Positions 1 through 64,000 of a DNA stretch of 64,000 bases are shown here, one piece after another. The position numbers were made by a program, and so were the translations under genes. Position 1 is the stretch's first letter; every line of letters begins with the position of its first letter. Under the pieces are notes generated by a model, which was given only the letters and a program-made list of their open reading frames with translations, did not search any database and was not told the DNA's origin. This stretch comes from a virus (lineage: Duplodnaviria; Caudoviricetes), in IMG/VR virus record IMGVR_UViG_3300037762_000184, positions 1 to 64,000 of that record, one strand, 5' to 3'.

Positions 1-148
1 CTGCCGCCAAGTCCGTCATCGGGAACCACGCCCCCTCTTCGGCCATGTACCAGCGCACCGCCTCTTCGTAGGTGCCGAGGTCGTCGAGGAGGTCGTCGAA
101 AGCGCTGCGGCGGAGTCGGATGCGGAAGGTCGCGTAGAGGTCAGGCAT
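1..148 (-). CDS. hypothetical protein, runs off left edge
   Basis: ATG at 148 with GGGAGG SD, overlaps stop of the 141-347 ORF; open to position 1 (MPDLYATFRIRLRR...). Confidence 0.6.
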   Translation of the reverse strand, partial: MPDLYATFRIRLRRSAFDDLLDDLGTYEEAVRWYMAEEGAWFPMTDLAA

Positions 149-347
149 CGCAGCCTCCCCCTTCCGGCGGGTCGGCGGGGGTGCCCAGCTTCTCTGCCAG
201 CTCCCAGCCTGTTTCGTTCTTCGCCTTGTTGAGCGCCTGCGCTGCGCGGACCATCCCGGACCGATGCGCCAGATCCTCAAGGTTCTGGATCTTGTCGATC
301 AGGGCGGCGGCCTTGACCCGCATCAATGCTTCGTCTTCGTGTCGCAT
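141..347 (-). CDS. hypothetical phage protein
   Basis: 68-aa ORF, GGAGGAG SD, coupled to neighbours. Confidence 0.65.
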   Translation of the reverse strand: MRHEDEALMRVKAAALIDKIQNLEDLAHRSGMVRAAQALNKAKNETGWELAEKLGTPADPPEGGGCDA

Positions 348-683
348 CTACTCCTCCTCCCGCCCATCGGGGAGGGCGGCCCGAATGCGCCCGTGCTGGA
401 GGATGGAGTCCACCATCCAGTCGTAGCCACAGAAGCCGTCCGACGCCCTGCGCAGCTTGCGGGCGGTAGGCGCGTCCACCTCCTCGGCCCGGACTGCAGC
501 CGCCCAACCGTCACCGAAGTGGTACGTGTAGTACCCGCCGCCAGGGGGCGCGACGGGCGAGTCGTCAGGCCGAGTCGGCGGCTTGCGAAAGGACCGGACG
601 ATCACGTACCTCTTCGCCGCGCCGCTCCACTTGCCGTTCCAGGAGGCGACGCTGGGCATGGACAGGGCGAATGCGACCTGCAT
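348..683 (-). CDS. hypothetical phage protein
   Basis: abutting start/stop with both neighbours; MPSVASWNGKWSG segment. Confidence 0.65.
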   Translation of the reverse strand: MQVAFALSMPSVASWNGKWSGAAKRYVIVRSFRKPPTRPDDSPVAPPGGGYYTYHFGDGWAAAVRAEEVDAPTARKLRRASDGFCGYDWMVDSILQHGRIRAALPDGREEE

Positions 684-1052
684 CTAGTCGCCCCTTTGAT
701 TGTGCCGATCCGGTTCCATGCCGGCGCGCTGATAGATCAGCGCCACCATCGCTTCGGCGGCCTTAATCCCCGCCGAGGTAGCAGCGACACCGAACGTCAA
801 ATCGATGCTCGATTTCCCCCACTCCGGGTGGAAGAGGGCCACCTCCAACTGGCAGGCGAAGCGCTCTCCTGCACCCTTGGTGTGGCGGTGGCAGTCGTAG
901 AGGCCGAGGTTGAGGAAGTACCGCGTCGCCTCGCCCACCTCAACTCGCCGCTGGAAGAAGCGGTCGGCGTTCGACAGCACCACTGGAGAACCCGGGAACT
1001 CCCGATAGCCGGCAGCCAGAATCGTCTCGACGATCGCCTGTTCCTCGCTCAC
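684..1052 (-). CDS. hypothetical protein
   Basis: GTG start overlapping upstream stop, GGAGAG SD; globular composition. Confidence 0.6.
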   Translation of the reverse strand: MSEEQAIVETILAAGYREFPGSPVVLSNADRFFQRRVEVGEATRYFLNLGLYDCHRHTKGAGERFACQLEVALFHPEWGKSSIDLTFGVAATSAGIKAAEAMVALIYQRAGMEPDRHNQRGD

Positions 1053-1282
1053 TTCGTCTCCTCTCCGCCGCCCCGCACCACCCGGATGAGCGCGAGCACG
1101 GTCAGGCATTTCGGGCACGTCACGGCCTCATCGCGGATGGTCCAGCTCGCTCGCCGGCCAGAGATCGCGCGGGGAAACTTGAAGCAGAGCGCGCTCACAT
1201 TGCCGCGGTCGTCCATCAGGTGCGCCCGGTGGTAGAACTTCGCGTCCCCGTAGGGGTCGGTTTTCCGCTTCGGCCGGGTCAT
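1049..1282 (-). CDS. small Cys/His (zinc-binding-like) protein
   Basis: H...C...CxxC pattern (HLMD, ALCF, VTCPKC); coupled overlaps. Confidence 0.6.
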   Translation of the reverse strand: MTRPKRKTDPYGDAKFYHRAHLMDDRGNVSALCFKFPRAISGRRASWTIRDEAVTCPKCLTVLALIRVVRGGGEETK

Positions 1283-1539
1283 CAGGAGTGCTCTCCGCCG
1301 CCCCGGAGGGGCGACAACAGCGCCAGCAGGGCCTCGACGCGCCGCCCGAGAAAGCCGTTGATCTCGCCGCTAAGGTTGATCCAGCGGTGGTTTGCCCAGC
1401 CCTGCAATTGGTAGGAGCCATTCCTCATGCGGATCAGTCGCTGTTGGAATGGTCTGCGAACGCCGACGCGCTCTTCCTCCCATGAGTCCAGGACCGTGAA
1501 CGGAAGGCGCACGTCGCGCGCCTTGGTTGCCTTGGTCAT
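1282..1539 (-). CDS. hypothetical protein
   Basis: ATG 1539 with GGAGGAAGG SD; 3' part of the 1282-2130 ORF. Confidence 0.55.
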   Translation of the reverse strand: MTKATKARDVRLPFTVLDSWEEERVGVRRPFQQRLIRMRNGSYQLQGWANHRWINLSGEINGFLGRRVEALLALLSPLRGGGEHS

Positions 1540-1796
1540 CCTTCCTCCCCGCCGCTCCGCCGCTCCGGCAGCATCCGCCAGTACCGAGCCGGAGCCTCCG
1601 GCAGGGGCTCCAGCGGGACAAGCCCCTCCTCCTTGCAGATCAACTCGTGACCGTCCATGTTGGCGTGAAGGGCCTTCAGCACGCCGGTTAGCGAGTCCGC
1701 GCTGGCGCAGAGGTCGAACTCCAAGCACTGAGCCACCCACCTCTCGGCGTCGGTTTCGCGGAAGCAGACGATCGTCATCGCGGCCTTCGTCATCAC
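1536..1796 (-). CDS. HicB-like (RNase H-like fold) antitoxin-domain protein
   Basis: WVAQCLEFDLCASADSLTGVLKAL resembles the HicB N-terminal pattern. Confidence 0.55.
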   Translation of the reverse strand: MMTKAAMTIVCFRETDAERWVAQCLEFDLCASADSLTGVLKALHANMDGHELICKEEGLVPLEPLPEAPARYWRMLPERRSGGEEG

Positions 1797-2389
1797 GTCT
1801 CCGTTCTCTTCGCGGGGCTCCGCCGGGACGGCTCCTCACCCCGCAGCAGCCTGTCGAGCGGTTCGTGGTCGATACCGAGCCCTGCGTACTTCGAGGGCTC
1901 TGCCGCATCGTTCTGCTGCTGGTCGTCGTCGAGCAGCCGGCCGAAGATGTTGATTGCCGTGTCGCGAATGTAGACAGGCCGCAGCAGGTCGCGGAGAGAG
2001 TCGAAGAGGGCCTGATTGACTCGTCGCGCGAGGGGCGATGCTTCGCGCCAGTTCTCGGCGCGCGGGTTGCGGAAGTCGCTCCTGACGCCCTCCAGCGCGA
2101 AGTACCCGACGCCGTAGGCCAGCGCCGCACCGTGGGTCACCACTCGCAGGAACACGTCGGGCTCCGCTGTCGTCAATGCGTAGGCGGCGAGGTCTTTGTA
2201 GGGGTCAGAGCCGCCGGCTGGCGGGCCAAAACGACGCCACAGGTATGCGAATGCCACCAGCCCGGACCCTCCATCCTTCGCACGCTCGCCAAGGGCGTCG
2301 ACTGCTAACGCGTGGCCGTCGACAAGGTTGTCTCCGAATCCGAGGCAACCAAAGACGGGGCCGGGGAAGCGGGTCACCTTTTCAACCAT
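1793..2389 (-). CDS. hypothetical protein
   Basis: ATG 2389 with AGGAGAG SD, coupled overlaps. Confidence 0.6.
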   Translation of the reverse strand: MVEKVTRFPGPVFGCLGFGDNLVDGHALAVDALGERAKDGGSGLVAFAYLWRRFGPPAGGSDPYKDLAAYALTTAEPDVFLRVVTHGAALAYGVGYFALEGVRSDFRNPRAENWREASPLARRVNQALFDSLRDLLRPVYIRDTAINIFGRLLDDDQQQNDAAEPSKYAGLGIDHEPLDRLLRGEEPSRRSPAKRTET

Positions 2390-2600
2390 TGCAACTCTCC
2401 TTGCTCGCGCTCCGCCGGGACGGCGAGAGCCGGTCGTCGATCCGCGCCCGGTACTCCTGCTCGGCGGCGGCGTCTTCGAGGGCGAGGCGAATCCAGTCAC
2501 CGAGCTTGCGGTCCACGGCGTCGGCCAGGGCCTGCCATCGCGTACGCTGCGCTGGTGTGGCGCGTAAGCTCAACCGCTCCGTTTTCTGCGTGTCTCGCAT
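2382..2600 (-). CDS. ribbon-helix-helix DNA-binding protein, divergent from integrase
   Basis: ERLSLRATPAQRTRWQALADAVDRKLGDWIRLAL: beta-strand plus two helices, RHH pattern. Confidence 0.7.
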   Translation of the reverse strand: MRDTQKTERLSLRATPAQRTRWQALADAVDRKLGDWIRLALEDAAAEQEYRARIDDRLSPSRRSASKESCNG

Positions 2601-2616
2601 TGTCAGACTCTAGCAC

Positions 2617-2814
2617 GTTCGCGCACGGTTTGCACCTCCATGACGGACCCGGAACAGCAAGTCGTTGACTCTAAAAGACCTTCACTCATCGCGCCGCGTT
2701 CTCCATTGCGACATGCCATCCCCTGCGGGGAGTGTCCCTCCTCTGCCATATCGTCTCCCGGCGCCGGATTACCGCCCTCAACACTACCCGTGGTGTGGAT
2801 CGGTTCGCGCACGG
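2617..2814. other. putative attP region
   Basis: 12-bp direct repeat GTTCGCGCACGG at 2617-2628 and 2803-2814 directly upstream of the integrase, as for arm-type sites. Confidence 0.4.
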
Positions 2815-2845
2815 GGAGCGCACCGGCGATGTAGACTCGCCGGCC

Positions 2846-4162
2846 GTGCCGAGGCTGCCGGACACCGACCGCGCGATTCGAGGGCTCCAGCCCGCCGACC
2901 GCCCCGTTGACTATCGGGACGGCGGCTTTCACCGGGGCGGCGGATCGCTGTTCCTGCGCGTCGCCGTGACGGGTCGGAAGCGGTGGTACTTCACCTACAA
3001 CCGGCCGAGCGAGGTGGTCAAGGCTCGCGGCTCCCACTACCCGCGGGCGACCATTGCGGGCGACTTGTTCCCGACGGTCGGCCTCGCCGCCGCGCGCGCC
3101 TGGGCCGCGGGTATGCGATCGCAGGTCTTCGCCAACATCGACCCCAAGCCGGCCCGGATCGCCCAGCCGACGCTCCGCGAGCTGATTGCCGAATACGGTC
3201 ACCGCGTCGGCAAGAGGGCGAGGAGTTGGCCACAGGCGGACACCTACCTCAAGGCGCACGTCCTCGATTGGGGCAAGGACAGGCTCGGCGTGCCGTTGGG
3301 CGATATGCCGGTGGGGGCCATCACCACGCCGATGCTCGTGGACTGTCTCGACGCCGTGGTCGAAGGCGGGGCGCCGGCCAGCGCGAACCGCCTGAAGTCC
3401 ATCCTGTCGCCGATCTTCAAGTGGGCGCAGCAGCGAGGACGCGTCGAGGCCAACCCGCTTGCCGGCCTGCCACTGCCGGCGCCGAAGCGGAGCCGCGACC
3501 GCACGTTGTCGGATCGGGAGATCATCACGTTCTGGCGCCTCGCCGAGGAGGTGGCGCCACACCGCGCCTCGTGGGGCCTGCGCCTCGTGCTCGCCACCGG
3601 GCAGCGACCCGGTGAGGTTCTGTGCTTCGAGCCCTCGGAGCTGGCCTGGGAGCACGCGGTCAACTTGCCGGACGGATCGCGCTGGGAGGGGGCCGCCTGG
3701 ATCATCCCGAAGGCGAAGCACAAGACCGGACGGCGTCTCATCGCCACCGGCAAGGCCGACCAGGCGCGAGACCACGTGGTGCCGCTCTCCGGCCTCGCCG
3801 CCCAACTCTTCCGCCTCGCCCTCGACAATCCCGTCTCCGACGACTACCCGCTGCTCAAGACCCCGCCGCCGGCCGACATGAACCCGGCCTTCCACGGGCG
3901 CAACGATCTCGGAACCTTCCGCCGCGAGATGGAGCACTGGACGCCACAAGACCTTCGCCGCACCGCCTACACCGGTATGACATCCCTCGGCATCCCGCGC
4001 GATACGGTCGAGGCGGTGGTCGGGCACAGCGTCCGCGGCGTGGCCGGAGTCTATGACCGCTACTCCTACCTGAGGGAGAAGGCGCGCGCGCTCGAAGCTT
4101 GGGGGCGGCACCTGGATGCTCGGGTTAGCGGCCGAGAGGCGGCCGTGGTTCGGATCGGCTAG
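2846..4162 (+). CDS. int: tyrosine integrase with N-terminal arm-binding domain (P4/IntA-like)
   Basis: arm domain (TDRAIRGLQP...LFLRVAVTGRKRWYFTY); catalytic GQRPGE, QDLRR (H to Q), VGH, GVYDR; GTG 2846 preferred over ATG 2732. Confidence 0.92.
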   Translation: MPRLPDTDRAIRGLQPADRPVDYRDGGFHRGGGSLFLRVAVTGRKRWYFTYNRPSEVVKARGSHYPRATIAGDLFPTVGLAAARAWAAGMRSQVFANIDPKPARIAQPTLRELIAEYGHRVGKRARSWPQADTYLKAHVLDWGKDRLGVPLGDMPVGAITTPMLVDCLDAVVEGGAPASANRLKSILSPIFKWAQQRGRVEANPLAGLPLPAPKRSRDRTLSDREIITFWRLAEEVAPHRASWGLRLVLATGQRPGEVLCFEPSELAWEHAVNLPDGSRWEGAAWIIPKAKHKTGRRLIATGKADQARDHVVPLSGLAAQLFRLALDNPVSDDYPLLKTPPPADMNPAFHGRNDLGTFRREMEHWTPQDLRRTAYTGMTSLGIPRDTVEAVVGHSVRGVAGVYDRYSYLREKARALEAWGRHLDARVSGREAAVVRIG

Positions 4163-4164
4163 CG

Positions 4165-4401
4165 TCACTGCGCGGCTCGCTTCGCCAAGCTCGACAGCTC
4201 CAGCAGTTGCCGACGCATCCCCTCTTCCGCCCTGACCGCCGCTGCGAGCTCTCGCTCCAGCCGCTTCGCGTCCTTGAGCTTGGTGACGGGCCACTCCTCG
4301 GTAGTCCAACGACCGCCGCAACCCAAACACTCGCGACGCCGACGCGCGCCCCTCTTCTCGAGGACGCGGACGTTGGCGGAGTTGCAGGAAGGGCAGAGCA
4401 T
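4165..4401 (-). CDS. NrdR-like zinc-ribbon protein without ATP-cone
   Basis: MLCPSCNSANVRVLEKRGARRRRECLGCGGRWTTEE matches the NrdR N-terminal Zn ribbon. Confidence 0.7.
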   Translation of the reverse strand: MLCPSCNSANVRVLEKRGARRRRECLGCGGRWTTEEWPVTKLKDAKRLERELAAAVRAEEGMRRQLLELSSLAKRAAQ

Positions 4402-4454
4402 TGTTCAGGCCGCCAGCAGCTCCGGCAGGGCCTCCATAAGGAGGGGGGCGGAGG

Positions 4455-4946
4455 TCACCGGGAGTCCCGCGAGTTGATGTCCTTGAAGCAGGTCCGGCAG
4501 TGGTGGCGCCGGAGGGCGGACAGCAGCAGCGGCGTCTCGTTAGCCAGGACCGCCAAGTCGACCGGCTGATCGCGGATCGCCCCCCTCTGTGGGCAGCGCG
4601 GCGATCGGAGCACCGTGCGCACCGTCTTGGTGTGCGCCTCCAAGAGCCCCCAACCGTCCGGCGCTTCCTCCGGCATCACGATCCCGGGCGGGGTCAGATA
4701 CCAGCGCTCTTGACCGAGCCCGACGCCGCCGCGGTGCGGCTTGCCCTGGTCGCGGAGGAAGTCGCGGCGGTCGGCCTTCGCCTCGACGAGGATCGACCAG
4801 CGCTCGCTCACCCGCCAGCCGATCGCGTCCGGCGTCTCATACAAGGTCGAGGTCATCTCGGTCAGCACTACCGAGCAGCCGCGCGTCTTCCGCAGCCAGC
4901 GCTCGGCCCGCTCTACCAACTCGGCGTGCGTCAGTGGGTCATCCAT
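4455..4946 (-). CDS. putative PD-(D/E)xK nuclease-fold protein
   Basis: ETPDAIGW...SILVEAKADRRDFLRDQGKP...GQERWYLTP. Confidence 0.6.
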   Translation of the reverse strand: MDDPLTHAELVERAERWLRKTRGCSVVLTEMTSTLYETPDAIGWRVSERWSILVEAKADRRDFLRDQGKPHRGGVGLGQERWYLTPPGIVMPEEAPDGWGLLEAHTKTVRTVLRSPRCPQRGAIRDQPVDLAVLANETPLLLSALRRHHCRTCFKDINSRDSR

Positions 4947-5057
4947 GCTTCCTCCTCGGCCACGCCTGCCGCCCTTCAGCGCGAACCATCCGCGATGGTG
5001 GCCGCCCGCACGCGGTTGCCGCAGCGATAGCAGACGAACTCGACGAGGTTCCACCCC

Positions 5058-5402
5058 TCAGCCATGCCGCCCCCTATCCGGCCGGCGGAACCGCGGGACG
5101 AACGCGCCGGGGCCGACTTCAGGCTGCCGCTGGTAGCCGAGCGCCAGCATCGCCTCCTCGTGCTCCGCCGCCACGCTGATGACCGGGAGCACCTTGCCGT
5201 GCCCGCAGCAGCTCGCCACCGTCTTGATGCCGAGCGCCCACAGCCCTTGCACCTCAGCGGCGATGCAGGAGTCGACGTCGACGGGCGTCCGGGAGTACCA
5301 GCCGACGGGCGGCTCCAAGGCCACGCTGTTGGCGTAGCTGCCTAGTTCGATACCCCGGCAGGCGCAGACCGCCAGGTCGCCGGGCTTAGGTGCCTCAGCC
5401 AC
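5058..5402 (-). CDS. conserved-type phage hypothetical protein
   Basis: VDVDSCIAAEVQGLWALGIKTVASCCGHG; GTG with GGAGG SD. Confidence 0.65.
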   Translation of the reverse strand: MAEAPKPGDLAVCACRGIELGSYANSVALEPPVGWYSRTPVDVDSCIAAEVQGLWALGIKTVASCCGHGKVLPVISVAAEHEEAMLALGYQRQPEVGPGAFVPRFRRPDRGRHG

Positions 5403-5709
5403 GCCCCCTCCTCGGCCACACCTGCCGGGGCCAGCCGCCAGCGCCGAGCATGGCTCCGTACCGGAGCTTCTCCCTCGCCAGGCGCTCGGCGTACGGAGCG
5501 TCGTAGCGGCCACGGCGGCGGCACCAGTACTCAAAGGCCATCACGGACCGGACCTCTTCAAGCGTCAGTCCGTAGTCCTTAGCCAGCGCCTCGCCGAACT
5601 CGCCGCCCATCACCCTGTCGTAGATGACGCTCGTCAGGCACCACTTGCCCGCCACCAGCGGTTTGCCGTAGCCGAGCGAGGGGTGGACCACGATCCGGGG
5701 CTCAGCCAT
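5395..5709 (-). CDS. DUF433-family protein
   Basis: RIVVHPSLGYGKPLVAG...EALAKDYGLTLEEVRSVMAF. Confidence 0.75.
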   Translation of the reverse strand: MAEPRIVVHPSLGYGKPLVAGKWCLTSVIYDRVMGGEFGEALAKDYGLTLEEVRSVMAFEYWCRRRGRYDAPYAERLAREKLRYGAMLGAGGWPRQVWPRRGRG

Positions 5710-7324
5710 TCCGGGCCTCCCCCTCCCCCTCGACTGCGGAGAGCAACCGCTCCCCGATCCAGCGGCTGACCGAGGCGGTGACGGCGTTGCCCATTTGCCT
5801 ATACCGCGCAGAGTCGGACAGCTCGATCCGCTCGCCGCCCGCCGTCAGGCCCCATTCGTTCCAGTCGTCAGGGAACGCTTGGAGGCGCGCGCACTCGACG
5901 GGCGTCAATCGGCGGGGGATGGCGGTCATGACGGCGCCAGGTCCCTCGCTCGTCAGCGCGTCGCTCAGTCCGTCGTCTTTGATCCCCACCTGATTGCTCG
6001 ACAGGCTGTTGCGGAGGATGCGGGGGTGGACGTAGGTCAGCGGGATCGGCGCCAGCACCCCGTCCACCTGCGTTCCGCTCGGCTCCCCGTTGAGCGAGGC
6101 GTGGACCCCCCGCAGCCGGCCCTCCCGGCGCTGGTTCACTGAGAAGGCGACGGCTGGCGTCTTCGTGGTTCCGAGCGCCGGGCACTGCTCGCCAGGGTTC
6201 ATGCTCTGGCTGGCGCTCGCCTTCGGCTGGAAGGCCATCGGCTCCACGATGAGCCCGCTCGTGCAGTCTGAATCCGGCCCTCTCTGCTCTCTCCCCCTGA
6301 CGCACGGCGCCGTCTGCGCCACCAGCGGCGTCCCTCGCCCCGATCCGTCCTCGCTGGCGTCGAAGCCTTCGCCCCGAAGGGTGTGGGCGACGAAGGGCAC
6401 CCCGCTTCCAACGCCGTCGCCCTTGAGCGTCCCCATCGGGCCGACGTTGGAGCCGTGGCACTGAGCGACGAAGACAAGATTCGGGGGTCCGCCGTTGCGG
6501 TCGGAGTTGTCGAGCTGCTTGCCGTAGTTCGCGGTCAGCGTGGCGGCGACCACGTGCCCCGCCTGCGCCCGGTTGTCGTCGGGTCCGCCATCCGAAGCCC
6601 GGAGCGCCGCCACTACCTGCCCTCCGGCCACCTCATCCGCTCCTAGTCGGTGTCCGCGGCTCGCGCCTCCAGCGCAGCCAAGAGCGCTGACGGCAACTCG
6701 CGCCCCCGCTTCTCGGCTCGGCGGAGAATCCCCCGACACGCACGGGCACTCAAGAAGTAGCGATGGTCGACATTCGACTCCAGCACCTGCGACAACGAAC
6801 ACACGACGGCGTCGCTGCGCCACTCCTCGAAACTGGCTGTCCAACACGCTCCAACAGGCCCAGCGGAGGGGGCCGGCGATGCAGCCGCCGTTCCTCCATC
6901 CGCCTTCGGGGACTGCGGGTCGCCATCCGGTGAAGCCCTCCAGTACCACAGCGAAGTCCTCTCCTCGCTGGCTGGAGAGCAGACCAGGGACGTTCTCAAA
7001 CACGATCCAGCGGGGAGCGAGCTGATCAGCGATGCGTACTCCCTCCACGAAGAGCCCGGACCGCTCGCCATCCAGGCCCGCGCGACGTCCAGCGACCGAC
7101 AGGTCCTGGCAGGGGCTGCCGAAGGCGAAAACATCAACTGCTGGGAGGTTGTGGGCGCCGCAGTCATGTACGTCCTCCAGAATCAAGGAGTCGGGATAGT
7201 GGCGCCGCAGCACCGCTCGACAGTGGGGGTCGATCTCGACGTGGAACAGGCCGCGCATCCCGGCCGCGTCGAAGCCGCAGCCGAAACCCTCGATGCCGGA
7301 AAAGACGGTGCCGTAGGTCAGCAC
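5702..7324 (-). CDS. dcm: DNA (cytosine-5) methyltransferase
   Basis: motifs I FSGIEG, IV GSPCQD, VI ENVPG, VIII QRRRRVF, IX RRLTPVECARLQAFPD, X YRQMGNAV. Confidence 0.95.
   Translation of the reverse strand: MLTYGTVFSGIEGFGCGFDAAGMRGLFHVEIDPHCRAVLRRHYPDSLILEDVHDCGAHNLPAVDVFAFGSPCQDLSVAGRRAGLDGERSGLFVEGVRIADQLAPRWIVFENVPGLLSSQRGEDFAVVLEGFTGWRPAVPEGGWRNGGCIAGPLRWACWSVLDSQFRGVAQRRRRVFVVAGAGVECRPSLLLECPCVSGDSPPSREAGARVAVSALGCAGGASRGHRLGADEVAGGQVVAALRASDGGPDDNRAQAGHVVAATLTANYGKQLDNSDRNGGPPNLVFVAQCHGSNVGPMGTLKGDGVGSGVPFVAHTLRGEGFDASEDGSGRGTPLVAQTAPCVRGREQRGPDSDCTSGLIVEPMAFQPKASASQSMNPGEQCPALGTTKTPAVAFSVNQRREGRLRGVHASLNGEPSGTQVDGVLAPIPLTYVHPRILRNSLSSNQVGIKDDGLSDALTSEGPGAVMTAIPRRLTPVECARLQAFPDDWNEWGLTAGGERIELSDSARYRQMGNAVTASVSRWIGERLLSAVEGEGEARNG
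6643..7167 (-). CDS. overlapping alternative-frame protein nested in the MTase gene
   Basis: 174-aa same-strand ORF in another frame, GGAGG 6 nt upstream of ATG; C-terminal SLSQVLE...RYFLSARACRGILRRAEKRGRELP. Confidence 0.6.
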   Translation of the reverse strand: MTAAPTTSQQLMFSPSAAPARTCRSLDVARAWMASGPGSSWREYASLISSLPAGSCLRTSLVCSPASEERTSLWYWRASPDGDPQSPKADGGTAAASPAPSAGPVGACWTASFEEWRSDAVVCSLSQVLESNVDHRYFLSARACRGILRRAEKRGRELPSALLAALEARAADTD

Positions 7325-7554
7325 CCCTCCACCTCCACCCTCGCCCCCGGCGTCCTCGGCCGCTCTCCGCGCTCAGGCTGGAGCACACGCTCCATCGCCA
7401 GCCGGCAGTCCCCGCACTCGGGAGCGCAATCCCAGGCGAGGTGACGACGGCCCCGGTCCTGACGGTCATGCCATCGCGTCTTGCAGCCCGGGCACTTCCA
7501 CCAGCCGGGAACGTAGCCGGGCGGGTAGCCGGTGGCGGGGTCGAGGTCAGGCAT
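7318..7554 (-). CDS. small zinc-binding protein
   Basis: MPDLDPATG...WKCPGC...CAPECGDC. Confidence 0.55.
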   Translation of the reverse strand: MPDLDPATGYPPGYVPGWWKCPGCKTRWHDRQDRGRRHLAWDCAPECGDCRLAMERVLQPERGERPRTPGARVEVEGC

Positions 7555-7900
7555 CTCGCTTCGCCTCCAGCTTCCGCTGCCAGCGCCGGATGACGGCCTT
7601 GACGCGCTTCCGGTGCGCCTGGAAGTACCGACCATCCCGCCGGCTCCAGTCGATACCGTAGAGCTTGTCCAGGCGGCCGGCGAGGACGGCCATGTCTTCG
7701 TCGGTTACCGATCGCTCCGGCAGGCTGACGACGTCGCAGCCGCTCGGCGCGTGCGTGAGGCGGCGCAGTCGCTCGCCAGTCCGGTCCTCGACGTGAATCG
7801 CCCACGACCCGCGGGTGATACCGGTGGTCGTGGTCCCCAGGTAACGCCACTTCGTCACGAGGTCGACGTGCGCCTCGGTCCAGCCGGCGAGATCAGGCAT
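7547..7900 (-). CDS. hypothetical protein
   Basis: GGGAGG SD, coupled overlaps. Confidence 0.6.
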   Translation of the reverse strand: MPDLAGWTEAHVDLVTKWRYLGTTTTGITRGSWAIHVEDRTGERLRRLTHAPSGCDVVSLPERSVTDEDMAVLAGRLDKLYGIDWSRRDGRYFQAHRKRVKAVIRRWQRKLEAKRDA

Positions 7901-8840
7901 CGCGGCCTCCCGCCGGGATCGCGTCGAGGGAGAGCTGGCCGGCGGCCTCGACGGCAGGGAACTGCTTGATCCACAGCCGGTCAGGAATGCGGCCTTGCGT
8001 CCCTGGTCGCGGCCCGGAGTCCTGTTTCACAAAGAGCGCGACGCCGGCCTCCGCGCACTGCTCGGCCGTCGACTCGACCCATGCGATCTCCATCGGCCGG
8101 TGAGCGCGGCCGGACTCGCCGCCAACGATGATCCAGTCGAGGCCCGGCGTTAAAGGCCCCCTTCCGCCGTGTGGCCTGAGCGGACCAAACGCGCCCACCG
8201 GAACCTCCCCGAATGCCACTGGGCCTAGGGCCGGCTCGTAACTGACGAACCGCACCGCCGCCGGGCACTGGAGCAGCAGCGGGATGCGCTCTTCGGCCGT
8301 TGCCTGGTTCTCGACGGAGGTGCCGAGCCAGACGTTTTTGAGCGGCCACTCGGCGACGGGCTGCAACAGGGTGCCGAGCTGAGTAGCGCCGTAGTCCGCG
8401 CAGAGCTGTGGTTCCCGCCGGTTGGTCCGCCCCCTCTGCTCGACCAGCCACTCGAAAAACTCCACCGCCCTCTCCGGCCTTTTCGTGAGAATCTGGAAGA
8501 CGTGTTGTGGGCTCGCCGTCATCACTCCGAAGACGGCAGCGATGTCGCCGAACGACAGCCGCTCATGGAAGAGATCCGACATGCTGTTGACGAAGACCAT
8601 CCGCGAACGCTTCCACTTGAGCGGGTCGCCAAGGTGCTCGGGAACCATCCGCACCACGCCCGTCCACCGCGCCTCCCCGCCCACCCTCTTGGCGAGCCCT
8701 TCGTACGGCTGGCCGGGGCCGGAGAAGCGGGCCGCGACGCTCTCGGCGTAGCAGTGACGGCACCCCTCCGAAACTCGCGAGCAGCCCCGCACCGGATTCC
8801 ACGTTGCGTCCGTCCAACCGATGCCGGTCCTGTCGCCCAT
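7893..8840 (-). CDS. DUF5131 (phage Gp37/Gp68) family protein
   Basis: IGWTDATWNPVRGCSRVSEGCRHCYAE, FVNSMSDLFHE, FQILTKRP, DWIIVGGESG. Confidence 0.92.
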   Translation of the reverse strand: MGDRTGIGWTDATWNPVRGCSRVSEGCRHCYAESVAARFSGPGQPYEGLAKRVGGEARWTGVVRMVPEHLGDPLKWKRSRMVFVNSMSDLFHERLSFGDIAAVFGVMTASPQHVFQILTKRPERAVEFFEWLVEQRGRTNRREPQLCADYGATQLGTLLQPVAEWPLKNVWLGTSVENQATAEERIPLLLQCPAAVRFVSYEPALGPVAFGEVPVGAFGPLRPHGGRGPLTPGLDWIIVGGESGRAHRPMEIAWVESTAEQCAEAGVALFVKQDSGPRPGTQGRIPDRLWIKQFPAVEAAGQLSLDAIPAGGRDA

Positions 8841-9275
8841 CTAGTCGCCTCCCTCCTCGGCGGCTCCCGCCGCCCTCATTGCCAGCGCCGCCCGGATGGT
8901 CTCCGTGGCCTTCCCGGTGGCGATGTGCTTCGCGTTGAAGCGTAAGTAAAGCCATTCGGCCAACACCAGCGCGTTGTGCTTGTCGAAGTCGCGAGCGAAC
9001 CGCCCTTTAGTCCGGTGGACCGAGCCATCCACCTCAACGGCCAAGCGTTCGCGGGGCCACGCAAAATCCAGCCTCCAGCGCCGGCCGTGCGGGCTGAATT
9101 CGTACTCAGTCCGCCACCCCGTGATGCCGGCCTCCTCCAGCCGCAGCTCAAGCTCGGCCTCGGCGACGCTGCGGGTGCGTGGCCTCTTCGACGGTGGCGG
9201 CGATTGAGGAGCCAGTGCTCCGCCCTTCGCGGCCACCAGGCGGTCGTACTCCTCTCGGCTTATGCGCAGGCCCAT
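8841..9275 (-). CDS. DUF559/Vsr-like endonuclease
   Basis: RRWRLDFAWPRERLAVEVDGSVH...D..KHN..L..W..LRF. Confidence 0.85.
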   Translation of the reverse strand: MGLRISREEYDRLVAAKGGALAPQSPPPSKRPRTRSVAEAELELRLEEAGITGWRTEYEFSPHGRRWRLDFAWPRERLAVEVDGSVHRTKGRFARDFDKHNALVLAEWLYLRFNAKHIATGKATETIRAALAMRAAGAAEEGGD

Positions 9276-9550
9276 CAGTCCGCCACCTCCAGCCACCCAG
9301 CCCGCGGCCGGTAGTACCTCGGCCCTCGACGCCGTGGCTCGCCGTTGATGGTGTCCACCTCGACGACTAGAGCGACGGCGGCCATGTTGCCGCGCTCGTC
9401 CCTCGGCCAGCTCGTGGCGCGCTTGAACGCACAGAACGCGGATCGGGCCACCGGAAGGCCGAGCGGGGATACGACGCCTTCGCGTGTCTTCCCTCGGCTG
9501 GTCCACCGGACGCGGGTCCCGGCGGGTGGGTACTGGTGGTGGTCAGTCAT
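9275..9550 (-). CDS. hypothetical protein
   Basis: GGAGG SD, coupled overlaps. Confidence 0.6.
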   Translation of the reverse strand: MTDHHQYPPAGTRVRWTSRGKTREGVVSPLGLPVARSAFCAFKRATSWPRDERGNMAAVALVVEVDTINGEPRRRGPRYYRPRAGWLEVAD

Positions 9551-9782
9551 GGGGCACCTCCTCTGGCTCACGCCTTCGCAGGATCGCGTGTCCCTCCGGC
9601 CCGCCCACCATGTAGTGCCCCAGCGGCGGATGGTTATGGATCACGACTTTCGTGGGGTCGGCCACGGCGCCGAACAGGGACCGAAAGCCCCATGTCCCGA
9701 GCGACCATCCGAAGCTCAGCAGGGCGCCGCCGAGGATGAAGACGACAGAGCCAGCAAGCCCAACCAGGAAGATGTCAGCCAC
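9543..9782 (-). CDS. small membrane protein
   Basis: N-terminal hydrophobic segment(s). Confidence 0.6.
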   Translation of the reverse strand: MADIFLVGLAGSVVFILGGALLSFGWSLGTWGFRSLFGAVADPTKVVIHNHPPLGHYMVGGPEGHAILRRREPEEVPHD

Positions 9783-9978
9783 GGGGCGCCTCCTTGCCGA
9801 GGTAGGCGGCGACAGCCTTGAACAGCTCCACGTCAGACTCCACGGCGGCCGTCCGCGCGCGCGCCTCCAGGCCGCTACCCGGCCGCCGCTCGCTGACCAT
9901 CACCAGCCGCTCGCGGGCGCCGTACCAGGCGACGGCTATTGCGGCCAGCAGCTCGACATTCCTCCTCGTCTCAGCCAC
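9775..9978 (-). CDS. hypothetical protein flanked by 19-bp direct repeats
   Basis: GTG 9978 within junction repeat. Confidence 0.55.
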   Translation of the reverse strand: MAETRRNVELLAAIAVAWYGARERLVMVSERRPGSGLEARARTAAVESDVELFKAVAAYLGKEAPRG

Positions 9979-10129
9979 GGGGCGCCTCCCCCTCTGCTGC
10001 GGCGACGTTGAACGCCTTCCCGTCGACAGTGATCGGTCGGCAGGCCGCCTTGATGTTGCGCACCAGCATGTCGTGGCGGCGCCCGACGTAGAACAGTGCC
10101 ATCGCCAGCTCCTCTCGTTGGTCAAACAT
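9971..10129 (-). CDS. hypothetical protein
   Basis: ATG 10129, coupled overlaps. Confidence 0.5.
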   Translation of the reverse strand: MFDQREELAMALFYVGRRHDMLVRNIKAACRPITVDGKAFNVAAAEGEAPRG

Positions 10130-10349
10130 CGTTAGCCCTCGCCCTCGCCAGCCGGGCCTTGTGCTCCGGGCAGAGCTTCCGTTCCCTACATCCGCAGCCG
10201 GCTTGCGGGGCGCGCTGCCTTTCCGGCTTCGGCGGTGCTGGCGGCGGAGGCTCCGGCCGCTGACAGCCAATCGCGTCGAGCGCCTGGTCGAGCGGGAGCT
10301 CCAACTGCCAGGCGCCACGCGCTCGCTGGCTGAGGGGTTCGGCGGTCAC
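10122..10349 (-). CDS. hypothetical protein
   Basis: GTG overlapping HNH stop; CGC...C...H tail. Confidence 0.5.
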   Translation of the reverse strand: MTAEPLSQRARGAWQLELPLDQALDAIGCQRPEPPPPAPPKPERQRAPQAGCGCRERKLCPEHKARLARARANDV

Positions 10350-10834
10350 GCTGCGCCTCGCGCCAAGTCGCGCCCAGGATGCACGCGTTGATGGCAGTCT
10401 CGGCACAAGCCGACAAGCTGAAACAGCAACTCGTCACCCAGGTTGTTGTACGTCAGGTGATGAACGTGCTCTACCTCAGCCTCCGCGCAGCCTTCACAAC
10501 GCCCGCCGCATCGGCGGATCACGGCTCTTCGGAGCCCGCGCCACTTCGCTGACTTGATGTGCTCGTCGTAGAACGCCCACCACTCCGCGTCTTTCTTTTC
10601 GGCCTGCTCGACGCGAGCTGCAGTCTTTTTCTCATGCGCGCGGCGCTCTCGCTCCCAATAGACGTTTTTTAGTTCTTCGTCCCACTCTTCAAGCTGTTCC
10701 AAAAGGCCCGCAGACTGTTTCATCGCCGGGCCAAGGCTCGCCCCGCATGTCAAACACTGTTCGCTTACCTGAATCCCGCCGCCGCGAATCCAGCGCTTGC
10801 GAACCTCAGACGTGGCGTGCTCGCAACCGTTCAA
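10346..10834 (-). CDS. HNH endonuclease
   Basis: CEGC...EHVHHLTY...LVGLCRDCHQRVH plus N-terminal Zn motif. Confidence 0.9.
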   Translation of the reverse strand: MNGCEHATSEVRKRWIRGGGIQVSEQCLTCGASLGPAMKQSAGLLEQLEEWDEELKNVYWERERRAHEKKTAARVEQAEKKDAEWWAFYDEHIKSAKWRGLRRAVIRRCGGRCEGCAEAEVEHVHHLTYNNLGDELLFQLVGLCRDCHQRVHPGRDLARGAA

Positions 10835-12339
10835 TTCGTCACCTCGCTATCGTGGCGGGATAGCCCAGAAGGGCAATGCTCGAAACGCCAGGTTAGCGAA
10901 GTAGCATCCCATATAAGCGGTTCTTTGAGTTCCGCCACGCTACGGCCGGTTACGAAAAGTTCTCCGGTAGACTTACCTCGCTCGCGAGACAGCATCCAAA
11001 CGGCATCGGGAACGCCGGTCATTGCGGCCGTCCCGCTCGTCGTGTTCAGTTGGTCGCTGTGCGTGCCGCGGTTCGTATGGTGAACGAGCACCAGCGCGAT
11101 TCCCCACCGTTTTGCAACGGCCTTGAGGCGGGTGAGAATCTCGTACTCCTGATGGTAAGCGTTCACACCGCGCCGAGTTTCCATCGGCCAGATCAGGCTG
11201 AGGACATCGACGACAACCACGCCGACAGTTGGCTCTTCCGAAAGGTAGGCTTCCAGCCTTCTCACACATCCGTCGCCCAACCGTGGCCACTCGAAGCATA
11301 GATGGAGGTTGGACGGGGGGGATGGACCAACGATCTTACGCCATCGCTCCTGCGCCGGACCTTCGCTCTGCTCAAGGTCGAGATACAGCACGTCCGCGCG
11401 GTGCGCTCGCAAGAAGCCCAGCACTGCGCCGCCAACCGCAACCGCATAGGCTACATTACCCACGAGGACCGATTTGCCAACCTTTCCTGGTGACACCACC
11501 AGCGTCAGCCCTTCCGGTAAAATGCCTTGCACAAACCAGCGGGGCGGAGGAAAGTCGGCTCGCATGAATTCGTCAGCCGTCCAGTGCTTTGCCTCTTCCT
11601 TCCGCCGCTCGTCTCGCTCCGATTTGTATTTCCAGGCCGAAGCCACCTTTTCGATAGCCTTCGCCTTCGGGAACGGGGGAGAAGAATTCGCGGCGGCATG
11701 GAGCACTAGCGCCTCCGCCTCCTCTCTCCCAATGCCACGGTGCCGTAGCGAGCAGGCGTAGCGGAAGAGAGTCACGTCGCGGGCGCCTTGGTCGATACCG
11801 GCGAGGACTGACTCGGCGCGTACGGGCTCCGCCTTCTCCTCGCTGGCCTTCGCCCCGAGCTGTGCTAGCCAATCCGGGCGGGGGGCGAAGCTACCGGCCT
11901 TCGGCGGCACCAGCCATGAGTACCGGACCCCGCTCGGGTGAATGGACGGCGGAGCGACGACGTAGCCGCCCATCGCCCGAATGTCGACTCCCTCGAAGAT
12001 TCCGACCTTCGGCCGGAACTCCGAAGGCGCGCAGCGATACCAGAAGTGGTAGCCGCGGGCCGTCTTCGCCCGCACGGTCGCCGGCAGGGTGACGTCCTGG
12101 GCGCTTAAGACTTGTAGTGCTTGCTCGTCGTCAACGTCGACGACCACGTAGTCACCCGGGACGGCGAGCCCGATGTTGAGGTTCGGATTCTTCGCCCACG
12201 CTGCCCGGACAACGGCGGGGTCAGTCGTCGCGTCCTTCAAGCCCTGCGTGTTCTTGAGCGGGATCTTGGAGCGCTCCGCTAGCGGGAACACCGGGAAGCC
12301 GCGCTCGGCGTAGCGCAACGCCCATTCGACCAGCTTCAT
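10831..12339 (-). CDS. bifunctional primase-polymerase (Prim-Pol) with PriCT and AAA_25/SF4-like helicase domains
   Basis: GFPVFPL...NIGLAVPG..VVVDVD, TARGYHFWY, GYVVAPPS.HPSG..Y; Walker A SPGKVGKS, Walker B VVVVD, LVHH. Confidence 0.92.
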   Translation of the reverse strand: MKLVEWALRYAERGFPVFPLAERSKIPLKNTQGLKDATTDPAVVRAAWAKNPNLNIGLAVPGDYVVVDVDDEQALQVLSAQDVTLPATVRAKTARGYHFWYRCAPSEFRPKVGIFEGVDIRAMGGYVVAPPSIHPSGVRYSWLVPPKAGSFAPRPDWLAQLGAKASEEKAEPVRAESVLAGIDQGARDVTLFRYACSLRHRGIGREEAEALVLHAAANSSPPFPKAKAIEKVASAWKYKSERDERRKEEAKHWTADEFMRADFPPPRWFVQGILPEGLTLVVSPGKVGKSVLVGNVAYAVAVGGAVLGFLRAHRADVLYLDLEQSEGPAQERWRKIVGPSPPSNLHLCFEWPRLGDGCVRRLEAYLSEEPTVGVVVVDVLSLIWPMETRRGVNAYHQEYEILTRLKAVAKRWGIALVLVHHTNRGTHSDQLNTTSGTAAMTGVPDAVWMLSRERGKSTGELFVTGRSVAELKEPLIWDATSLTWRFEHCPSGLSRHDSEVTN

Positions 12340-13019
12340 GACAGGCGCTCATCCATGTCGCGCTTGAGCCCGGCGAAGATGCCCCACTCGGTTTCCCCGC
12401 GGCGGGTTGCGGCCTTCACGTGGCGGTCAGGGAAGATGCCTCGCCACCCTCCCATGGTTGCATCGTCGATCGTTTTTAGCACCGGGTCGGGTCCGTACTC
12501 CTCGCAAATCGCGGCAAGGCGGGCCACCTGTTTTTCTTCCGCGCTGACCGAGGGCTTCGGTTTGGCACACCGCATTCGCTCTCGCCATCGGTCCTCGATG
12601 TCGGGCACCGTTGCTCGGAGGAAGGCGGGGAAGACGGGCAGCGCCCGATCTTGCCGCTTGTCGCCGCGTCGGGGGGCTTTGGGGGGTTCTTTTGGGGTAG
12701 CGGTGGGAACAGCCATAGACCCTGAACTACCACCCCCCCTATAGCCCCCCCCTTTGGGGTCCCCTGGTACTCCCTCGGTACTCCCTCGGGGTCCCTGGGG
12801 GTCCCTGGGGGTCCCTGGTCTATCTGTTGGCGCGGTACGTCCGTGGGGGTCCCCTGGGGTCCCCTGGGGTCCCTCGGCGTCCTCGGCCTCCACCACCGGG
12901 AACGCCCTGCGGACGATCTCTGCGAACGAGAGTCCGGCCGCTCTCGCCTGGGCTTTGAGTTGCCGGTGAAGCGGAGCCGGCCAGCCCACGGTTTCCTTGA
13001 TCATCTTCTCTCGCGCCAC
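12336..13019 (-). CDS. putative replication initiator (RHH-like N-terminus, repetitive linker, phage Rep-like C-terminus)
   Basis: adjacent to primase-helicase; PQGTPGDP repeats; C-terminal IDDATMGGWRGIFP. Confidence 0.6.
   Translation of the reverse strand: MAREKMIKETVGWPAPLHRQLKAQARAAGLSFAEIVRRAFPVVEAEDAEGPQGTPGDPHGRTAPTDRPGTPRDPQGPRGSTEGVPGDPKGGGYRGGGSSGSMAVPTATPKEPPKAPRRGDKRQDRALPVFPAFLRATVPDIEDRWRERMRCAKPKPSVSAEEKQVARLAAICEEYGPDPVLKTIDDATMGGWRGIFPDRHVKAATRRGETEWGIFAGLKRDMDERLS
12756..12873. repeat. iteron-like GGGGTCCC(C)TG repeats
   Basis: about 7 copies in two clusters inside the Rep-like gene, next to C-tracts at 12733-12752. Confidence 0.7.
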
Positions 13020-13022
13020 CCG

Positions 13023-13334
13023 TCAGCCCCTCCGCCCCATCGCCAGCACCTTCGCCCGCGGGGTTGACACGGGCTTCGGTTGCCGTCGCGCCCACGCCCG
13101 GCAGCGAGGACGGCCACAGGTTGGATGCCCGGGAGCCTTTGGTAGCCCGCATGCCCGCCGTGCCTTTCCGCGCCCTCGCCTGGCGGGGCAGGTGCGGCCG
13201 GCCAGTCCCTCGACCTGCGCGGCGATTGTCGGATCGGCCGGGAGACGCAGCGTGTCGTCCTCCAGCGGCTCGCGTCGCGGGTCCGGCAGCGAGTAGGGGT
13301 TGCCCCTGCCGAGCAGTGTGTCGAGCCACCTCAT
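13023..13334 (-). CDS. hypothetical protein
   Basis: ATG overlapping upstream stop. Confidence 0.45.
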   Translation of the reverse strand: MRWLDTLLGRGNPYSLPDPRREPLEDDTLRLPADPTIAAQVEGLAGRTCPARRGRGKARRACGLPKAPGHPTCGRPRCRAWARRQPKPVSTPRAKVLAMGRRG

Positions 13335-13555
13335 GGGATCGCCTCGCTCTCGAAGCTGACGCATCCGGGGCGCCGGCAGTGGCGTTTGCGGAGGCGGCTG
13401 TACCAGCTCTCGTGACCGGCGTACCACTCACTCCAGTCGTGGAGGCCGAGGGCGCACAGGGCGCGCCCCCGCACCTTCCGCAGCCAGCGGTAGAGGAGCA
13501 CGCAGACGACGATGCCCGTGACGGCGCCGGAGAAGTAAGCGAAGTCGAATGTCAT
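13331..13555 (-). CDS. small membrane protein with Cys/His tail
   Basis: TM segment then CALGLHDW...C...C. Confidence 0.65.
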   Translation of the reverse strand: MTFDFAYFSGAVTGIVVCVLLYRWLRKVRGRALCALGLHDWSEWYAGHESWYSRLRKRHCRRPGCVSFESEAIP

Positions 13556-13695
13556 GGGCCGATGCTCCAGTCGTTCGGCAGCACGCTCTTGCGCTCGTCG
13601 TCATCCGCCTTGCCGGCCATCCGGACGGCGGCGACACAGACGGCGACAGTGCCGAGGATGGCGAGGACGAGGGCGGTGAGGAAGTACCAGGGCAT
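13552..13695 (-). CDS. 47-aa single-TM protein (below ORF-track cutoff)
   Basis: MPWYFLTALVLAILGTVAVCVAAVRMAG...; overlaps both neighbours at start/stop. Confidence 0.6.
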   Translation of the reverse strand: MPWYFLTALVLAILGTVAVCVAAVRMAGKADDDERKSVLPNDWSIGP

Positions 13696-14120
13696 CAGAC
13701 ACGCTCCCCGGCTAGCGCGACCCTTCCGCCTTCGATCAGGGCGGCGATCTCTGGAAAAGGGAGGCCGGCGTCGTTAGCGTCCGCGAGATTGTCCCGAGGC
13801 GCCATCGCAACCTGCACGGAACGCCGCCTAAGATCGCCATCGGCAGAGGCCAGGCCCAACGCCTTCTGAACGATGGCCGGCAACGCTGACACGTCGCGGT
13901 CCGGTCCGTATTCGATCTCGCCGAAAGCGTTGATCCTGCGACTCAGGCGCCCGCCCAGTTGGCGAAATAGGTCGCATGCCACGCCGAGGCAGCAGAACTC
14001 TCCATGAGTTTCAAGCGCCCTCTCACCCTGCACGTACTCCCCGCTCCGCAACGCCTCGACCCACTTGGCGCGGAACTCGGCGGGCGTGAGGGTGAAGCGC
14101 TTCCTCTTCGTCTGTGGCAT
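13695..14120 (-). CDS. conserved-type phage hypothetical protein
   Basis: KWVEALRSGEYVQG...FCCLGVACDL motif. Confidence 0.8.
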   Translation of the reverse strand: MPQTKRKRFTLTPAEFRAKWVEALRSGEYVQGERALETHGEFCCLGVACDLFRQLGGRLSRRINAFGEIEYGPDRDVSALPAIVQKALGLASADGDLRRRSVQVAMAPRDNLADANDAGLPFPEIAALIEGGRVALAGERV

Positions 14121-14290
14121 CAGTGGACCACCTCCTGCCGCTCGTCGCGGCTGTCGAGGCCGAGGACGCGGGCTAGCGACGCAGCGGCGATCTCGTCGGC
14201 GTGTTCCCGGTCGTAGCGGCCTCTGAGGCGCCAGCCGGCATGGAGTCCGAGGTAGAGGCCGAGGGCGAGCGTGGCGAGGTGCCAGAGCAT
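14120..14290 (-). CDS. small membrane protein
   Basis: hydrophobic N-terminus, coupled overlaps. Confidence 0.55.
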   Translation of the reverse strand: MLWHLATLALGLYLGLHAGWRLRGRYDREHADEIAAASLARVLGLDSRDERQEVVH

Positions 14291-14604
14291 CAGGACGCCC
14301 TCCCCGCCTTGGTGAGGCGGACGGTGACGCCGAGCGGGGCGTTTTGGTTGAACCACTCCGCAACGAAGTCCGGTGCGCACCTGAGATCGTCAAGGTCGCG
14401 GCAGCACCGCTCGGCGGTCCTGTAGACATCATTGGCGTGCGCGCTGTAGCCCCAGACGCGCATAACGACTGGTCCGGTCTTCTTGCCGTCCTCGTCTCGC
14501 GGCCACACACCCACCGAGAACCGCCTCGTCCCCGCCATCGACCCGCTCCCCGGCGCACACTGCCCGCTCCAGCCCCAGCGGCCGAAACCACCGGAGGCGG
14601 TCAT
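14290..14604 (-). CDS. hypothetical protein
   Basis: coupled overlaps; alternative start at 14538. Confidence 0.55.
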   Translation of the reverse strand: MTASGGFGRWGWSGQCAPGSGSMAGTRRFSVGVWPRDEDGKKTGPVVMRVWGYSAHANDVYRTAERCCRDLDDLRCAPDFVAEWFNQNAPLGVTVRLTKAGRAS

Positions 14605-14918
14605 GAGATGGGCTCCTCGGCGGAAACTTCGGGCCAGGCGGCCTCAATCTTTCGTAGTTCAGCCTCAGCACGGGCGAGCTGCGCCCGCAGCGTGACGACT
14701 TCCTCGCGAGCCTTAGCAAGCACGGCCCGTTGGACCGACTCAGGAGTCTCGTGGAAACGCCAAAAGCCGGTGCCGCGGTTGAGGTCATCCTTCCGAACTA
14801 CATCCCTTCCGAAGCCATGCGTGCGCCGGAACGTCTTGGGCGTTTCCTCCCAGCCATCCTCGGCGGCGATCTGCAGGCCGTGACGGTTAGGCCGGTAGCA
14901 ATAGAGCGTCTTGTTCAC
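14601..14918 (-). CDS. hypothetical protein with C-terminal coiled coil
   Basis: GGAGGAAGAG SD, GTG start. Confidence 0.65.
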   Translation of the reverse strand: MNKTLYCYRPNRHGLQIAAEDGWEETPKTFRRTHGFGRDVVRKDDLNRGTGFWRFHETPESVQRAVLAKAREEVVTLRAQLARAEAELRKIEAAWPEVSAEEPIS

Positions 14919-15331
14919 AACTCTTCCTCCTGTTGGAACTCAGGCACCGGCGGCGCCGGCACCAGCAGTGACAGGGTTTCGTGTAGAAGTGAGGCAAGGG
15001 CGGCATGGCCGATTGGCAGCCACGAGTTGCCCTTGTCGTGGATCAGACGGTGGCAGTCAGTGCACGCCGGCACGGTCCATTCGTCGCCGCCTCCGGCCCC
15101 CCGCCTGACGACGTGGTGCGGCGTGCTCGGCGGCGGGTGGCCGCAGAAGGCGCAAGGAAGCTCCCGGCAGACGGCGGCCTGGTCGGCGAACTGAGCCGCC
15201 CTGAGCTTCGCCAGCCGAGCAGCGTTGCGCTTCGCGAGCGGCGTCCTGCGCTCCAAGCGGGTGCGGACCTGTAACGGGCCGCCTCGCTGGAGGGGCTTGC
15301 CGGGGCGCAGGGGGGAGCGCTTCAGCCCCAT
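14915..15331 (-). CDS. HNH-like (Ref/DUF968-type) nuclease
   Basis: CAFCGHPPPSTPHHV...TVPACTDCHRLIH. Confidence 0.75.
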   Translation of the reverse strand: MGLKRSPLRPGKPLQRGGPLQVRTRLERRTPLAKRNAARLAKLRAAQFADQAAVCRELPCAFCGHPPPSTPHHVVRRGAGGGDEWTVPACTDCHRLIHDKGNSWLPIGHAALASLLHETLSLLVPAPPVPEFQQEEEL

Positions 15332-15507
15332 GAGTGGCATCCGCCTCCCCCCGCGCAGCCCCGCTGCTCGAAGAAATAGATCAGCTCGCCGCGCTTCGGC
15401 TTCGGTCCGTACACACGCTCTCGGTAGGTCTCGCTGGCGCCGCAGACGGGGCACTCGACGACGGTGATGCGATACCAGTGCGGTGGAAGCTTCCTCTTCG
15501 TCGTCAC
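15322..15507 (-). CDS. small zinc-ribbon protein
   Basis: VECPVCG...GC...C. Confidence 0.55.
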   Translation of the reverse strand: MTTKRKLPPHWYRITVVECPVCGASETYRERVYGPKPKRGELIYFFEQRGCAGGGGCHSWG

Positions 15508-15923
15508 GTCGACCTCCCGGCGAGGTCAAGCTCGACTTTCAGCTCGCGGTTGTAGGCGTGGAAGGCGGCGGCGAGGGCCTTGTACTCTGCCTCGACCAGC
15601 GAGCACGCCCTGACCGCCATCTCTTGCGCTGCGTTCATCTCTCGACGGAGGGTGACGCAGGCACCCCATGCCTCTTTGAGGTTGTCGATCTTGGGGTCTG
15701 CGTCGGCTGCCCATTCCTTCTCTTTGGCTGTCTTGTAAGGCGCCTGGAGCTTGAAGTTGCCGGAGCCAAACTTGTACGCCCGTTCCGCCGCCTGTTCGGC
15801 CTCGGAAGCGGCCCTGTACGCCTCCCTGGACTCCGCCTCCCGCCGCATACACTCGTCACGCATCCCGTCGACGCGGGCCTTCTCGCGAAGCAGCTCGCGC
15901 ATGGTCTGCGTCATCTCACGCAT
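15504..15923 (-). CDS. coiled-coil hypothetical protein
   Basis: helical charged ORF, coupled overlaps. Confidence 0.6.
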   Translation of the reverse strand: MREMTQTMRELLREKARVDGMRDECMRREAESREAYRAASEAEQAAERAYKFGSGNFKLQAPYKTAKEKEWAADADPKIDNLKEAWGACVTLRREMNAAQEMAVRACSLVEAEYKALAAAFHAYNRELKVELDLAGRST

Positions 15924-16426
15924 TAGCGCAGCCTCAAGTGTTCGCCGCGCGGAGCGAGGCTCGCGAACGGGACCGGCTCGCCCGCCTCCAGCGCTTCCCG
16001 GATCGCCTCCATGTCGGCCTGTCGCACCGTTCGCACGAAGTCGTCTGGAAGGTCGTCAGGGTGTGTGTCGACGACGATCGGCTGGTTGCCCCCGTTCGCT
16101 GCTCGGGTGAGGCGGAAGCGCTCCGTTTCCAGCTTCTTGACACCGTGGTCGCGGAGGTGGTCGAGTAACATCGCCTTCAGCCGGTCGGCGAGGTTGCCGT
16201 CCGTCCTGGCGAGAGCGAGGAAGCGGTCCGCCTCAGCCTTGCGGGCCGCGACTCGCGATTCGAGCTCGCGGATGAAGCCGCACGTTGCGTCCACCTTGGC
16301 GGAGCGGTCGGCCTCTAGCTGGTCGCGGTACTGGACCAGCAGCTCGGCCGCCTGGTCGTCGTCGCCGATCGCCAGCAGCTCCTCGACTTGGCGAAGGTCG
16401 TGGTCGATCTCGTAGAGGGTCGCCAC
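15923..16426 (-). CDS. siphovirus Gp157-family protein
   Basis: MATLYEI...KVD...IRELE...KKLETERFRLT...D..AIREALEAGE.VP.A.L..RGEHLRLR. Confidence 0.85.
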   Translation of the reverse strand: MATLYEIDHDLRQVEELLAIGDDDQAAELLVQYRDQLEADRSAKVDATCGFIRELESRVAARKAEADRFLALARTDGNLADRLKAMLLDHLRDHGVKKLETERFRLTRAANGGNQPIVVDTHPDDLPDDFVRTVRQADMEAIREALEAGEPVPFASLAPRGEHLRLR

Positions 16427-16428
16427 GG

Positions 16429-16905
16429 TCAGGCTCCCACGCCGAACAGGGCCGCCAAGCCGGAAGCGAGCAGCGGCAGGAAAGCGACGAAGGGAATGTC
16501 GCTGTCATCCTCGCCGCCGTATCCGCCACCGTACGTCCCGCTGGCGCCCTCTTGCGTCTCCGCGCGCTCCCCGGTCGGGTCGCCGAGGAACGTCACGTTG
16601 TCGGCGACGATCTCCGTGCGGTATTTCTTCTCGCCGCTCTGTTTGTCATCCCACGAGCGGGTCTGAATGCGCCCCTCGACGTAGAGCTTGGAGCCCTTGT
16701 GGACGTATTGGCCGACCACCTCGGCGGTCCGGCCAAAGGCGACGATCTGGTGCCACTCGGTCTGTTCCTGCTTCTCCCCGCTCTTGTCCTTCCAGCGGCG
16801 GGAGGTGGCGAGCGAGAAGTTGGCTACCGCGCCGCCGCTCGGGAGGCTGCGCAGCTCTGGATCCCGGCCAACGTGGCCGAGAAGTATCGCTTTGTTCACG
16901 CTCAT
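16429..16905 (-). CDS. ssb: single-stranded DNA-binding protein with hydrophobic extension after the DIPF tip
   Basis: VNKAILLGHVGRDPELR...TEWH...KGSKLYVEGRIQTRSW. Confidence 0.97.
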   Translation of the reverse strand: MSVNKAILLGHVGRDPELRSLPSGGAVANFSLATSRRWKDKSGEKQEQTEWHQIVAFGRTAEVVGQYVHKGSKLYVEGRIQTRSWDDKQSGEKKYRTEIVADNVTFLGDPTGERAETQEGASGTYGGGYGGEDDSDIPFVAFLPLLASGLAALFGVGA

Positions 16906-17708
16906 GCTGCGGTCTCCTCGGAGGTCATGGATTCGTCAATGTCGTCAGGCAGCCACTCGCCGAGGTCGATGCGCTCGACCAGCGAGTCGAACTGGTGGGG
17001 CTTCAGGCCCCGCGGTCCGACGCCGAAGCGTTCCTCGGAGAGCTTCGTCACGATCTCAGCGGGTACGTCCCGCTCCTTGGCGAGCTTGGCGAGCCGCTTG
17101 AGGTCCGTGACGGACGGCCCCGATGGAGCAGAGGGCTCTTGCTTGGATGACGGGCCGTCCGACACGGTGGGCGCAGGTGCCGAGGCCGGCATCGCTGGCT
17201 TTGCGCCAGCGGGCAGCGCCCACTTCGGCAGCGCCGGTGGACGCCAGTAGAAGGTGGTGTCCTTGGTGTCGCCCTTGATCTTGGTTCTGGCGTAGATCGC
17301 CCCCGGCCCCTTCTCGACGATCTCGGCCCAGCCCTCGTCGAGGTTGTAGAGGTAACGCCCGATGCCCAGGGCGGCGCCGGCCCGCTTCATGGCGCCGGAT
17401 AGTCCGCCCTTGACCGCCTCGATGTCGGTGTTCTCGGCGCCGTCTTCTCGCCAGCACCACTCCGCTTCAGGCGAACCGCGAAAGTAGATTCGGCAGACGA
17501 CGCCGCCGTTCGGGCCGGTGCGGAATTGGTTCTTCCACCCGTCCACCCCGAACACTTCGTCTAGGCGCTCTTGGATGGCGCGGGCGGTGATGTAGGCGAG
17601 CACCTTGGCCCACAGCTCACCGTTGCCCTTCTTGCCGACTTGCGCGATCCGCCATTCGATGTCTTCGGCGGGGAATGGGTCGCGCAACCGTGCGTATTCG
17701 ATGGTCAC
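16902..17708 (-). CDS. Rad52/Rad22-like (Sak) single-strand annealing protein
   Basis: LRDPFPAEDIEWR...LAYITARAIQERLDEVFG..GW...EAVKGGLSGAMKRAGAALGIGRYLY. Confidence 0.9.
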   Translation of the reverse strand: MTIEYARLRDPFPAEDIEWRIAQVGKKGNGELWAKVLAYITARAIQERLDEVFGVDGWKNQFRTGPNGGVVCRIYFRGSPEAEWCWREDGAENTDIEAVKGGLSGAMKRAGAALGIGRYLYNLDEGWAEIVEKGPGAIYARTKIKGDTKDTTFYWRPPALPKWALPAGAKPAMPASAPAPTVSDGPSSKQEPSAPSGPSVTDLKRLAKLAKERDVPAEIVTKLSEERFGVGPRGLKPHQFDSLVERIDLGEWLPDDIDESMTSEETAA

Positions 17709-17917
17709 TTGTAGCCCTCCTTGAATGCCGTCCATGGTCCAGTGCAGCGCTCGCTCAACAGGGGGCCGACCGTCCGTTTGGTGCGGGTCAGGCGCAGCGC
17801 CGTGCGAAAGCAGTCGAGGCATGTAGTGCGGTAGGTCCGCGGGGTGATCAACTCAACCTCAACGCCCGGCCGGTGTCCAAGCCGTCGCGATGCGTCTGCC
17901 AGTTCGCCGGGGCTCAT
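17705..17917 (-). CDS. hypothetical protein
   Basis: TCLDC motif, coupled overlaps. Confidence 0.5.
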   Translation of the reverse strand: MSPGELADASRRLGHRPGVEVELITPRTYRTTCLDCFRTALRLTRTKRTVGPLLSERCTGPWTAFKEGYK

Positions 17918-18288
17918 CCAGCCCTCCTCAAAGAGGTCACCCGCTCCCTCGCCTCCGCCCGCTCCAGCCGGGCCAGCAGCTCGCGGTCCATGGAGCCGTC
18001 CTCCGACCGGAACCCCAGCCTGTCGAGGTAGCCGAAGACCGCAGTCGAGGCAGAGCACGAGAGCACCACAGCTCCGTCGCACCACGCCTCCTTGCGGAGA
18101 CAGTCCCGCACCTCGTCAGGGAAGACTTGGCCGTACTCGGGTCGCTGGCGGCGCGACGCCTCGGCGTATGCGCGGTCGCGGCACTCGCACTCACCAGGCT
18201 CAGGCGGCCGGATGTCCAGCTCCTCGTCCAGGCGCCCGGTGACGAGGAGGCGGGTGATGTCGGAGTCGCGGAAGCGGGGATCAGCCAC
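17914..18288 (-). CDS. hypothetical protein
   Basis: GTG with GGAGG SD. Confidence 0.55.
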   Translation of the reverse strand: MADPRFRDSDITRLLVTGRLDEELDIRPPEPGECECRDRAYAEASRRQRPEYGQVFPDEVRDCLRKEAWCDGAVVLSCSASTAVFGYLDRLGFRSEDGSMDRELLARLERAEARERVTSLRRAG

Positions 18289-21181
18289 GCTCGCCTCCTT
18301 CCCCGGAGGCGCGGTCGAGAGCGGCGAGGGTGTCCCATGCTCCGTAGAGCGCCAGACTTTCGGGGCGTCGAGCGTCCGCGCGATGCGGCACTGAGGCGCA
18401 GGCGACCAACTCTCCGTCGTTTCTGTAGTAGGTCTTGACCAGCAGAGCGATCGCGTCCCGCACCTCCTCGCTGACGCCCCCTTCGGGCGCCGGGGAGCGC
18501 TCCTGCCGAAGGGCTTGGAAGTCGCGCAGCTCCTCCTCATCACCAGCGGCCCTGACATACGCCTCTGCCGCGTCCCAAAGCTCTGCCGCCCCGCCAACCT
18601 GTAAGAGATCCTTACCAGTTGGTTCGGGCACCGGGGAGCGGCGGCCCTCACGCAGCAGTCGCAGCTCGCACAGGCTGCCGAGGATGCCGGCAACCGCCGA
18701 CCCTGTAGCCGACGCCCCGCACGAGGCGCAGCAGCCGTCCCCGTCTACCGCGACTCCGGTGCCGCACTCAGGGCAGAGCGTTTCGGGGTTGGGCGAAAGC
18801 GGGAGTGGCGTGTCGGGCGCCGGGGAGCACGAAACGACGCCACCGCGGCGGCAGCGTTCGCACTCTCCAGAGCACGGCGCCGGGTTGCCCTGGTCGTCCA
18901 CCTTGCAGCAGCCGCAGACCATTTGTCGGCAGGTGGGGCAGCCGTGCGTCGGCTCTACGCCATCCAGCTCCTTGCCGCAGCTCGGGCAGTAGCCGTAGTG
19001 GCCGTCGTCGGGCGCCGGGGAGCGGGAGAGGGCGGCTTCAAGGCGGCGCCAGTGGCCGAAGGTCAGCGCGTCGGTCAGCTTGTCAATGAAGTGGCCGTCC
19101 GAGCCAACGCTCCAGTTGTCCAGAGGAGAGGCGCCGAGAGGCTCGCTGTCATAGGCCGCGATCAGCTCCGCGAACGGCCGCGCCGCCCCCTGAAGCAGCC
19201 ACCCCCACGCCTCCCGCACCCTCCGCTGGTGCAGCTCCCGGTCTCCCGCCGGGGGAGGCGCCGCCCACTTGTAGCCGTGCTCGAATGCGTTCCACAAAGC
19301 GCCTTCTGTGTGCTCGGGATCAGTCGCCCACTTCGTGGCGTTCGCGTAGCTGTCGCCGACCTTGTAGAACTCGAAGGCGTTGCGCACATTGCGCGGAGCG
19401 ATGCCCATCACCGTCGTCGCCTCTTCGGCTGGCGGTCCCGCCGGGGGAGGCGGGGGAGGGGTGTAGAGGGGCGGGGCAAGGGCGGCATACCAGCCCGCGA
19501 AGAAGGCGTGCGACGGCGACCCCTTCGTCCGGCCGAGGCGCATCTCGCTGGCCCTATAGGCAGCCCATGCTTCGTCCACGTCCGCGATCGGCAACCCACC
19601 TGGAGTCGTGGGGCGCTGGCGCGCCACCGGCTCCGGCTCCCCGGCCGGCTCGACGGGCCAGTCGCCGTGTCCATTGCTGTGGTCTGCGGGCTCGTGCCCG
19701 GCGAACTTGCTGCACGGGTAGGCGGACCCATTCGGATCGGCGGCGCCGCACAGCGGCTTGGGCGGCCCGAACCCGGCGCGAAGGGCGATCTCGGGCGCGG
19801 AAAACTCGCACCGGGAGACGGTCAGGTGTCCATAGGGGAGAAGGCAGACCCAGGACGACAACACAGGGTGCCGCATGCCGCACTTCGGCCTTGGCGGCTC
19901 CCCGGCCGGCGGCTCGGGGGTGGAGACCTCCTCGTCAACGTCCTCCACCAGCATTCGCCCCGGCAGCTCCTCGTTCGGGTCGAGGTTGAAGCGGCGGCAG
20001 AGATTCACCGCGTAGCCAGATCCGACAGCCAGGGCCTCGACGACGGCGTGCCACCGGACGCCTCCCGCGGGATGGCGAGGTCGGGCGTTCCGCACCGCCC
20101 GCCTCACCAGCTCTTCGTCGCTGATCTCCGGTGTGGCGCTCTCGGCCTCCCCCGTCTCCGGTGACGGAGGCTCGGCGTCACCCGGCTCCTCGAAGGGCGC
20201 TCGCTCGGGGTCAGGCTCGACCGCTTCGATCTCCGCCTCCGGTGACGGTGCGGGCGGGGAGGCTTCAGAGGGATCGGCGCGTTCGCGGTGCCACTGATCC
20301 ACGAGCCGCTCAACGCCCGCGCAGGTCGAAGCCCCAAAAGGGCCGCCCGCAGCGAACTCGGGACGAGCGCCCTCAGCCCTCCAGCCGCCGCCGCGATGCT
20401 CGAAGACGCGGAAGCCGCGGTAGACGTTCCAGGGCGCCGCCCCTTCCGTCTCTGCGGGGCGGGCCTCCCCTCGCGCGACTTGGCTGGCAAGCGCTACGGC
20501 GCCGCGGAGGCGCAATTGAGCGTGGTGGCTCCCGACGTGAGGCATGGCCGATTCGGCGGCGACTACCAGGCTCCACAGCGCCGAAACGAGCGCACCGGGC
20601 TTCTCTGCGGGGCGGGCCGAGGGCGGCGGCGGAGCGGACGCGGCGCCGCGCTTCCATAAGACGTTCCCGTGCGGCTCCTTCAGCCACTCGGCGTACTCCT
20701 CGAAGTCGAAGCGCGGCGTCTCTGCAGGGCGGGGAGCGGCGAGGTTGAGTAGCGATACGATCTCGTCGAGTGATCGCCGAGCGTCGCTCAAGGCCCATGC
20801 GCCGACGCTGCCTCGACGGTAGATCCCGAAAGGCGGACCGTTCGGAGCTGTATCGACGTACCACTCGCCCGTTTCGCGGGCAACCGCGGCCGCCTCTTCG
20901 GCTCCAGGGGTGGGGCCGATGCCTGCGTAGCTGCGGGCCACCTCTTCGCGGACCTGCGCCTCGCAACCCTCAGCCGGCCGCAGCAGCCCGGACTTGATGA
21001 GATTGTCGGCGGCCGCGTAGTCCCGGGCTTGCGGCTGTGGGGCTCCAGGGGTGGGGAGGGCGGAGCGAAGAAAGTCGGCGAGGATGGCTTCGCGCTCCGA
21101 CGCGTAGTCATCGTAGCCGGCGGCGGCCAAGGCTAAGTTGTGAACCGCTCGCGCGATCCGGTCGGCGGGGTCATCCATCAC
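18281..21181 (-). CDS. 966-aa mosaic multi-module protein
   Basis: long ORF coupled at both ends; several Cys/His modules separated by Pro-rich repeated linkers. Confidence 0.7.
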   Translation of the reverse strand: MMDDPADRIARAVHNLALAAAGYDDYASEREAILADFLRSALPTPGAPQPQARDYAAADNLIKSGLLRPAEGCEAQVREEVARSYAGIGPTPGAEEAAAVARETGEWYVDTAPNGPPFGIYRRGSVGAWALSDARRSLDEIVSLLNLAAPRPAETPRFDFEEYAEWLKEPHGNVLWKRGAASAPPPPSARPAEKPGALVSALWSLVVAAESAMPHVGSHHAQLRLRGAVALASQVARGEARPAETEGAAPWNVYRGFRVFEHRGGGWRAEGARPEFAAGGPFGASTCAGVERLVDQWHRERADPSEASPPAPSPEAEIEAVEPDPERAPFEEPGDAEPPSPETGEAESATPEISDEELVRRAVRNARPRHPAGGVRWHAVVEALAVGSGYAVNLCRRFNLDPNEELPGRMLVEDVDEEVSTPEPPAGEPPRPKCGMRHPVLSSWVCLLPYGHLTVSRCEFSAPEIALRAGFGPPKPLCGAADPNGSAYPCSKFAGHEPADHSNGHGDWPVEPAGEPEPVARQRPTTPGGLPIADVDEAWAAYRASEMRLGRTKGSPSHAFFAGWYAALAPPLYTPPPPPPAGPPAEEATTVMGIAPRNVRNAFEFYKVGDSYANATKWATDPEHTEGALWNAFEHGYKWAAPPPAGDRELHQRRVREAWGWLLQGAARPFAELIAAYDSEPLGASPLDNWSVGSDGHFIDKLTDALTFGHWRRLEAALSRSPAPDDGHYGYCPSCGKELDGVEPTHGCPTCRQMVCGCCKVDDQGNPAPCSGECERCRRGGVVSCSPAPDTPLPLSPNPETLCPECGTGVAVDGDGCCASCGASATGSAVAGILGSLCELRLLREGRRSPVPEPTGKDLLQVGGAAELWDAAEAYVRAAGDEEELRDFQALRQERSPAPEGGVSEEVRDAIALLVKTYYRNDGELVACASVPHRADARRPESLALYGAWDTLAALDRASGEGGERG

Positions 21182-21663
21182 GCAGCTCCTCCGCCGAGAC
21201 GCGAGAGCAGCTCACCGAGCGAGGCGGCCCGCTCCGCGTCCACCCCAGCCGGCAGGTGGCCGTCCGGGGTCGGCTCGTCAGGGTGTAGGTCTAGCTCGAT
21301 GTCGCCCAGCTCCAGTTCTCTACGCCGGGAGTAGGGCGGCTGGGGGAGCGCGTCAGCACCCTTCATCCCAGCCCGCTCGGTTACCTCGGCGCCGTGCTTC
21401 CGGATGATGAACGCCTCTTGCCGCATGATCGTCGCCGCGTAGTGAAGCGCGTCGCGGTGGCTGTCGCGCCAACCGGTCGGCCACGTGTCGACGTGTGTTG
21501 CGATGCGTGAGGCGGCGGCGACCAGCAGGTGCTCCGCGACCTGCACCAGCTCGGCGTCTGTCACACGCGACGAGAGCAGCCCGTCGGCCGACAGCCAACC
21601 GAGGAGCTGGTAGAGGTACTGCTGTTCGAGGTCTTCGGTGCTAGTATTTCGTTTGTGGGGCAT
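21178..21663 (-). CDS. hypothetical protein
   Basis: ATG 21663, AAAGGG SD. Confidence 0.55.
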   Translation of the reverse strand: MPHKRNTSTEDLEQQYLYQLLGWLSADGLLSSRVTDAELVQVAEHLLVAAASRIATHVDTWPTGWRDSHRDALHYAATIMRQEAFIIRKHGAEVTERAGMKGADALPQPPYSRRRELELGDIELDLHPDEPTPDGHLPAGVDAERAASLGELLSRLGGGAA

Positions 21664-21679
21664 CGGTGTTGCCCTTTCT

Positions 21680-21713
21680 GCCCCGTCCCGGCTTCCGAGC
21701 GCCGGGGCGGGGC
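21680..21713. terminator. GC-rich stem-loop between genes
   Basis: GCCCCGTCCCGGC / GCCGGGGCGGGGC 13-bp stem; no clear U-tract. Confidence 0.35.
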
Positions 21714-21722
21714 GTAGTCGTT

Positions 21723-22136
21723 TCAGACGAATTCCACCTTCGGGCAGAAGCGCTGCTTGCGGGCGCGGAGGTAGGACAGGACCAGCGGATCGCGGGCGGT
21801 CACGTGATCCCAAGCGACGAGGCCGCCGACCACCAGTCCACCGGCGAGAAGCACTAACCCGAACGCCACCAGGAAGAGCGAGGGGTCGTCGAGAACAATG
21901 ACGACGAACAGCGACAAAAGAGATCCGGCCAGACAGGAGCTGAGGGCCAGCCTCAAGAGCCGCGGCACGCGGTGGCTCCGGATCGGCCATGCGAGCGAGT
22001 ACAGGAGCAGGCCCCAAAGCATCAAGGGGCTTGCGACAACTCGCCAGAAGACGACGCAGAGAGATGCGTCATCCGGCACTTCGTCGGCGCCAAGATAGGC
22101 AAGCCGGACCAGCCAAGAGCCTCTTTTCAGTTGCAC
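21723..22136 (-). CDS. membrane protein (about 3 TM segments)
   Basis: hydrophobic helices; GGAGGAG SD with GTG. Confidence 0.7.
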   Translation of the reverse strand: MQLKRGSWLVRLAYLGADEVPDDASLCVVFWRVVASPLMLWGLLLYSLAWPIRSHRVPRLLRLALSSCLAGSLLSLFVVIVLDDPSLFLVAFGLVLLAGGLVVGGLVAWDHVTARDPLVLSYLRARKQRFCPKVEFV

Positions 22137-22346
22137 GTTCTCTCCTCCTCGGTCAGTCGTTTCAGGGGCAGGGCGGCGCCGGCAGTGCCCTGTAACCGGC
22201 GTGGTCGCCGCGTTCGTTGAACAGGCTCTCCCGGACCGGGCTGGCGCTCTCCCGCGGGAGCGGTTCACGTTCCGAGTCGACGGCGTCGAGCAGGCAGTGG
22301 CGCCCGCGGCTGAAGGTCGCCTCATCCGGTCCCTTCTCGTCGCGGC

Positions 22347-22676
22347 TCATGCCGCGCTCCTCAGCCCGTCGAGCGCCACCTTCCACCCTCCGAAGGAGTC
22401 TCCGAGGCAGGCGAGGTCTTGGCGGGTGATGTACTGGTACCGCCTCCCGTCAGCGTCCTCCCGCCACACGGTGTCGTGCTGCCCTCCCGGCGTCAGGTGC
22501 GGGATGCCGTTCAGCCCCGCCGTCCCGTGCCGCATCCTCCGGCGCTTGCCGAGGATGGGCGGGTGGGTGCGGCGCTGGGCGTAGCGGCTCTGGTAGCCCG
22601 GAAGCAGCATGGCCGCCGCCTTCGCGGCCTTCTTCTTGGCCGCCTGCTGCCTCCGGCGCTCGCTCTTGTTCGCCAT
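22347..22676 (-). CDS. basic hypothetical protein
   Basis: coupled to upstream stop. Confidence 0.55.
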   Translation of the reverse strand: MANKSERRRQQAAKKKAAKAAAMLLPGYQSRYAQRRTHPPILGKRRRMRHGTAGLNGIPHLTPGGQHDTVWREDADGRRYQYITRQDLACLGDSFGGWKVALDGLRSAA

Positions 22677-22897
22677 CAGTTGAAGCCTTCGATGAAGTCG
22701 CGCATCGACTGCGTGGTCTTGAGGTGCCCGGCGAGGCGCAGGGACGCCATCAGCGCTTTCCCGGGGTGTGTCACCGTCTCCGGGTGCTTGCCGAGGTATG
22801 AGAGCATCGAAGCCATCGCTTGGTCGATGTCATTGGAATCGACGTACTCCAGCGCCCTGGTCTTGCACCAATCGAGGTGTTCGTTTCTCGTTCGCAC
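22676..22897 (-). CDS. conserved-type phage hypothetical protein
   Basis: RNEHLDWCKTRALEYVD...SMLSYLGKHPET; GGGAGG SD. Confidence 0.75.
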   Translation of the reverse strand: MRTRNEHLDWCKTRALEYVDSNDIDQAMASMLSYLGKHPETVTHPGKALMASLRLAGHLKTTQSMRDFIEGFN

Positions 22898-23337
22898 AGC
22901 GTCCCTCCCTTCGGTCAGTCGTGGACTCGACGCTGCCCCGGTGGTATCCCCGCCTCGGCCTTGCACCGGGTCGTGGGGCTTTTGGTCCCCAGGCGGGCGC
23001 CGGAGCAGCGTCCAGTCCACGAGTTGTCAAATCCGAGGCGGCACCGCAGCGGGCGCCGGTCTTCGCCCTGCCGCCTCGGCCCTGCTACCGAGTCCGGGAC
23101 TCCCCTGTTAGAACGGCCCCGTAGTCCGCTGCTGCGGCGCAGGCTTTGGGGTTGGAGCGGTGCTCCAGAGAGGGCGGGGCGCCCGGCATCGTCCCGAAGG
23201 AGTTTCCAGCCGAGCCCGTCGCGTGCGCGTCCCTTGCGGGCCGTCGCATGTCCTAGCGATCCGGGTGAAGTCGGTGCATCCGAAGACCACCGCTGTCGGA
23301 ATCCCGCAATCGGTTCCCGCCCTCACTGCAGCACCGC

Positions 23338-23652
23338 TCAAGGTTCTCTCCTCAGTCGTTCCTCGCCTCCACAGGCCGCCCCGACGACGGGGGACGTGTG
23401 GGATGTACTGCTGGGCTGCTGTTGGCGGGCCGGCTCACGAACGACAGCCGGATCGTTGGTGGCGTTGGGATACGCCGAGGCAGCCTGTGCAGGCGAGGAC
23501 TTGGAGCGCGAAGCGAGGTAGCGGGTGACGAGCAGCCGCGCCCGTGCGATCTCAGCGGCGAGCCGGTAGCGGTGCTCTTCCGCCGGCATGCCTTCGACCA
23601 GCACGATCCACGGAGAGTCCGGGTGGCGACGGCCGGAGAAGAGGGAGGTCAT
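23338..23652 (-). CDS. hypothetical protein
   Basis: ATG overlapping upstream stop. Confidence 0.45.
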   Translation of the reverse strand: MTSLFSGRRHPDSPWIVLVEGMPAEEHRYRLAAEIARARLLVTRYLASRSKSSPAQAASAYPNATNDPAVVREPARQQQPSSTSHTSPVVGAACGGEERLRREP

Positions 23653-24032
23653 GCGGACCTCCGGCGGCGCTCTAAGTGAGCGGTCTTGTAGGGCGCGCAG
23701 TAGGCGGTGTGCGCTCGCGTGCAGGGCCGACAGCGGCAGCCGTAGTTCGTGTAGGTGCTGGTCGTCCCGTGCGTCGGGTTTGCCTCGCCGCGGAGGAAGC
23801 TCTCGCGCAGGTCGGCTACATGTTGAAGCTGTGCTTCCCGGCAGTCGGCGCAGCGGCATCCATGGTTGGCGTAGCCGGCGTGCGTTCCGTGTGGGACGCG
23901 GCTGAGGTCCCCCTCGGCGACTCTTTGTCGAAAGCGTTGGCGGCGGGCGCGGGAGTCGGCTGCATGGGCACCACGGCAGGCGTCACACCGGCACCCTTGC
24001 TGATAAAGCGAGTCGGTCCCGTGCTCGCTCAC
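23649..24032 (-). CDS. protein with three HG-x4-Y-x2/3-GCRC-x2-C zinc-finger-like repeats
   Basis: HGTDSLYQQGCRCDAC, HGTHAGYANHGCRCADC, HGTTSTYTNYGCRCRPC. Confidence 0.85.
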   Translation of the reverse strand: MSEHGTDSLYQQGCRCDACRGAHAADSRARRQRFRQRVAEGDLSRVPHGTHAGYANHGCRCADCREAQLQHVADLRESFLRGEANPTHGTTSTYTNYGCRCRPCTRAHTAYCAPYKTAHLERRRRSA

Positions 24033-24214
24033 CGCTGGCCTCCCTTCGCCTCGACGATCGCCGTCATGAGCGCCCGCCTCAGCCCCTCAGCCGTCTCCAC
24101 CGGGATGGTCGCCACCATCGACAGAGGAGGAGAGCCGGAGACCACCAGCACGCCTGAGAGCGCGACGGTGACGGTGCCTGCCTTGGGGTCAGGGGTGACC
24201 GAGAGGGCGGTCAC
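24029..24214 (-). CDS. hypothetical protein
   Basis: coupled overlaps. Confidence 0.55.
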   Translation of the reverse strand: MTALSVTPDPKAGTVTVALSGVLVVSGSPPLSMVATIPVETAEGLRRALMTAIVEAKGGQR

Positions 24215-24987
24215 ACCGCGCTCCGAGCGCGAGCCGCGGCATCACTCAGGAAGGCGAGGGGGAGCCGCCGCTCCTTGGAGGCATGGTTGTAGACCTGCTC
24301 CAGGCTGAGCACGTAGTCGCGGATGCTGCGCTGCCTTTCCAGCAGGTGGTTCCACTTGCCGAGCCTCCTCTCCAGCTCGGTGAGGTCAACTTCCTCGACG
24401 ATCACGACGCGGGAAGCCGCCTGAACGAACGGCGTCGTGGTGGCGAACGCGCTGCCCGCCTCCTTGGCGGCCGCGACGAGCCGGGCCACCGCCTCCGCGT
24501 GTTGGCGGCCCGCAGGAGTCACTCGGTAGTTGCCCGCCTTGAACCCGGGGTACTTGTTGTGACTGGCGGCAAGCTCACCGGCGAGCATCCCGATGCAGCA
24601 GCCGAGCGGGAGGTCCGTGCGCGTCCAAAACTGCTTCACCTCGACGTAGTAGCCGCGCCCCTCGCGAACGTAGGAGGTGAGGTAGTCGGCCAACGACCAC
24701 GGCTTCGTGGCGGCCTCCAGCTCGTGAATGCCGATATCCCCGTCGTCGGCGAGGACGTAGTAGACCGGGATGCCAAGCTCGCGGGCGACGGCGAAGCGGT
24801 GGTGTCCGGCTTTGATCTTCAGCTTCGTGCCGTTCGGGACGCAGTGGAGTGGGTACTGCGGCAGGAAGCCATACCGCTCCATGCTCTTGCGCAGCTTGTC
24901 GGGCTCCGTGTCCCGGTTCTGTGGGTTCAGCTCGAACTTGTCGTAGTCGCGGGTCGACAGCAGCTTCGGTGCGGCGGCGGTGGTCAT
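24211..24987 (-). CDS. ParB/Srx N-terminal domain protein
   Basis: NPQNR...LRKSMERYGFL...IKAGHHRFAVARELG. Confidence 0.85.
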   Translation of the reverse strand: MTTAAAPKLLSTRDYDKFELNPQNRDTEPDKLRKSMERYGFLPQYPLHCVPNGTKLKIKAGHHRFAVARELGIPVYYVLADDGDIGIHELEAATKPWSLADYLTSYVREGRGYYVEVKQFWTRTDLPLGCCIGMLAGELAASHNKYPGFKAGNYRVTPAGRQHAEAVARLVAAAKEAGSAFATTTPFVQAASRVVIVEEVDLTELERRLGKWNHLLERQRSIRDYVLSLEQVYNHASKERRLPLAFLSDAAARARSAV

Positions 24988-25715
24988 GCGGTCTGCTCCT
25001 CCCTGTTCAGCTCATTGGCGATCCAGTCGTTCACCCGGAAAAGCGCAGCCACCCGATGGGGGTCGGTGCGGCTGATGCGTTCCAGTTGGCTGATCGCGGA
25101 CTCGGCGAAAGCCATCGCGTCGGAAATCTCGGCGGGGGGGATGCGCTCGGGAAGCCGCAACGGTTCCGGCGCCGTCTCCGCTCGCCGCCCGATGTTCGTG
25201 GTGTCCTGCTGGTAGGTGGTCCCGCCGCGGGTCACTTCGCGAATCGCGGGCCGTTCTATCTTAGGTTCGTCCTGAGATAGCACCTCGTCACGGCGCAAGC
25301 GGCTGACCCATGATTGGTCGACGCCGCAAGCCTTCGCGATTTCGCTGTCGCTCAAGGACACCCACTCGAAATCGTTGAGAAGGGTGAAAACAGCCTTCCG
25401 CTTGTCGGCATTGGAGCGGCGCAGCCCGTGGGCTTGATTCGCCCCCACGCTGTAGAGGATCGCGTCCCGCCGCGTGCCGCTCTTGACCTCCGGCCGGCAG
25501 CTCGTCAGCCCTGCCCGCTTCATCGCGTGGTACCGGTGGAAGCCGTCCGCCAGCCAGTACTCGGCGCCGTCGTGGAAGACGACCACCGGCGGGAACTCGG
25601 CGTCACCCTCCATCGCCTCGGCGTACTCGGCGACGGTGGTTTCGTTGATCTCCGCCCGCGGCTGCGTGTCGCCGTCCAGGCGGATCAGGTCGAGGTGAAG
25701 GGGCTTGCCGCTCAC
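24984..25715 (-). CDS. ParB/Srx domain + HTH protein
   Basis: TQPRAEINE..VAEYAEAM..FPPVVVF..G..YWLADGFHRYHA; SDSEIAKACGVDQSWVSRLR. Confidence 0.88.
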   Translation of the reverse strand: MSGKPLHLDLIRLDGDTQPRAEINETTVAEYAEAMEGDAEFPPVVVFHDGAEYWLADGFHRYHAMKRAGLTSCRPEVKSGTRRDAILYSVGANQAHGLRRSNADKRKAVFTLLNDFEWVSLSDSEIAKACGVDQSWVSRLRRDEVLSQDEPKIERPAIREVTRGGTTYQQDTTNIGRRAETAPEPLRLPERIPPAEISDAMAFAESAISQLERISRTDPHRVAALFRVNDWIANELNREEQTA

Positions 25716-25987
25716 GCTGCCGCTCCAGCCTTCCGCTCGCCGGAGTCGGCGGGCTCCAACTCCCACCCATCTGCCGGCGAGTTGAAGAGCCGCTGCAAGA
25801 TGCCGGTGTTTGCGCCATCCGGGCGCCCGGCCTCGCATAGCCAGACGCGCACGGTTGAGGCGGCGAGTGGTCCCTTGTCGATCTTCCGGCGCTCCGCCGA
25901 GACCATCGCCGCCACGTCCTTGTCGGTGAGTCCGCGCGCCCGCATCGTGTCGCGAAGGTGGCGCGCCGAGGGTCGGTAAGTTGCCAT
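25712..25987 (-). CDS. Cro-like HTH regulator
   Basis: LRDTMRARGLTDKDVAAMV...ASTVRVW; divergent from XRE repressor. Confidence 0.7.
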   Translation of the reverse strand: MATYRPSARHLRDTMRARGLTDKDVAAMVSAERRKIDKGPLAASTVRVWLCEAGRPDGANTGILQRLFNSPADGWELEPADSGERKAGAAA

Positions 25988-25994
25988 GCGCAGC

Positions 25995-26071
25995 ACCATA
26001 GCGTCTTGCGGCTTACCTGTCAAGCCCCTCCGCGCATGCTGCTTGACACAGCAAGCCAGCGCGGCTAACAT
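25995..26071. promoter_or_regulatory. back-to-back sigma70-type promoters of the lysis/lysogeny switch
   Basis: minus: TTGACA(26018-23)-17-TATGGT(25995-26000); plus: TTGACA(26043-48)-17-TAACAT(26066-71). Confidence 0.8.
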
Positions 26072-26081
26072 GCGCGATGCT

Positions 26082-26525
26082 ATGGGCGTAGAGCGCACCA
26101 TTGCGCTGCACAGCGCAGCGGAGTACCCTGGGAGGGTGACTCACCCTTTGGCCGGCTTGGGGCCGGCGCTTGCTGTGCTGCGGAACCGCCGCGGCATGAC
26201 TCAGCGGGAGCTAGAGGAAGCCGCCGACGTGGCCGAGAACAGCGTCAGTCGCTTCGAGAACGGCAGGCACATGCGGCTGGACATTCTCAGCCGTCTCCTT
26301 GCAGCGCTTGGTGCCGACCTGTGCGACCTCGGAGTCGAGGCGCGAAGGGCGGTGGAGGTGGGCGAGGGCGAGGCAGCCGAGCCTCGCAGCCCCTACCACT
26401 ACATGGCGGTGGAAACCGGGGCCGTATCAGAGCGCCGCCGGCTGGCGCTACTAGAGCAACGGCAGGCGGAGCTGGAATTGAGGCTGGCGGGTCTGGAGGA
26501 CAAAGGCATAGCGGGGCGGGAGTGA
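26082..26525 (+). CDS. XRE-family HTH repressor (CI-like), no peptidase domain
   Basis: LAVLRNRRGMTQRELEEAADVAENSVSRFENG; start uncertain (26082 ATG or 26136 GTG). Confidence 0.88.
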   Translation: MGVERTIALHSAAEYPGRVTHPLAGLGPALAVLRNRRGMTQRELEEAADVAENSVSRFENGRHMRLDILSRLLAALGADLCDLGVEARRAVEVGEGEAAEPRSPYHYMAVETGAVSERRRLALLEQRQAELELRLAGLEDKGIAGRE

Positions 26526-26529
26526 ACTC

Positions 26530-27369
26530 ATGGGATTTGAAGAGCTAGCGCAGCGCGCGAACGACTGCCGGGTGGCCGGCAGGCACGAGGAGGCGGCGGA
26601 GCTGTTCGCCAGGGCGGAGGACGAGCTTTCGCCGGACGTCGAGGACCGGCGCCGGGCGCTGCTCCTGTCGTTGCAGGCGACGCTCGACCGGGACATGTGC
26701 CGCTACGGCTCGGCGCTCGACAAGCTGACCCGCGCCGCCAGGCTCTACCGCCTACACGGTGACAGCGACGGGCTCGCCCGGTGCGATATCAAGCGCGGCA
26801 TCGCCCTCGACGACATGGGCGAGCACGAGGCGGCGAAGGCGGAGTTCGGCTCGGCCTGGAAGCGGGTGCCTCCAGACTCCGACCTCCGGGTCATGGCGGT
26901 CTACAACATCATCAACGCCGAGGTGTGCCAGGGGAACATCGCGCAGGCGCGGGCGATGTTCGAGGCGATGCGCCCGGCCGCAGATCTCATGGTGGAGCAA
27001 GGCGACCCGCTCGGCCATCATCTGCGGGTGCACTGGACCGAGGCCGAGATTCTGCTCGGCGAGGATCGGGTCGAGGAGGCCCGCTCAATCCTACGGGAGG
27101 TGTCCAGCCACTACGCGGCGACGGGCTCGGCGATCGACGCGTGCCGTGCCCTGACGGACTTGGCGGAGTGCGCGGTGCGGCTCGGAGAGTTGCCGGAGGC
27201 CGACGCGACCGCCTTGGTTATCGCCGGCCTGATGGCGAGGATCGGCCCGCGGGAGTCAGAGACGGTGCGGAAGATAGTACTGGCGCGGATGTCTCGGCGC
27301 CAGTACTCCGAGGCCGTGTTGAAGATGGTCCTGCTACGGAAGGGTCCGGCCCGTGTCCTGCGAGGCTAG
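26530..27369 (+). CDS. tetratricopeptide-repeat protein (candidate peptide receptor)
   Basis: repeating helical TPR-like pattern throughout; no HTH; 4 nt after repressor stop. Confidence 0.8.
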   Translation: MGFEELAQRANDCRVAGRHEEAAELFARAEDELSPDVEDRRRALLLSLQATLDRDMCRYGSALDKLTRAARLYRLHGDSDGLARCDIKRGIALDDMGEHEAAKAEFGSAWKRVPPDSDLRVMAVYNIINAEVCQGNIAQARAMFEAMRPAADLMVEQGDPLGHHLRVHWTEAEILLGEDRVEEARSILREVSSHYAATGSAIDACRALTDLAECAVRLGELPEADATALVIAGLMARIGPRESETVRKIVLARMSRRQYSEAVLKMVLLRKGPARVLRG

Positions 27370-27635
27370 CCGTCAGGGTCCATTGAAGGATTCGCTTCCG
27401 TGCCGTTGTCGCATGCGGCGCAGGCGTCGCTCGTCGCGTCTTCCGGCACCGGCTCGACGGCCGGCTCCGGTTCCTCAGAGCTCGCGCTCACCCCGACCAC
27501 CTCGAGCACGTCTCCCCAGGCAGCGGAGAGCCACCCCCACCAGCCCGCCGGCCCGTCCATCGGCCCCGCCATCGCCGGCGAAGCCAGCAGCAGAGACAGG
27601 AGCAGGCACCCCGTGAATCTCTTGGTCCTCAGCAT
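27366..27635 (-). CDS. small secreted pro-peptide ending SMDPDG
   Basis: signal peptide MLRTKRFTGCLLLSLLLASPAMA|; GGGAG SD; stop shares CTAG with TPR gene. Confidence 0.8.
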   Translation of the reverse strand: MLRTKRFTGCLLLSLLLASPAMAGPMDGPAGWWGWLSAAWGDVLEVVGVSASSEEPEPAVEPVPEDATSDACAACDNGTEANPSMDPDG

Positions 27636-27698
27636 CTTCGACTCCCTCATCAGAGTGCGTCAGAGCGCCGTTGCCCTGGCGCACCTGGAGTCTACTCC

Positions 27699-27902
27699 AT
27701 GCGGGTGACAGAGGAGGGCGCCAGTGCTCTGGCAGGGGTGGCCGTCGTGCTCGTCATCGTCGCTGCAGGGATGATCGGCTGGTCTGCGGAGAGCGAGGGG
27801 ATCGGCAAGGTGCTGGGGTTCCCGGCGGCTGCGGCGGCGCTGTTCGCGGCGTTGGTGTGCGGCGGGCTGGCGGTGGGGTGGTGGTGGCGGAGCAGGGAGT
27901 AG
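27699..27902 (+). CDS. small two-TM membrane protein
   Basis: two hydrophobic helices; start uncertain. Confidence 0.6.
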   Translation: MRVTEEGASALAGVAVVLVIVAAGMIGWSAESEGIGKVLGFPAAAAALFAALVCGGLAVGWWWRSRE

Positions 27903-28376
27903 GGGCGGCCGGCCGGACGGAAAACCGCCCCCAGGTCACGGACCCCGCCGCAAGGCATTTGGGATCTGCTGGGGGCGGGCGTCCCCCGAATCTGGTAGAC
28001 TCGGGGTGTGATGGACGCGGCAACTGCTGTACCCAATCCCGAGTATAGCACCGGCACGATTCGCAACCTCTCCGGCCTAGAGGTTGGAGCACCCCTTTCG
28101 CGAGGAAGGGCTACAGGCGCGCGTCCACGCGGTCTTCAGAACGCCATCTCTCAAATCCGGGACACCGCCGACCCTGTGGACCCGGTCCTGACTGCCGAGG
28201 GGCGGGTGGCGGGCGTGCGAACACGCTCAGGCGCCGAACTAAGCGGCGCAGCACACGGTCTGAGCTAGACGGATTCCACCGCGCTCCAGGGGCGCACGCT
28301 CTGAACGGCCTGTAGGGCTGTAAGGCCCTCTCCTCTAACATCAGGGGAAATGGGTAGGCTTTGGACTTACGCCCGG

Positions 28377-28637
28377 TTACCTCTGATGCCCCGTTCCCGC
28401 CTCAGCGCCCCGCAGCCACCGCAAGAAGCGGCGGAGGCGGGAGGGGCGAGCGGCGTACCGCTCCCGGAACTCGGCCCACTCGGCATCCTCCGCCAACCGA
28501 TTCTGCGCCAGCATGTTTCGCATGCTCTCCGGGCCCGGCTGCGCCAGCGGGTGCATGTTCCGCATCGCCTCCGGGTCCTGGCAGTTCATCCCCGCCAAGC
28601 TCGTGAGCCTTCCGCAGTGGCATCGTTGGGTCGTCAT
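28377..28637 (-). CDS. hypothetical protein
   Basis: GGAGG SD; internal MRNM repeat. Confidence 0.5.
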   Translation of the reverse strand: MTTQRCHCGRLTSLAGMNCQDPEAMRNMHPLAQPGPESMRNMLAQNRLAEDAEWAEFRERYAARPSRLRRFLRWLRGAEAGTGHQR

Positions 28638-28822
28638 GGTTTCCTCCTCTCCTCGTCGTACATCCTCCGCACCGCCAGGTCCACCACGCGGCTGACCGGC
28701 AGGTCCATGACCTCGGCCAACGCGGCCAACAGCTCATGGGTGTCCGCGCCAAGGGTGAGCACCTTCACCGGCCGGGTGCGCTTGTAGGTCGGCTTCGGGG
28801 GCTTCGGGCGGCGGCTAGCCAC
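28634..28822 (-). CDS. ribbon-helix-helix protein
   Basis: VKVLTLGADTHELLAALAEVMDLPVSRVVDLAV. Confidence 0.75.
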   Translation of the reverse strand: MASRRPKPPKPTYKRTRPVKVLTLGADTHELLAALAEVMDLPVSRVVDLAVRRMYDEERRKP

Positions 28823-29048
28823 GGCTGGCCTCGGCCTTCGACAGGCGCGCCCACACCTCGGCGTCGGTGGTCAGCAGGTGTTCGTTCGCCAGCGTGACCC
28901 TGGTGGACGCCATCACGACCACGACATTCCCCGCCTCCGGGACCACAACCAGCTTGCCCGGATGCGTGCGGATGCGCAGGCCGTCGCCGTCGCGCTCGGC
29001 GTGGATGTAGCGACCGTCCGGCAGGTCGATTCTCAGAAATTCAGCCAT
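28815..29048 (-). CDS. hypothetical protein
   Basis: AGAGGAG SD. Confidence 0.6.
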   Translation of the reverse strand: MAEFLRIDLPDGRYIHAERDGDGLRIRTHPGKLVVVPEAGNVVVVMASTRVTLANEHLLTTDAEVWARLSKAEASRG

Positions 29049-29140
29049 CGCTTCTCTCTCCTCTCTTCGTTCGGGACTCCGTTGCCCGCTCCACCCCGCC
29101 GACCCGGGAGCCGACGGGGTGGCACTGGAAACGGAGCGGG

Positions 29141-29407
29141 TCAGGAGCGGTCCAGGGCCGACCAGCGCTCGGCCTCCGAAAAGTCCTCACGCAGCGCCTT
29201 CAGCGTCGGGTACGTCGCGGCGTGTGGCTCCCTGGAGGCGGCCCTCATCGCAGCGTAGCCGTGCGGCTGGTAGAAGTAGGTGCCCACCGCGTCGTCGGCG
29301 GCAGGGGTGGTGACTTGGTTGCGGTCCGGGTCGACGGTAATGGCCTGCCAGCGGGACTTCCGGCGGATCGCGTAGGTCGTCATGGTCGTCATGGTCGTCA
29401 TGGTCGT
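29141..29407 (-). CDS. hypothetical protein with (MTT)x3 N-terminus
   Basis: tandem 9-bp CATGGTCGT x3 at 29381-29407; ATG at 29401; AGGAGAG SD. Confidence 0.55.
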   Translation of the reverse strand, partial: TTMTTMTTMTTYAIRRKSRWQAITVDPDRNQVTTPAADDAVGTYFYQPHGYAAMRAASREPHAATYPTLKALREDFSEAERWSALDRS

Positions 29408-29489
29408 CTCTCCTCTTCTCAGATTCCGGTCCATCCGGGCTCTGCCGCTGCCCGCCATCGAGTGGACGGGCAGAGACCGGGGTCGGGGG

Positions 29490-31079
29490 TCAGGTTGCCT
29501 TCTTGTCCACCGTCAGCAGCACGACGTTGACGTTCGTCCCGCACTCCCGGAAGCTCCCCTCTGGCAAGTCCTGGAACCGGCCGCCCAGCTTCTCGACCTG
29601 CGCTCGGAACGCTTCCGCCTTCGGGGTGCTGGCGTACTCCGCCGAAGCGCTCATGATCGCCACCAGGCGCCCGCCCGGCTTCACGAAGCGCAGAGCGTGG
29701 TGGGCGTGGTCGATGTCGCGGCCTCGGTCGAACGGCGGGTTCATGACGACTCGGTCGTAGATCGGTTCGGCTGGCATCGCCAGGAAGTCCCGCGCCAGCA
29801 CCCGAGCGCAGTAACCGGCCCGGCGCAGGTCGGCGGCCAGCTCGGGTTGAATCTCGACCGCCGTCACGCGGTGGCCGGCGGGCTTGGTTTCCCTACGGTC
29901 GCGCCGACCGTTCGCCGCCACCTCGTAGCCCGCCACCCGCCGCGCCAATTGGCCCGTGCCGGCGCTCGGCTCTAGGACTTGCAGGGGGTCGTCGCTGTAG
30001 AGGTGCGCTTCTCGGATGACCCAATCGGCCAGCGAATCCGGTGTCGGGAACAGCCCGAAGTTGCGGGCGGGTGCGCGTTCGATGGCGCCGGAGAACGGCT
30101 TCTCTGGGTCCGGCTCCCGCTCGGCCTTCCCCCAGCCCAGCCCCGCGCCGTAGTAGTCGGCCAGAAGCCTGTTGACCTTCGCCAGCAGGTCGTTGCGCCG
30201 AAACCACAGGTGAGCGTTTCCGTTCTTGAAGACGCGAATCTCGAAGTAGTCTCCAAAGTGGCGACTCTGCCGGCGGTCGAAGCCATTGCGCCGGCCCGCT
30301 TCGATGGCGCCGACGATGCCGCCATAGGCGGCGGTCGGCTTCTTGCCGTCGAGAATCAGAAACACGCGCTCGATGTCGAGGATGGTGTCACGCACGCCGT
30401 CGTAGTGGTTCCACGATCCCCAATCGTTGAACGCATAGGTCAGGATGAGGCGGGTTCCGATCTTGAAGCCGTCGTGCGAGCGGAAGCGCCGGTCAAGCTT
30501 CGAGAACGCCGTCGCAATGCCGCGCTTCCAGATCTCCCCGGCGTTTTCCCGGAACGTCTCCAGCGTGGCGAGGATGTTGTCGACGGTGACCGGCGGCAAG
30601 CCGCGGGCGGCCTCGGCGTTGTCGATCAGCCTGCCGGTGTTCCGGTCGACCTCCTCCGGGACGTAGGCCATCTGCTTGCGCAGTTTGTCCTTCGCCGTCC
30701 GGTCCATCAGGACTTCGAGCTCGGTGTGGGCGATGACGGCTCCCCACACTTGCAAGTCGGTCAGCCGCCGGGCGACGCGCTTGTGCGCCTCTACGTTCGG
30801 CGGCTCGACAGCCTTCTGAAATTCCTCGATTTCCCGAGCGTGGCCCTCGACGTAGGGCGCTGAAAAGGCTCCGTCTCCGCAGGCCAGCGCCACGCTCTTC
30901 TGCGCCTGCCGGAGCGTGACGTGGGCGGCCTCAAGCTGGTCAAAGAACTCCTCATAGAGCCGGACCGCGTCGTCCCTGCGCGCCACGATGTTGGCGATGG
31001 TGTCGCGCGGGATGAGCTGCCCGCCCGGTTCCGGCTCGTCGTCGAACGACCGTTGCTGCATCGGCTCGGCCGGCATCAC
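29490..31079 (-). CDS. DUF4942-domain DNA adenine methyltransferase-like protein
   Basis: FRSHDGFKIG.RLI...YFEIRVFKNGNAHLWF; FGLFPTP, VLEPSAGTG, VVMNPPF. Confidence 0.9.
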   Translation of the reverse strand: MMPAEPMQQRSFDDEPEPGGQLIPRDTIANIVARRDDAVRLYEEFFDQLEAAHVTLRQAQKSVALACGDGAFSAPYVEGHAREIEEFQKAVEPPNVEAHKRVARRLTDLQVWGAVIAHTELEVLMDRTAKDKLRKQMAYVPEEVDRNTGRLIDNAEAARGLPPVTVDNILATLETFRENAGEIWKRGIATAFSKLDRRFRSHDGFKIGTRLILTYAFNDWGSWNHYDGVRDTILDIERVFLILDGKKPTAAYGGIVGAIEAGRRNGFDRRQSRHFGDYFEIRVFKNGNAHLWFRRNDLLAKVNRLLADYYGAGLGWGKAEREPDPEKPFSGAIERAPARNFGLFPTPDSLADWVIREAHLYSDDPLQVLEPSAGTGQLARRVAGYEVAANGRRDRRETKPAGHRVTAVEIQPELAADLRRAGYCARVLARDFLAMPAEPIYDRVVMNPPFDRGRDIDHAHHALRFVKPGGRLVAIMSASAEYASTPKAEAFRAQVEKLGGRFQDLPEGSFRECGTNVNVVLLTVDKKAT

Positions 31080-31618
31080 TCCACCCCCATGGCGAGCCGG
31101 GCGAAGTGCGCGGCGTCCGTCGCCACCGCGGCGACGAGGCGAACTTGACGCTCGGTGAAGTCGGCCCGGTCTTCGGTGGCAGCTCCCACAACGCGCCCGC
31201 CGAGATCAGCGGCATTCATAGCGGCTTCCAGCGCATCAGGCGTGCTCAGCCGGATCACCCTCACCGGCGGCGGGAAGGTGTCGCAGATTACGCATGTCGC
31301 GCAGAGGTAGGCGTTGTCGTAGAGGTCGCGGAAGGCGGCTGGCTCCCCGCAGTGGCGGCAGTCGTGGCCTTCCTCGGCCTCGACAACGGAGGAGGGCGGC
31401 AGCGGGTGGACCTGCGGGGCGGTCATCGGTCCGGCTCCAGGGTCGCGGAACGAAACGGGAAGATCGACGCCGGCGGCCTTGGCTTCGATGCGCTCCTGGA
31501 GCTCGGCGCAGGCGCCGCACAACTCCGGGTAGGGACGGGCGGGCACATAGAAGATCTTGGCGACACACCCGGCGGTGGCGCAACTGATGAGCTGGGCGGT
31601 GTGCTGCGGGGCGGTCAC
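31076..31618 (-). CDS. two-module Cys-rich hypothetical protein
   Basis: two segments each beginning MTAPQ, each with CxxC pairs. Confidence 0.6.
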   Translation of the reverse strand: MTAPQHTAQLISCATAGCVAKIFYVPARPYPELCGACAELQERIEAKAAGVDLPVSFRDPGAGPMTAPQVHPLPPSSVVEAEEGHDCRHCGEPAAFRDLYDNAYLCATCVICDTFPPPVRVIRLSTPDALEAAMNAADLGGRVVGAATEDRADFTERQVRLVAAVATDAAHFARLAMGVE

Positions 31619-31842
31619 GAGCGCACCTCGCCTTCCTGCCGCAGACGCGCGCCGCGGGCCGTCGTCAGGTAGAAGCCGTGGCCGTCATACCGCACCTCTC
31701 CCAGCAGGTCATCGGACCCGCCGAGACAGGCGAGCAGGTCGTACAGGCGAGGCCATGCAGCGCCCGAAACGCCGAACTCCAGCAGGTCGATCGCGAGCAG
31801 CCGCACCTTCGCGGGGTCGGGCTTCCAGGCCGGGGCGGTCAC
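31615..31842 (-). CDS. hypothetical protein
   Basis: coupled overlaps. Confidence 0.55.
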   Translation of the reverse strand: MTAPAWKPDPAKVRLLAIDLLEFGVSGAAWPRLYDLLACLGGSDDLLGEVRYDGHGFYLTTARGARLRQEGEVRS

Positions 31843-32129
31843 TTCAACACCTCGGCGGCGAAGGCGCTGGCGACTTCGCCGCCGACCTCCGCAAGCGCGG
31901 TCCCCTCGGCAGTGAAGTACAGACGCTCTATGCCGTCCCCGTCGCCCGCCGTGTAGACGAGTCTGGCCGACTCCAGATGCGACAGCAAGCGGCGGTCTGC
32001 GCGGGCGCCGAGCAGTTCGACATCGCCAACTTCGAGCGGCAGCAGGTCTGCCCAGTCGCGAGCGGCCGCGTGGTAGAGGGACAGCAGGCGGAGGGCGTTC
32101 GGCGGCAGGTTGGCGGCGGTGGTCGTCAT
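31839..32129 (-). CDS. winged-helix-like hypothetical protein
   Basis: LLSHLESARLVY...YFTAEG; first gene after promoter, AGGAG SD. Confidence 0.55.
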   Translation of the reverse strand: MTTTAANLPPNALRLLSLYHAAARDWADLLPLEVGDVELLGARADRRLLSHLESARLVYTAGDGDGIERLYFTAEGTALAEVGGEVASAFAAEVLK

Positions 32130-32160
32130 GGGTCTAGCTCCTCTCGGTCAGTGTGCGACC

Positions 32161-32188
32161 ATTATACACGGTGTGGAGACGGTGTCAA
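32161..32188 (-). promoter_or_regulatory. consensus sigma70 promoter 1
   Basis: TTGACA-16-TATAAT on minus strand; -35 overlaps RHH stop codon. Confidence 0.85.
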
Positions 32189-32367
32189 GTGCCTGGACGA
32201 ACTTTCTTCGGCTTCGTCTCGGCCAGCCACCGCCGGTGGTACTCGGCCACCGCGAGTTCGATGACGGCCGTCCGCGTCCGCTTCGTCTCGGCCGCCAGCT
32301 CTGCCAGTTGCTCCGCTGCCTCCGGGTCGAGGACGACTCCGATTCGCACTCCCTTGCGGCTACCCAT
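32185..32367 (-). CDS. CopG/RHH regulator
   Basis: VRIGVVLDPEAAEQLAELAAETKRTRTAVIELAV. Confidence 0.85.
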   Translation of the reverse strand: MGSRKGVRIGVVLDPEAAEQLAELAAETKRTRTAVIELAVAEYHRRWLAETKPKKVRPGT

Positions 32368-32412
32368 GCGCTATCTCCTGTCGTGATATTAGAGGGTTGA
32401 CCAGTCGCCGCG

Positions 32413-32440
32413 ATTATACACCGTATCGGGACGGTGTCAA
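32413..32440 (-). promoter_or_regulatory. consensus sigma70 promoter 2 with palindromic operator
   Basis: TTGACA-16-TATAAT; CACCGT-N6-ACGGTG palindrome at 32419-32436. Confidence 0.85.
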
Positions 32441-32565
32441 GCGGCCCCTCTCCTACCTAGGGGGCTGGAGAGCGCCGCCGACCACGGGGACGATTCGGGG
32501 ATTGGCTCAAGATGTAGTGCAGTTGCTCCGCCCCTTCCCCCGCATCAGGTGCTACAATAGGTGGC

Positions 32566-32871
32566 ATGACTGTCAAAGAGAAGACGCCTGCGCCTGCGAA
32601 GCCCCTTGGCTTCTTCGATCTGTTGCTCGCCTCGACGCGCACCTCCGGGACTACCATGAGCCCGATGGAGTCGCGCCTCGTAGAGATCGCCGTGAAGCTG
32701 ATGCAGAACATGGTCTTGCAGGTGCGCTGCGCAGAACCGTCGCGGGAGCCGCTACCGCTCTCTGCCGAGGTGGTCGAGTATGCCGCCCGCCTGTCGCTGG
32801 TAGGGGCTGCCGAGATGGAGTCCCAGCTTCACCGGTTGCGGGATGCGGCGACGAGTAGGCAACACGAGTGA
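32566..32871 (+). CDS. hypothetical protein, first gene of rightward operon
   Basis: extended -10 TGcTACAAT 7 nt upstream of ATG. Confidence 0.6.
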   Translation: MTVKEKTPAPAKPLGFFDLLLASTRTSGTTMSPMESRLVEIAVKLMQNMVLQVRCAEPSREPLPLSAEVVEYAARLSLVGAAEMESQLHRLRDAATSRQHE

Positions 32872-33071
32872 GGACCGAGCGCATGACGGCCACGAAGGGC
32901 GGCGACGAGCGCGAGCGAACGGCGGCCGAGTTCATCGCCCACCTGCTCGAAGTAGGGGATTGGTACGCCAGCGCTATCGAGCTAAACCCCTACGCGCCGC
33001 GCGGTGAGTCCGGCGAGGCCCTGAAGCGGGAAGCCCTGGAGATAGTGGCGCGGGAGAGGGCGAGGCCATGA
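32868..33071 (+). CDS. hypothetical protein
   Basis: coupled overlaps. Confidence 0.5.
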   Translation: MRTERMTATKGGDERERTAAEFIAHLLEVGDWYASAIELNPYAPRGESGEALKREALEIVARERARP

Positions 33072-33352
33072 CACGAACCGAGCTGTTGCGGCGGCTGGAG
33101 AGGCTGGAAGATCCGCTCGCCCTACTGGCGATCCGGCTGGAGCGGGGGTGGCACCGGGCCATGCTCTTCCTCGGCGTGGACGCCTTCGACCCGGAGGCGA
33201 CCCGCGCGCGCACCCGGAGGATCGGCGAGCTGACATCCAAAGCCCTGCCAATCGTGGAGAGGCGAGTGGAAGCCGCTTTCAAGAGGATGGCGCGGTCGGC
33301 CGCCGAGTGCGGGGCCGCCCTCAAGTCGTCGGCTGAGGCGGCAGAGAGCTAG
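33068..33352 (+). CDS. hypothetical protein
   Basis: ATGA overlap. Confidence 0.55.
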   Translation: MTRTELLRRLERLEDPLALLAIRLERGWHRAMLFLGVDAFDPEATRARTRRIGELTSKALPIVERRVEAAFKRMARSAAECGAALKSSAEAAES

Positions 33353-33354
33353 GC

Positions 33355-33705
33355 ATGAACCCCACCGCGAACGAGAGCAAGGTAGCCCGCAGCCTGCTCG
33401 GCGTCTACGGCTACTCCGCCAAGTGGCAACCCGAGAACCATCGGCCGCCGATTGGAGGGACGGGAGAGAGTCGTCCCGTCGTCGGCCGCGTCACCTTCGG
33501 CCTTCCAGACTGGACGCGCAGCCGAACTCACGCGAACCCGCCTCCCCGGTCAGCCCCGCCTCTCGCGAACGGCGCACGTCTAACCCCTGAAGAGCGTGAG
33601 ACGGTAGCGATCGCGAAGGTAGGCGCTGTATCTACGCTGTCAGACAAGCTGGTCGCCATCATCGAACGGCTGGCCGGCGAGACGGTGAAGGCGGCGGACG
33701 AATGA
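33355..33705 (+). CDS. hypothetical protein
   Basis: operonic. Confidence 0.55.
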   Translation: MNPTANESKVARSLLGVYGYSAKWQPENHRPPIGGTGESRPVVGRVTFGLPDWTRSRTHANPPPRSAPPLANGARLTPEERETVAIAKVGAVSTLSDKLVAIIERLAGETVKAADE

Positions 33706-33944
33706 AACGCCCTAGCCGGCTGGCTGGAGGGCGGTTTGTGAGCTACGCGGTCAAAGCCAATAACGAGTTCCACGCGGGCTGGGTCGCCTGCCTCTTGGGG
33801 GAGCCGCGCAAGAAGGGCGCGTCATGCGAGGCGTGGGGTGAGGGCTGGGACATGGCTTCTGAGTCCCTCGATCCCTTGATGCTCGCCGCCATTAAAGGTA
33901 TGCGCAAACTCGGACAGCTCATCGTCAAGACGGCGGACGAATGA
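33702..33944 (+). CDS. hypothetical protein
   Basis: FHAGWVAC...W.EGW; ATGA overlaps. Confidence 0.55.
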   Translation: MKRPSRLAGGRFVSYAVKANNEFHAGWVACLLGEPRKKGASCEAWGEGWDMASESLDPLMLAAIKGMRKLGQLIVKTADE

Positions 33945-34153
33945 GCTGCGAGCACCGCTGGCACGAGCTAACGTTCTCCTTCCTCCGCGTTTGCGAGTAT
34001 TGCGAGGCCGAAGAGACTACGCCTGAAATGGCGGCCTTTCAGCGCGCAGCGGCCGACCTTAAGGCCGCGCTGTTGGCGGAAGTCGAGCCGCTGGTAGACA
34101 GGCTCACCCCGGCCATCCTGTGGCTGGACAGGCTGCTCCGGAGGGTGGTATGA
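33941..34153 (+). CDS. hypothetical protein
   Basis: CEHRW...CEYC motif. Confidence 0.6.
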   Translation: MSCEHRWHELTFSFLRVCEYCEAEETTPEMAAFQRAAADLKAALLAEVEPLVDRLTPAILWLDRLLRRVV

Positions 34154-34320
34154 GCGCCGTCCGGACGATCCCCTGGGAGCGCTGGAACCGCATGACGGAC
34201 GCGGACAAGAGCGCCGAGTTGCGCAAGCTGGCCGAAGAGACGCGCGGCTCGGGCAAGGTGATGGTGCGCAGTGAGTCGCTGTGGAGCTACCTGCTACGGC
34301 TGTTGCGGAGGGCGGCATGA
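34150..34320 (+). CDS. hypothetical protein
   Basis: ATGA overlaps. Confidence 0.5.
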   Translation: MSAVRTIPWERWNRMTDADKSAELRKLAEETRGSGKVMVRSESLWSYLLRLLRRAA

Positions 34321-34787
34321 CGCACCCGATGCAGCCGGTAGACCTCGACGCCGAAGGGGTTGTGCGCTTCCACGGGAACGCGATCGTCCGCCACCTTTTG
34401 GATGTCGCCACGATCGGCCTGAACGAGATCGCCGCCTTGCCATTCGAGCGCGAAGACCACGAGCAGCTAGCCCAGCTCCTCGGCTACAGCGTTGACGGCT
34501 TCTGTGACCTGCCCTATGCGAGCGAGGAAGCGCGGGAGAGGGCGATAGCGCTCGCCGAAGAGCTGAGTACCGGACGCCAGAAGGCGGGTCGCGTTGGGTG
34601 GTCGGCCGATACGATAGTTTTCGCTAGCGAGGAGGATAGAGAGGAAGCTGTGGCCCTAGTCGAAGCGCTCTCTAAGGCGCTCGGACGCGACCGACCGGAA
34701 GCTGAGACACTGGCGCGAATCGAAGCCACGCTGCTGCGGATGGAGCGCCTACTGGCGCGAGCCGTTCCGCACGAGGGGCCGTGCTGA
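34317..34787 (+). CDS. conserved-type phage hypothetical protein
   Basis: HPMQPV..D..GVVRFHGNAIVRHLLD...LNEIA..PF..ED.EQLAQLLGYSV.GF. Confidence 0.75.
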   Translation: MTHPMQPVDLDAEGVVRFHGNAIVRHLLDVATIGLNEIAALPFEREDHEQLAQLLGYSVDGFCDLPYASEEARERAIALAEELSTGRQKAGRVGWSADTIVFASEEDREEAVALVEALSKALGRDRPEAETLARIEATLLRMERLLARAVPHEGPC

Positions 34788-35227
34788 TGCTCGCTTCCTC
34801 CCCACCCTTCGGCTGCAACCTCTGCGGATGGACCGGCGACCGGAGCGCCACAACGCTTCACCCTTCCGGCGCCCGCGGCTGCCCGGCCTGCACTGCTACA
34901 GAGGGCCTTACGCCCATCGCCGTGACTGGCGCGAAACTCGTGAAGGAGAGCGGGCTTGATGAACGGTTTTTCTCTCCTGCGATGCCTCCGGACACGCACC
35001 CTCTACGGTTAGAAGCGTGCCGTTCGTGCGGCGGGCCAACATGCCTAGACGGCGTGCGATACTTCTTCGCCTGGCCGTTCGGTGGCGTCGGCGAGACGGT
35101 AGCGCCAGGCCTCCAGGCGGAGCCTCTGTGCGATGGTTGCGAAAAGACTCTAAAGGCCAATGAAGTGCTCGCCGCGCTGCATCCCGACCACCGCATGCGC
35201 TTTCCTCAACGGGAGCATTCGCGCTGA
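34787..35227 (+). CDS. Cys-rich zinc-binding protein
   Basis: four CxxC pairs. Confidence 0.6.
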   Translation: MLASSPPFGCNLCGWTGDRSATTLHPSGARGCPACTATEGLTPIAVTGAKLVKESGLDERFFSPAMPPDTHPLRLEACRSCGGPTCLDGVRYFFAWPFGGVGETVAPGLQAEPLCDGCEKTLKANEVLAALHPDHRMRFPQREHSR

Positions 35228-36636
35228 TGCCCTCCCGCCCCACAGCAGGGAAGACCGACGAGCTGGCCTTGCGCTACGTCCCCCTCGACCAGGTGCAGCG
35301 GTGGGACCGCAACCCCAAGCGCCACGACTTCGGCGCTCTCATCCAGTCGATCCAGCGCTACGGCTTCAAGGACCCGCCGAAGGTCGAGCCGGCCCTGAAC
35401 GGCGGGGAGGGTGGAGTTGTCGAGGGCAACGGTCGCGCCGAGGCCCTGGCGATGATGCAGGCGGACGGCGCCGAGGCTCCCCGTGGCATCGCGGTCGACA
35501 AGCAGGGCCGGTGGTGCGTCCCGGTCCTCTTCGGCGTGGACGCTCGATCGAAGGCCGAGGCGGAAGCCTACGGGGTGGACCACAACAACCTGACGCTCTC
35601 CGGCGGCGACCTCGGGATCGACGCGATCCTCGGCATCTGGGATGAAGACCCGCTGCGCGACCTTCTCGCCAGCCTGGCGGCTGACGGCGAGATGCCGGTG
35701 TCTCTCGACGGCGACGACCTCGACGCGCTGCTGAACCATCCGGGCGAGGTAGTAGAGGACGAAGCCCCCGAGCCTTCGAACGAACTCCAAGAGAAGTGGC
35801 AGGTGAAGACCGGCCAGCTCTGGGGCATCGGACGGCATCGGGTGCTGTGCGGGGACTCGACGAAGGTGGAGGACACGGGGCGGCTGATGGGCGGAGAGCG
35901 GGTTGGACTCTGCTTCACCTCGCCACCCTACGCACAGCAGCGCGACTACACCGCAGAAGCGAAGGCGGGACTGGCGGATTGGGATGCGCTGATGCAGGGC
36001 GTCTTCGCGAACGTCCTGATGACCGACGACGGGCAGGTGCTCGTGAACCTCGGTCTCGTTCACAGGGACGGCGAGTGGCAGCCCTATTGGGACGGCTGGA
36101 TTGCTTGGATGCGAGAGCAGGGATGGCGGCGATTCGGGTGGTATGTGTGGGATCAGGGGGCTGGAATGATGGGCGACTGGAACGGTCGCCTCGCGCCGTC
36201 GTTTGAGTTCATCTGGCACTTCAACCGAGCGCCTGTGAAAGCGCGTAAGGCGCGGGAGTGTAAGCACGCGGGGGAGGCACACGGGGGCAAGGGGCAGCGC
36301 GGGGCAGACGGAACAGTCAAGGCGCGACACAGCGGCAAGGCGCCAGTGCGGTCGCATGCCATTCACGACAGCGTGCTCCGCGTTCCTCGCCAGGGCGCAG
36401 CGAGGGGGGCCCTTGGGCATCCAGCGCCGTATCCTGCCGGCCTGCCGGGACGCATCATCGAGTCCTGGCCCGGGAACGTCTACGACCCCTTCCTCGGCTC
36501 CGGCACCACCCTAATCGCAGCAGAGCAGCTCGGCCGCCGCTGTTTCGGCTTGGAGATCAGCCCGGAGTACGTCGCAGTCATCCTCGAGCGAGCGGAGAGG
36601 TTCGGGCTCACGCCGAAGCTGGAGAGCGATGGCTAA
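35227..36636 (+). CDS. ParB-like + N4/N6 DNA methyltransferase fusion
   Basis: N-terminal NPKRHD...SIQRYGF...VVEGNGR; HRVLCGDS, FTSPPY, DPFLGSGTT. Confidence 0.92.
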   Translation: MPSRPTAGKTDELALRYVPLDQVQRWDRNPKRHDFGALIQSIQRYGFKDPPKVEPALNGGEGGVVEGNGRAEALAMMQADGAEAPRGIAVDKQGRWCVPVLFGVDARSKAEAEAYGVDHNNLTLSGGDLGIDAILGIWDEDPLRDLLASLAADGEMPVSLDGDDLDALLNHPGEVVEDEAPEPSNELQEKWQVKTGQLWGIGRHRVLCGDSTKVEDTGRLMGGERVGLCFTSPPYAQQRDYTAEAKAGLADWDALMQGVFANVLMTDDGQVLVNLGLVHRDGEWQPYWDGWIAWMREQGWRRFGWYVWDQGAGMMGDWNGRLAPSFEFIWHFNRAPVKARKARECKHAGEAHGGKGQRGADGTVKARHSGKAPVRSHAIHDSVLRVPRQGAARGALGHPAPYPAGLPGRIIESWPGNVYDPFLGSGTTLIAAEQLGRRCFGLEISPEYVAVILERAERFGLTPKLESDG

Positions 36637-37006
36637 GAAGAGGCCGGTGGGCCGCCCTCGCTTCGAGTTCGATCTCGCCCTGGTCGAGCGTCTGGCGCAG
36701 ATCAGTTGCACGGACGCGGAGATCGCTGCGGCCTGCGGCTGCGCCCTCTCGACGTTCACGCTGCGGAAGGCGGAGGACGCGGAGTTTTCGGATGCCATAG
36801 AAAGGGCGCGGGAGTCTGGTAAATCCTCGCTGCGTCGCGCTCAGTGGAAGGCTGCTCTCGGCGGGGACCGGACGATGCTGATCTGGCTGGGGAAGCAGCA
36901 CCTCGGGCAGAGTGACAAGTCCGAGCTTGCTGGTCATGGAGGCGGCCCAATCTCCGTCGAGCGGATCGAGCGGGTGATCATCGACCCCGCATCCGAAGCG
37001 CCGTGA
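36629..37006 (+). CDS. terS: terminase small subunit
   Basis: GRPR + HTH, GKSSLRRAQWKAA..GD..MLIWLGKQ.LGQ; upstream of terL. Confidence 0.85.
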   Translation: MAKKRPVGRPRFEFDLALVERLAQISCTDAEIAAACGCALSTFTLRKAEDAEFSDAIERARESGKSSLRRAQWKAALGGDRTMLIWLGKQHLGQSDKSELAGHGGGPISVERIERVIIDPASEAP

Positions 37007-37010
37007 TCCC

Positions 37011-38309
37011 GTGGCGGCTCCGGCTCTCCTGCTAGAGACTCCCCGGGCCTTCCAGCCCCTACTCGCTCCGGCGAGGTACAAGGGCGCCCACGGTGGCCGC
37101 GGAGGCGCCAAGAGCTGGTTCTTCGCCGAGCTGCTGGTAGAGCGCTGCATCCTCCAGCCGGACACCCGCGCCGTTTGCGTCCGCGAGGTTCAACGCTCAC
37201 TCGACCAATCGGTGAAGCGGCTCCTCGAGGACACCATCGCCCGGCTAGGCGTCGGCTCCCTGTTCCGCGTCCTGAATACGCATATCGAGACGCTTGCCGG
37301 TGGCCGCATCATCTTCCAGGGGATGCAGAACCACACGAGCGAGAGCATCAAGTCTCTGGAGGGCTACGATGTTGCCTGGGTAGAGGAGGCGCAGGCGCTC
37401 AGCCAGCGCTCCCTCGACCTGCTACGCCCCACGATCCGCAAGGACGGCAGCGAGCTGTGGTTCTCATGGAACCCCAAGAGCCCCGCGGACCCGATCGACT
37501 CCTTCCTCCGCGGCGAGAACCCGCCGCCTTCGTCCGTCGTGGTCGAGACGAGCTGGCGGGATAACCCGTGGCTGCCGGCGGAGCTGCGGACCGAGCTCGA
37601 ATGGGATCGCCAGCGCGATCCCGGCAAGTACGCCCACGTTTGGGGCGGCGACTACCTCCGGCGGACCGAGGCGCGGGTCTTCAATAACTGGACGGTGGAG
37701 GATTTCGACACGCCGGACGATGTGCGCTTCTACTTCGGCGGGGATTGGGGCTTCAGCGTGGACCCGGCGGTCCTTGTGCGCTGCTGGATCGACGGCCGGA
37801 AGCTCTACATCGACCGGGAGGCATACAAGATCGGGTGCGAGATCGACTACCTGCCGTTCCTCTTCGGCGGCATCGAAGATGAAGGGCTACGCCGGTTGAA
37901 CGCCGAAGCCTGGAAGGCGATGCCTCAGGCGTACCGGGGATGGCAGGGGATCGATGGCGCGCGGGTCTGGCCGCTGATCGCCGATAGCGCTAGACCGGAA
38001 ACGATCGACTACCTCAAGCGCCACGGATTCCCGAAGATCGAAGCGGCGCGGAAGGGGGCGGGGAGTGTCGAGGAGGGCGTCGAGTTTCTGCGTGCCCACG
38101 ACATCGTGATTCACTCCCGATGCATCCACACCGCTGACGAGTTCGCGACCTACAGCTACAAGACCGACCGGCTGACGGATGAGGTACTGCCGGTGCTGGA
38201 GGACCGCAAGAACCACGTCATCGACTCGGCACGCTACGCGGTGGAGAAGGTCCGCCAGGCTCCCAAGAAGGCAGCCGGCGTCTGGGGATCGCGGCGGCGC
38301 GGTAGGTAG
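37011..38309 (+). CDS. terL: terminase large subunit (PBSX/Terminase_3 type)
   Basis: GGRGGAKS Walker A, WVEEA Walker B, SWNP, GGDWGF, ADSA, NHVIDSARY. Confidence 0.97.
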   Translation: MAAPALLLETPRAFQPLLAPARYKGAHGGRGGAKSWFFAELLVERCILQPDTRAVCVREVQRSLDQSVKRLLEDTIARLGVGSLFRVLNTHIETLAGGRIIFQGMQNHTSESIKSLEGYDVAWVEEAQALSQRSLDLLRPTIRKDGSELWFSWNPKSPADPIDSFLRGENPPPSSVVVETSWRDNPWLPAELRTELEWDRQRDPGKYAHVWGGDYLRRTEARVFNNWTVEDFDTPDDVRFYFGGDWGFSVDPAVLVRCWIDGRKLYIDREAYKIGCEIDYLPFLFGGIEDEGLRRLNAEAWKAMPQAYRGWQGIDGARVWPLIADSARPETIDYLKRHGFPKIEAARKGAGSVEEGVEFLRAHDIVIHSRCIHTADEFATYSYKTDRLTDEVLPVLEDRKNHVIDSARYAVEKVRQAPKKAAGVWGSRRRGR

Positions 38310-38522
38310 GCCGTACAATCATGCGGCGGGCAAAACCTACAGAGGCGGAAGTCAGGCGGCGGGGCGTAACAGGTCGTAAGCGTAACTCTCTGAGGGGCGC
38401 AGGCTTACACCGGCAGGGTCCGGGAAGATCATTTATGTCAACCTGGGAGGCGTAAGTCCGTAAGTATCGGCAGCCTCGCCACTTGCCGCATTACTGACCC
38501 GCTTCGGGGGGCGGTGTAGGGG

Positions 38523-38861
38523 CTACATTTCGGTTCTGTCCTCGACCCACAGCGCTAGTCCCGACTCGCGATAGTCGGCCCCCGCGGACTCTCTTTGGAC
38601 GCACACGGCGACCAAGGCTTCTAGCGCGGAGGACGCCTCGCGTTTGCTCCTGCCAACGTAGACCGTTGGGATGTCCGGCAAGGTGTAATCACTCCGGCCG
38701 CAGGCGCAGGTCGTCGGGAAGTAGCCGATTTTGATCAACGGCCGACGGGTGGCGCGGGTGGCCCATATCTCCCACCAGACGGGCCGGTCGCCTCGCTTCG
38801 GCGGCGGCTCCGGCTTGACCGCTCCCGGGGGCGGGCGGGTCGGTAGCTTACGGTTAGCCAT
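38523..38861 (-). CDS. hypothetical protein
   Basis: last gene of antisense cassette. Confidence 0.55.
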   Translation of the reverse strand: MANRKLPTRPPPGAVKPEPPPKRGDRPVWWEIWATRATRRPLIKIGYFPTTCACGRSDYTLPDIPTVYVGRSKREASSALEALVAVCVQRESAGADYRESGLALWVEDRTEM

Positions 38862-39285
38862 CGCCGCGCCCCTCCCACTGAGTACAGCCGAAATCATAGC
38901 GAGTGGTCAGGCCGGCGCCCTCAACGGCCATGCCGTCTGCCTTACCGTACGCGCCAGACGCTACTCCGGGGTCGCCTTCCGAGGCCCTGCGCTGTTCGTC
39001 GCGGGCCAAGACGCACTCGCCATGGTCTAGCGGGCTCACGGCAAGGCCGCCCGGACCCCATGACTGTTGCCACCACCGACACATGTCGCAGCGCGGCAGC
39101 GGCATCACCGCCAGTGGTTCGCTAGCGAGCGTGAGAGCGTTGCGGGCTACCTCGTGCTGGCGACCGAAGCCGCTGGCGACGACCACGTACCACGCCTCTC
39201 TCCCGTAAGGGACGCCGACCACGATGCCGATCTCCCCGCTCGCCTTGTGACGCACGCGATCCTCGACCGCTAATTGTTCGCTCAC
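38854..39285 (-). CDS. hypothetical protein with Cys motif
   Basis: RCDMCRWW...GECV...FGCTQWE. Confidence 0.6.
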   Translation of the reverse strand: MSEQLAVEDRVRHKASGEIGIVVGVPYGREAWYVVVASGFGRQHEVARNALTLASEPLAVMPLPRCDMCRWWQQSWGPGGLAVSPLDHGECVLARDEQRRASEGDPGVASGAYGKADGMAVEGAGLTTRYDFGCTQWEGRGDG

Positions 39286-39659
39286 TGCGCGCCTCCGTTG
39301 TCCGCCAAGCAGTCGTAGAAGATCCGGGTGTGCGTCATCTGCTGCCCGCTCCAGTCCTCGGCCTTCATGAACTGCTCCTCGCTCACCACCTCCCACTCGG
39401 CGCCGCCGTGGTTCGCGGTGCACAGCTTGGCGATCCGGTTGTAAGCCTTCTGCGGGCCGGCCAGCTCTGAGTAGACGACCGCGCCGTCTACGCGCGGGTC
39501 CACGTTGGCCGGGGCGTTGCGCATGTTGGCTGGGGACGGCTCGGCGGTGACGCAGGCAAGCGCCAGCACCAGCAGAGCCGGGAGCAGCAGGGCTGCGCAC
39601 CCGTAGCGGACCTCGACATTCGGGGGTGCGGTGGGGAGGGGTGGCTTGGTCGGCGTCAC
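39282..39659 (-). CDS. putative lipoprotein
   Basis: hydrophobic signal with lipobox ALAC. Confidence 0.6.
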   Translation of the reverse strand: MTPTKPPLPTAPPNVEVRYGCAALLLPALLVLALACVTAEPSPANMRNAPANVDPRVDGAVVYSELAGPQKAYNRIAKLCTANHGGAEWEVVSEEQFMKAEDWSGQQMTHTRIFYDCLADNGGAQ

Positions 39660-39922
39660 GATGCCTCCTCTTCGGTAGTCCATCGTTCGGCGAACCCTGC
39701 CGGCATGCCATCCGGCCAGCCGTACTCCGCCCAGCAGAACGCGGCCAAGCTGCGGATGGCGTCCGCGCTGGGCGTTTGGTGGTCGATCCGGGCGAGTTCC
39801 GAGATCTTGGCGTTGAGGCAGGCGTCAGCAGCGGTCCTGTTGCCTACCGTGCCGGTTGGGGCGCCCGCGCCATCGCAGCCGAGCAGCAGGGCGGGGAGTA
39901 GGGCGAAGAGGGGGAGCTTCAT
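39656..39922 (-). CDS. putative lipoprotein
   Basis: MKLPLFALLPALLLG|C lipobox. Confidence 0.7.
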   Translation of the reverse strand: MKLPLFALLPALLLGCDGAGAPTGTVGNRTAADACLNAKISELARIDHQTPSADAIRSLAAFCWAEYGWPDGMPAGFAERWTTEEEAS

Positions 39923-40167
39923 GCGCGACCTCCTGAGTCGGTAGCGATTCGCGCCTCCAGCGCGGCGACCCGGTCCTCCAGCGCCCAGAAGTCCCGCCAC
40001 ATCGGAGCGTGCGAGGCCATCAACCGCTCGTCTTGACGGGGGACGAACTCGTGCTCGGGTTCGGTGTAGCCGCTGCCGCCTTCGGGGGCTTGCTTGTAGT
40101 GCGCCGCCGCGACGTGCCCGCAGACGGCGCAATGGTTGTAGTAGCCGGGGAGGTCGGCGAGCGTCAC
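39919..40167 (-). CDS. small Cys/His protein with coiled-coil tail
   Basis: HCAVCGH...H...HEF; GGAGG SD. Confidence 0.6.
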   Translation of the reverse strand: MTLADLPGYYNHCAVCGHVAAAHYKQAPEGGSGYTEPEHEFVPRQDERLMASHAPMWRDFWALEDRVAALEARIATDSGGRA

Positions 40168-40535
40168 CGCTTCACCTCCACCACGAGCCCCTTGGGGCAA
40201 ATCGACAAGCGAAACACTGTGTAGCCAAAGGTGAGCCCGTCCTCTTCGAACTCCACACTTCCCTCGATAGTCACATCCTTGACTTCGTGGTACCCCGGAG
40301 CAGACAACGCCTCAGAGGGCTCCAGAACGCGGCCGAATTGCGCTCTCGGTAATGGAGCCACCCAGTGCTCGCGAAAGCCGTTGACTTGCACCGGAGTGAC
40401 GAGGACGCGATCCTCTAGCGCTTCGCGCTCCCATTGCAGTGTCTCTTCGTCGATCGGGGTGGTAATGGGAATGCCGCCCCGGTAGACGTAGCCAGGGGCC
40501 GGCTCGGCGGCGGTTGCGGTTGGGGTGCTAGGCAT
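40164..40535 (-). CDS. hypothetical protein
   Basis: CAGGAG SD. Confidence 0.6.
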   Translation of the reverse strand: MPSTPTATAAEPAPGYVYRGGIPITTPIDEETLQWEREALEDRVLVTPVQVNGFREHWVAPLPRAQFGRVLEPSEALSAPGYHEVKDVTIEGSVEFEEDGLTFGYTVFRLSICPKGLVVEVKR

Positions 40536-40695
40536 GGGGTGTCTCCTGGTGGGTTGTGGTGGCGACTAGCCTCCGCGCCGCGATCTCTACGGCTGCGGAG
40601 CGTGAGAGTCCGTTCGCCTTTGCGTAGGCGTCGAGGATGCGCAGGGCCTCCTCGGTCAGCGTCAAGCTGGTTCGCCGCTTCGTGTCCTTGCTCAA
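40528..40695 (-). CDS. CopG/RHH regulator directly downstream of the pentamer array
   Basis: TTG with AAAGGAGG SD; RTSLTLTEEALRILDAYAKANGLSRSAAVEIA. Confidence 0.85.
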   Translation of the reverse strand: MSKDTKRRTSLTLTEEALRILDAYAKANGLSRSAAVEIAARRLVATTTHQETPHA

Positions 40696-40725
40696 GTCGT
40701 CCCTCCTTTCAGGGTGGTTCATAGG

Positions 40726-41386
40726 ATGCCTGCCTAGCGACGTCTGTCCCCGCCTCGCCCTTCCGCTCCGCGCCTCGCCATTCCTGTCTAGCCTTGCCCG
40801 GGCTTGCCTGTCCAGGCCGCGCCACGCCTGCCGTGATTGCCACGCCCGGCCTAGGCTAGCCCGGCGATGCTCAGCCCAGCGACGCCTGCCTTGCCTTTCC
40901 AGTGCTCGCCCCGCCGTTCCGCGCCTTGCCTGCCGCGCCGTACCGGCTGTGCCTTGCACCGCCTAGCCGGGCCGATCCCTGCCGCCCCTCACCCCGCCTA
41001 ACCGGTCCGCGCCTGCCGCGCATCTGCCTTGCCTCGCCTTGCCGCGGCAGGCCTGTACTAGCCCATTCTCGCCCTGCCTCGCCTGTCACGCCAACCCTTG
41101 CCTCGCCGCACCATGCCCCGCCCCTCCCTGCCTCGTCTAGCCTGCCTTGGCCGGCCAGTCCTCGCCTGTTCGCGCCGCGCCAAGCCGGGCGACCCCTTGC
41201 CTGCCGCGCCTTGCCTGTCCGAGCCTGTCGTGCCGAGCCCGGCCAAGCCACTCTGTGCCTAGCCCGTCCTAGTCATGCCTGCCGTGCCTATCCGGGCCGC
41301 GCCCCGCCTAGCCGGGCCTTGCCTGCGATGCCGCACCGTTCCCTACCGAGCCAGGCGGCGCCGGGGCTAGCCGGTCCCCGCCTGCC
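40726..41386 (-). ncRNA. array of GGC-NN pentamer repeats, putative guide-RNA array
   Basis: 5-nt periodic GG(C/A/T)-NN on minus strand, broken by 4-nt GGC-A steps into about 12 units; starts 10 nt after the upstream stop codon. Confidence 0.75.
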
Positions 41387-41395
41387 GCGTCGACT

Positions 41396-41896
41396 TTAGT
41401 GAATCGCCTTCACTGCCGAAGCCGCCGCGTCCATCGCTCGCATCGCGAGAGCGATCCTCGCCATGCGCTCGCTGTCCAGCGTACCGGCGGCGGCTGTCTC
41501 CAGATCCGCCAGCGCCCTGGCTGCTGCGTTCATCTTCGCGTTCAGCTCGCCCACCGCCGCCGTGAACATATCCGGCGACCGGATCACCTGCTCGACGGGG
41601 TGGTAGGCGTCCTGGACGTGGACGTAGACCTTCGTCGCCAGCGGTTCCTCGCCGTCGCGATCCTCGACGACTTCGATGCTGCGGATCAGCTTGCGGGCCT
41701 GATGCTCCCGCCACTTCTCCCCGGCCACGCCGTTGTTCCACTCGAAAGCCGGATGCAGGGCGGCCGTCTTCGGTCGCGCCTCCTCGACGACCTCAGCCGG
41801 CCGCAGCCCTTCGCGCTCCGCGTGGATGCGCTCCAGCTCTACGCCTACCGCCTCGGCGTCCACTCCGGCGGGACACCTCTTCAACCGAAACGTCAT
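41396..41896 (-). CDS. conserved-type partner protein of the Cas7-like gene
   Basis: GLRPAEVVEEAR...LHPAFEWNN..AGEKWREHQARKLIRSIEV; ATGA overlap with Cas7-like gene. Confidence 0.8.
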   Translation of the reverse strand: MTFRLKRCPAGVDAEAVGVELERIHAEREGLRPAEVVEEARPKTAALHPAFEWNNGVAGEKWREHQARKLIRSIEVVEDRDGEEPLATKVYVHVQDAYHPVEQVIRSPDMFTAAVGELNAKMNAAARALADLETAAAGTLDSERMARIALAMRAMDAAASAVKAIH

Positions 41897-42558
41897 GCTG
41901 CCGCCTCCTCTTCTTCGTTGACGATCTTGAACGTGCCGAACCCCATGCCGTTGCTCGACTTGGAGAACGGGCGACCTTCGCCGATGCCGACCTGTTCACC
42001 CGCACGAGCCACGAGGTTCGCCACGTCCTCGATAGTGAACTGGTCGGCGTCATACCGGACCACGATGTTGAGTACCCACTTCCGCCACATGGGGCGGACC
42101 CGAATGTCGGCCACGCCGGTCGCGTTGCGGGTCGCCATTTCGGTACGCTCCGGCTCCCCGGCGTCGAGCTTGACGAGCGGCGCGCCGTCCACCGCGTCGA
42201 AGCCGTCCGCCTCGACGAAGACCGACATCTTCGCCCGCGTCATTTGGAAGCCGACCATCCGGCACACGTCGATACAGGCGTTCCGCAGCGCCGCCGCCGG
42301 GACGCCGATCCACCCGTCCGTCGAGCGGTGGAGTGCGCCCTCGAAATCGGCGTCGAAGTCGCGCGCCTCTCGCTTCGACCCCTTCTTGGCGGTACTGCCC
42401 GCCAGCATCTTCGTCTTCATCGCCTGCATCGCCTTGGCGCTGAACCTCGCCTGCATGAACGGCGCGGTGCCTTCGATGCGGAGCGAAAGACGGTGAAACT
42501 TCGGTGGGGTGATGCCGACGGCCGCCGGGGTGCTGGACTTCGTTCCTGCTGCTGCCAT
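41893..42558 (-). CDS. Cas7/RAMP-like protein
   Basis: RLSLRIEGTAPF first strand, GVPAAALRNAC RAMP motif, C-terminal Gly-rich loop GEQVGIGEGRPFSKSSNGMGFGTF. Confidence 0.75.
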   Translation of the reverse strand: MAAAGTKSSTPAAVGITPPKFHRLSLRIEGTAPFMQARFSAKAMQAMKTKMLAGSTAKKGSKREARDFDADFEGALHRSTDGWIGVPAAALRNACIDVCRMVGFQMTRAKMSVFVEADGFDAVDGAPLVKLDAGEPERTEMATRNATGVADIRVRPMWRKWVLNIVVRYDADQFTIEDVANLVARAGEQVGIGEGRPFSKSSNGMGFGTFKIVNEEEEAAA

Positions 42559-42611
42559 GAGAAATGCCTCCCTCGTTCACGTTCACGCACGGAATGCACG
42601 CGACGGGGCGC

Positions 42612-42660
42612 ACTATACGCGAATTCGGGCAGCATGTCCATGGTCGGGTCCAACCATGGA
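42612..42660 (-). promoter_or_regulatory. promoter of Cas7-like operon with overlapping palindrome
   Basis: TGGACA(42635-40)-17-TATAGT(42612-17); inverted repeat TCCATGGT-N8-ACCATGGA at 42637-42660. Confidence 0.65.
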
Positions 42661-42671
42661 AGCCGTGACCC

Positions 42672-43181
42672 TCACCACCTCTCCAATCCGAGGGTGATCG
42701 TTTCCGTCACCTGTTCATAGGTCAGGCCGAGCGCAACCGCTGTCGTGACCAGACGATCTCGACCCGGCAGCCTCAAGCCGTACAGAACCGCCCACACGTC
42801 ATCAGCGCTCATGTGGTCGAGACGCGACGCGATCTCGGCGCTTGTCGTGCGCGACGCGCGGGCTTGCTGCCGAACGAGTCGGCGAAGAGAGCGGCGCCCA
42901 ATTCGCTCAGGGTCGTGCCGCGGCCTGGCCCTGTTGTAGCGCGGGTGTTCGTTCGTGATGGCTCGCTGCTCGGCGATAAGCGCTGCCGGCCGGCTCGACA
43001 GCCAATCGATGGCGATTGAGGCGACATCGGGCCACCAGAACTTCTCGTGCGAGTGAAGCGCGAACCGCGCGGAGGGATCGCACGAGATGCCGACATAGAG
43101 AAGGTTCCCGGCGGCGTCTACGGCGCGGTAGAGCGCCGTCGGACGCAACTCTTGGAGCGCTTCGCTGGCCCCGGCAATCAC
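42672..43181 (-). CDS. GIY-YIG nuclease fused to C-terminal HTH
   Basis: ALYRAVD..G.LLYVGIS..P.ARF..H...AEQRAI..EHPRYN, then XRE-like helices. Confidence 0.8.
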   Translation of the reverse strand: MIAGASEALQELRPTALYRAVDAAGNLLYVGISCDPSARFALHSHEKFWWPDVASIAIDWLSSRPAALIAEQRAITNEHPRYNRARPRHDPERIGRRSLRRLVRQQARASRTTSAEIASRLDHMSADDVWAVLYGLRLPGRDRLVTTAVALGLTYEQVTETITLGLERW

Positions 43182-43438
43182 CAAGGCGCCAGCCCCAGAC
43201 CTTCCGGCGAGATGACAGTGCCGGCGATCTCTTCGTATCCGATCCCCAGCTCGACCGCCACCGCCCGCAACTTCTCTGGATCGGGCGGTCGTCGGCACCT
43301 AACTTCAATGTGCCGAATATCTTCGGAGTCCACGACGACTCCGGCCGCGGTGCAGTGTGACGCCAGTTCGTCACGACTCATCCTCGCCCGGAGGCGGCGG
43401 CCTTCAATCAGAGTGCGTAGTCGGTAGAAATGGTCCAT
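43178..43438 (-). CDS. XRE-like HTH protein
   Basis: RRLRARMSRDELA...IRHIE...PDPEKLRAVAVELG. Confidence 0.7.
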   Translation of the reverse strand: MDHFYRLRTLIEGRRLRARMSRDELASHCTAAGVVVDSEDIRHIEVRCRRPPDPEKLRAVAVELGIGYEEIAGTVISPEGLGLAPW

Positions 43439-43514
43439 TGCGGTTCCAATAGTACCGCATCGGTGCTTGTGCGCGCAACAAGCACCGGCCACCCTCATTT
43501 CGGGACTAGTGCGC

Positions 43515-46500
43515 GTGCCGAAAACCACAACCAACGGAAGCGGCAACGGCGCGGCCGAACCTCGCCTGCCGACCAGCCGTCTGCGCGCCATGGGCTCAGC
43601 GCTGGTGGCGCGCGCACGGCTTGCCTCACGGGCCGGGCTGAGCTTCGGCGGTAAGCGCGACTTCTACACTGCGCTCGGTTACGAGCGCGACCTCACAATT
43701 CAGCACTACCGCGAGCTATACGAACGCGGCGGTATCGCTCGAAAACTGGTCGACCTCATCCCGACCCTGGCATGGACAGCCGGCGGCGCCGACATCGTGG
43801 AAGACCCGGACCCCGGCGAGCTCACGGAATTCGAGACGCAGGCTGCCGAGCTGTTCGCGCGCGTCGACGCCTGGCCTCGCTTCCGCCGCGCGGACATCCT
43901 TTCTCGTCTCGGCCGCTACTCCGTTCTGCTGCTCGGTACGTCAGACCTTGAAACGCAGGCGGACTTCGCGCAGCCGCTGTCGAAGCTCTCCGGTCCGGAC
44001 GACATCCTCTACCTCACGCCGAGAGCCGAGAGCCACGCGAAGATCTGCTCTCTCGTCAAGAAGCCTTCCGACCCGCGCTTCGGCCTGCCTGAGTTCTACA
44101 ACGTCGATCTGGGGCACGACGAAGACAGCAAGGCGCTCCTCTCCGGAGGGACGCAGAAAACCCACTGGACGCGCGTGGTCCACATTGCCGGCGGGCTGCT
44201 CGATAACGACGTGTACGGCGAGCCGGCCCTGCGTGCGTTGTGGAACCTCCTCTTCAACCTCGAAAAGCTGCTCGGCGGCGGCTCAGAGGCGACGTGGAAG
44301 CGGATGAACCCGCTGACGCTCTTCGACCTGAGCCCCGATGCCGTACTCGGCGACACGCCCGCGGAGATCGAGGAAGCCGAAGAGGCGTTGGAGGACGAGA
44401 TCGAAGAGCTGGTGCATGGGTACCGTTCCTATGCCCAGGCCACTGGTCTCGAAGTAAAGAGCATCAGTCAGGCGGTGCCCAACTTCGGGCCGAACGCGGC
44501 GGCAATCGAACGCCATATCGCGGGCACCGGAAACATCCCCCATCGCGTCCTCTTCGGAACGGAGCGCGGCGAGCTAGCCAGCGCGCAGGACCGCTCGAAT
44601 CTCAGCGACAACGTCCAGGGCTACCGGGACAGCCACTGCAACGTGGTAGTCCGCCAGTTCCTCGCCCGCTTGATTGAATACGGCGCTCTTCCCGGGCCGG
44701 TCAAGCATGAGCTGGTATGGCCTGAGATGGAAGAGATGAGCGAGCCCGAAAAGGCCGACGTGGTCAGCAAGATGGCGACCGCGAACAAGGCCAACGTCGA
44801 CGCAGGCGGCGGCCTGATCGTCGCCGCGAACGAGTTGCGGAACGACGTACTCGGCAAAGGGCCTATCGAAGAGATCGAAAACTCCGGGGTGGCCGAGGGA
44901 GGCGGCGACGGTGGTCCCTCCTCTGCCGTCGCCGCCTCCCTCCGGGCTGCGAAGCTCAGGCTGTGCCGGAAGCGCGGGCTGGACTTCGGGCCTGACTCTC
45001 CGGCCGCGCTTGCCGGTAACGAGGAGCCAGAGTGGCGCGCAGTCCACCGTGCTGCCGACTTGCACATGGAGTCTCTGGCGCGGGCTGTCGTCGGCGCCTG
45101 GGATGACGGAGCGGCGGAGATCGACGACGGCGCCCTTGAGGACGCGCTCGCCGCCGGCAACTTCGGTGCCGCCGAAACCGTCGCGCTCGCCGGTGTCACT
45201 GCCGCCGAGCAACGTCTCGCCGAGATCCTGCCTGACCGACTACTCGCCACCCTGGTAGATGGTGGCCTCGCCGCTCTGCGGTCCGCTCGGTCGCGCGGTT
45301 CTTTCTTCCGCCGCGCCGCGGGATTCTCGGCGCAGTTCGATGCGACCAACCCGCGCGCCGTCACGTGGGCGGAGGAGCGTTCCTCGCTGCTGATCACGGA
45401 GATCGGCGTCGAAACGGTGTCGGCGATGCAGGCGCTCATCGCGCAGGGCCTCGCCGAGGGCATCCCGCCCCGGAAGCTGGCGCAGCAGATTCGGGCTGCG
45501 GTAGGGCTGCGCTCGGATCAGGTGTCGGCCGTCCAGAACCTCATCACGGAGTTGCAGGCGGCGAAGCCCGGCTCGCTGGTGACGCGCTTCCCTCCGCGGG
45601 AGGGCCTGCGTGGCTCTGCCGGCTTCAAGGCTCGCATTCCGAAGAGCGGCATCACGCAGGAGTGGTTGGACCGGCAGGCGGCGCGGTACTCGACGATGCA
45701 GCGGAACTACCGAGCCAGAACAATCGCTCGCAGTGAAACAATGAGAAGTGCGAACGAGGGTGTCCGCGAGCTTTGGAGGCAGGGCCAAGAGTCCGGTCAG
45801 CTCCCAGCGGATATCAAGCGGGTCTGGCTTCACAACACTGATCGCCACGCAGACCGGGCCGGGGTGGCGGTAGGCATTGACGAGCCTTGGCCGTGGGGAA
45901 CCGAGCCGGGCGAAGAGGTGAACTGCTTCCTACCTGGAACGGATGTCAGCGGCGCGTTCGTGGCTGGCCTAAAAACCCTCTATGCGGGGCCGGCTATCGA
46001 AGTAGCCACCCGGCAGGGTCACCGGCTGCGCCTCACGCCCAATCACCCCGTACTGACTTCGCAAGGTTGGTTGCCGGCGAAGAGTCTCCGCAAGGGCCAG
46101 CAGCTTGTCTGCTGCCTTCCGGAGGTTGATCTTCTGTCGAGCGGAGCCCTGCTCGGGGGCGAACGTCCCGCCAGCGAGGCGTTCTCTCGGCCGAGTCCAT
46201 CCGTGCCGCGAGCCGTTGGGCGACGTGGCGCAGACGACGATCAGGGACCAACCCTGATTGAGGACGTATTCGAAGCGCTTGCGTCTCAGGGCGCCTTGGC
46301 GCGCAAAGGCTGTACTGGTCTCGATCTCCACGGCGATGCGAAGTGGTCGGATGGCGAGGTCCAGATTGTAGGGGCCGAGAGGGAACTGGTGCGTTACCTT
46401 GATTCCGCCGCGTCTCAGGAGAGCAGCGAGCTCATGTTCGAGAGGGCTGGTGTGATTCGCGCGCTCGCAGTTGGTGCGAGCCCTGGCAATCCTGGCTTCC

Positions 46501-46874
46501 AGAGGGTCGACGCGCCCCCGTCTGGCTTTCCACGCGGCGCTGAGTTGGCGGCGGACAGCCTCCCCGCCCTGCGCCTTGATGGACCTCCACTTCAGCCTCT
46601 GCGCGTCGGCCCTGCCGCGTATCTGGACACCGTTAAGCCGAAAGCGCCTCTCGATACACCTGCGGCTGAGTCCCGTTTCGTCGGCGAGCTGCTTCATGGA
46701 GGCGCCGGCCTTGTAGCGTTCGATGAGGTTGTGCAGGTTCGGGATTTCTCGTTCCGCGGACACGTCTTCGATCTCCAGTCTGTGACGGGTTGGCTTTCCG
46801 CTGGCAACATTATCACAAGCAACTGTGGCTGCGCACAGGGCATCGAAGATCCCGCGCGGGCGGAGGCGGCGTGA
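43515..46874 (+). CDS. portal protein (DUF1073-type) fused to Mu gpF-like head-morphogenesis domain containing an intein
   Basis: YERGGIARKLVD.IP..AW, RFGLPEFY, IPHRVLFG; RARTIARSETMRSANEG...KRVW...PGEEVN|CGC; start uncertain. Confidence 0.88.
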   Translation: MPKTTTNGSGNGAAEPRLPTSRLRAMGSALVARARLASRAGLSFGGKRDFYTALGYERDLTIQHYRELYERGGIARKLVDLIPTLAWTAGGADIVEDPDPGELTEFETQAAELFARVDAWPRFRRADILSRLGRYSVLLLGTSDLETQADFAQPLSKLSGPDDILYLTPRAESHAKICSLVKKPSDPRFGLPEFYNVDLGHDEDSKALLSGGTQKTHWTRVVHIAGGLLDNDVYGEPALRALWNLLFNLEKLLGGGSEATWKRMNPLTLFDLSPDAVLGDTPAEIEEAEEALEDEIEELVHGYRSYAQATGLEVKSISQAVPNFGPNAAAIERHIAGTGNIPHRVLFGTERGELASAQDRSNLSDNVQGYRDSHCNVVVRQFLARLIEYGALPGPVKHELVWPEMEEMSEPEKADVVSKMATANKANVDAGGGLIVAANELRNDVLGKGPIEEIENSGVAEGGGDGGPSSAVAASLRAAKLRLCRKRGLDFGPDSPAALAGNEEPEWRAVHRAADLHMESLARAVVGAWDDGAAEIDDGALEDALAAGNFGAAETVALAGVTAAEQRLAEILPDRLLATLVDGGLAALRSARSRGSFFRRAAGFSAQFDATNPRAVTWAEERSSLLITEIGVETVSAMQALIAQGLAEGIPPRKLAQQIRAAVGLRSDQVSAVQNLITELQAAKPGSLVTRFPPREGLRGSAGFKARIPKSGITQEWLDRQAARYSTMQRNYRARTIARSETMRSANEGVRELWRQGQESGQLPADIKRVWLHNTDRHADRAGVAVGIDEPWPWGTEPGEEVNCFLPGTDVSGAFVAGLKTLYAGPAIEVATRQGHRLRLTPNHPVLTSQGWLPAKSLRKGQQLVCCLPEVDLLSSGALLGGERPASEAFSRPSPSVPRAVGRRGADDDQGPTLIEDVFEALASQGALARKGCTGLDLHGDAKWSDGEVQIVGAERELVRYLDSAASQESSELMFERAGVIRALAVGASPGNPGFQRVDAPPSGFPRGAELAADSLPALRLDGPPLQPLRVGPAAYLDTVKPKAPLDTPAAESRFVGELLHGGAGLVAFDEVVQVRDFSFRGHVFDLQSVTGWLSAGNIITSNCGCAQGIEDPARAEAA
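45924..46823 (+). mobile_element. 300-aa intein in head-morphogenesis domain
   Basis: block A CFLPGT, block B LRLTPNHPVLT..GW, block F RGHVFDLQS, block G IITSN followed by Cys; splicing restores PGEEVNCGC. Confidence 0.92.
45969..46763 (-). CDS. HTH + DUF559/Vsr-like endonuclease encoded antisense within the intein
   Basis: HTH GASMKQLADETGLSRRCIERRF; SPLEHELA...QFPLGPYNLDLAI..RIAVEIE...GW; GGAG SD 9 nt upstream of GTG. Confidence 0.85.
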   Translation of the reverse strand: MSAEREIPNLHNLIERYKAGASMKQLADETGLSRRCIERRFRLNGVQIRGRADAQRLKWRSIKAQGGEAVRRQLSAAWKARRGRVDPLEARIARARTNCERANHTSPLEHELAALLRRGGIKVTHQFPLGPYNLDLAIRPLRIAVEIETSTAFARQGALRRKRFEYVLNQGWSLIVVCATSPNGSRHGWTRPRERLAGGTFAPEQGSARQKINLRKAADKLLALAETLRRQPTLRSQYGVIGREAQPVTLPGGYFDSRPRIEGF

Positions 46875-48547
46875 CCACTCCCCGCTTCACCATCCTCGCC
46901 GCGCAGGTCAACCCGGCGCAGATCCATACGGCGAGAGCCGAAGACCGCGACTACCTGGTTCTGCCGGTCGTCGCGCTGGTCGGCGACTCCGTGGTTCGTC
47001 CTCTCAACTCTGACGGTCCGGAGTTCGTGCCGCTTCGCGAGCTTGCCGTGGCTCCCGGTCAGTGGGCTGGGCGCCCGATCGTCGCCGATCATCCGGCCGG
47101 CGGAACCGGCTCCGCCAACGACCCAAAGGTGTTGGAGGCGCAGCGCTACGGCTGGGTTTACTGCTCGGATATTCAGAACGGGAAGCTCTGCGCCGAGGGC
47201 TGGCTCGACCCCGAGCGCGCCGAAAAGATCGGTGGCGATGCCGTCCGCGTCGTCGATGTCGCCCGTCGAGCGATGGCTGGCGAGGAGGTCGACCCGGTCG
47301 AGGTGTCGGTCGGCTGCTGGGTGACGCTGATCCGCGAAGACGGCGTCTCGCCCAGCGGCGTGCCCTATGAGTACCGATGGACAGGCGTCGCCAGCGATCA
47401 CCTTGCCGTCGGCCTGAACGGGGCCACAGGGGCATGCAGCGTCGACTCAGGGTGCGGAGCGCCAAGAGCGGCGCAAGCCCTTGAGGCGGCCGCACTTTCC
47501 GGCGAGAACGCCACGAGCCCGCAGCCCCCGATCCAGATCAACGAACCGAAGGCGGTGCTCCGCGCTGCCGAGCAGGAGAAAAACACGATGAAGCTTCCGA
47601 AGCGAATCCTCGACGCGCTGGCCGCGACGCTGGGTTTCCGAGCCTCAGCCGAGGACGAAGGCCCATCCGATGTCGACCTCCGCGACGCCCTGTACGCAGC
47701 TCTTCGCGCCATCGAGGCGGGTTTTGACTGGATTGCGGAGGTCTATCCGGACAGCTCGACCGTGATCTACACCACGTTTCCGGAGGACGCGATGCTCTGG
47801 TGGCGCCGGAGCTACGCCGTGGCCGAGGACGGGACGGTGACGCTCGCCGACGACCGCGAACAGGTCGAGCCGGTGACGCGGTACGAGCCGCTCGCCGCGA
47901 AGACGGACGGCGACCCTGAGCCCGAGCAGAAGCCTACCAATCACCCCGCGACCGCGAAGGCGGCTTGCGGATGTCCGACGAAGGGCGAAGGGCTTGCCGC
48001 CCCCGCCCCGAAACAGAGCGAAGGAGTGACCATGGAGAAGGTCAAGGAACTGGTGGGGCGGCTGATCGCCAACGAGGCGAGCCCCTTCACTGACGAGGAC
48101 CAGGCGGGGCTGGAGGCGCTCAGCGAGGCGAAGCTGGAGGCTCTCGACGCAGCGCTCCAGCCGGGCGAGTCCGCACCCGAGCCGGAGCCGGCACCCGCGC
48201 CGACGCCGGTGGCCGAAGAGCCGGCCGACGACGACGACACCGTCAAGCTCTCGCGAGAGGAGTACGACGACATCAAGGCGTCCGCCGCAGCCTACAAGGC
48301 GCAGCAGGCCGCGATGAAGGCGAAGCTCGTGGCCCAGCTCAAGGGCGCGCAGGACGCCTACAGCGAGGCCGAACTGGCGGCGATGCCCATCTTCGCGCTG
48401 GAGAAGGTCGCCAAGCTGGCGAAGGTCGAGCCGGCGCCTCAGCCGAGCTATGCCGGGCGTGGTCTGGCGAGCGACGAAACCGACAACCGCGTCCCGCCGC
48501 CGCCCGACTTCGGCGAGGCCGTCCGCGCTCTCCGTAGCGTGGCGTAA
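46871..48547 (+). CDS. prohead protease/scaffold (DUF2213-like)
   Basis: W.GRPIVADHP, EVSVG, DHLAV...GACS; acidic scaffold C-terminus; position between portal and capsid. Confidence 0.85.
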   Translation: MTTPRFTILAAQVNPAQIHTARAEDRDYLVLPVVALVGDSVVRPLNSDGPEFVPLRELAVAPGQWAGRPIVADHPAGGTGSANDPKVLEAQRYGWVYCSDIQNGKLCAEGWLDPERAEKIGGDAVRVVDVARRAMAGEEVDPVEVSVGCWVTLIREDGVSPSGVPYEYRWTGVASDHLAVGLNGATGACSVDSGCGAPRAAQALEAAALSGENATSPQPPIQINEPKAVLRAAEQEKNTMKLPKRILDALAATLGFRASAEDEGPSDVDLRDALYAALRAIEAGFDWIAEVYPDSSTVIYTTFPEDAMLWWRRSYAVAEDGTVTLADDREQVEPVTRYEPLAAKTDGDPEPEQKPTNHPATAKAACGCPTKGEGLAAPAPKQSEGVTMEKVKELVGRLIANEASPFTDEDQAGLEALSEAKLEALDAALQPGESAPEPEPAPAPTPVAEEPADDDDTVKLSREEYDDIKASAAAYKAQQAAMKAKLVAQLKGAQDAYSEAELAAMPIFALEKVAKLAKVEPAPQPSYAGRGLASDETDNRVPPPPDFGEAVRALRSVA

Positions 48548-48562
48548 GGGAGGACACAGAAC

Positions 48563-48973
48563 ATGGCAAGCAAGGTCATCGCACTGCGGGGCGAGCCGAT
48601 CATCGACGAGCAGCACACGGCGTCGGAAGCGATCACCCCGGGACACCTGATCGAACTCAACGCCGGGCAGTGGCGCAAGCACGCCGGTTCCGGTGCCGCG
48701 GCTGCGGCCGTCTTCGCGATGGAACGCGACGAGATCGGCAATGGCATCGACGTCGCCTACGCCGCCGGCGATCACGTCAAGGCCGGTTACTTCGCGAAGG
48801 GCGACCGCGTGAACGCTCTCATCCCCTCCGGTCAGGACGTCGACGACGGCGCCGAGATCGAGTCAGATGGCGCCGGACGTCTCAAGGCCGGAACCACGAA
48901 GCCAGTGGCCCGCGCAGCAGCCGACAGCGGCGCCGTCACCGCCGACACCCGTCTCCCGGTGATCATCGTCTAG
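48563..48973 (+). CDS. head decoration protein
   Basis: EAITPGHLIE...YAAGDHV; precedes MCP; GGAGG SD. Confidence 0.8.
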   Translation: MASKVIALRGEPIIDEQHTASEAITPGHLIELNAGQWRKHAGSGAAAAAVFAMERDEIGNGIDVAYAAGDHVKAGYFAKGDRVNALIPSGQDVDDGAEIESDGAGRLKAGTTKPVARAAADSGAVTADTRLPVIIV

Positions 48974-49004
48974 GCGCCCGCCTAGCCAAGGAAAGGAAAC
49001 AGAA

Positions 49005-50027
49005 ATGGCAAACGAACAGGGCGGCGCCCGGGTCGATACCGGCAAGACCGTATTCAAGTCCGCTGGGCGGTGGGCGGGTGAGCGACTGCTCGCCGCGCAC
49101 CAGGCCGGCCGATCGATCAGCCCCAGCGAGCTTCGTACGCTCGCCACTCTCCCGCGCGACTCGTGGAAGGCCATCGACGAGGCCGTGGTCCGTGAAGGCG
49201 TCATCCGGGCGCCACTGGTCGGCGATTTGATCGCGGCCGGCCTCACCATCCCGATCGCGAACGCGATGGGACGGACGATGTTCAGCTTCGAGCTGACGAG
49301 CGACATGGACCCGGCCGTGGTTTCGCTCGACGGTCGGGCACGCGGCGACAACGACGCAGTCGACTTCATCGAGGGCAACGTCCCCCTGCCGCTGACGCAC
49401 AAGGATTTCAACATCCCGCTGCGTAAGCTGGAGGCGTCGCGTCTCGGCGGCCAGCCGCTCGACACGACGCAGGCAGAAACCGCGTCCCGCCTCGTCATGG
49501 AGAAGGTCGAGGAGATGACGATCGTCGGCGGTCCGACCTTCGGCGGTGTGCCGATCTACGGGCTGCTGAACCATCCCAGCCGGAGCAGCGGCGACTTCGG
49601 CGCCAACGGCAACTGGCTCCAGACCGCGAAGACCGGGGCGAACATCTTCAAGGATGTTTCAACGGCGATCTCGGCGCTCCGTGCGTCCCGACGCTACGGT
49701 CCTTACTGGATGATCATCCCGGGCGACTACGGCGCTGTCATCGACGACGACTACAAGGCGCAGGGCGACCGTACGATCCGGGATCGGCTGCTCCAGATCG
49801 AGGGCATGACGAAGATCCTGGTGTCCGACCAGATGCCGGCGAACAACGTCGTGATCTTCGAAGCCAGCAAGGAGGTGGTCGCCATCGCGAACGGCGAGCA
49901 GGTGCAGACCGTTCAGTGGGAGATCGAGGCGTTCGAGGTCGGCATGAAGGTGTTCGCTATCCAGGTGCCGGTCATCCGCGCGACGCACGCCGGCCGCAGC
50001 GGCATCTATCACATGGTGGCGCCGTAA
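49005..50027 (+). CDS. major capsid protein (HK97 fold, encapsulin/linocin-like family)
   Basis: VPLPLTHKDFNIPLRKL...PLD..QAE.A.R.V.E..E; G..IYGLLNHP. Confidence 0.88.
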   Translation: MANEQGGARVDTGKTVFKSAGRWAGERLLAAHQAGRSISPSELRTLATLPRDSWKAIDEAVVREGVIRAPLVGDLIAAGLTIPIANAMGRTMFSFELTSDMDPAVVSLDGRARGDNDAVDFIEGNVPLPLTHKDFNIPLRKLEASRLGGQPLDTTQAETASRLVMEKVEEMTIVGGPTFGGVPIYGLLNHPSRSSGDFGANGNWLQTAKTGANIFKDVSTAISALRASRRYGPYWMIIPGDYGAVIDDDYKAQGDRTIRDRLLQIEGMTKILVSDQMPANNVVIFEASKEVVAIANGEQVQTVQWEIEAFEVGMKVFAIQVPVIRATHAGRSGIYHMVAP

Positions 50028-50039
50028 CCCGGCGCTTTT
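50019..50039 (+). terminator. Rho-independent terminator after MCP
   Basis: GCGCCG-TAACC-CGGCGC-TTTT. Confidence 0.6.
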
Positions 50040-50056
50040 GGATAGGGGGGGGTCTG

Positions 50057-50443
50057 ATGCCGAGGTATCGACTCAAGCCGGGATTTCAGCACTACTCGGG
50101 TGGCGCGCTGCTGGCGGAAGGCAGCATCGTCGAGATGAGCCCGGAGGGCGCTGCGGCGCTGTCGGATCGATTCGAGTTGGTCAGCGGCGGTGCGCCACCG
50201 CCTCCCGAACCGGAGACGGTGTTCCGCACGATGCCGGCGGCACCCGCTGCGCCGCCGGTTACGTCGCCGGCCGGGGAGCCGCTGGGAGACCTTCATTGGG
50301 CGAAGGCGGCCGCTCAGGTGTCTTCGCTCGATTCCGTGGCCGCTCTCGACGCCGCGGAAGCGGAAGAGAGGGCCGGCAAGGCGCGCAAGGGGGTGCTGGA
50401 TGCCATCGAAGCGCGCCGGGCGGAGTTGGAGGCCGGCGAGTAG
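50057..50443 (+). CDS. virion-associated hypothetical protein
   Basis: C-terminal AAEAEERAGKARKGVLDAI motif; follows MCP. Confidence 0.7.
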   Translation: MPRYRLKPGFQHYSGGALLAEGSIVEMSPEGAAALSDRFELVSGGAPPPPEPETVFRTMPAAPAAPPVTSPAGEPLGDLHWAKAAAQVSSLDSVAALDAAEAEERAGKARKGVLDAIEARRAELEAGE

Positions 50444-50446
50444 AGC

Positions 50447-51022
50447 ATGAGCGTCGTCATTGTCCATGAGGCGGGATCGCCCACGGCGAATTCCTACAAT
50501 AGCGAGGCGGGGCTGGCAGCCTATATGGCGACCCGTCTCCCTTTGGTCCCGCCGTGGTCCGCTGCCGCCGATCCGACGGCAGTCATGGTGATGGCGACGC
50601 GCCTGCTCGATTCGATGGCGGTGGCGCGCAGGGTGTTGCGCTTCGACCGAGCCGCGCCCTACTACGTGACGAGTAGGTCGCTGACCGGGACTATAGCGAC
50701 CGATACTCAGGCGCTCGCTTTCCCGCGGGTTGGGATGTACGACCGCCTTGGCCGTCTGATCCCCAGCAACGTTATTCCCGTCGAGCTCAGGGAGGCCCAT
50801 GCAGAGCTTTCGGGCCAACTACTCGCTGCCGATCGCACGCTCGACAACGCCGCCGATGCAGCCGGCATTGAGGCTGTAAAGGCCGGCAGCGTCGAGGTGA
50901 AATTCCGCGCCTACATCGAAGCTCGCGTGCTCCCGGATGCGGTTTGGGCGCTGATGCCGGACAGTTGGTTCACGCCGGAAATCTACTCACCAGCTCGCCA
51001 GGCGACGTTCAGGGCGCTATGA
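50447..51022 (+). CDS. head-tail adaptor (DnaT-like type)
   Basis: ANSYNS...QALAFPR...IPVELREAHAELS...KAGSVEV.F. Confidence 0.8.
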   Translation: MSVVIVHEAGSPTANSYNSEAGLAAYMATRLPLVPPWSAAADPTAVMVMATRLLDSMAVARRVLRFDRAAPYYVTSRSLTGTIATDTQALAFPRVGMYDRLGRLIPSNVIPVELREAHAELSGQLLAADRTLDNAADAAGIEAVKAGSVEVKFRAYIEARVLPDAVWALMPDSWFTPEIYSPARQATFRAL

Positions 51023-51753
51023 GAAACGGAGTCGCAGTGTACGCGCTATGCGAGCCGGTGACCGGTGAAGTCCGCTACATCGGATACAGCCAAGACCCCG
51101 CAGAGCGGCACGGGAAACACCTCCGTGACAGATCGAAGACTTACAAGTGCCACTGGATTAAAAAGCTGCTGCGCAGCGGGTTAGCTCCACAGTTGAGGGT
51201 CATGTGTGTTGTGGAGGACGCAGCAGAGGCGAAGAGGGTTGAGGTGGCACTGATCGCCATGCATCGGCGGCGCGGGGCGAGGCTGACTAACGGCACGTCT
51301 GGCGGCGATGGGTTGGTCGAACCAACGGCGGAAGTTCGCGCGAAGATGAGCGCGGCCCAGATGGGAAATTCGAAGTGCTTGGGATTTAAGCACTCAGAGG
51401 AAACCAGGGCCAAGCTGCGCGGGAACCAGAACGCCGCTGGACATGTCCACACTGGGGAGTGGAAGGCTCGCATCAGCGCCAAACTCAAAGGTCGCGGGTT
51501 GGGCGTCAAGGCCTCGGACGAGACCAGGAGGAAGCTGAGCGAGTCGCATCTCGGAAAAATCCCCTGGAACAAAGGGAAGCTGGGAACGCTCGGCGCTCCA
51601 TGCGCTCCCGACTGCACCTGTGGCCGGCACCGCGTTGCCTGGAACAAAGGCATGAAGCGGAGCGGAACCCCGTGCCCGCCCGGGTGCTCCTGTGGCAAGC
51701 ATAAGGATGCCTGGAACAAAGGGCACCGAGGAGGGGTGAAATGTCCCTCTTGA
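51019..51753 (+). CDS. free-standing GIY-YIG homing endonuclease with NUMOD3 repeats
   Basis: VYAL......RYIG.S..P..R...H; HSEETRAKL, SDETRRKLSESHLGKIPWNKG. Confidence 0.9.
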   Translation: MRNGVAVYALCEPVTGEVRYIGYSQDPAERHGKHLRDRSKTYKCHWIKKLLRSGLAPQLRVMCVVEDAAEAKRVEVALIAMHRRRGARLTNGTSGGDGLVEPTAEVRAKMSAAQMGNSKCLGFKHSEETRAKLRGNQNAAGHVHTGEWKARISAKLKGRGLGVKASDETRRKLSESHLGKIPWNKGKLGTLGAPCAPDCTCGRHRVAWNKGMKRSGTPCPPGCSCGKHKDAWNKGHRGGVKCPS

Positions 51754-52124
51754 ATGTCGTGCGCTCGGCAGTGAAAACGGCTGATCTTGCGACTCGACCC
51801 TTGCAGGCCACGGTCTCCTACCAGCGGTACACCGGACAGGATGCATTTGGTGACCCCTCCTTCGCCGCGTCCGTCTCGCTGCTGGCGATCGTGGACTGGC
51901 GCGCGCGGCAGCGCCGCACAGCAACGGGCGTGTTGACCGTCAGCCGGGCGATGGTCACCTTTCTGGACGCTTCTGCGCTGGCCGCCGCAACCGCCGGCAA
52001 CGGTATCGACGACAAGGACGTGCTGACGCTTCCCGATGGGACCACCGGCCCGATTTTGGACCTCGGCGGCTTCGTGGACGCGGGGACCGGGCTGCCGATC
52101 GCCACTGAGGCGTTCCTAGGCTAA
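51741..52124 (+). CDS. head-closure/head-tail joining protein
   Basis: position; YTGQDAFGDP...D.LTLPDG. Confidence 0.7.
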   Translation: MSLLNVVRSAVKTADLATRPLQATVSYQRYTGQDAFGDPSFAASVSLLAIVDWRARQRRTATGVLTVSRAMVTFLDASALAAATAGNGIDDKDVLTLPDGTTGPILDLGGFVDAGTGLPIATEAFLG

Positions 52125-52131
52125 CTCTAAA

Positions 52132-52884
52132 ATGCTGCCACCTAACACTGCCGCCGTCGAGAAAGCCAAGTATCAGCACGCGCGGGCCGAGGCGCGGCCG
52201 GCGGTCCTGATGTCGGCATGGAGGGCGGAACGGTGGATTCTTGCCGCTGTTGCCTCCGTGCGCCGTCAGGCGGTGCCCGTGGACCTCAGGGTCGGTGTGG
52301 ACGGGTGTGAGCGCACTGCGGAGGCTCTGCGGGCCGCGGGTGAGCCGTTCTACTGGAGCCCCGAGAACGTCGGCCCCTACCTCGTCCGCAACTCTCTGGC
52401 GGCTGTCGCGCCGGCTTCGCACTTCCTCATCTTCGACGCCGACGACGTGATGGACCCGGACTACGTCCAGCGCCTGACCGAGGTGGCGGGTGACGACGGA
52501 CTCGCCGGGTGCGGTCGCCGGCTGTGGCGCGACGAAGACGGGCCGATCCCTGCCGATCCCTCTGGCCTACGTACCGCGCCCTTCGACACCGGGCGGCCGA
52601 CGATCTCGGCTGCGGCATGGAAGCGCCTCGGCGGCTTCGGGGACTATCGGGTCAGCGGTGACACGGACCTGTGGTGGAGGGCTCGTGACATGGGCCTGCC
52701 GCTGCGGGTGCTCAAGAGTGCTCACCTGACGGCGAGGCTACACCCCGGCTCGCAGATGGCCGACCCGGAGACGTGCCTGACCTCCCCGCTGCGATCGGCT
52801 GCCTTCGCGGAGATCTTCGAGGGCCTCGTCGCTGGCCGGCTGGTGGTCGAGCCGGCGACTGTCCCGCTCGAGGAGGCGGCATGA
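52132..52884 (+). CDS. GT2-family glycosyltransferase
   Basis: VGVDGC, YLVRN, FLIFDADD DxD motif, GDTDL. Confidence 0.85.
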   Translation: MLPPNTAAVEKAKYQHARAEARPAVLMSAWRAERWILAAVASVRRQAVPVDLRVGVDGCERTAEALRAAGEPFYWSPENVGPYLVRNSLAAVAPASHFLIFDADDVMDPDYVQRLTEVAGDDGLAGCGRRLWRDEDGPIPADPSGLRTAPFDTGRPTISAAAWKRLGGFGDYRVSGDTDLWWRARDMGLPLRVLKSAHLTARLHPGSQMADPETCLTSPLRSAAFAEIFEGLVAGRLVVEPATVPLEEAA

Positions 52885-53621
52885 GTGCGCTCGTCGACTC
52901 CCTGGTCGCCTGTGGCTACGCAGGGCCGGTGCGCCTGTTCGCCGAGCGGGAAGCCTCGCAAGTTCTGGAGGCATGTCGCGCTCCGCATCCGCCGTGCTGG
53001 TTCAAGGGTCTGGCAACGGTGAGCCCGGCAGCGGCGGCAGTCGCTACGGCGCCGGCGGTCGTGGACTTGCTGCGCGAAGCTCTCGGCGATGACGTGATCC
53101 TCTGGGGCGCCCACCTCCTGAGCCGTGGCCCCGGAGACGTACACCCCTGGCACACGGACATGGAAACGGCCGACCCGACCGGGCGCACGGTCAGCGTCTG
53201 GGTCGCGATGGAAGGCGGCGGTGACGGTTCCGGGATGCGCTTCGTCGCCGGCTCTCACCGCCTTGGCGTCTCGGTCCAACAGGCGCGCTCAGAGGCCGGC
53301 GTCTCGCGATCCGGCGCGACGGATGACGTGATTCTACGACTGGCACGGGGACGCGCCCCTGCGGCTGATATCGGCGAAGTCTGCGCCACTGACGGCGAGG
53401 CGGTGCTGTTCGACGGCCGGACGTGGCATGCCAGCCGGAACGACACCGGCGCCACCCGCACCGCCCTGATCCTCCAGTACGCAGCGGCCGACTGCCCGAT
53501 GCGTAAGGCCGACCTCGGTCATCTGGAGTGGCCGTTCCGTTACCGCGGGCCGGCTCCGTGCCTACTCATCAGCGGCTCGGCACCCGTAGGCGTCAACACG
53601 ATCGGCGAGGCTCCGCGATGA
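52881..53621 (+). CDS. phytanoyl-CoA-dioxygenase-like 2OG/Fe(II) oxygenase
   Basis: WHTD, SVWVAM, FVAGSH, FDGRTWHAS..N. Confidence 0.9.
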   Translation: MSALVDSLVACGYAGPVRLFAEREASQVLEACRAPHPPCWFKGLATVSPAAAAVATAPAVVDLLREALGDDVILWGAHLLSRGPGDVHPWHTDMETADPTGRTVSVWVAMEGGGDGSGMRFVAGSHRLGVSVQQARSEAGVSRSGATDDVILRLARGRAPAADIGEVCATDGEAVLFDGRTWHASRNDTGATRTALILQYAAADCPMRKADLGHLEWPFRYRGPAPCLLISGSAPVGVNTIGEAPR

Positions 53622-54316
53622 CGGGCGTCTACCCCTTCGCAGCGAACCTGTCGGCCGGCCAGACGAAGGCTTGGGTGCCGCACTTCCTGCTCGATCGCGA
53701 GACGGCGACGTGCGAGCGCCTGTCGGTCCACGTCTCGGGTCTGCTATCCGGCAAGTGTCCGCACAAGCCGCACGTCCACCAGGAAGAGGAGTTCCTGATC
53801 GTCATCAAGGGTCAGGCAAGCTTGGTGATCGCGGACGGGCCTACCGAGGACGGGTCGAGAGTCGAGAGGGTCACTGCCGGAGGGGGCGTCTACTACCCAC
53901 CGACGCAGTACCACACCATCCGCAATGACAGTGCGGAGCCGATCGAGTACCTGATGGTCAAGTGGGTCGGCCGGGGATCATCCGAGGGCGAGGCGCGGAC
54001 GACGCAGTTTTTCCGCTACTCGGATCGCCGCGATTCAACAGGGTTCACGCCGCTCTGCGCTCTCGATGGACCGGCGCTGCGGCTCCAGCGGATGCACACC
54101 CACCTGACGCTGCTCGGGATCGGCAAAGGCTACGCGCCGCATGCGGACCCCTACGACGTGGCGCTCGTTATCTTGGAGGGGACCGTCGAGACGCTGGGTC
54201 AGATGGTCGAGGCACCGGCGCTCGTCTGGTACGACCAAGGCGACCCGCACGGGATCAAGAACGTCGGCTCCGAGGTGGCCCGCTACGTCGTCTTCGAGTT
54301 GGAGGCGGCGGCATGA
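53618..54316 (+). CDS. bicupin protein
   Basis: PHVHQEEEFLIVIKG...YHTIRN; PHADPYD..LVILEG...HGIKN. Confidence 0.85.
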   Translation: MTGVYPFAANLSAGQTKAWVPHFLLDRETATCERLSVHVSGLLSGKCPHKPHVHQEEEFLIVIKGQASLVIADGPTEDGSRVERVTAGGGVYYPPTQYHTIRNDSAEPIEYLMVKWVGRGSSEGEARTTQFFRYSDRRDSTGFTPLCALDGPALRLQRMHTHLTLLGIGKGYAPHADPYDVALVILEGTVETLGQMVEAPALVWYDQGDPHGIKNVGSEVARYVVFELEAAA

Positions 54317-54846
54317 GAGACCACCTCGCGACGACCGACGTCGAGCTCGAATGGGTCGCCGAGCGTGCGGCAGGCTGCCGCTACGTGGTCGAGGTCGGCG
54401 TCTGGCTCGGCCGCTCGCTCAAGGTCTGGGCCGACAACATGCGCGGAGACGGAGTGGCGATCGGCGTCGACGCTTGGAATCCGGAGGTCGTCGGCACGCC
54501 GTCGATGCGCGACAATCTGCTACGGGTCGGCCCAGAGGAAGCTCTGCGCCGGTGTCGGGAGACTCTGGCCGACCACATCTCCGCGGGTCACGTCCAGCTC
54601 GTGCGCCTGCCGGCCGTCGAAGCTGCTGCCAAGCTCCACCCTGGCGCCGATCTCGTCTACCTCGACGCGGCGACAGAGGAGGGCGAGACGGCGCGACAAC
54701 TCGCCGCCTACGAAGCGCTAGTCAAGCCGGGTGGGCTGATCTCCGGCCACCATTACCTCCGGCGTCCCGGCGCACGCGCCGCGATCGACGCCCGCTACGG
54801 CGCCCGCGTCCAGAGCGACGGTCAAATCTGGTGGGTGGCGCTGTGA
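54313..54846 (+). CDS. class I SAM methyltransferase (Methyltransf_24-like)
   Basis: VVEVGVWLGRS, GVDAW, DLVYLDA, LVKPGGLISGH. Confidence 0.88.
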   Translation: MRDHLATTDVELEWVAERAAGCRYVVEVGVWLGRSLKVWADNMRGDGVAIGVDAWNPEVVGTPSMRDNLLRVGPEEALRRCRETLADHISAGHVQLVRLPAVEAAAKLHPGADLVYLDAATEEGETARQLAAYEALVKPGGLISGHHYLRRPGARAAIDARYGARVQSDGQIWWVAL

Positions 54847-55586
54847 AGCTCTCCGCCGCGATCATCACCGTGGACCGGGAGGGCACCAACTTCCTCGGTC
54901 AGACGCTCCGCAACCTGGAGCGGTCGGGATGGTTCAGGTCGCCGGAGGTCGCGGCTCTCTGGGTGGTCGACTCCGGCTCTCCCAAGGGCTACGTCGAGCA
55001 AGAGGCGGGGGAGTTGGTGAGCCGCTGCCGGGTCGACATCCCGGAGGAGCAGCGGACGCTTAACGGCAACGCCTGTCGAGCGCTCCAACTGGCTGCTGCC
55101 GAGGACGCCGACTTCGTCCTGATGATGCAGGACGACATCGACGTGTGCGACGACTTCGCCGGCAGCGTCTGCCGCTGGCTGGTCGAGCACCACGACGAGG
55201 CGCATCTCCTCTATTCGTTCGGCACGACGTGGCCGGCGATCCAGGCCGCTGCCGCCGCCGGGTGGACCTCGGCGCCATACCCAATCGCTCAGTTCTACGG
55301 GACGCAGTGCTACGCGCTGTCGATCACGCGGGCTCGTCATTTGGCTGAGTGGTTCGAGCGGTCCTGGCCGCTGCTCTCGCTCGATCATCACGGGCGGAAC
55401 GTTTACGACGACATCCTGCTTCACCGGTGGGCGGCTGAGACGGACCCGGATGCGACGCACTTTCTCGCCTCTGCGCCGAGCTTCGCTCAGCATGTCGGGA
55501 CGGTGTCTTCGATTAGGAGCAAGCTCTTCACCTTCCCGAGCTGGCCGGGTCGCGAGTGGAGCTACGGCGAGCGGAGGGCTGCGTGA
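54843..55586 (+). CDS. GT-A fold glycosyltransferase
   Basis: VVDSG, VLMMQDDIDV, FYGTQCYAL, D.LL, AQHVG..SS. Confidence 0.75.
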   Translation: MKLSAAIITVDREGTNFLGQTLRNLERSGWFRSPEVAALWVVDSGSPKGYVEQEAGELVSRCRVDIPEEQRTLNGNACRALQLAAAEDADFVLMMQDDIDVCDDFAGSVCRWLVEHHDEAHLLYSFGTTWPAIQAAAAAGWTSAPYPIAQFYGTQCYALSITRARHLAEWFERSWPLLSLDHHGRNVYDDILLHRWAAETDPDATHFLASAPSFAQHVGTVSSIRSKLFTFPSWPGREWSYGERRAA

Positions 55587-55792
55587 CCGGACTCGACTTA
55601 TTGCGCCGCGTCTTCATCCCTCGGGAGCTTCCGGTGGCGGAGGGCGGCAGCGTCTTCCGGACGATCGACGGGCAGACCTATCGCCGGATGGCTGACGGTT
55701 CGATTCGGCGCCACCCGCCGAAGGTGAACTGCAAGGCGGCGAAGCGGGCGCGGCTCAAGGCCCGGCGAGCAGCGGAGGTGGCATGCGTCTGA
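55583..55792 (+). CDS. small basic hypothetical protein
   Basis: coupled overlaps. Confidence 0.5.
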   Translation: MTGLDLLRRVFIPRELPVAEGGSVFRTIDGQTYRRMADGSIRRHPPKVNCKAAKRARLKARRAAEVACV

Positions 55793-58293
55793 TTTTCGTG
55801 GGCGACTCGCCGACGGTGGACACCGGATTTTCGCGTTGCACCCGCGCGGCCTGCGCCGAGCTTCACAACGCCGGCCATGAGGTCCACGTCCTCGGCATCA
55901 ATGAAAGCGGCGACCCGCACGACTATCCGTATCCGATCTATCCGCCGCGGAGCTTACGGGACCGCTCCCGTAGCGCGTTCGGCATGGATCGGCTGCCTGC
56001 GCTCTCGGCACGCCTAAAGCCTGACGTGGTGGTTCTGCTCACGGACCCGTGGCACGTCCCCGCGTACCTCGCCGCATTCGAGGACGCCGGGGTGGAGTGC
56101 CCGCCGATGGTCGCGTGGCTGGCGGTGGATTCCAAGAACCACCCGAACAGCGCGGAGTTGAACCCACTCGCTCACATCGTGACCTGGACGCAATTTGCGC
56201 AGGATCAGCTGCGTGCTGGTGGCTACACCGGGCCGGCCTCCATCGTGCCGCTCGGCGTGGATACTTCGCTCTTTTACCCACGCGATCGCGCTGCCGCCCG
56301 CGCTGAGCTGCGGGCCATCAGTGGCGCCGAAGTCTTCGGGCCGGAGGATTACATCGTCGGATATGTGGGAAGGAACCAATCGCGCAAACGAGTAGATTTG
56401 CTGATCGGTTACTTCGCCGAATGGATCACCCGCTACAACATCCGTGACGCCTATCTCTACCTCAAGGTGGCGCCGACAGGGGAGTCAGGGTGTGACATCC
56501 GCAGCGTCGCCACCTACTACGGCAAGGCGGTGGAAGGCCGCCTGCTGGTGTCCGCACCGCCGGCCGGATTCGGCGCTCCCGACGACCTCATGCCGCTCGT
56601 TTACAGCGCGATGGACGTGTATCTCACCACCACGCAGGGCGAGGGCTGGGGCCTTTGCGTCAGCCCCGACACACTGATTCAGACTCCGCAGGGTGCCCTC
56701 CCGATGCGCGACATTTCGTCCGGCGACCGGGTGATGACTCAGGACGGATCGTTCCATGACGTGCGCGCAAAGATCACGCGCGAGGACGAGGTGATGCGGG
56801 TCAAGGTCGCCGGATCGCCAGCACTGACGGTGACGCCGCAGCATCCGTTCCTGGTCTTGCCGCGGCGCTCTGCTCCGCAGGACTACTACCGACGGCATCC
56901 CGAGGCGCCGCGCTGGACCCGCGCTGACGAGTTGCGCGAGGGTGATCTGGTGGCTTGCCCTCGCCCTCCGTGGTCTGACTCTTTACCCGACTCCTTTGAT
57001 CTTGCCGAAGCCGCCGACTCGCGCACGAAGATGGACGAGGACGCGATCTGGCACCCCATGGGATTCTCGCCCCGTGACCGACGGCAGTCCCTGTCTGCGA
57101 TCGCGGCCACTCATGGCGTTTCTAGTCGCGTTGCCGAGGACGCCGTGGCGTTCGCGAACGGGTCAGCCACGCCGGTGCGCGCGCAGTCGGCGTCCCGCGC
57201 CCTTGCCGAGACGCTCGGTCCGATGCCGAAGGCACAGCCGGTCAAGCTCTGTCGCCGGGTGCCGGTCAACGCGCGAACCTTGGAGTTGCTCGGCTGGTTC
57301 CTTGCTGAGGGCTCGACGGGAGGCGGGAACAGGGTCGAGATTGACCTGCACGCGCGCGAGCTGCCGGTCGCCGAACGCCTCGCTGAAACCTTCCTGACCG
57401 CATTCGGTGCCGAAGCGACCATCGAGCGCAACGGCCCGAACAAGTGCCGGGTCCGTGTCTGCTCAACGCTGCTTGCCCGATGGTTTCGCCAAATGTGCGG
57501 CAACGGTGCGCGTAACAAGAGGTTATCCCCCGCGCTCTGGCGTAGCGCGGCCCATCTCGGACCGCTGGTCGCTGCATACTTCCGCGGAGACGGCTACTGG
57601 CAAGGTAACGGGTGGCGGGTGACGACGGCCTCTACCGACCTCGCTTGGCAGATCCGCATGGTGCTAGCCGCGGTCGGTATCCACGCGTCGGTCCGCAGGC
57701 TTTCGCGTGAGCGGGCGTGGGCGGTCGATGTCTGCGGTGCGCCGGCAGAACGGTTCTCTCAGTGGTGCGGGCTACCAACGCGAGCGGACCGTACTCGCAA
57801 GGCGGGGAAGACAGCCCTCACCCGCGAAGACTTCATCTTCGTTCCGGTGCGGAAGATTCACAGGACCGGCGAGCGCTCTGTGGTGATGGACATCGAGGTG
57901 GACAGCGTCCATAGCTTTGTCGGTGCTGGCGTGATCCTTCACAACACGACTCACGAGGCGATGGCGTGTGGGGTTCCGTGCATCGTGCCGGACTGGTCGG
58001 CCCTCGGGGAGTGGACGGAGGACGCGGCGATCAAGGTCCCGTGTACCTCGACGGCTCTCACGGCACCGCTGAATCAGTTCCCCTACACCATCGGCGGGGT
58101 GCCGGACAAGGAAGCGACCATCGCGGCCCTGCATGCCCTCTATTCGAGCCGGGAGCTGCGCGACGAGCACCGCGAGCGAGGACTGGCGCTGACGGCGCGC
58201 CCGGAGTACCAGTGGAGCAACGTGGGCGTGGCCTTCCGCGAGACGCTGGAGCGGGTGCTGGAGCCCGCGGCTGCCGGTGAGGTGGCCGCCTGA
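55783..58293 (+). CDS. GT4-family (GT-B) glycosyltransferase containing an intein
   Basis: DSPTVDTGF, GRNQSRK, spliced motif EGWGL|TTHEAMACGVP (EX7E). Confidence 0.92.
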   Translation: MRLIFVGDSPTVDTGFSRCTRAACAELHNAGHEVHVLGINESGDPHDYPYPIYPPRSLRDRSRSAFGMDRLPALSARLKPDVVVLLTDPWHVPAYLAAFEDAGVECPPMVAWLAVDSKNHPNSAELNPLAHIVTWTQFAQDQLRAGGYTGPASIVPLGVDTSLFYPRDRAAARAELRAISGAEVFGPEDYIVGYVGRNQSRKRVDLLIGYFAEWITRYNIRDAYLYLKVAPTGESGCDIRSVATYYGKAVEGRLLVSAPPAGFGAPDDLMPLVYSAMDVYLTTTQGEGWGLCVSPDTLIQTPQGALPMRDISSGDRVMTQDGSFHDVRAKITREDEVMRVKVAGSPALTVTPQHPFLVLPRRSAPQDYYRRHPEAPRWTRADELREGDLVACPRPPWSDSLPDSFDLAEAADSRTKMDEDAIWHPMGFSPRDRRQSLSAIAATHGVSSRVAEDAVAFANGSATPVRAQSASRALAETLGPMPKAQPVKLCRRVPVNARTLELLGWFLAEGSTGGGNRVEIDLHARELPVAERLAETFLTAFGAEATIERNGPNKCRVRVCSTLLARWFRQMCGNGARNKRLSPALWRSAAHLGPLVAAYFRGDGYWQGNGWRVTTASTDLAWQIRMVLAAVGIHASVRRLSRERAWAVDVCGAPAERFSQWCGLPTRADRTRKAGKTALTREDFIFVPVRKIHRTGERSVVMDIEVDSVHSFVGAGVILHNTTHEAMACGVPCIVPDWSALGEWTEDAAIKVPCTSTALTAPLNQFPYTIGGVPDKEATIAALHALYSSRELRDEHRERGLALTARPEYQWSNVGVAFRETLERVLEPAAAGEVAA
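56656..57945 (+). mobile_element. 430-aa intein with LAGLIDADG endonuclease
   Basis: CVSPDT block A, LTVTPQHPF block B, LLGWFLAEG and LVAAYFRGDG, VMDIEV...ILHN followed by Thr. Confidence 0.95.
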
Positions 58294-58673
58294 TGGCCAA
58301 CCCCGGATTCAAGCTTCGCGGGACGAAGGCGATGCAGCGCAAGATCGAGCGCATCGCCCGCGACTTCCCGAACAAGGCTGAGGGCGCCTTGCGTGTCGAG
58401 GCAGAGGTCATCAAGACCGTGTCTCAGCGCGACTTCGTGCCGGTCAAGGAAGGCATTCTTAGGGGCAGCGCATTCGTCAGCCCTGTCGAGCGGAAGGGCA
58501 ATGAGATTTCCGTCACCATCGGCTACGGTGGAGCGGCGAAAGATTATGCCCTACGCCAGCACGAGGAACCCAGCTACAAGCACAAGGTCGGTTCGTGGAA
58601 GTACTTGGAGCTACCGCTCCGAGCAGCCATCCCCGGCATGGCCGAGCGCATCGCGGCGAAGGTTAAGGTATGA
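58293..58673 (+). CDS. HK97 gp10-like tail completion protein
   Basis: VPVKEGILRGS...YALRQHE...KYLE.PL. Confidence 0.85.
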   Translation: MANPGFKLRGTKAMQRKIERIARDFPNKAEGALRVEAEVIKTVSQRDFVPVKEGILRGSAFVSPVERKGNEISVTIGYGGAAKDYALRQHEEPSYKHKVGSWKYLELPLRAAIPGMAERIAAKVKV

Positions 58674-59074
58674 CCAAGTACCTCGAAATCCTCGCCGTGC
58701 AACGCCCCTTTTCCGTCGGCGTTGACGAGCAGGACCGCACGATGTTCAGCGCGAACTACGAAGCGCTGGCGAAGGCCCCGGTGAATCAGTGGGAAGAGGA
58801 GATTGTGAAGATCCTCAGCACCGCCGGGCTTGCCACGCTCGGAACCGACACCTTCGTCGGCCAAGCGGCCGCTGTGCCGACTGGAAACGGTCCATTCCTT
58901 CTAGTCCTCGACTCGGGCGGTACGACTCCGCTCGAAACCCATGGCAGTTCTGTCTACGAGCGGCTGAGTGCGCAGCTCGTGGTGAGAGCAAAGAGTTACG
59001 CCGTCGCCAGGACCCGAGCGCTCGCATGTTGGCGTGCGCTGCATGGCGTCAGGAACCAAACAGTGACGGCCTAG
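58670..59074 (+). CDS. tail terminator/minor capsid-like protein
   Basis: position; QLVVRAKSY. Confidence 0.65.
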   Translation: MTKYLEILAVQRPFSVGVDEQDRTMFSANYEALAKAPVNQWEEEIVKILSTAGLATLGTDTFVGQAAAVPTGNGPFLLVLDSGGTTPLETHGSSVYERLSAQLVVRAKSYAVARTRALACWRALHGVRNQTVTA

Positions 59075-59099
59075 CCGTCCGCACAAGAAGGAGAAAGCG

Positions 59100-59570
59100 A
59101 TGAGCAGCGCCGACAGTGGTCACAATGCAACGATCGCGGTAGAGCTGGGCACGCCGCCCGTCAGCGGCGTCTGGACCAACATCCCGGAGTTGATGGGCGA
59201 CCTCAAGGGGTTCTCCGGAACGCGCGCGGTGACTAAGTTCACGCCGCACGGAGAGAACATCAACTCGGCGGTCACGGGTCCGATCGAGCGAAACTCGTCG
59301 AGCTTCACCCTCAACTTCGACCCGAACGACGCGACGCACCTCGCCCTCCGCGCCGCCTTCTTCGCGCCGCTCAAGGTCAACCGCCTGCGCGGCTGGCGGT
59401 ATTGGGGGCCGGCCGGCTCCGCTGGCGTGGACGAGGTGATCCAGTCGGGCGAGATCGTCGAGTGGGATGACACCGCTCCCGAAGGCGCCGGCATCCGGCA
59501 GGTCGCGGTGATGGTCGAGTTCAGCAAGCAGGCGAAGATCGACGGCGTGCTCCACGGGACCGCCGCGTAG
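59100..59570 (+). CDS. major tail tube protein
   Basis: position, size, SFTLNFDP, strong SD. Confidence 0.75.
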   Translation: MSSADSGHNATIAVELGTPPVSGVWTNIPELMGDLKGFSGTRAVTKFTPHGENINSAVTGPIERNSSSFTLNFDPNDATHLALRAAFFAPLKVNRLRGWRYWGPAGSAGVDEVIQSGEIVEWDDTAPEGAGIRQVAVMVEFSKQAKIDGVLHGTAA

Positions 59571-59609
59571 TTCAACGCAGCCCTTACATGAACGAGAGGG
59601 AGTGAACCA

Positions 59610-59990
59610 ATGACGGCCAAGAAGACGAGAAAGCTGCTCACCAGCGCGGACCTGCGCGAGAGCGGCAAGAAGCTGACGGAACTGGAGGTCAAGGACGGCG
59701 AGGACGTGCTGGGGGTCGTCTTCGTGCGGCAGATTCCGGCAAGCGTCATCCTCGATTACAAGGAGAACACCGACAACAAGGAGGGCACGGTCGACCTCAT
59801 CCACGTTGGCATCGCTGACCACGAAGGTAATGCGTTGTTCGCCGACAAGGCTGAGATCAGAGAGCTCCCGCTGGCCCTCTTCGGCGCCCTGTCGAAGGCG
59901 GTCAATGAGCAACTCAAGGTGCTCCAGGGAGGAGAAGACAAGGGAAACGCCTCCGGCGAAGCGGTGACCGCCGCTTCGCCTACCGCTTAG
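59610..59990 (+). CDS. tail assembly chaperone (G)
   Basis: between tail tube and tape measure; ends at slippery site. Confidence 0.8.
   Translation: MTAKKTRKLLTSADLRESGKKLTELEVKDGEDVLGVVFVRQIPASVILDYKENTDNKEGTVDLIHVGIADHEGNALFADKAEIRELPLALFGALSKAVNEQLKVLQGGEDKGNASGEAVTAASPTA
59942..59980 (+). other. -1 programmed ribosomal frameshift signal
   Basis: G GGA AAC heptamer (59942-48) in phase, 6-nt spacer, perfect 10-bp stem GGCGAAGCGG/CCGCTTCGCC. Confidence 0.88.
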
Positions 59991-60307
59991 CGCTTCACTT
60001 GGGGAGGTGGGACGTGGACGCGATGCTGGCGGAGATGCCGTGGGAGGCGTTCCAGGAGTGGCGGGAGTATGACCGCCTGGAGCCTTTCGGCGAGGAGCGG
60101 GGAGACCTGCGTGCCGGCATCATCGCGTCCACGATCGCCAACGCCAACCGAGGCAAGAAAACGAAGCCGTTCAAGCCGGCCGACTTCATGCCGGACTTTC
60201 TGCGCGTGATTGAACCGCCGAAGCCGATGTCCGCAGCGGAGTTCCGGGTTGCGTTCGATGGCTTCAAAGAGATGGTGCGCGCGACGGCGGGGGCGCCCGC
60301 GGCGTAG
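59942..60307 (+). CDS. frameshifted tail chaperone extension (GT/T)
   Basis: -1 frame reads GKRLRRSGDRRFAYRLALHLG...EWREY...EPFGEERGDLRAG. Confidence 0.85.
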   Translation, partial: GKRLRRSGDRRFAYRLALHLGRWDVDAMLAEMPWEAFQEWREYDRLEPFGEERGDLRAGIIASTIANANRGKKTKPFKPADFMPDFLRVIEPPKPMSAAEFRVAFDGFKEMVRATAGAPAA

Positions 60308-60310
60308 ACG

Positions 60311-63300
60311 ATGGCGAATATCGGCACCGTTGAAGGCGTACTGCGGCTCAAGGATGAATTCACATCCAAGCTGAACGCCGCTGCGTTTCAACTCGAAAAG
60401 CAGGGCAAGCGGATGGAAAAGGTTGGCCGCCAGATGTCTGATATCGGCAGCCAGCTCACCCGCTCTCTAACGCTGCCATTGGCCGCCATCGGCGGTGTCG
60501 CGGTTAAGTCCTTCGCCGACTTCGACGGCGCGATGAATAAGTCACTCGCGATCATGGGGGACGTCTCGGAGACATTGCGTAGCGAGATGACCTCGGCCGC
60601 GCGCAAAATGGCGACGCAGTCCGTCTTCTCTGCCAAGCAAGCCGCAGAGTCGTATTTTTTCCTCGCGTCAGCGGGCCTGGACGCCCAGACGTCTATCGCT
60701 GCGCTGCCGACGGTAACTAGTTTCGCGCAGGCCGGCATGTTCGATATGGCTCTAGCGACAGACCTGTTGACCGACGCGCAATCAGCGCTAGGTCTAACCA
60801 TCCGCGATGACGCCATCAGAAACATGGAGAACATGGTCAGGGTCAGCGACGTATTGGTTAAGGCCAATACTCTCGCCAATGCTACAGTGCATCAGTTCTC
60901 CGAATCGCTAACCAGCGAGGCTGGCGCGGCGCTGAAGTCGTTCGGCATCGACGTCGAAGAGGGTGTAGCCGTGCTGGCCGCCTTCGCCGACCAGGGCGTT
61001 AAAGGGCAGGTGGCTGGCACCAGCCTGTCACGTATTCTCCGGATGATGACCTCGGCGGCAGTAAATAACTCTGAAGCTTACAAGCGGATGCGCGTTGAGG
61101 TTTTCGACGCCGGCGGAAATATCAAAAACATGGCTGACGTTGTCGCCGACCTTGAGCGAGCGCTCGGCGACCTTTCGGATGAGCAGAGAGTTGCAGCGCT
61201 TGAGACTCTAGGGTTCCAGGCGCGAATTCAGGGCGTGATCTTGCCGCTGCTCGGCACCTCGGACGCTATTCGCCAATACGAAAAAGGAATCCGTAGCGCC
61301 AGCGGGATTACCGAGGAGGTGGCCAACAAGCAGCTCCAAGCTTTCGGCGCTCGGATGGGACTGGTCAAAGATCAGATTCTAGACGTTGCTATTACGCTAG
61401 GAGAATCTCTTGCGCCCTCAATCGAGGGATTCGCTAGAAATATTGTCGTGCCGGCGACCAAGGCCCTGGCGGCGCTAGCCGGATCTTTCGCGCAACTGCC
61501 GGGCGTAGCTAAAGTCGTCGTCGTGGCTGTGGGCGCACTCGCCGCCGCCATCGGCCCGGCCCTTTTCGTCACCGGCCAGCTCATCACCGCGTGGGGAACC
61601 TTAATTACCACGGCGCCACGAGTGGCTGCCGCGATCAAGCTGGTCACCGTCTCTATGCAGGCGATGGCGACGCTCGGCGTTGCCGTCGCCGTCGTGGCGA
61701 TCAACCATTTGATCACCAAGTGGGGCGAAGCGTCGGAAGCGGCGATGAAGTATCACCGCGAATCGAGCCAGGCGCTCGGGATCACGAAGCGGTTGATGGA
61801 CGAATCACGGGCGGGGGAGGGCATCGTCTCGGCCGCAACGTTCGCCGAAGGCAAGGAAGAGCTGGCGCGCGTCACCGCCGAGATCAAGCGGATGGAGGCG
61901 CAGGTCTCCCGGACGAAGCAAGCGATGGACGCCTCCATTCGCGACCCGGACGCATGGGCAAGGCTCGTGCCGGTGCTCGATAAGCAGGTCAAGGCGCTGC
62001 GGGAGGCCGAGCAGCGCTTCATCCCGCTGTCGAACATCCTGGACAAGGTGGACGTGGCGGCGGGCGCTGCAAGCGAGTCGCTAGAGGGCGTACCGCCGAC
62101 GGGGGTCATACCCAACGTCGAGGCGCTGACCGACGCTCTACAGCGGCAGCTCTCCGCTCTGAGCGCTGTTCTCGACCCGCTGGTCAACATGCGGGACCAG
62201 TACGCAGCCCTCCGGGAGCAGCTGGTAGCTACCGAGCTTGCGGCGACTGAGGAGGATCTTCGCCGGATCGCCAAGGCGCTGGAGCTGGGGCTGGCGCCGA
62301 TGCAGGCCATGGAGGGAGCGACGCGAGCGTATCTTGACGAGCTGCTGGCTGTGGACGATGCTCTCGCCGCCACCGAACAGGCGATCCGCGACATGGGGGA
62401 GGCGCTCGTTCGCGAGCACACCATGCCGACGATCGAGGCGCCGGCGGTGACGTTTGACGATTGGATTTTCAGCGACGCCTTCATTGACGAGCTAACCCGG
62501 CGGTACAACCAACTGTTCGAAGTCGACCTCAAGGCGATTCACGAGAACTACCTGCGCGGCTTGCAGTCGGCGTTTTCTAGCACCTTCCGCGAGCTTCTCT
62601 CCGGCGAAGAGGTGGAGTTCCGAGACTTCTTCCAGTCCATCGCCGACGTGGGCGCCGCGATCATCGCCGAGCAGATCGGGGCCGCACTGACCAAGGCTCT
62701 GAGTGGTCAGGCCGGCGCGTGGAAGGACATGACGAAGTTCTTCAATTCGGCGGTAGGTCAGGCTACAGCATGGTTAAGCGTGGTCAACACTATTTCCGCC
62801 GCCTCCAATACTGGTTATGCAATCGCTGGGGCGGCGATCGGTGCCATAGTTGGAGGAATCGCAGCGGGAGCTGTGAGCGGTGGCATGGGGGCGCCGGCGG
62901 GGGCGGCTCTCGGCGCTCAAATTGGCGCGTGGCTCGGGTCGATGATCAAGCACGGCTCCCCGGAGTTCTTCGGCGCGATCTCGGCGGAGCTTGGGAAGGT
63001 TGACATTGGCGGGAAGCTGGGCGAAGTCGCCAAGGGTCTCGGGACCGACATCGCCGCCGCCGTTCAGCGCATTATGGACGCCCTCGGCGCGGAGTTGGAG
63101 TCGATCGGTGAGGGCATCAAGCTGAAGATGAAGGACGACAAGTTGTCGGTGATTGTCGACGGTGACGAGTTCCGCTTTAAGGACAAGATCGAGCAGGGCA
63201 TTTCGTTCGCCATCGCCGAGGCTTTGAAGCGTGCCGAGATCAGCGGGATTTCCGAAGAGGCCAAGGCGGCGCTCGCCAACACGGTTGGCGACTCGGTCGA

Positions 63301-64000
63301 GGAGATTCTTTCCGACCTCGACTTCGCCCGGTTCATCGAACAGCTTGGTCTGACCGATAGCGCCCGCGCCCTGGACGATTTTGTCGATCAGTTCCGCATC
63401 ACATGGAACCGCATGGTCGCCCTTGGAATTGATGGGGCCGAGCGGCTGGGAGCGTGGGCGGTCAAGACTCTGGAGGCTCAGCGCAACGCCATCCTCGGGA
63501 TCGAAGAGACGGTAGAGGAGCGCATCCGCCGGGAAGCCGAAGGGTGGCAGCAACAGAAGGTTCTGATTGAGGCGGAGGCCCTGCTGCGCAAACTGGACCT
63601 AGAGCAGCGCGCCGCCGCCCTGCGCGTCGAGGCCGAGCAACTCCGGGCCAAGCTCGAAATGAGCAAGGCTTCGATGGATCTCGACCGCCTGATGCTGGAG
63701 GCCGGGTGGGAGTTGCTAAGCGCCGAGGCAGCGATGCTCAGTACGGTATTGCAGCAGCTCGCGTTGGTACAGGGTGCGATTGCCGGCCTGGACGCGATGC
63801 TAGATGCGCTGAGCAAGACCTTGGACATCACAGAGAAGGACATTCAGGACGCGATCAGGCGCGCGCGCGGGGGCGGCGGCGGACAGAGGAAAGCGGATCA
63901 AGAGCGACTGAATGACCTGTTGGCCGCGTCGCTCATGGCGTCCCTACCGGATGTTGCGCGATCGCTCGCCGAGGTCAACAAGAAGTTTGATGATGCAGCG
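60311..64000 (+). CDS. tape measure protein (TP901 family), truncated at window end
   Basis: FDGAMN...AARKMA..SVFSAKQAAES.FFLASAG; not in ORF track because it lacks a stop. Confidence 0.95.
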   Translation, partial: MANIGTVEGVLRLKDEFTSKLNAAAFQLEKQGKRMEKVGRQMSDIGSQLTRSLTLPLAAIGGVAVKSFADFDGAMNKSLAIMGDVSETLRSEMTSAARKMATQSVFSAKQAAESYFFLASAGLDAQTSIAALPTVTSFAQAGMFDMALATDLLTDAQSALGLTIRDDAIRNMENMVRVSDVLVKANTLANATVHQFSESLTSEAGAALKSFGIDVEEGVAVLAAFADQGVKGQVAGTSLSRILRMMTSAAVNNSEAYKRMRVEVFDAGGNIKNMADVVADLERALGDLSDEQRVAALETLGFQARIQGVILPLLGTSDAIRQYEKGIRSASGITEEVANKQLQAFGARMGLVKDQILDVAITLGESLAPSIEGFARNIVVPATKALAALAGSFAQLPGVAKVVVVAVGALAAAIGPALFVTGQLITAWGTLITTAPRVAAAIKLVTVSMQAMATLGVAVAVVAINHLITKWGEASEAAMKYHRESSQALGITKRLMDESRAGEGIVSAATFAEGKEELARVTAEIKRMEAQVSRTKQAMDASIRDPDAWARLVPVLDKQVKALREAEQRFIPLSNILDKVDVAAGAASESLEGVPPTGVIPNVEALTDALQRQLSALSAVLDPLVNMRDQYAALREQLVATELAATEEDLRRIAKALELGLAPMQAMEGATRAYLDELLAVDDALAATEQAIRDMGEALVREHTMPTIEAPAVTFDDWIFSDAFIDELTRRYNQLFEVDLKAIHENYLRGLQSAFSSTFRELLSGEEVEFRDFFQSIADVGAAIIAEQIGAALTKALSGQAGAWKDMTKFFNSAVGQATAWLSVVNTISAASNTGYAIAGAAIGAIVGGIAAGAVSGGMGAPAGAALGAQIGAWLGSMIKHGSPEFFGAISAELGKVDIGGKLGEVAKGLGTDIAAAVQRIMDALGAELESIGEGIKLKMKDDKLSVIVDGDEFRFKDKIEQGISFAIAEALKRAEISGISEEAKAALANTVGDSVEEILSDLDFARFIEQLGLTDSARALDDFVDQFRITWNRMVALGIDGAERLGAWAVKTLEAQRNAILGIEETVEERIRREAEGWQQQKVLIEAEALLRKLDLEQRAAALRVEAEQLRAKLEMSKASMDLDRLMLEAGWELLSAEAAMLSTVLQQLALVQGAIAGLDAMLDALSKTLDITEKDIQDAIRRARGGGGGQRKADQERLNDLLAASLMASLPDVARSLAEVNKKFDDAA

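Follow-up and report, generated by a model that had tools for sequence, protein, structure and literature searches.

The window analyzed here, a stretch of 64,000 nucleotides, is part of an 83,652-bp record (IMG/VR IMGVR_UViG_3300037762_000184) that is bounded by direct terminal repeats and represents a complete virus genome. The genes and control elements considered in this study, with the basis of each assignment in brackets, are the following:

2732..4162, plus strand: tyrosine integrase, 476 aa (Pfam Arm-DNA-bind_3, 42.8 bits; Phage_int_M, 45 bits; Phage_integrase, 21.3 bits)
25712..25987, minus strand: 91-aa gene in the cro position, first gene of the leftward early operon (ORF list)
25995..26071, both strands: switch region with back-to-back promoters (promoter and inverted-repeat search)
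26023 to 25995, minus strand: leftward sigma70-like promoter, TTGACA-17-TATGGT
26043 to 26071, plus strand: rightward sigma70-like promoter, TTGACA-17-TAACAT
26082..26525, plus strand: XRE-family repressor, 147 aa (Pfam HTH_31/HTH_3, 5e-11; PHROGs transcriptional repressor/regulator)
26530..27369, plus strand: TPR protein, 279 aa (Pfam TPR_12/TPR_19)
27366..27635, minus strand: pro-peptide gene, 89 aa (translation; homologous genes at the same place in relatives)
27369..27392, minus strand: codons for the last eight residues, N-P-S-M-D-P-D-G, proposed to be the mature signal or the core of it

Besides the integrase, which shows the phage to be temperate, PHROGs matches identified genes for a portal protein, a terminase, Erf and a primase. 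Many short matches, 76-96% identical, were obtained with the DNA flanking the integrase and fell at window positions ~2408-2536; no tRNA or Rfam family was found around the integrase, so that no attB could be called. The genes of interest lie at the lysis/lysogeny control region, where the repressor operon diverges from the early operon. The divergent promoters that separate the two (two observed, against 0.1 expected in shuffled sequence) have both of their -35 boxes within an 8-nt perfect inverted repeat (26018-26025/26041-26048). On the left side, the -10 box ends at 25995, 8 nt ahead of the ATG at 25987, and the 91-aa cro-position gene, the product of which matched no Pfam family, is probably leaderless. 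The leftward early operon includes two ParB-like genes, Erf, a primase and methyltransferases, as seen from PHROGs matches of the downstream genes. Facing it, the rightward operon is formed by the XRE repressor and TPR genes, and the position of its promoter suggests that the repressor mRNA is probably leaderless as well.

Properties of the repressor, the TPR protein and the pro-peptide

The HTH of the repressor spans residues 26-83. Behind it come an S-P-Y-H-Y motif, conserved in an alignment with the XRE genes of three related loci (L002, L007 and L008), and a C-terminal tail that is helical. HTH_31/HTH_3 were its sole Pfam matches and no peptidase or sensor domain was found, as expected from a preliminary description of this DNA that had presented it as an XRE repressor devoid of a peptidase domain. 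Its stop codon (TGA, 26523-26525) is separated by only 4 nt, with a GGGAG Shine-Dalgarno sequence, from the ATG of the TPR gene at 26530, an arrangement also reported in that description, and the TPR gene is translationally coupled to the repressor gene.

The AF2 model of the TPR protein (pLDDT 93) contains 14 helices arranged as seven helix pairs in a TPR-type superhelix; the protein is cytoplasmic, with neither an HTH nor a signal peptide. Positions N11, R14 and W169, close to the concave groove, are invariant. An output domain, be it an HTH or the N-terminal bundle of Rap proteins, is absent from this polypeptide, the HTH being encoded by the separate gene upstream. Fold searches matched the model to NprR-NprX (Z 20.4), the Rap protein of phage phi3T (Z 20.0) and RapI (Z 18.6). 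However, NprR and Rap (Z ~20) were tied with the eukaryotic proteins TSK, APPBP2 and LGN, and AimR (Z 17.1) came under generic TPR proteins. A profile search against PDB sequences likewise placed RapH (4e-6) after KLC, Pins and designed TPR proteins, such that LGN, KLC, TSK and APPBP2 match the phage protein as well as or better than RRNPP receptors do, by fold and by profile. No sequence link specific to RRNPP receptors was found, NCBIfam held no family for these TPR proteins other than weak AfsR/NsdA TPR matches, and PADLOC returned no defence family for either the TPR protein or the peptide. Judging from the model, the fold is a generic peptide-binding TPR superhelix.

The TPR and pro-peptide genes are convergent and their stop codons overlap in the CTAG at 27366-27369. 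The pro-peptide gene has an AGGGAG Shine-Dalgarno sequence 6-7 nt upstream of its ATG, and no consensus promoter was found for it. Residues 1-24 are predicted to form a Sec signal peptide, with an n-region, an h-region and a signal-peptidase site between A-M-A and G-P. Then follow a Trp-rich amphipathic stretch, an acidic and proline-containing linker, a C-A-A-C motif and the C-terminus N-P-S-M-D-P-D-G. The convergent 89-aa gene, the shared CTAG, the signal peptide, the Trp-rich stretch, the C-A-A-C and the M-D-P-D-G end had all been pointed out from the sequence earlier, and all were seen again. The pro-peptide gene is the only one of the 1179 stop-to-stop ORFs in the window that terminates in [DE]-P-[DN]-G. 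A C-terminal sorting signal of the PEP-CTERM type was considered and rejected, as neither a transmembrane segment nor a basic tail follows the motif. Word-index searches with the pro-peptide retrieved only itself, and its relatives were recovered through synteny.

Conservation of the three genes in phage-type relatives

All seven short-TPR homologue loci found in metagenomes carry a convergent pro-peptide gene, and in all seven the gap between the TPR and pro-peptide genes is no larger than 4 nt or the two overlap. Samples SRR12682713, SRR22356424, SRR13588936, SRR32548296 and SRR13837113 were the source of contigs. Homologous pro-peptide genes occupy the same place in L001, L002, L007, L008, L035 and L037. 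Four homologue loci have the gene upstream of the TPR gene in full, namely L002, L007, L008 and a Logan contig of 22,957 bp, apparently from the same phage as the window; in each of them this gene is an XRE gene directly 5' of the TPR gene, as in the window. At the level of gene order, the repressor, TPR and pro-peptide genes were shown to travel together in all phage-type relatives.

The D-P-D-G core is invariant across the seven phage-type copies, of which the C-terminal consensus is x-P-[S/T/A]-[M/I/L]-D-P-D-G; [DE]-P-[DN]-G forms the exact C-terminus in six of them and is followed by two extra residues in the L035 copy. Receptor identity among these relatives is just 29-62%, yet the peptide core persists; between L007 and L008, the receptors are 41% identical and the octapeptides do not differ at all. 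The codons of the core differ synonymously (Pro, CCT/CCG/CCC; Gly, GGC/GGT; Asp, GAC/GAT), and each of the three stop codons is represented. Since the core is retained over receptors of 29-62% identity in spite of synonymous codon changes, selection acts on the peptide itself, and comparison of the copies showed the strongest protein-level constraint on the pre-protein to lie in its last 7-8 residues.

Two further features are common to the phage-type copies, namely a Cys pair upstream of the core, present in every one, and the conserved Trp-rich amphipathic segment. The Cys pair, along with Cys-flanked loops seen in L043, could suggest a bacteriocin-like or RiPP-like peptide for which the TPR and XRE proteins serve as a regulator or immunity pair. 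This is highly improbable, given that a conserved modifying enzyme, a dedicated exporter and an immunity membrane protein are absent beside the pair at any locus, that the predicted export would use an ordinary Sec signal peptide and that the module sits within an immunity operon; the idea was rejected for want of a conserved modifying or export gene.

A wider TPR family in Thermoanaerobaculia

A profile search retrieved 2370 representatives of the TPR family at E<=1e-10. The family is centred on Thermoanaerobaculia, a link that the preliminary description had put forward and that our genome scans with this family confirmed; alignment A3 proved too divergent for such scans, and the narrower A4 worked. 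The family is multi-copy in genomes of this class, with up to six matches per genome where just 6 of about 80-90 candidates were scored in each. A match in Anaeromyxobacteraceae (L011) is probably not representative, as only the seed MAG matched among 251 genomes of the class.

In L004, L009-L014, L016 and L018, the TPR gene adjoins one for a secreted protein that carries a D-P-x-G unit once or repeatedly, and the same type of neighbour was found at 8-9 of 12 class-genome loci (Thermoanaerobaculia TPR/D-P-x-G loci comprise L012-L018 and L023-L034). Most family members with surroundings examined adjoin secreted proteins having one to three such units. Conservation of the peptide gene beside TPR homologues, on which the preliminary description had made its reading depend, was observed at all seven phage-type loci and at most cellular ones. 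We found no paper on these pairs or on the phage system. In cellular relatives, two or three D-P-x-G units are arranged in tandem with short linkers between them. Several copies within one precursor are typical of signal peptides released by processing.

These observations bear on a reading without any extracellular signal, in which the TPR protein would act as a co- or anti-repressor by binding the precursor's C-terminal tail inside the cell prior to export, as a timer or sensor of secretion load, or would respond to some other cue, the small protein acting separately in the envelope (for example, in superinfection exclusion). TPR domains often bind the C-terminal tails of intact proteins, and the fold matches include HOP with EEVD, KLC1 with cargo tails and APPBP2 with its C-degron; the conservation of the Trp-rich segment, in turn, suggests a membrane-active or folded part. 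However, the two or three tandem units of the cellular relatives fit released peptides better, and a purely phage-envelope role is at odds with a pairing that holds also in non-phage loci. We regard this reading as unlikely.

Profile E-values down to 1e-88 and an identity of 30-34% place cellular Zn-finger/TPR regulators and the phage TPR protein in one TPR family. In these longer relatives, an N-terminal domain of ~150 aa carries an H-x3/4-C-x2-C motif (85 of 148 representatives); this Zn-finger domain is missing from the phage protein and its closest relatives, and none of eight long-form members tested (three with the motif) matched Pfam zf-HC2. Across the family, the TPR domain is fused to either an XRE HTH or a Zn-finger-type N-terminal domain. 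One fusion, P0128, joins HTH_3 (52.6 bits) to a family TPR with 30% identity to the phage protein (E 2e-13) and adjoins a convergent gene, the secreted product of which has three Cys-flanked units. In a second, P0112, an XRE HTH precedes the TPR, again beside a secreted pro-peptide gene. Because such XRE-HTH–TPR fusions occur naturally in the family, the phage repressor and TPR protein probably represent a split HTH–TPR receptor. The earlier proposal that the TPR protein works with the adjacent repressor gains support from these fusions. BLASTP of the repressor against P0128 gave a match confined to the HTH, and profile-profile comparison revealed no relation between the repressor tail and the extension that long TPR forms have at their N-terminus.

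The multi-copy nature of the family in Thermoanaerobaculia also invites the view that the phage eavesdrops on or mimics its host, that is, that a captured host sensor reads host D-P-x-G peptides, so that the phage decision would follow the physiological or population state of the host, and that the phage peptide acts mainly on the many host TPR regulators and less as a signal between phages. The phage core is barely unlike the cellular cores and hardly diversifies between phages, as this view would predict. Against it, the phage peptides form a subtype of their own (single unit, upstream Cys pair, terminal D-P-D-G in six of seven), and their strict linkage to their own receptor at all seven loci is as expected of a self-contained pair, which makes such eavesdropping improbable in our judgement.

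The sharing of this gene family, the sole basis of our host call, suggests that the phage probably infects soil Acidobacteria, which are diderm. A prophage-type short TPR was not detected in the 401 Thermoanaerobaculia genomes scanned. The window terminase gave merely weak matches in 2 of 301 genomes of that class and no match in five seed MAGs, and the closest terminases of cultured phages were those of Xanthomonas and Rhizobium phages. No other viral contig in the IMG/VR scans contained the TPR protein or matched the short-form alignment.

Proposed mechanism and comparison with known systems

We propose, with a probability of about 0.58, that the three genes constitute a module for peptide sensing within the phage immunity region, where it would bias lysis/lysogeny or induction. 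The repressor would associate with the TPR protein into a split HTH-TPR receptor. Cleavage of the exported pro-peptide would liberate a C-terminal x-P-[STA]-[MIL]-D-P-D-G peptide, which would build up as infected or lysogenic cells become more numerous, re-enter cells and bind the concave face of the TPR protein. Peptide binding would then alter the action of the repressor at the promoters in 25995-26071, and the phage would thereby bias its choice, as arbitrium and RapI-PhrI do, in one direction or the other. The peptide and receptor genes converge tightly and have no terminator, and their transcription may interfere as well. Against the proposal, the peptide would have to cross the outer membrane of a diderm host twice and would need an importer, and none of the genes near the module encodes an importer. 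The peptide core is also nearly invariant even where receptors have diverged, in contrast to AimP and Phr with their diversified pherotypes, and the motif could serve processing or transport, or be one signal common to these phages.

RRNPP systems have been described as systems of Gram-positive Firmicutes (PMC10075063). Literature searches on RRNPP with Acidobacteria or Myxococcota and on related topics found nothing. The module is an RRNPP-like design, rather than a demonstrated RRNPP member or communication system, and is likely an RRNPP-like analogue in a diderm lineage. Signalling by peptides via cytoplasmic TPR receptors, arbitrium included, is considered a speciality of Bacillota, and to our knowledge arbitrium peptide communication is so far confined to that Gram-positive phylum. 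That the module is the first arbitrium-like phage peptide communication outside it, with a secreted peptide ending in D-P-D-G as its signal, and arose when a Thermoanaerobaculia phage captured the sensor domain of a large host family of peptide-responsive regulators, detached it from the DNA-binding half and coupled it to the phage repressor, is a possibility to which we give slightly less than even odds. If true, genetically encoded peptide signalling via cytoplasmic TPR receptors would be widespread in Acidobacteriota, pointing to a large unstudied signalling family there, and phage 'small talk' would extend to a diderm, mostly uncultured soil phylum. The system is compact, consisting of three genes and a single promoter region of 77 bp, and could be rebuilt and tested in a laboratory host with no need to grow its natural host.

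The preliminary description had likened the locus to arbitrium and Rap-Phr modules, a likeness upheld by layout and conservation and weakened by a Rap/AimR/NprR fold match no better than that of generic eukaryotic TPR proteins and by a core that hardly varies. Like arbitrium (AimR-AimP-AimX of SPbeta-like Bacillus phages), the module is phage-encoded, combines a small, here predicted, Sec-exported pro-peptide conserved at its C-terminal end with a cytoplasmic TPR-type receptor, and has a position suited to influencing lysis or lysogeny. However, AimR has its own HTH, which in the phage module belongs to a separate repressor gene, and has no specific sequence or fold link to the phage TPR protein. 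The AimP-type hexapeptide also differs from the D-P-D-G core, the arbitrium peptide gene is co-directional rather than convergent and no equivalent of aimX is evident, the gene after the receptor being the convergent peptide gene. The arbitrium host belongs to Bacillota, whereas that of the phage module is probably a diderm acidobacterium.

Rap-Phr systems (RapI-PhrI of ICEBs1; Rap of phi3T and phi105) share with the module a TPR receptor that lacks a DNA-binding domain and acts, or in the module would act, on another protein, which in the case of ICEBs1 RapI is ultimately the XRE-type repressor ImmR. They are carried by mobile elements and phages, and few proteins matched the fold better (Z 18-20). 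However, Rap proteins are ~375 aa long with an N-terminal helical bundle, whereas the 279-aa phage protein consists of the TPR part only and aligns to Rap residues ~98-365; sequence similarity between them is at the level of generic TPRs, and phr is co-directional and overlapping whereas the phage peptide gene is convergent. The HTH-TPR layout of NprR-NprX, PlcR-PapR and Rgg-SHP is matched by the fused relatives P0128 and P0112 beside their pro-peptide genes, and NprR (Z 20.4) was one of the top fold matches. In the phage, however, the two halves are separate genes, the phylum and peptide chemistry differ and homology cannot be demonstrated.

PrgX/PrgQ of pCF10 also has a regulator and a peptide gene transcribed towards each other, which could add to a switch; the resemblance is one of layout only, and the proteins are unrelated. 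The acidobacterial TPR/D-P-x-G pairs have the TPR family and the type of secreted neighbour in common with the phage module. They differ in possessing the ~150-aa N-terminal domain, in place of which the phage TPR protein is coupled to a phage repressor at a lysogeny switch, and the phage peptide is distinguished from theirs by its single unit, its upstream Cys pair and its convergent gene.

Gene organization of the switch region

The lysis/lysogeny switch of the phage holds three genes in close apposition:

26082-26525 (+), XRE repressor, 147 aa, with the XRE HTH as its sole domain
26530-27369 (+), TPR protein, 279 aa, preceded by GGGAG and beginning 4 nt past the repressor stop
27366-27635 (-), pro-peptide gene, 89 aa, convergent, with AGGGAG 5' of its ATG

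These open reading frames match those of the preliminary description exactly, including a CTAG common to the stops of the TPR gene and the convergent gene; a domain search found no peptidase domain in the 147-aa repressor. The repressor gene is separated from the leftward early operon by two back-to-back sigma70-like promoters (2 observed against 0.1 expected), whose -35 boxes make up a perfect inverted repeat of 8 nt. The first gene on either side begins 8–11 nt downstream of the -10 box, so both are probably leaderless.

The surroundings contain the following genes:

24211-25838 (-), two ParB-like early-operon genes in succession, directly after the cro-position gene
27699-27902 (+), 67-aa ORF predicted to contain two membrane helices, divergent from the pro-peptide gene with 63 bp between starts
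29490-31079 (-), 529-aa protein, DUF4942 fused to a methyltransferase, part of a leftward small-gene operon whose end lies a few hundred bases 5' of the peptide gene

At other phage-type loci a plus-strand gene also begins beside the peptide gene; its product is a secreted protein of 147 aa in L001, and in L008 a 359-aa protein that matches VasI weakly.

Conservation of the trio and of the peptide end

Close relatives of the phage TPR protein are few. Among short-form homologues with DNA sequence (metagenomic loci L001, L002, L007, L008, L035 and L037), a small gene converges on the 3' end of the TPR gene at every locus, with a gap of ≤4 nt, as expected if the peptide gene proposed in the preliminary description is a conserved partner. 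L008 is clearly a phage, carrying RecT, terminase and portal, and a second assembly from a different sample, known by its gene list, appears to be the same phage. As in the window, the TPR gene directly follows an XRE gene at each of the four homologue loci whose upstream gene is complete (L002, L007, L008 and the second assembly). The pro-peptide homologues (P0005, P0006, P0160, P0161, P0164 and P0165) match the window protein in layout: each begins with a signal peptide, continues through a Trp-rich amphipathic stretch and an acidic/Pro linker to a Cys pair, and closes with the C-terminal x-P-[S/T/A]-[M/I/L]-D-P-D-G, which in one copy is followed by two additional residues. A [DE]-P-[DN]-G C-terminus occurs in only one of the 1179 stop-to-stop ORFs of the 64-kb window, the pro-peptide gene itself.

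The peptide core is retained among short forms whose receptors are 29–62% identical, and L007 and L008 share an identical octapeptide with receptors 41% identical. Since the codons of the core vary synonymously and all three stop codons occur, the sequences indicate that selection acts on the peptide end itself. AimP and Phr pherotypes diversify, whereas the phage D-P-D-G peptide hardly changes between receptors that have diverged, which counts against a peptide-signal mechanism. A rival reading is that the small secreted protein is a bacteriocin-like product.

HTH–TPR fusions and comparison with known receptors

An XRE HTH is fused ahead of the family TPR domain in four representatives (P0128, P0112, P0037 and P0030). 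In P0128, HTH_3 scores 52.6 bits and the TPR part shares 30% identity with the phage protein (E 2e-13); at its locus, L043, two HTH–TPR fusions stand on either side of a convergent gene whose secreted product contains three G-[I/L]-D-P-[N/D]-G units flanked by Cys. P0037 and P0030 (about 1,100 aa, each with two TPR-profile matches and an internal HTH) appear to be tandemly duplicated regulators. Given these fusions, the translationally coupled phage repressor and TPR protein most likely act as one split HTH–TPR receptor, and the earlier suggestion that the TPR protein works through the neighbouring repressor gains support from the P0128-type fusions.

The likeliest reading, for which sequence speaks to the gene-level steps only, is that the pro-peptide would be exported by Sec, a C-terminal peptide released from the exported precursor and taken up into cells, and the peptide would then bind the TPR protein, altering repressor action at the divergent promoters. 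No promoter could be recognised for the pro-peptide gene, which counts against it.

The AF2 model of the phage TPR protein (pLDDT 93) is a seven-repeat TPR superhelix. In a fold search it matched the RRNPP receptors NprR-NprX (Z score 20.4), Rap of phage phi3T (20.0), RapF (19.8), RapI (18.6), AimR (17.1) and PlcR (17.0), but also generic TPR proteins, with TSK (22.6), APPBP2 (20.8), LGN and KLC1 level with or above them. The outcome was similar for the fused form, a profile search of PDB sequences gave generic TPR similarity only, and neither NCBIfam nor PADLOC named a family. The genes first described are confirmed, and their proposed reading as an arbitrium/Rap-Phr-like module is partly supported: the design matches RRNPP/arbitrium, but these sequences do not allow common descent with that group to be claimed. 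Published work treats RRNPP as a group of Firmicutes systems (PMC10075063), and a literature search on RRNPP, arbitrium or signalling peptides in Acidobacteria, Thermoanaerobaculia, Myxococcota or Gram-negative hosts found nothing relevant. The trio would be a variant of this design in a new family and a new phylum.

Host and cellular relatives

The virus genome to which the window belongs is complete at 83,652 bp, carries direct terminal repeats and has a G+C content of 62–70%. Its large terminase, portal-head fusion, Erf, primase and several methyltransferases, together with the integrase below, identify a temperate tailed phage.

2732-4162, tyrosine integrase (Arm-DNA-bind_3 42.8 bits, Phage_int_M 45 bits)

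No attB could be called around the integrase, and neither a prophage copy nor a close terminase was found in the Thermoanaerobaculia genomes sampled; the closest cultured-phage terminases are from a Xanthomonas phage (57% identity) and a Rhizobium phage (47%). Just 5' of the integrase gene, positions 2408-2536 give many short matches (76–91% identity) to dozens of Thermoanaerobaculia genomes; neither a tRNA nor an Rfam family was found in this segment, which may represent a small conserved gene or simply reflect high G+C.

A host in the Thermoanaerobaculia, a diderm lineage, is suggested by the shared gene family and by G+C; in such a host the released peptide would have to cross the outer membrane twice. 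This counts against the export-and-uptake mechanism; in a rival explanation the precursor tail is sensed inside the cell and the small protein has a separate envelope role.

A profile of the phage TPR protein retrieved 2370 representatives at E≤1e-10, mostly of about 450 aa with the matching segment C-terminal. The link to Thermoanaerobaculia given in the preliminary description was borne out in genome collections, where members came from this class and other Acidobacteriota; 25 of 401 sampled Thermoanaerobaculia genomes match at 1e-10, usually several times per genome (six candidates scored per genome). One Anaeromyxobacteraceae MAG also matches, the only genome to do so among 251 of its class. 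Near residue 30 of the N-terminal extension, 85 of 148 long representatives carry H-x3/4-C-x2-C, mostly with four intervening residues after the H, where the canonical zinc anti-sigma motif has three; Pfam zf-HC2 did not match the long members tested. This extension domain is missing from the phage protein and from its closest relatives.

Most cellular members examined (loci L004, L009-L014, L016 and L018) adjoin a gene whose small secreted product contains one to three peptide units, in which a hydrophobic or polar residue precedes D-P-[N/D/S]-G or occasionally D-G-N-G; a secreted D-P-x-G neighbour was also present at 8–9 of 12 further loci. The peptide gene is often flanked by two paralogous TPR genes, with an XRE gene after. 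Tandem units with short linkers are as expected for precursors that are cleaved to give multiple copies of one signal peptide. A further rival is that the phage eavesdrops on such host peptides. At L010 (1-7863), a cassette of a long TPR gene, a three-unit D-P-x-G peptide gene, a second long TPR gene and a convergent XRE gene adjoins a TraI-type relaxase and RadC, and thus probably rides on a conjugative element.

What the first reader, a model, noticed from the sequence alone, without database searches (positions are those of the whole stretch)
40726..42558. Cas7/RAMP-like protein + partner + non-CRISPR pentamer array: candidate phage RNA-guided system
Seen: one minus-strand operon reads promoter (42612-60), 221-aa protein with RAMP hallmarks (first strand RIEGTAP, GVPAAALR, C-terminal Gly-rich loop), coupled 166-aa partner, then 661 nt of GGC-NN repeats, then an RHH gene. 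There is no cas1/cas2, no CRISPR repeat-spacer array and no helicase. Established: Cas7 polymerises along guide RNA with a fixed nucleotide period. Inference: the constant GGC triplets are the protein-bound scaffold and the variable NN pairs encode a discontinuous target, so the phage could silence rival phages or host genes. I recall a recently named phage family with this architecture (VIPR, alternating GGY/NN RNAs), but I cannot verify that here, so check novelty first.
Basis: partly seen in the sequence, partly recalled or inferred. Interest (0 to 1): 0.95.

Follow-up and report, generated by a model that had tools for sequence, protein, structure and literature searches.

The report
Phage VIPR guide-RNA system, staggered array
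This complete 84-kb uncultivated phage carries a VIPR system, the CRISPR-related RNA-guided DNA silencer described in 2026 preprints. It has a small Cas7-like protein, a helper gene and about 13 guides written in five-base GGY-NN units. It is a solid new example of a known kind, and one guide matches a gene of another mobile element.

Summary
On the minus strand lie a promoter-like site, a 221-aa gene, a 166-aa gene overlapping it by 4 nt, and a 656-nt tract with 5-nt periodicity. That tract is the only such one in the 83,652-bp phage genome.

Of 68 viral loci with a homologue, 62 carry same-strand GGY-NN runs beside the gene. Fifty-six also carry the 166-aa partner.

The tract is a 'staggered' vrRNA array: about 13 units of 8-13 pentamers, each closed by a 4-nt GGCA step. 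This is the architecture of fig. S18 of the VIPR preprint.

One guide (v1) matches 22 of 22 informative bases, under the published 1-nt-skip rule, in a small-terminase-like gene. That gene sits on a primase-bearing mobile-element contig, and every skipped base falls on a codon wobble position. The other guides have no convincing target.

The system is therefore not new. This scan has already reported staggered VIPR arrays in at least 24 other genomes. Verdict: new member of a known kind.

The parts
42612..42640 (-). Promoter-like site (TGGACA, 17-nt spacer, TATAGT), about 50 nt upstream of the vipr start codon
   Evidence: 10 of 12 consensus matches. It is the only site in 40100-43400, against 0.1 expected from shuffles. 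This is a consensus match only; function was not shown.
41893..42558 (-). vipr: a 221-aa RAMP (Cas7-like) protein, the presumed vrRNA-binding filament subunit
41396..41896 (-). vap-like accessory gene, 166 aa, translationally coupled to vipr by an ATGA overlap
   Evidence: Homologues sit beside vipr in 56 of 68 viral loci. It matches phrog_15946 at E 3e-16. It has no Pfam family and no PDB sequence relative. AF2 model: pLDDT 93. The fold is an N-terminal alpha/beta domain plus a C-terminal helical hairpin, with only weak likeness to winged-helix regulators. It is not detectably related to SUSP1 Vap1.
40731..41386 (-). Staggered vrRNA array: about 13 guide units of (GGY-NN) x 8-13, each closed by a 4-nt GGCA-type step. 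It starts 10 nt after the vap stop codon.
   Evidence: Unit coordinates (pentamer part plus the 4-nt step): v1 41382-41324, v2 41323-41280, v3 41279-41226, v4 41225-41202, v5 41201-41143, v6 41142-41084, v7 41083-41014, v8 41013-40945, v9 40944-40931, v10 40930-40887, v11 40886-40838 (followed by a 9-nt remnant, 40837-40829), v12 40828-40785, v13 40784-40731.
41328..41382 (-). Pentamer part of guide v1 (11 pentamers): the only guide with a convincing predicted target
   Evidence: Under the 1-nt-skip rule it matches 22 of 22 informative bases at L086:2187-2218. The same site is L087:4393-4424, codons 112-122 of a 217-aa gene. A homologue 65% identical in protein keeps 20 of 22, while 5 of the 10 skipped bases differ.
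40528..40695 (-). Ribbon-helix-helix gene directly downstream. It is a neighbour, and probably not part of the system.
   Evidence: PF01402, E 1e-7. No homologue occurs in any of the 68 related loci. No terminator-like site separates it from the array, so it may be co-transcribed.

Best explanation
This is a VIPR (Viral Interference Programmable Repeat) system of the staggered-array kind, carried by a complete 84-kb phage genome.

Inferred by homology with the characterised SUSP1 system: the operon is transcribed from the promoter upstream of vipr. Vipr protomers bind one pentamer each, sequester the GGY triplet and expose the NN pair. The resulting filament reads double-stranded DNA two bases out of every three and blocks transcription of the bound gene.

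My own inference for this array: the 4-nt GGCA step breaks the 5-nt register, so each unit of 8-13 pentamers forms its own filament and guide. No tail or ribozyme is present.

Shown here by sequence only: guide v1 is complementary to the first two positions of 11 consecutive codons of a small-terminase-like gene. That gene lies on a contig of another phage or satellite-like element that encodes a primase-helicase. The likely role is therefore silencing of a competing mobile element. The 166-aa partner is the accessory (vap) gene of this clade and is possibly DNA-binding.
For: Protein. The 221-aa protein has a RAMP/Cas7 fold. Its only significant PDB sequence relative is SUSP1 Vipr. The thumb Arg (R155, aligned with SUSP1 R138) is kept in at least 90% of the 73 aligned sequences. 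The G-loop Arg (R196, aligned with SUSP1 R179) is invariant.

Array. It is unique in the genome and on the gene strand. Of 68 homologous viral loci, 62 have same-strand runs beside vipr, and only 2 have a single opposite-strand run.

Grammar shared with relatives. Of 280 guide-like units, 270 end in a 4-nt step, which is GGCA in 263 of the 304 steps in the eight commonest forms. Unit length peaks at 8-12 pentamers. This fits the published 'staggered arrays' with 1-nt overlap.

Module and turnover. Only vipr, vap and the array are conserved between loci; the flanking genes are not. Guides turn over much faster than the gene: loci whose vipr DNA is 98.7% identical share 0 of 12 guides.

Target and self-avoidance. 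v1 matches 22 of 22 bases with all skips on wobble positions. A diverged homologue keeps 20 of 22. No self-target exceeds the shuffled null, and the target gene has no homologue in this phage.

Detector control. The same run detector recovers the published layout (runs both upstream and downstream of the vipr-vap pair) in a SUSP1-type phage.
Against: There is no expression or binding data.

Only 64-70% of the pentamers are canonical GGY. That is the low end of the range in relatives (0.68-1.0, median 0.80), so some guides may be decaying.

Similarity to SUSP1 Vipr is detectable only over the C-terminal ~58 residues. The G-loop has an 8-residue insert and lacks the stacking Trp at the aligned position, so details of RNA reading may differ.

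The skip rule has been shown experimentally only for type II systems.

Only one of 12 guides tested has a convincing target. With an unknown database size, I estimate the chance expectation of one exact 22-position hit at roughly 0.1-0.2 before context is counted.

The Vap fold assignment is weak.
Confidence: 0.92

Rival explanations
1. A decaying VIPR remnant. The proteins may still be made, but the array has drifted (a third of the units are non-GGY) and no longer yields working guides. The v1 match would then be a relic or chance.
For: Canonical GGY fraction is 0.64-0.70, at the bottom of the range in relatives. Several 4-nt steps are degenerate (CGCA, GACA, AGCC). Eleven of the 12 guides tested have no target.
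Against: Both ORFs are intact with conserved key residues. The 5-nt register and the 5n+4 grammar are kept through the degenerate units. The v1 guide has 4 non-canonical units of 11, yet matches its target at all 22 informative bases, including those in the degenerate units. Many relatives have similar degeneracy, and the VIPR authors note frequent internal degeneracy.
Confidence: 0.05
2. A VIPR-family system that works differently from type II. For example, it may use another skip rule, target RNA, or recruit a nuclease through its unrelated Vap, so that silencing by simple DNA binding is not its mode of action.
For: The Vipr is only distantly related to SUSP1's and has a G-loop insert. The Vap is unrelated to Vap1. 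The arrays lack the tail and pseudoknot of type II. The preprint reports seven types, some with nucleases.
Against: The one convincing target obeys the 1-nt-skip rule exactly, with skips on wobble positions. The Vap model shows no nuclease or helicase fold, and no Pfam family matches. The guide is antisense to the mRNA, so RNA targeting is not excluded by strand. The preprint states that all seven types use the same code.
Confidence: 0.03
3. The tract is not an RNA-guide array. It would instead be a Gly/Ala/Arg-rich coding region or a simple G-rich satellite that happens to lie beside a RAMP-like gene.
For: Long ORFs run through the tract on both strands (for example 40871-41251 on the minus strand and 40902-41399 on the plus strand).
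Against: A 5-nt period cannot hold a reading frame, and stop-poor GGC-rich DNA reads open by default. The tract accompanies vipr on the same strand in 62 of 68 loci across GC contents of 0.44-0.68. The NN content turns over while GGY is held.
Confidence: 0.005

Closest known systems
VIPR systems with staggered vrRNA arrays (bioRxiv 10.64898/2026.04.26.720920, fig. S18 legend)
   Same: A Vipr RAMP gene, an accessory gene and GGY-NN pentamer arrays. Consecutive guides abut with a 1-nt overlap, seen here as GGCA followed by GGC. The system is phage-encoded, with no cas genes and no CRISPR array.
   Different: Nothing defining differs. I could not assign one of the seven published types, because the figures and supplementary tables are not held. 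This array is more degenerate than most relatives: 64-70% canonical units.
Type II VIPR of Escherichia phage SUSP1 and other Felixounaviruses (Vipr, Vap1, four vrRNAs; PDB 36pp)
   Same: Same protein family (profile E 2.6e-6; hhalign 95%). The thumb Arg and G-loop Arg are conserved. It is a two-gene operon with pentamer guides of 9-16 repeats. The predicted target is a gene of another mobile element, with skips on wobble bases.
   Different: Similarity is detectable only over the C-terminal ~58 residues, and the G-loop has an 8-residue insert. The Vap is unrelated to Vap1. SUSP1 guides are separate ~100-nt RNAs with a 3' pseudoknot tail. Here there are about 13 tail-less guides set head to tail and separated by a 4-nt step.
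CRISPR type III Csm3/Cmr4 (Cas7) backbone subunits
   Different: No Cas1, Cas2, Cas10, Cas6 or repeat-spacer array. The period is 5 nt with three bases sequestered, rather than 6 nt with one base flipped. Guides are genome-encoded tandem pentamers, not acquired spacers. It is not a member of this family.
TIGR-Tas (tandem interspaced guide RNA) systems
   Same: A non-CRISPR array encoding short programmable guides in phage or mobile contexts.
   Different: TIGR arrays have an ~18-nt period (as summarised in bioRxiv 10.64898/2026.10.21.760802). From general knowledge, not tested here, their effectors are Nop-domain Tas proteins and not RAMPs. There is no relation here.

Membership tests
VIPR | A Vipr protein: a minimal single-RRM RAMP homologous to the published Viprs | tested here: met
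VIPR | Thumb and glycine-rich loop with the RNA-contacting residues | tested here: met
   The model has a beta-hairpin at 137-158 and a Gly-rich loop at 187-209. R155 aligns with SUSP1 R138 and R196 with R179. E194 aligns with D177 (conservative change), and G195 replaces W178. Residue roles are inferred from the alignment only.
VIPR | An adjacent array of at least 4 tandem YNNGG / GGY-NN pentamers on the gene strand | tested here: met
   About 116 pentamer tiles in about 13 units at 41386-40731. It is the only such tract in the genome. The same holds in 62 of 68 homologous loci.
VIPR | Fixed GGY positions with hypervariable NN positions | tested here: met
   In the window, positions 1-3 are G 0.91, G 0.86 and C/T 0.78, while positions 4-5 are near-even. 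In relatives they are G 0.94, G 0.93 and C/T 0.92. Guides differ between loci with near-identical vipr.
VIPR | An accessory vap gene in a minimal locus; no cas genes or CRISPR array; viral context | tested here: met
   The coupled 166-aa gene is conserved beside vipr in 56 of 68 loci. There is no Cas1 and no CRISPR-like repeat. The genome is a complete IMG/VR virus record with terminal repeats. Which of vap1-6 this gene is could not be determined.
VIPR | Targets follow the 1-nt-skip (NNx) code, typically in coding DNA with the skip on the wobble base | tested here: inconclusive
   One guide (v1) fits exactly: 22 of 22 bases across codons 112-122, with every skip on a wobble base. The other guides tested gave no hit, or chance-level hits. 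The tools allowed exact-match scans only.
VIPR | vrRNAs are transcribed, processed and bound by Vipr; the RNP binds dsDNA and represses transcription | not testable with these tools
VIPR type II (SUSP1 clade) | Discrete vrRNAs with a conserved 3' tail/pseudoknot, and a Vap1 accessory protein | tested here: not met
   Units abut through a 4-nt step with no tail. There is no Rfam match. The Vap is unrelated to Vap1 (hhalign probability 0.1%).
CRISPR-Cas class 1 | A repeat-spacer array plus cas1/cas2 and a multi-RAMP effector | tested here: not met
   No Cas1 match (the control rings in 7 of 14 reference genomes). No CRISPR-like repeats. The locus has a single RAMP gene.

The most novel reading that the evidence does not exclude
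In the staggered clade, guide maturation and length would be set by the RNA itself. The 4-nt GGCA step shifts the 5-nt register by one, so a Vipr filament cannot run on into the next unit. Guides would then be defined, and perhaps trimmed by host RNases, without any tail, ribozyme or dedicated nuclease.

This clade's Vipr has an extended G-loop. It may also tolerate non-GGY triplets (GGA, GCC, CGC) while still reading their NN pairs, as the perfect v1 match through four such units suggests. The held VIPR papers mention the staggered layout but, in the text I could read, give no mechanism for it.
Probability: 0.3. Interest if true: 0.5.

Novelty: new member of a known kind. Interest (0 to 1): 0.3.

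Why it matters
The locus adds a well-documented, complete-genome example of the tail-less staggered form of VIPR, with about 13 guides. The held papers describe that form only in a figure legend.

It also offers one concrete, testable natural target: a conserved IAVLDRAGYGP-coding site in a small-terminase-like gene of a primase-bearing mobile element. That fits the published picture of VIPR as a weapon between mobile elements.

Two further points could guide experiments. The guide matches perfectly through non-canonical units. The 5n+4 grammar holds across 60 related loci. Both bear on how these arrays are read and cut. Neither changes the fact that the system itself is already known.

Tried and rejected
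Target scans of public collections (exact match only):
- v8 full, v7 units 2-11, v6 units 1-10 and v11 full in viral contigs: 0 hits.
- v8 units 1-11 in metagenome contigs: 0 hits.
- One clean 12-unit guide of relative L010 in viral contigs, as a positive control for the clade: 0 hits.
- v2 (16 informative bases): 4 viral hits on contigs of GC 0.34-0.51. Two lie in frame in unrelated long ORFs. I judged these chance-level.
- v5 seed (18 bases): 3 hits (2 unique), none wobble-aligned, extending to 18-19 of 22. Judged chance-level.

Local target tests:
- Self-targeting: no guide exceeds shuffled-guide nulls on the 83.6-kb genome. The best is v6, 18 of 22 at 43719-43750, equal to the null maximum.
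- Cross-targeting of 235 guides among all held loci: one 18-of-20 hit, about what chance gives.
- No other guide of the window's array exceeds its shuffled null on the v1 target contig L087. No guide from related loci reaches 85% of informative bases there.

Other:
- The search for related loci with the 73-sequence alignment failed for lack of conserved columns; the single protein worked.
- Rfam found no ribozyme or other family in the locus.
- The published type (I-VII) could not be assigned because figures and supplementary tables are not held.

Full report
**What is there.**
On the minus strand of the window there is first a sigma-70-like site, TGGACA-17-TATAGT, at 42640-42612. It is the only such site in 3.3 kb, against 0.1 expected. 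Next come a 221-aa ORF (42558-41893) and a 166-aa ORF (41896-41396) that overlaps it by ATGA. Ten nucleotides after the second stop codon a 656-nt tract with 5-nt periodicity begins (41386-40731). It is followed by a ribbon-helix-helix gene (40695-40528; PF01402, E 1e-7).

The window is the first 64 kb of an 83,652-bp IMG/VR virus record with direct terminal repeats, which CheckV rates as complete. The locus sits in a ~5-kb minus-strand island between the large terminase gene (37011-38309, plus strand) and the portal gene (43467-46874, plus strand).

**Is the repeat real?**
All eight runs of five or more in-phase GGY triplets in the whole genome lie in this tract, on the minus strand. Order-1 Markov simulations of the genome give about 0.7 such runs.

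A dynamic-programming tiling covers the tract almost completely with pentamers plus occasional 4-nt steps. It yields about 13 units of 8-13 pentamers (two are short), each closed by GGCA or a degenerate form of it. Each step moves the register by -1.

Position frequencies over 116 tiles are G 0.91, G 0.86 and C/T 0.78, followed by two near-even positions. About a third of the units are non-canonical, mostly GGA, GCC, CGC or GAC.

**The protein.**
The 221-aa protein has no Pfam family but matches phrog_4652. It has thousands of homologues, nearly all unnamed: 3016 in the 5.8-billion-protein set and 2395 representative clusters.

By sequence, the only significant PDB match is 'SUSP1 Vipr protein' (36pp_D). 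The single-sequence E-value is 0.0025 and the profile E-value is 2.6e-6. I fetched a SUSP1-type locus from Escherichia phage Alf5, using the peptide printed. hhalign of my profile against its Vipr gives 95.3% probability, E 2.4e-8, over the C-terminal 58 columns.

In that alignment the thumb arginine (SUSP1 R138, needed for silencing) corresponds to R155. The G-loop arginine R179 corresponds to the invariant R196, and D177 to E194. W178 is replaced by an invariant Gly, and this clade has an 8-residue G-loop insert.

**Related loci.**
Sixty-eight IMG/VR loci encode a homologue 40-68% identical to the window's protein. Sixty-two have same-strand GGY runs beside the gene, and only two have a single run on the opposite strand.

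Clean examples (L002, L010, L027) show exactly the grammar seen here: (GGY-NN)n, then GGCA, then the next unit. Over all loci, 270 of 280 guide-like units end in a 4-nt step. That step is GGCA in 263 of the 304 steps in the eight commonest forms, and unit length peaks at 8-12 pentamers.

The canonical-unit fraction ranges from 0.68 to 1.0 (median 0.80). The window, at 0.64-0.70, is at the low end.

A homologue of the 166-aa partner lies beside vipr in 56 of 68 loci. The flanking genes of the window (GIY-YIG-like, RHH and the small ORFs) have no counterpart there. The conserved module is therefore vipr, vap and the array.

Guides turn over much faster than the gene. Loci with 98.7% identical vipr DNA share 0 of 12 guides, and loci with identical vipr share 4 of 8.

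**What it is.**
VIPR is described in bioRxiv 10.64898/2026.04.26.720920 (discovery, the code, phage-against-phage use, seven types) and 10.64898/2026.04.26.720927 (cryo-EM). Later preprints, 10.64898/2026.10.15.759431 and 10.64898/2026.10.21.760802, build on it.

The defining features are a minimal RAMP (Vipr), an accessory vap gene, and vrRNAs of 9-16 GGY-NN repeats. One protomer binds each repeat and sequesters the GGY. The NN pairs read double-stranded DNA with one target base skipped per pair, which represses transcription.

The legend of fig. S18 describes 'staggered vrRNA arrays' in which successive vrRNAs overlap by 1 nt. This is the GGCA-GGC junction seen here.

The locus differs from the type II reference (SUSP1). 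It has no 3' tail or pseudoknot, its Vap is unrelated to Vap1 (hhalign 0.1%), and its Vipr is only distantly similar. I could not assign one of the seven types because figures and supplements are not held. Rfam finds no hammerhead or other family in the locus. There is no Cas1 and no CRISPR-like repeat in the genome.

**The partner.**
The 166-aa protein (phrog_15946) models confidently (pLDDT 93). It has an N-terminal helix/strand domain and a long C-terminal helical hairpin.

**Targets.**
I converted 12 guides to NNx patterns. None matches the phage's own genome better than shuffled guides do. This agrees with the authors' finding of no self-targets.

Only exact-match scans of the public collections were possible. 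Most returned nothing or chance-level hits.

The exception is guide v1 (41382-41328). It matches 22 of 22 informative bases on a JGI metagenome contig (L086:2187-2218). The same gene lies on a 9.6-kb ENA contig (L087), next to a Prim-Pol/VapE primase-helicase and many small same-strand ORFs.

The site is codons 112-122 (IAVLDRAGYGP) of a 217-aa gene. The guide pairs with the first and second positions of eleven consecutive codons, and every skipped base is a wobble base. The protein has weak PHROG matches to small terminase families (phrog_2538, E 5e-4, covering the site).

A homologue 65% identical in protein, from other samples, keeps 20 of the 22 informative bases, while 5 of the 10 skipped bases differ. 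The window phage has no homologue of this gene.

I cannot compute an exact chance probability because the collection size is not given. For about 10^12 bases, an exact 22-position pattern is expected about 0.1 times. The wobble phase and the mobile-element context make chance much less likely. I rate the target as probable (about 0.75), not proven.

The match also runs through four non-GGY units. This argues that such units still carry information.

**Mechanism, and what is inference.**
Shown here: the family membership, the array grammar, the linkage of array and gene, guide turnover, and one code-compliant target.

Inferred from the characterised relatives: transcription of the array with the operon, one Vipr per pentamer, binding of dsDNA and silencing.

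My own inference: the -1 register step ends each filament and so delimits the guides.

**Novelty.**
This is a new member of a known kind. This scan's own records already hold follow-ups calling staggered VIPR arrays in at least 24 other genomes. One of them also reports a guide aimed at a packaging-region gene. I did not test those notes; they did not change my reading.

Noticed in passing
L093:1969-2314 (Mycobacterium phage Donkeykong, NC_051648.1): A staggered GGY-NN array lies directly upstream of the Vipr homologue gp49, which is 33% identical to the window's protein. The array coincides with the annotated 'hypothetical protein' gene 48 (locus 1950-2336). That CDS is probably a mis-called guide array. 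About 25 Mycobacterium and 5 Gordonia phage records carry the homologue.
   Followed up: partly
L069:3004-4592 (Cyanophage Cy-LDV1, BK059895.1): A named cyanophage carries the closest cultured-host homologue (63.5% identity, annotated as hypothetical). Pentamer arrays fill both intergenic gaps around the next gene: 3653-3834 and 4460-4592.
   Followed up: partly
window 38500-43300: The VIPR operon lies in a ~5-kb minus-strand island inserted between the plus-strand large terminase and portal genes. The gene just upstream of the promoter (42672-43298, minus strand) matches phage endonuclease PHROGs (phrog_3312, E 2e-18), with a faint GIY-YIG signal. It may be a homing-type element that brought the cassette in.
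   Followed up: no
window 43467-46874: The 1135-aa portal and head-morphogenesis fusion has a weak intein-splicing match (PF14890, residues 837-1104). A 264-aa ORF with an HTH-like N-terminus lies antisense inside it (45969-46763, minus strand). Another note of this scan (e1-5891515) flags the same feature.
   Followed up: no
window 41382-40945 (guides v1, v2, v8): The dinucleotide triple CC-TA-GG, or CC-TA alone, recurs in three guides and twice within v8. These guides may be paralogues made by duplication, or they may aim at variants of one motif. No shared target was found.
   Followed up: partly
L087:389-9596 (ENA ERZ27268065 k141_1021704): The contig carrying the v1 target encodes a 704-aa Prim-Pol/VapE primase-helicase and about 20 small same-strand ORFs. 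No large terminase follows the small-terminase-like gene. This would fit a satellite-like element, but the contig is only a 9.6-kb fragment.
   Followed up: partly

Follow-up and report, generated by a model that had tools for sequence, protein, structure and literature searches.

The locus described here raises the question of whether the strand opposite an intein can hold a second, functional gene, and what that gene would do. The window (the whole stretch of viral DNA that was analysed, 64,000 nucleotides) comes from an uncultured, 84-kb phage with 67% GC. Its intein lies in a structural gene, and the features of the locus are summarized in Table 1. On the evidence presented below, the element is quite likely a mobile class-1 intein in a portal-MuF gene, accompanied by a separate antisense homing nuclease with helix-turn-helix (HTH) and Vsr/DUF559-like parts.

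Table 1. Coordinates of the intein, the antisense gene and associated features in the window.
Feature	Position	Strand	Details
Host gene, portal-MuF (head morphogenesis) fusion precursor	43467..46874	+	ORF, 1135 aa including the intein
Class-1 intein	45924..46823	+	300 aa, exactly 300 codons; Cys1 ... Ser299-Asn300, then Cys at +1
N-terminal splicing region, blocks A and B	45924..46118	+	TPNH = residues 38-41; pLDDT 95-98
Sense segment, intein residues 109-155	46248..46388	+	F116, D134, H136-G137-D138; candidate for selection of its own, opposite the nuclease core
C-terminal splicing region, blocks F (GHVFDLQ) and G (...NIITSN)	46674..46823	+	pLDDT 87-98
C-extein, CGCAQG...	46824..46874	+	16 aa and stop (TGA), which overlaps the next gene's GTG start
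Antisense nuclease gene	45969..46763	-	264 aa; GTG start; TAG stop (sense Leu16 codon CTA)
HTH DNA-binding module, nuclease residues 10-56	46596..46736	-	HTH_58, 4.3e-5, at the gathering score
Vsr/DUF559-like nuclease core, residues 107-178	46230..46445	-	Pfam, fold layout, Foldseek, residue conservation
Nuclease translation start	46761..46776	-	GGAG (46773-46776), 9-nt spacer, GTG (46761-46763); reverse complement of block F codons His-Val-Phe-Asp-Leu-Gln
Candidate extended -10-like element, TGTGATAAT	46809..46817	-	46-54 nt upstream of the start; block G codons Asn-Ile-Ile-Thr

The host ORF matches Phage_portal_3 in Pfam (6.8e-25) and the C-terminal half of its N-extein matches a PHROG for head morphogenesis (4.6e-27); its homologues in GenBank are annotated as MuF-like minor capsid or head morphogenesis proteins. 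The initial annotation had placed a 300-aa intein with blocks A, B, F and G in the PGEEVN|CGC motif of this gene, and that reading was confirmed by the ORF, by conserved splicing residues and by a model with the HINT fold. In the ORF translation the intein splits the host motif N|C(R/G)C as ...PGEEVN|CFLPGT...NIITSN|CGC. The Cys at position 1 (codon at 45924-45926) is Cys in 89 of 89 aligned relatives, C1, G22, G32, H41 and G48 are invariant in 72 sequences and T38 is at least 90% conserved. Block B carries the TxxH motif (T38-P-N-H41), the C-terminal Asn is followed by Cys at +1 (N300|C, 46821-46826), and 59 of 73 unique relatives continue with CRC from +1. The penultimate His of block G is absent from the window's intein, which has Ser299, as do 67% of the relatives. 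This His is commonly substituted in working inteins, and thus Ser299 represents a deviation from class 1 and not an exclusion from it. The only Pfam family matched by the sense translation was Intein_splicing (2.1e-6; 28.1 bits, below the gathering cut-off of 35.8), and 69 of 72 translations from relatives likewise matched Intein_splicing only (E <= 0.01, best 4e-11). The AF2 model superimposes on the Mtu RecA mini-intein 3ifj (Z 11.7, rmsd 1.4 A, 105 aligned residues), and the 60 chains at Z >= 8 are nearly all inteins or Hedgehog proteins. The conserved junction residues and the open frame point to protein splicing. A split intein or fractured gene is ruled out by the single continuous ORF and by the count of sense stops, which is zero in 73 unique inteins.

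The antisense ORF lies wholly within the intein in exact codon register (45969-45924 is divisible by 3), and the two share the same 795 bases and the same codon triplets. The openness of this frame in the window alone proves nothing, because a chance in-register antisense ORF of 202 aa (45240..45848) also occurs in the extein of this GC-rich phage. The antisense frame might be open and conserved only as the mirror of a constrained, GC-rich sense frame, with no antisense protein behind it. In high-GC genes, chance keeps the in-register antisense frame open more often than any other, the extein ORF is an example of this, and the conservation of the C-terminal tail of the ORF (QYGVIG) mirrors that of block B (TPNHPV). 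This reading was weighed against approximately 220 related loci with GC from 0.36 to 0.72, consisting of five database homologues, about 135 loci fetched with a nuclease profile and 80 loci picked blind. All but one of these loci have the same layout. In the homologues and the profile-fetched loci, apart from locus L083 and contigs truncated at their ends, the in-register frame opposite the nuclease ORF stays open along its whole length and belongs to an intein at ...N|CRC of a MuF-like gene.

The related loci speak against a mere mirror frame for several reasons. First, the nuclease frame is open in loci as low as 36% GC, and the antisense stops of 73 unique full inteins (GC 0.36-0.72) are confined to the extreme ends. 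The sense codons TTA, CTA and TCA, which read backwards are stops, number 0 of 19,416 overlapped codons versus 379 of 33,083 extein codons (1.15%); the naive chance probability of this absence is about 1e-107, a value that ignores the shared ancestry of the loci. Secondly, the position within the codon that varies most changes along the intein. In sense codons 1-60 and 281-300 it is the sense third position. In codons 141-260 it is the sense first position, which is the antisense third, and there the antisense BLOSUM scores (0.7-2.4) exceed those of the sense frame (-0.3 to 1.1). The N-terminal splicing region has sense BLOSUM scores of 2.1-2.5, and the selected frame of codons 281-300 is again the sense frame. 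This result was unchanged with either alignment. Third, free-standing homologues of the nuclease exist without an opposite intein, one of them annotated as a gene. Two such genes, in L083 and in Acinetobacter phage IME285, each immediately follow, in convergent orientation, a MuF gene that has no intein and whose NCRC or MCKC site is intact; their mirror frames contain 17 stops (L083) and 12 stops (IME285). In addition, the ORF has Pfam and fold matches to nucleases and a conserved start codon and Shine-Dalgarno (SD) sequence, both described below. The free-standing homologues and the codon-position pattern effectively refute the mirror-frame reading, which is considered highly improbable.

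Two further observations were made. In the window itself, GC by codon position (+ register) is 0.70/0.49/0.80 in the extein and 0.76/0.52/0.66 inside the nuclease ORF; the GC3 excess passes from the sense frame to the antisense frame inside the ORF. The 80 blind loci were chosen from 550 IMG/VR matches by the intein N-terminus alone, and antisense nuclease homology was found in 80 of 80. Judged from these sequence patterns, the antisense ORF is a real protein-coding gene and not a high-GC shadow ORF, and the patterns show purifying selection on both strands. The initial annotation had named a lack of conservation, or stops in homologues, as grounds for refutation; the ORF proved to be conserved and stop-free in divergent homologues, and none of the refuting conditions that were checked spoke against the reading. 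Both frames remain open because each strand avoids TTA, CTA and TCA. The locus is thus a natural case of long antiparallel double coding, with these three codons barred on both strands as its rule.

The initial annotation had also described the 264-aa product as a protein with an HTH and a DUF559/Vsr-type nuclease motif, and had proposed HMM searches of both translations. The antisense translation matched HTH_58, MTES_1575 and DUF559 in the window and, at lower E-values, in relatives. Residues 109-177 match MTES_1575 REase (PF18741) at 2.1e-3 (18.5 bits versus a gathering score of 38.2) and DUF559 (PF04480) at 0.064 (13.6 bits versus 20.6), and the best antisense relatives reach 2.2e-7 for MTES_1575, 3.1e-6 for DUF559 and 6.3e-6 for HTH_58. 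The window's nuclease is at best a distant member of the Vsr/DUF559/MTES_1575 superfamily. The AF2 model (overall pLDDT 76.5) has three helices at residues 10-43 (pLDDT 88-89) and a core of helix 107-118, strands 124-129, 132-138 and 143-148, helix 157-169 and strand 173-178. This helix-three strands-helix-strand layout places D135 on strand 2 and E146 on strand 3; both are 99% conserved, and alignment to the DUF559 structure 3hrl puts them on its D and E. The family-conserved residues E109, Q126, Y132, N133, D135, E146 and R163 are all present in the window's protein. Foldseek returned the Vsr structures 1vsr (prob 0.99, TM 0.62 on target) and 1cw0 (prob 0.97), I-Bth0305I (3r3p, prob 0.97, TM 0.57 on target) and, also among the top matches, 3hrl, with weak E-values of 0.02-0.1 overall and 0.02-0.05 for 1cw0, 1vsr and 3r3p. 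The His-containing motifs of DUF559 (ExDGxxH) and of EDxHD enzymes are absent from the nuclease family; the strand corresponding to E-D-x-H-D reads A-V-E-(I/V)-x, and neither His nor Asp is conserved beyond it.

The nuclease family is widespread. At E <= 1e-30, 675 related proteins were found in a library of 50%-identity cluster representatives, and members occur in Pseudomonas, Cronobacter, Klebsiella and Vibrio phages and in hundreds of metagenomic contigs. By tblastn, homologues with 33-36% identity (E 2e-9 to 5e-14) lie antisense under MuF-like or capsid genes of Gordonia phages and of Mycobacterium phage Sejanus; in Gordonia phages Fosterous and Vivi2 and in Sejanus they are antisense ORFs under the MuF-like genes. 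GenBank phage records list only the MuF-like CDS over the nuclease gene, so that standard annotation hides a real protein-coding gene.

Expression signals for the nuclease appear to be embedded in the intein's own C-terminal blocks. The GGAG SD and GTG start, noted earlier from the sequence, were located as listed in Table 1: GGAG is the reverse complement of the Leu-Gln codons of block F and GTG that of its His codon. The start column holds ATG in 48 and GTG in 15 of 73 relatives (63 together). The block F His codon is CAT in 76% versus 38% elsewhere in the host ORFs, and the Leu codon is CTC in 93% versus a background of 33%. Outside the antisense ORF, synonymous codons are also skewed at Ala293 (GCA 0.48 versus 0.11) and Ser299 (AGC 0.77 versus 0.32). 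The family antisense consensus is TTGCTa-N17-(TGc)TAcAAT ... GGAGG-N9-ATG, and in most relatives a candidate extended -10 promoter is written in block G codons on the antisense strand. In the window the usual -10 position of the family (46794-46799) is degenerate and TGTGATAAT is the sole alternative; a two-hexamer scan of the window found no promoter. Independent expression of the nuclease is plausible because the start codon, the SD and, in most relatives, the extended -10 are conserved antisense within blocks F-G. Expression of the homing enzyme would then be uncoupled from that of the late structural gene.

The proposed mechanism is as follows. The plus strand would be read straight through the element as one precursor, from which the intein would excise itself and join ...PGEEVN to CGC.... 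The minus strand would yield the separate HTH and Vsr/DUF559-like protein from its own ribosome binding site and start. The most likely targets of this protein are MuF alleles without an intein, carried by co-infecting phages or prophages and cut near the DNA that encodes NCRC. When the break is repaired from a copy that bears the intein, intein and nuclease gene would spread as one. Transcription of the nuclease gene and its timing, splicing, cleavage of this target and homing itself are inferred.

Several observations bear on whether the nuclease acts in this way. The unit of intein and nuclease also occurs at L229, where its host gene is GT25-like and unrelated; this speaks for joint movement of the two. 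Nuclease copies with internal stops (L159, L204, L209) or without the core (L194) were found, as expected of a homing element. A close intein-less relative of the window's phage was not found. In the comparison with locus L002, the intein is 50% and the flanking gene 69% identical, without clear conflict, so that recent mobility of the window's copy is not shown. The gene could be real but inactive or silent, decaying in this phage while the intein is inherited vertically. The degenerate -10 position, the GTG start in place of the majority ATG, the decaying copies at other loci and the vertical-looking inheritance reported for most VSR-type inteins (bioRxiv 10.1101/2025.01.02.630785) would fit such a relic, but its ORF is intact across 264 codons, the seven family-conserved residues are all kept, GC3 favours the antisense frame, and an alternative extended -10 and the GGAG SD are present. 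We regard a relic as unlikely. The gene could also be functional without homing, as an HTH regulator, a nickase or repair factor, or a weapon against competitors lodged in the intein. Such roles would suit the Vsr and DUF559 relatives, which are mostly repair proteins or of unknown function, as well as the missing catalytic His motifs, the family variants with 2-4 HTH modules, the linkage of the nuclease gene to the MuF 3' end even without an intein, and a target site that is wholly inferential. The near-obligate pairing with one intein family in the blind sample and the unit in the GT25-like gene count against them, the degenerate copies fit a selfish life cycle, and Vsr-like enzymes such as I-Bth0305I are proven homing endonucleases (PMC3239194). 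A function other than homing is thus judged rather improbable, and a homing nuclease is the preferred reading.

The initial annotation had regarded the antisense arrangement as a departure from the normal in-frame nucleases, but it is not unprecedented. Gosselin, Arsenault and Gogarten (2025; bioRxiv 10.1101/2025.01.02.630785) described antisense VSR-like endonucleases in minor-capsid inteins of actinophages. As in those inteins, the MuF-like minor capsid gene of the window is interrupted by a contiguous intein, the opposite strand carries an ORF of its own whose predicted structure matches Vsr (1CW0) and 3R3P, and the in-frame middle is of the kind the preprint describes as having no recognisable fold. 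Unlike those, its host gene is a portal-MuF fusion of an uncultured phage and its family reaches beyond actinophages; in the window the nuclease ORF, together with its signals, extends over blocks B, F and G. Antisense LAGLIDADG ORFs in the Synechocystis DnaX and Chloroflexus SpoVR-like inteins (Gorbalenya 1998 and Gogarten 2002, as cited in that preprint) are likewise opposite the frame of a contiguous intein, with a LAGLIDADG fold where the fold here is a Vsr-like PD-(D/E)xK. The layout is not new. Because the discovery is already in the literature, the value of the present locus is in confirmation, wider scope and mechanistic detail: the family is found in phages other than actinophages, expression signals are built into the intein codons, a free-standing gene is a candidate for the precursor, and part of the sense middle appears to be under selection.

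Other known systems share single features with the locus. In "fractured genes" a free-standing Vsr-like (EDxHD) endonuclease gene lies between the halves of a split intein (Dassa et al. 2009, PMC2677866). The phage setting and a Vsr-related endonuclease as its own gene at the usual endonuclease position are the same, but those are two ORFs with nothing read on both strands, whereas the window's intein frame is continuous and fully overlaps the nuclease gene. I-Bth0305I, a Vsr-like EDxHD homing endonuclease of a phage recA group I intron (Taylor et al. 2011, PMC3239194), has a similar catalytic-domain fold (3r3p) and a separate N-terminal DNA-binding region; it is intron-encoded on the same strand, whereas the family described here lacks the EDxHD motif and is antisense to the intein. 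Canonical bifunctional inteins with an in-frame LAGLIDADG or HNH domain, e.g. PI-SceI, PI-PfuI and TliVMA (PMC8966425), also have a HINT domain broken at the usual site by endonuclease-devoted sequence. They carry both activities on one polypeptide, whereas here each strand would give its own polypeptide, so that the two could be controlled separately at transcription.

The free-standing nuclease is a candidate precursor of the antisense gene. Its convergent position beside intein-less MuF genes suggests a route of backward entry into the intein. The preprint (bioRxiv 10.1101/2025.01.02.630785) proposed that such elements arose when a free-standing endonuclease gene invaded an intein, and the route is relevant to the "splicing first" view of intein origins that it discusses.

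The central sense region had been described as open and without a nuclease motif. The second part holds, since only Intein_splicing was found, but the region is not merely open, and several of its residues seem to be under selection themselves. The segment at residues 109-155 is modelled with a helix (112-122) and strands (125-129 and 142-150) at pLDDT 83-95. Antisense synonymous sites are fixed in this segment (GAA 0.98, GTG 0.91, GCC 0.97, GTC 1.00), and the same sites are not fixed in the free-standing nuclease homologues. Selection seems to act on the segment itself, on bases that also encode the nuclease core. If so, the stretch would be double-coding in antiparallel fashion, the same codons would be under purifying selection for both products, and the sense mini-domain might, for example, stabilise the split HINT fold or contact DNA or the nuclease. 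Three selected layers, consisting of the nuclease on the minus strand, a piece of the intein middle of about 45 residues (109-155) on the plus strand, and the promoter, SD and start within block F-G codons, are proposed tentatively, as a possibility short of even likelihood.

The initial annotation read this element as a bidirectionally coding one, an intein whose endonuclease is encoded on the opposite strand, and the comparative evidence supports this reading overall. The genome containing the window is a complete phage genome of 83,652 bp with terminal repeats. The host ORF encodes a portal protein fused to a MuF/SPP1-gp7-like head-morphogenesis domain. Both the intein in this MuF-like gene, with blocks A, B (TPNH), F and G, Cys1, a terminal Asn and a +1 Cys, and the codon-aligned antisense ORF fully inside it were confirmed. 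Intein_splicing was the sole Pfam match of the sense translation in the window and of 69 of the 72 sense translations of the family. In the AF2 model of the sense translation (72 sequences, pLDDT 74.8), residues 1-65 and 251-300 form a HINT core predicted with confidence, and the Mtu RecA mini-intein was superposed on it with a Z-score of 11.7 (rmsd 1.4 Å, 105 residues, VIA-align).

Coordinates of the coding features in the window and in the homologous loci fetched for comparison
Feature	Position	Strand	Description
Portal-MuF host ORF (window)	43467..46874	+	1135 aa; Phage_portal_3 6.8e-25; PHROG head morphogenesis 4.6e-27
Intein (window)	45924-46823	+	300 codons; ...PGEEVN|CFLPGT...NIITSN|CGCAQG...
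Antisense nuclease ORF (window)	46763 (GTG) to 45969 (TAG)	-	264 aa; wholly within intein, shared codon triplets
Free-standing nuclease homologue (L083)	2986-3774	+	262 aa; convergent, slightly overlaps MuF 3' end
MuF gene, intein-less (L083)	3715-4452	-	FNCRC site intact
Free-standing nuclease homologue (Acinetobacter phage IME285, L227, MH853786.1)	455-1348	+	annotated, 297 aa; position as in L083
MuF-like gene, intein-less (IME285, L227)	1342-2118	-	ends ...PMCKC...
Intein of the same family (L229)	2414-3772	-	within GT25-like glycosyltransferase gene, not MuF
Antisense nuclease (L229)	2501-3727	+	408 aa, four HTH-like stretches

A shadow of high GC content was considered as an alternative for the antisense ORF. 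Its openness within the window alone proves little, because an in-register antisense ORF of 202 aa is also present in the extein as a chance comparator. The base composition does point to antisense coding within the window ORF: the extein has a GC3 excess (GC by codon position 0.70/0.49/0.80), and inside the antisense ORF (0.76/0.52/0.66) the excess has moved to the first position of the sense codons, equivalent to the third of the antisense codons. All five database homologues (35-53% identity) are antisense within inteins located at the ends of MuF-like genes, and both frames are open in each of them. About 135 further loci were fetched with the nuclease profile from viral, metagenome and genome collections. 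In these loci the in-register opposite frame is open over the whole nuclease ORF and well past its ends, except in L083 and in end-truncated contigs, and the remaining two opposite frames are closed. Antisense stops in the 73 unique complete inteins (263-336 aa, GC 0.36-0.72) are confined to the first 18 codons or lie after the 241st. The sense codons TTA, CTA and TCA, which are stops when reversed, account for 0 of 19,416 overlapped codons vs 379 of 33,083 extein codons in the same genes; the naive chance probability, which ignores the shared ancestry of the loci, is about 1e-107. In addition, a nuclease-blind sample of 80 loci, chosen by the first 64 residues of the intein from 550 IMG/VR matches, had nuclease homology on the antisense strand in every case (80/80). 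The conservation of the antisense ORF in homologues was therefore borne out, and at the level of sequence we consider this comparative evidence decisive for a predicted coding ORF over a high-GC shadow.

Codon alignments built from the sense or from the antisense protein yield one picture. Variability peaks at the sense third position across sense codons 1-60 and 281-300, where BLOSUM scores are higher for the sense protein (2.1-2.5 vs 0.4-1.5). Across codons 141-260 it peaks at the sense first (antisense third) position, and there the antisense protein scores higher (0.7-2.4 vs -0.3 to 1.1). Thus, the splicing blocks are intein-coded and the middle is nuclease-coded. The initial annotation had described the sense middle as open and free of nuclease motifs; the latter holds, but the middle is apparently more than an open frame, as residues 111-150 seem partly selected. 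These residues are predicted with pLDDT 83-95 to form a helix and two strands. Several codons of this segment show stronger fixation on the sense side than on the antisense side. For example, F116 is conserved in 96% of sequences opposite an antisense residue that alternates between E and K (invariably GAA or AAA), and D138 in 89% opposite one that alternates between V and I (invariably NTC). GCC is found at the G137/A144 column in 97% of sequences and GTG at the H136/V145 column in 91%. The two free-standing homologues have other codons at these positions (GCG GTA; GCG CTG). Thus, part of the intein "filler" seems, tentatively and with two controls only, to be selected as protein on the same bases that code for the nuclease core. 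The segment was considered as a possible part of the HINT core; the VIA-align output covers overall ranges. Where conservation affects both frames, the per-column test of synonymous skew is to some extent circular; the columns used were those outside the antisense ORF or those in which one frame toggles while the other is fixed.

The proposal of an HTH and a DUF559/Vsr-type nuclease was supported by several searches. The antisense translation matched the Pfam families HTH_58 (4.3e-5), MTES_1575 (2.1e-3) and DUF559 (0.064), and the best E-values among relatives were 6.3e-6, 2.2e-7 and 3.1e-6, respectively. The antisense protein was modelled by AF2 (7 sequences, pLDDT 76.5) as a three-helix HTH, a helical linker and a core of helix, three strands, helix and strand. 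The top Foldseek matches of this model have weak E-values and are mutually consistent: Vsr (1vsr/1cw0), the catalytic domain of I-Bth0305I (3r3p) and a DUF559 structure (3hrl). Foldseek returned nothing at E <= 0.001 for the sense and antisense models, and the fold assignment is based on the agreement of the best matches and on VIA-align Z-scores. A profile search of PDB sequences with the nuclease returned 3hrl alone (E 0.066). Residues E109, Q126, Y132, N133, D135, E146 and R163 are 90-99% conserved in the family. The family lacks His motifs of the ExDGxxH and EDxHD types and is thus predicted to be a divergent branch of the Vsr-like fold.

Predicted expression signals for the nuclease are written in blocks F and G. 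As first proposed, the GGAG SD and GTG start lie in block F, as reverse complements of Leu-Gln and His codons. The start column of the 73 sequences holds ATG in 48 and GTG in 15, and CAT makes up 76% of the block F His codons vs 38% of all host-ORF His codons. The Leu codon under GGAG(G), which lies 9 nt upstream of the start, is CTC in 93% vs a background of 33%. From 52 ungapped sequences, a consensus TTGCTa-N17-(TGc)TAcAAT (at -59 and -36) was derived for the stretch of intein further upstream, beyond the antisense ORF; it is composed of block G Ser-Asn and Trp-Ile-Ile-Ala codons. At least four of six -10 positions match in 35/52 sequences, and 28/52 have the TG extension. Synonymous codons in this region are skewed (Ala293 GCA 0.48 vs 0.11; Ser299 AGC 0.77 vs 0.32), and since these columns lie outside the antisense ORF, antisense coding cannot account for the skew. 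In the window copy the -36 element is degenerate and an extended -10-like TGTGATAAT lies at 46809-46817. No promoter emerged at 45700-47200 from a two-hexamer sigma-70 scan; the promoter argument is based on the family consensus. The whole candidate expression cassette thus lies within the mobile unit, the window copy being the least certain case. The usual penultimate residue of inteins is His; here (46818-46823; alignment column 299) it is Ser, as in 67% of relatives, and the Ser299 AGC codon contributes to the -35-like TTGCT on the opposite strand.

Two homologues, in the contig L083 and in phage IME285, are free-standing genes. Their mirror frames contain 17 and 12 stops, respectively, vs none in any embedded copy. 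Thus, the nuclease is an autonomous gene, and nuclease codon usage does not explain the open sense frame. A free-standing, convergent endonuclease gene adjoining the site that it presumably targets could plausibly be the precursor, and would account for the backward orientation. The arrangement in L083 and IME285 is a candidate ancestral state and a natural control for double coding.

Elements of the kind seen in the window have been described before. Gosselin, Arsenault and Gogarten (bioRxiv 10.1101/2025.01.02.630785) reported VSR-like endonucleases, matching 1CW0 and 3R3P, that are encoded antisense within full inteins of minor capsid proteins in actinophages; they cite earlier antisense LAGLIDADG cases and propose that free-standing endonuclease genes invade inteins. 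Codon register, start codon and promoters are not discussed there. The additions made here are the family breadth beyond actinophages, statistics on stop avoidance, the frame-switch signature, the predicted expression signals within blocks F and G, the free-standing convergent relatives and possible selection on a sense mini-domain.

In a representative library (one protein per 50%-identity cluster), 675 related proteins were found at E <= 1e-30 and 1,964 at E <= 1e-10. Many have 2-4 HTH modules, and the three long multi-HTH variants sampled are each antisense inside an intein. DNA homologous to the window nuclease lies, unannotated, on the strand opposite the MuF-like genes of Gordonia phages Fosterous, Affeca, Vivi2 and Angelicage and of Mycobacterium phage Sejanus, and likewise in phages of Pseudomonas, Cronobacter, Klebsiella and Vibrio. 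In each of the five GenBank phage records inspected (MH976510.1, JF314845.1, MK511015.1, PQ569648.1, OP172873.1) the homologue is unannotated under a single opposite-strand CDS. A distant relative matching the nuclease core only lies on the chromosome of Prescottella equi DSM 20307 (L060, NZ_LWTX01000001.1, 381722-388153), presumably in a prophage; its opposite open frame is 593 aa and the intein seemingly starts with Ala instead of Cys.

Several IMG/VR contigs keep the intein frame open while the nuclease frame is damaged, by two internal stops in L159 and one each in L204 and L209. In L194, with its intein frame also open, the catalytic core (profile positions 61-180) is missing. All four are probably endonuclease genes in decay, sequencing errors being possible. 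The L229 exteins match the GT25 profile (N-extein positions 4-40, C-extein 70-114, each E ~1e-3), which looks like a host-gene switch of the intein-plus-nuclease unit. Decayed copies and a GT25-like host would fit a selfish, occasionally jumping element. An N-extein search for close relatives of the window phage found one contig (L142), truncated before the intein, and thus no empty-site allele for this lineage. Identities between the window and the homologous locus L002 (intein 50%, nuclease 53%, flanking gene 69%) appear uninformative as to transfer or faster evolution.

The portal and MuF-like domains share a single ORF at 43467-45923 of the window and are separate neighbouring genes in Cronobacter phage ES2 and L083. 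The TGA stop of portal-MuF and the GTG with which the following gene begins share bases (GTGA, 46868-46874), which suggests translational coupling. This downstream gene (558 aa) matches PHROG 760, of unknown function, and is 69% identical to the post-intein gene in L002. Gene 8 of phage Sejanus, which contains a homologous antisense nuclease, is annotated "capsid maturation protease".
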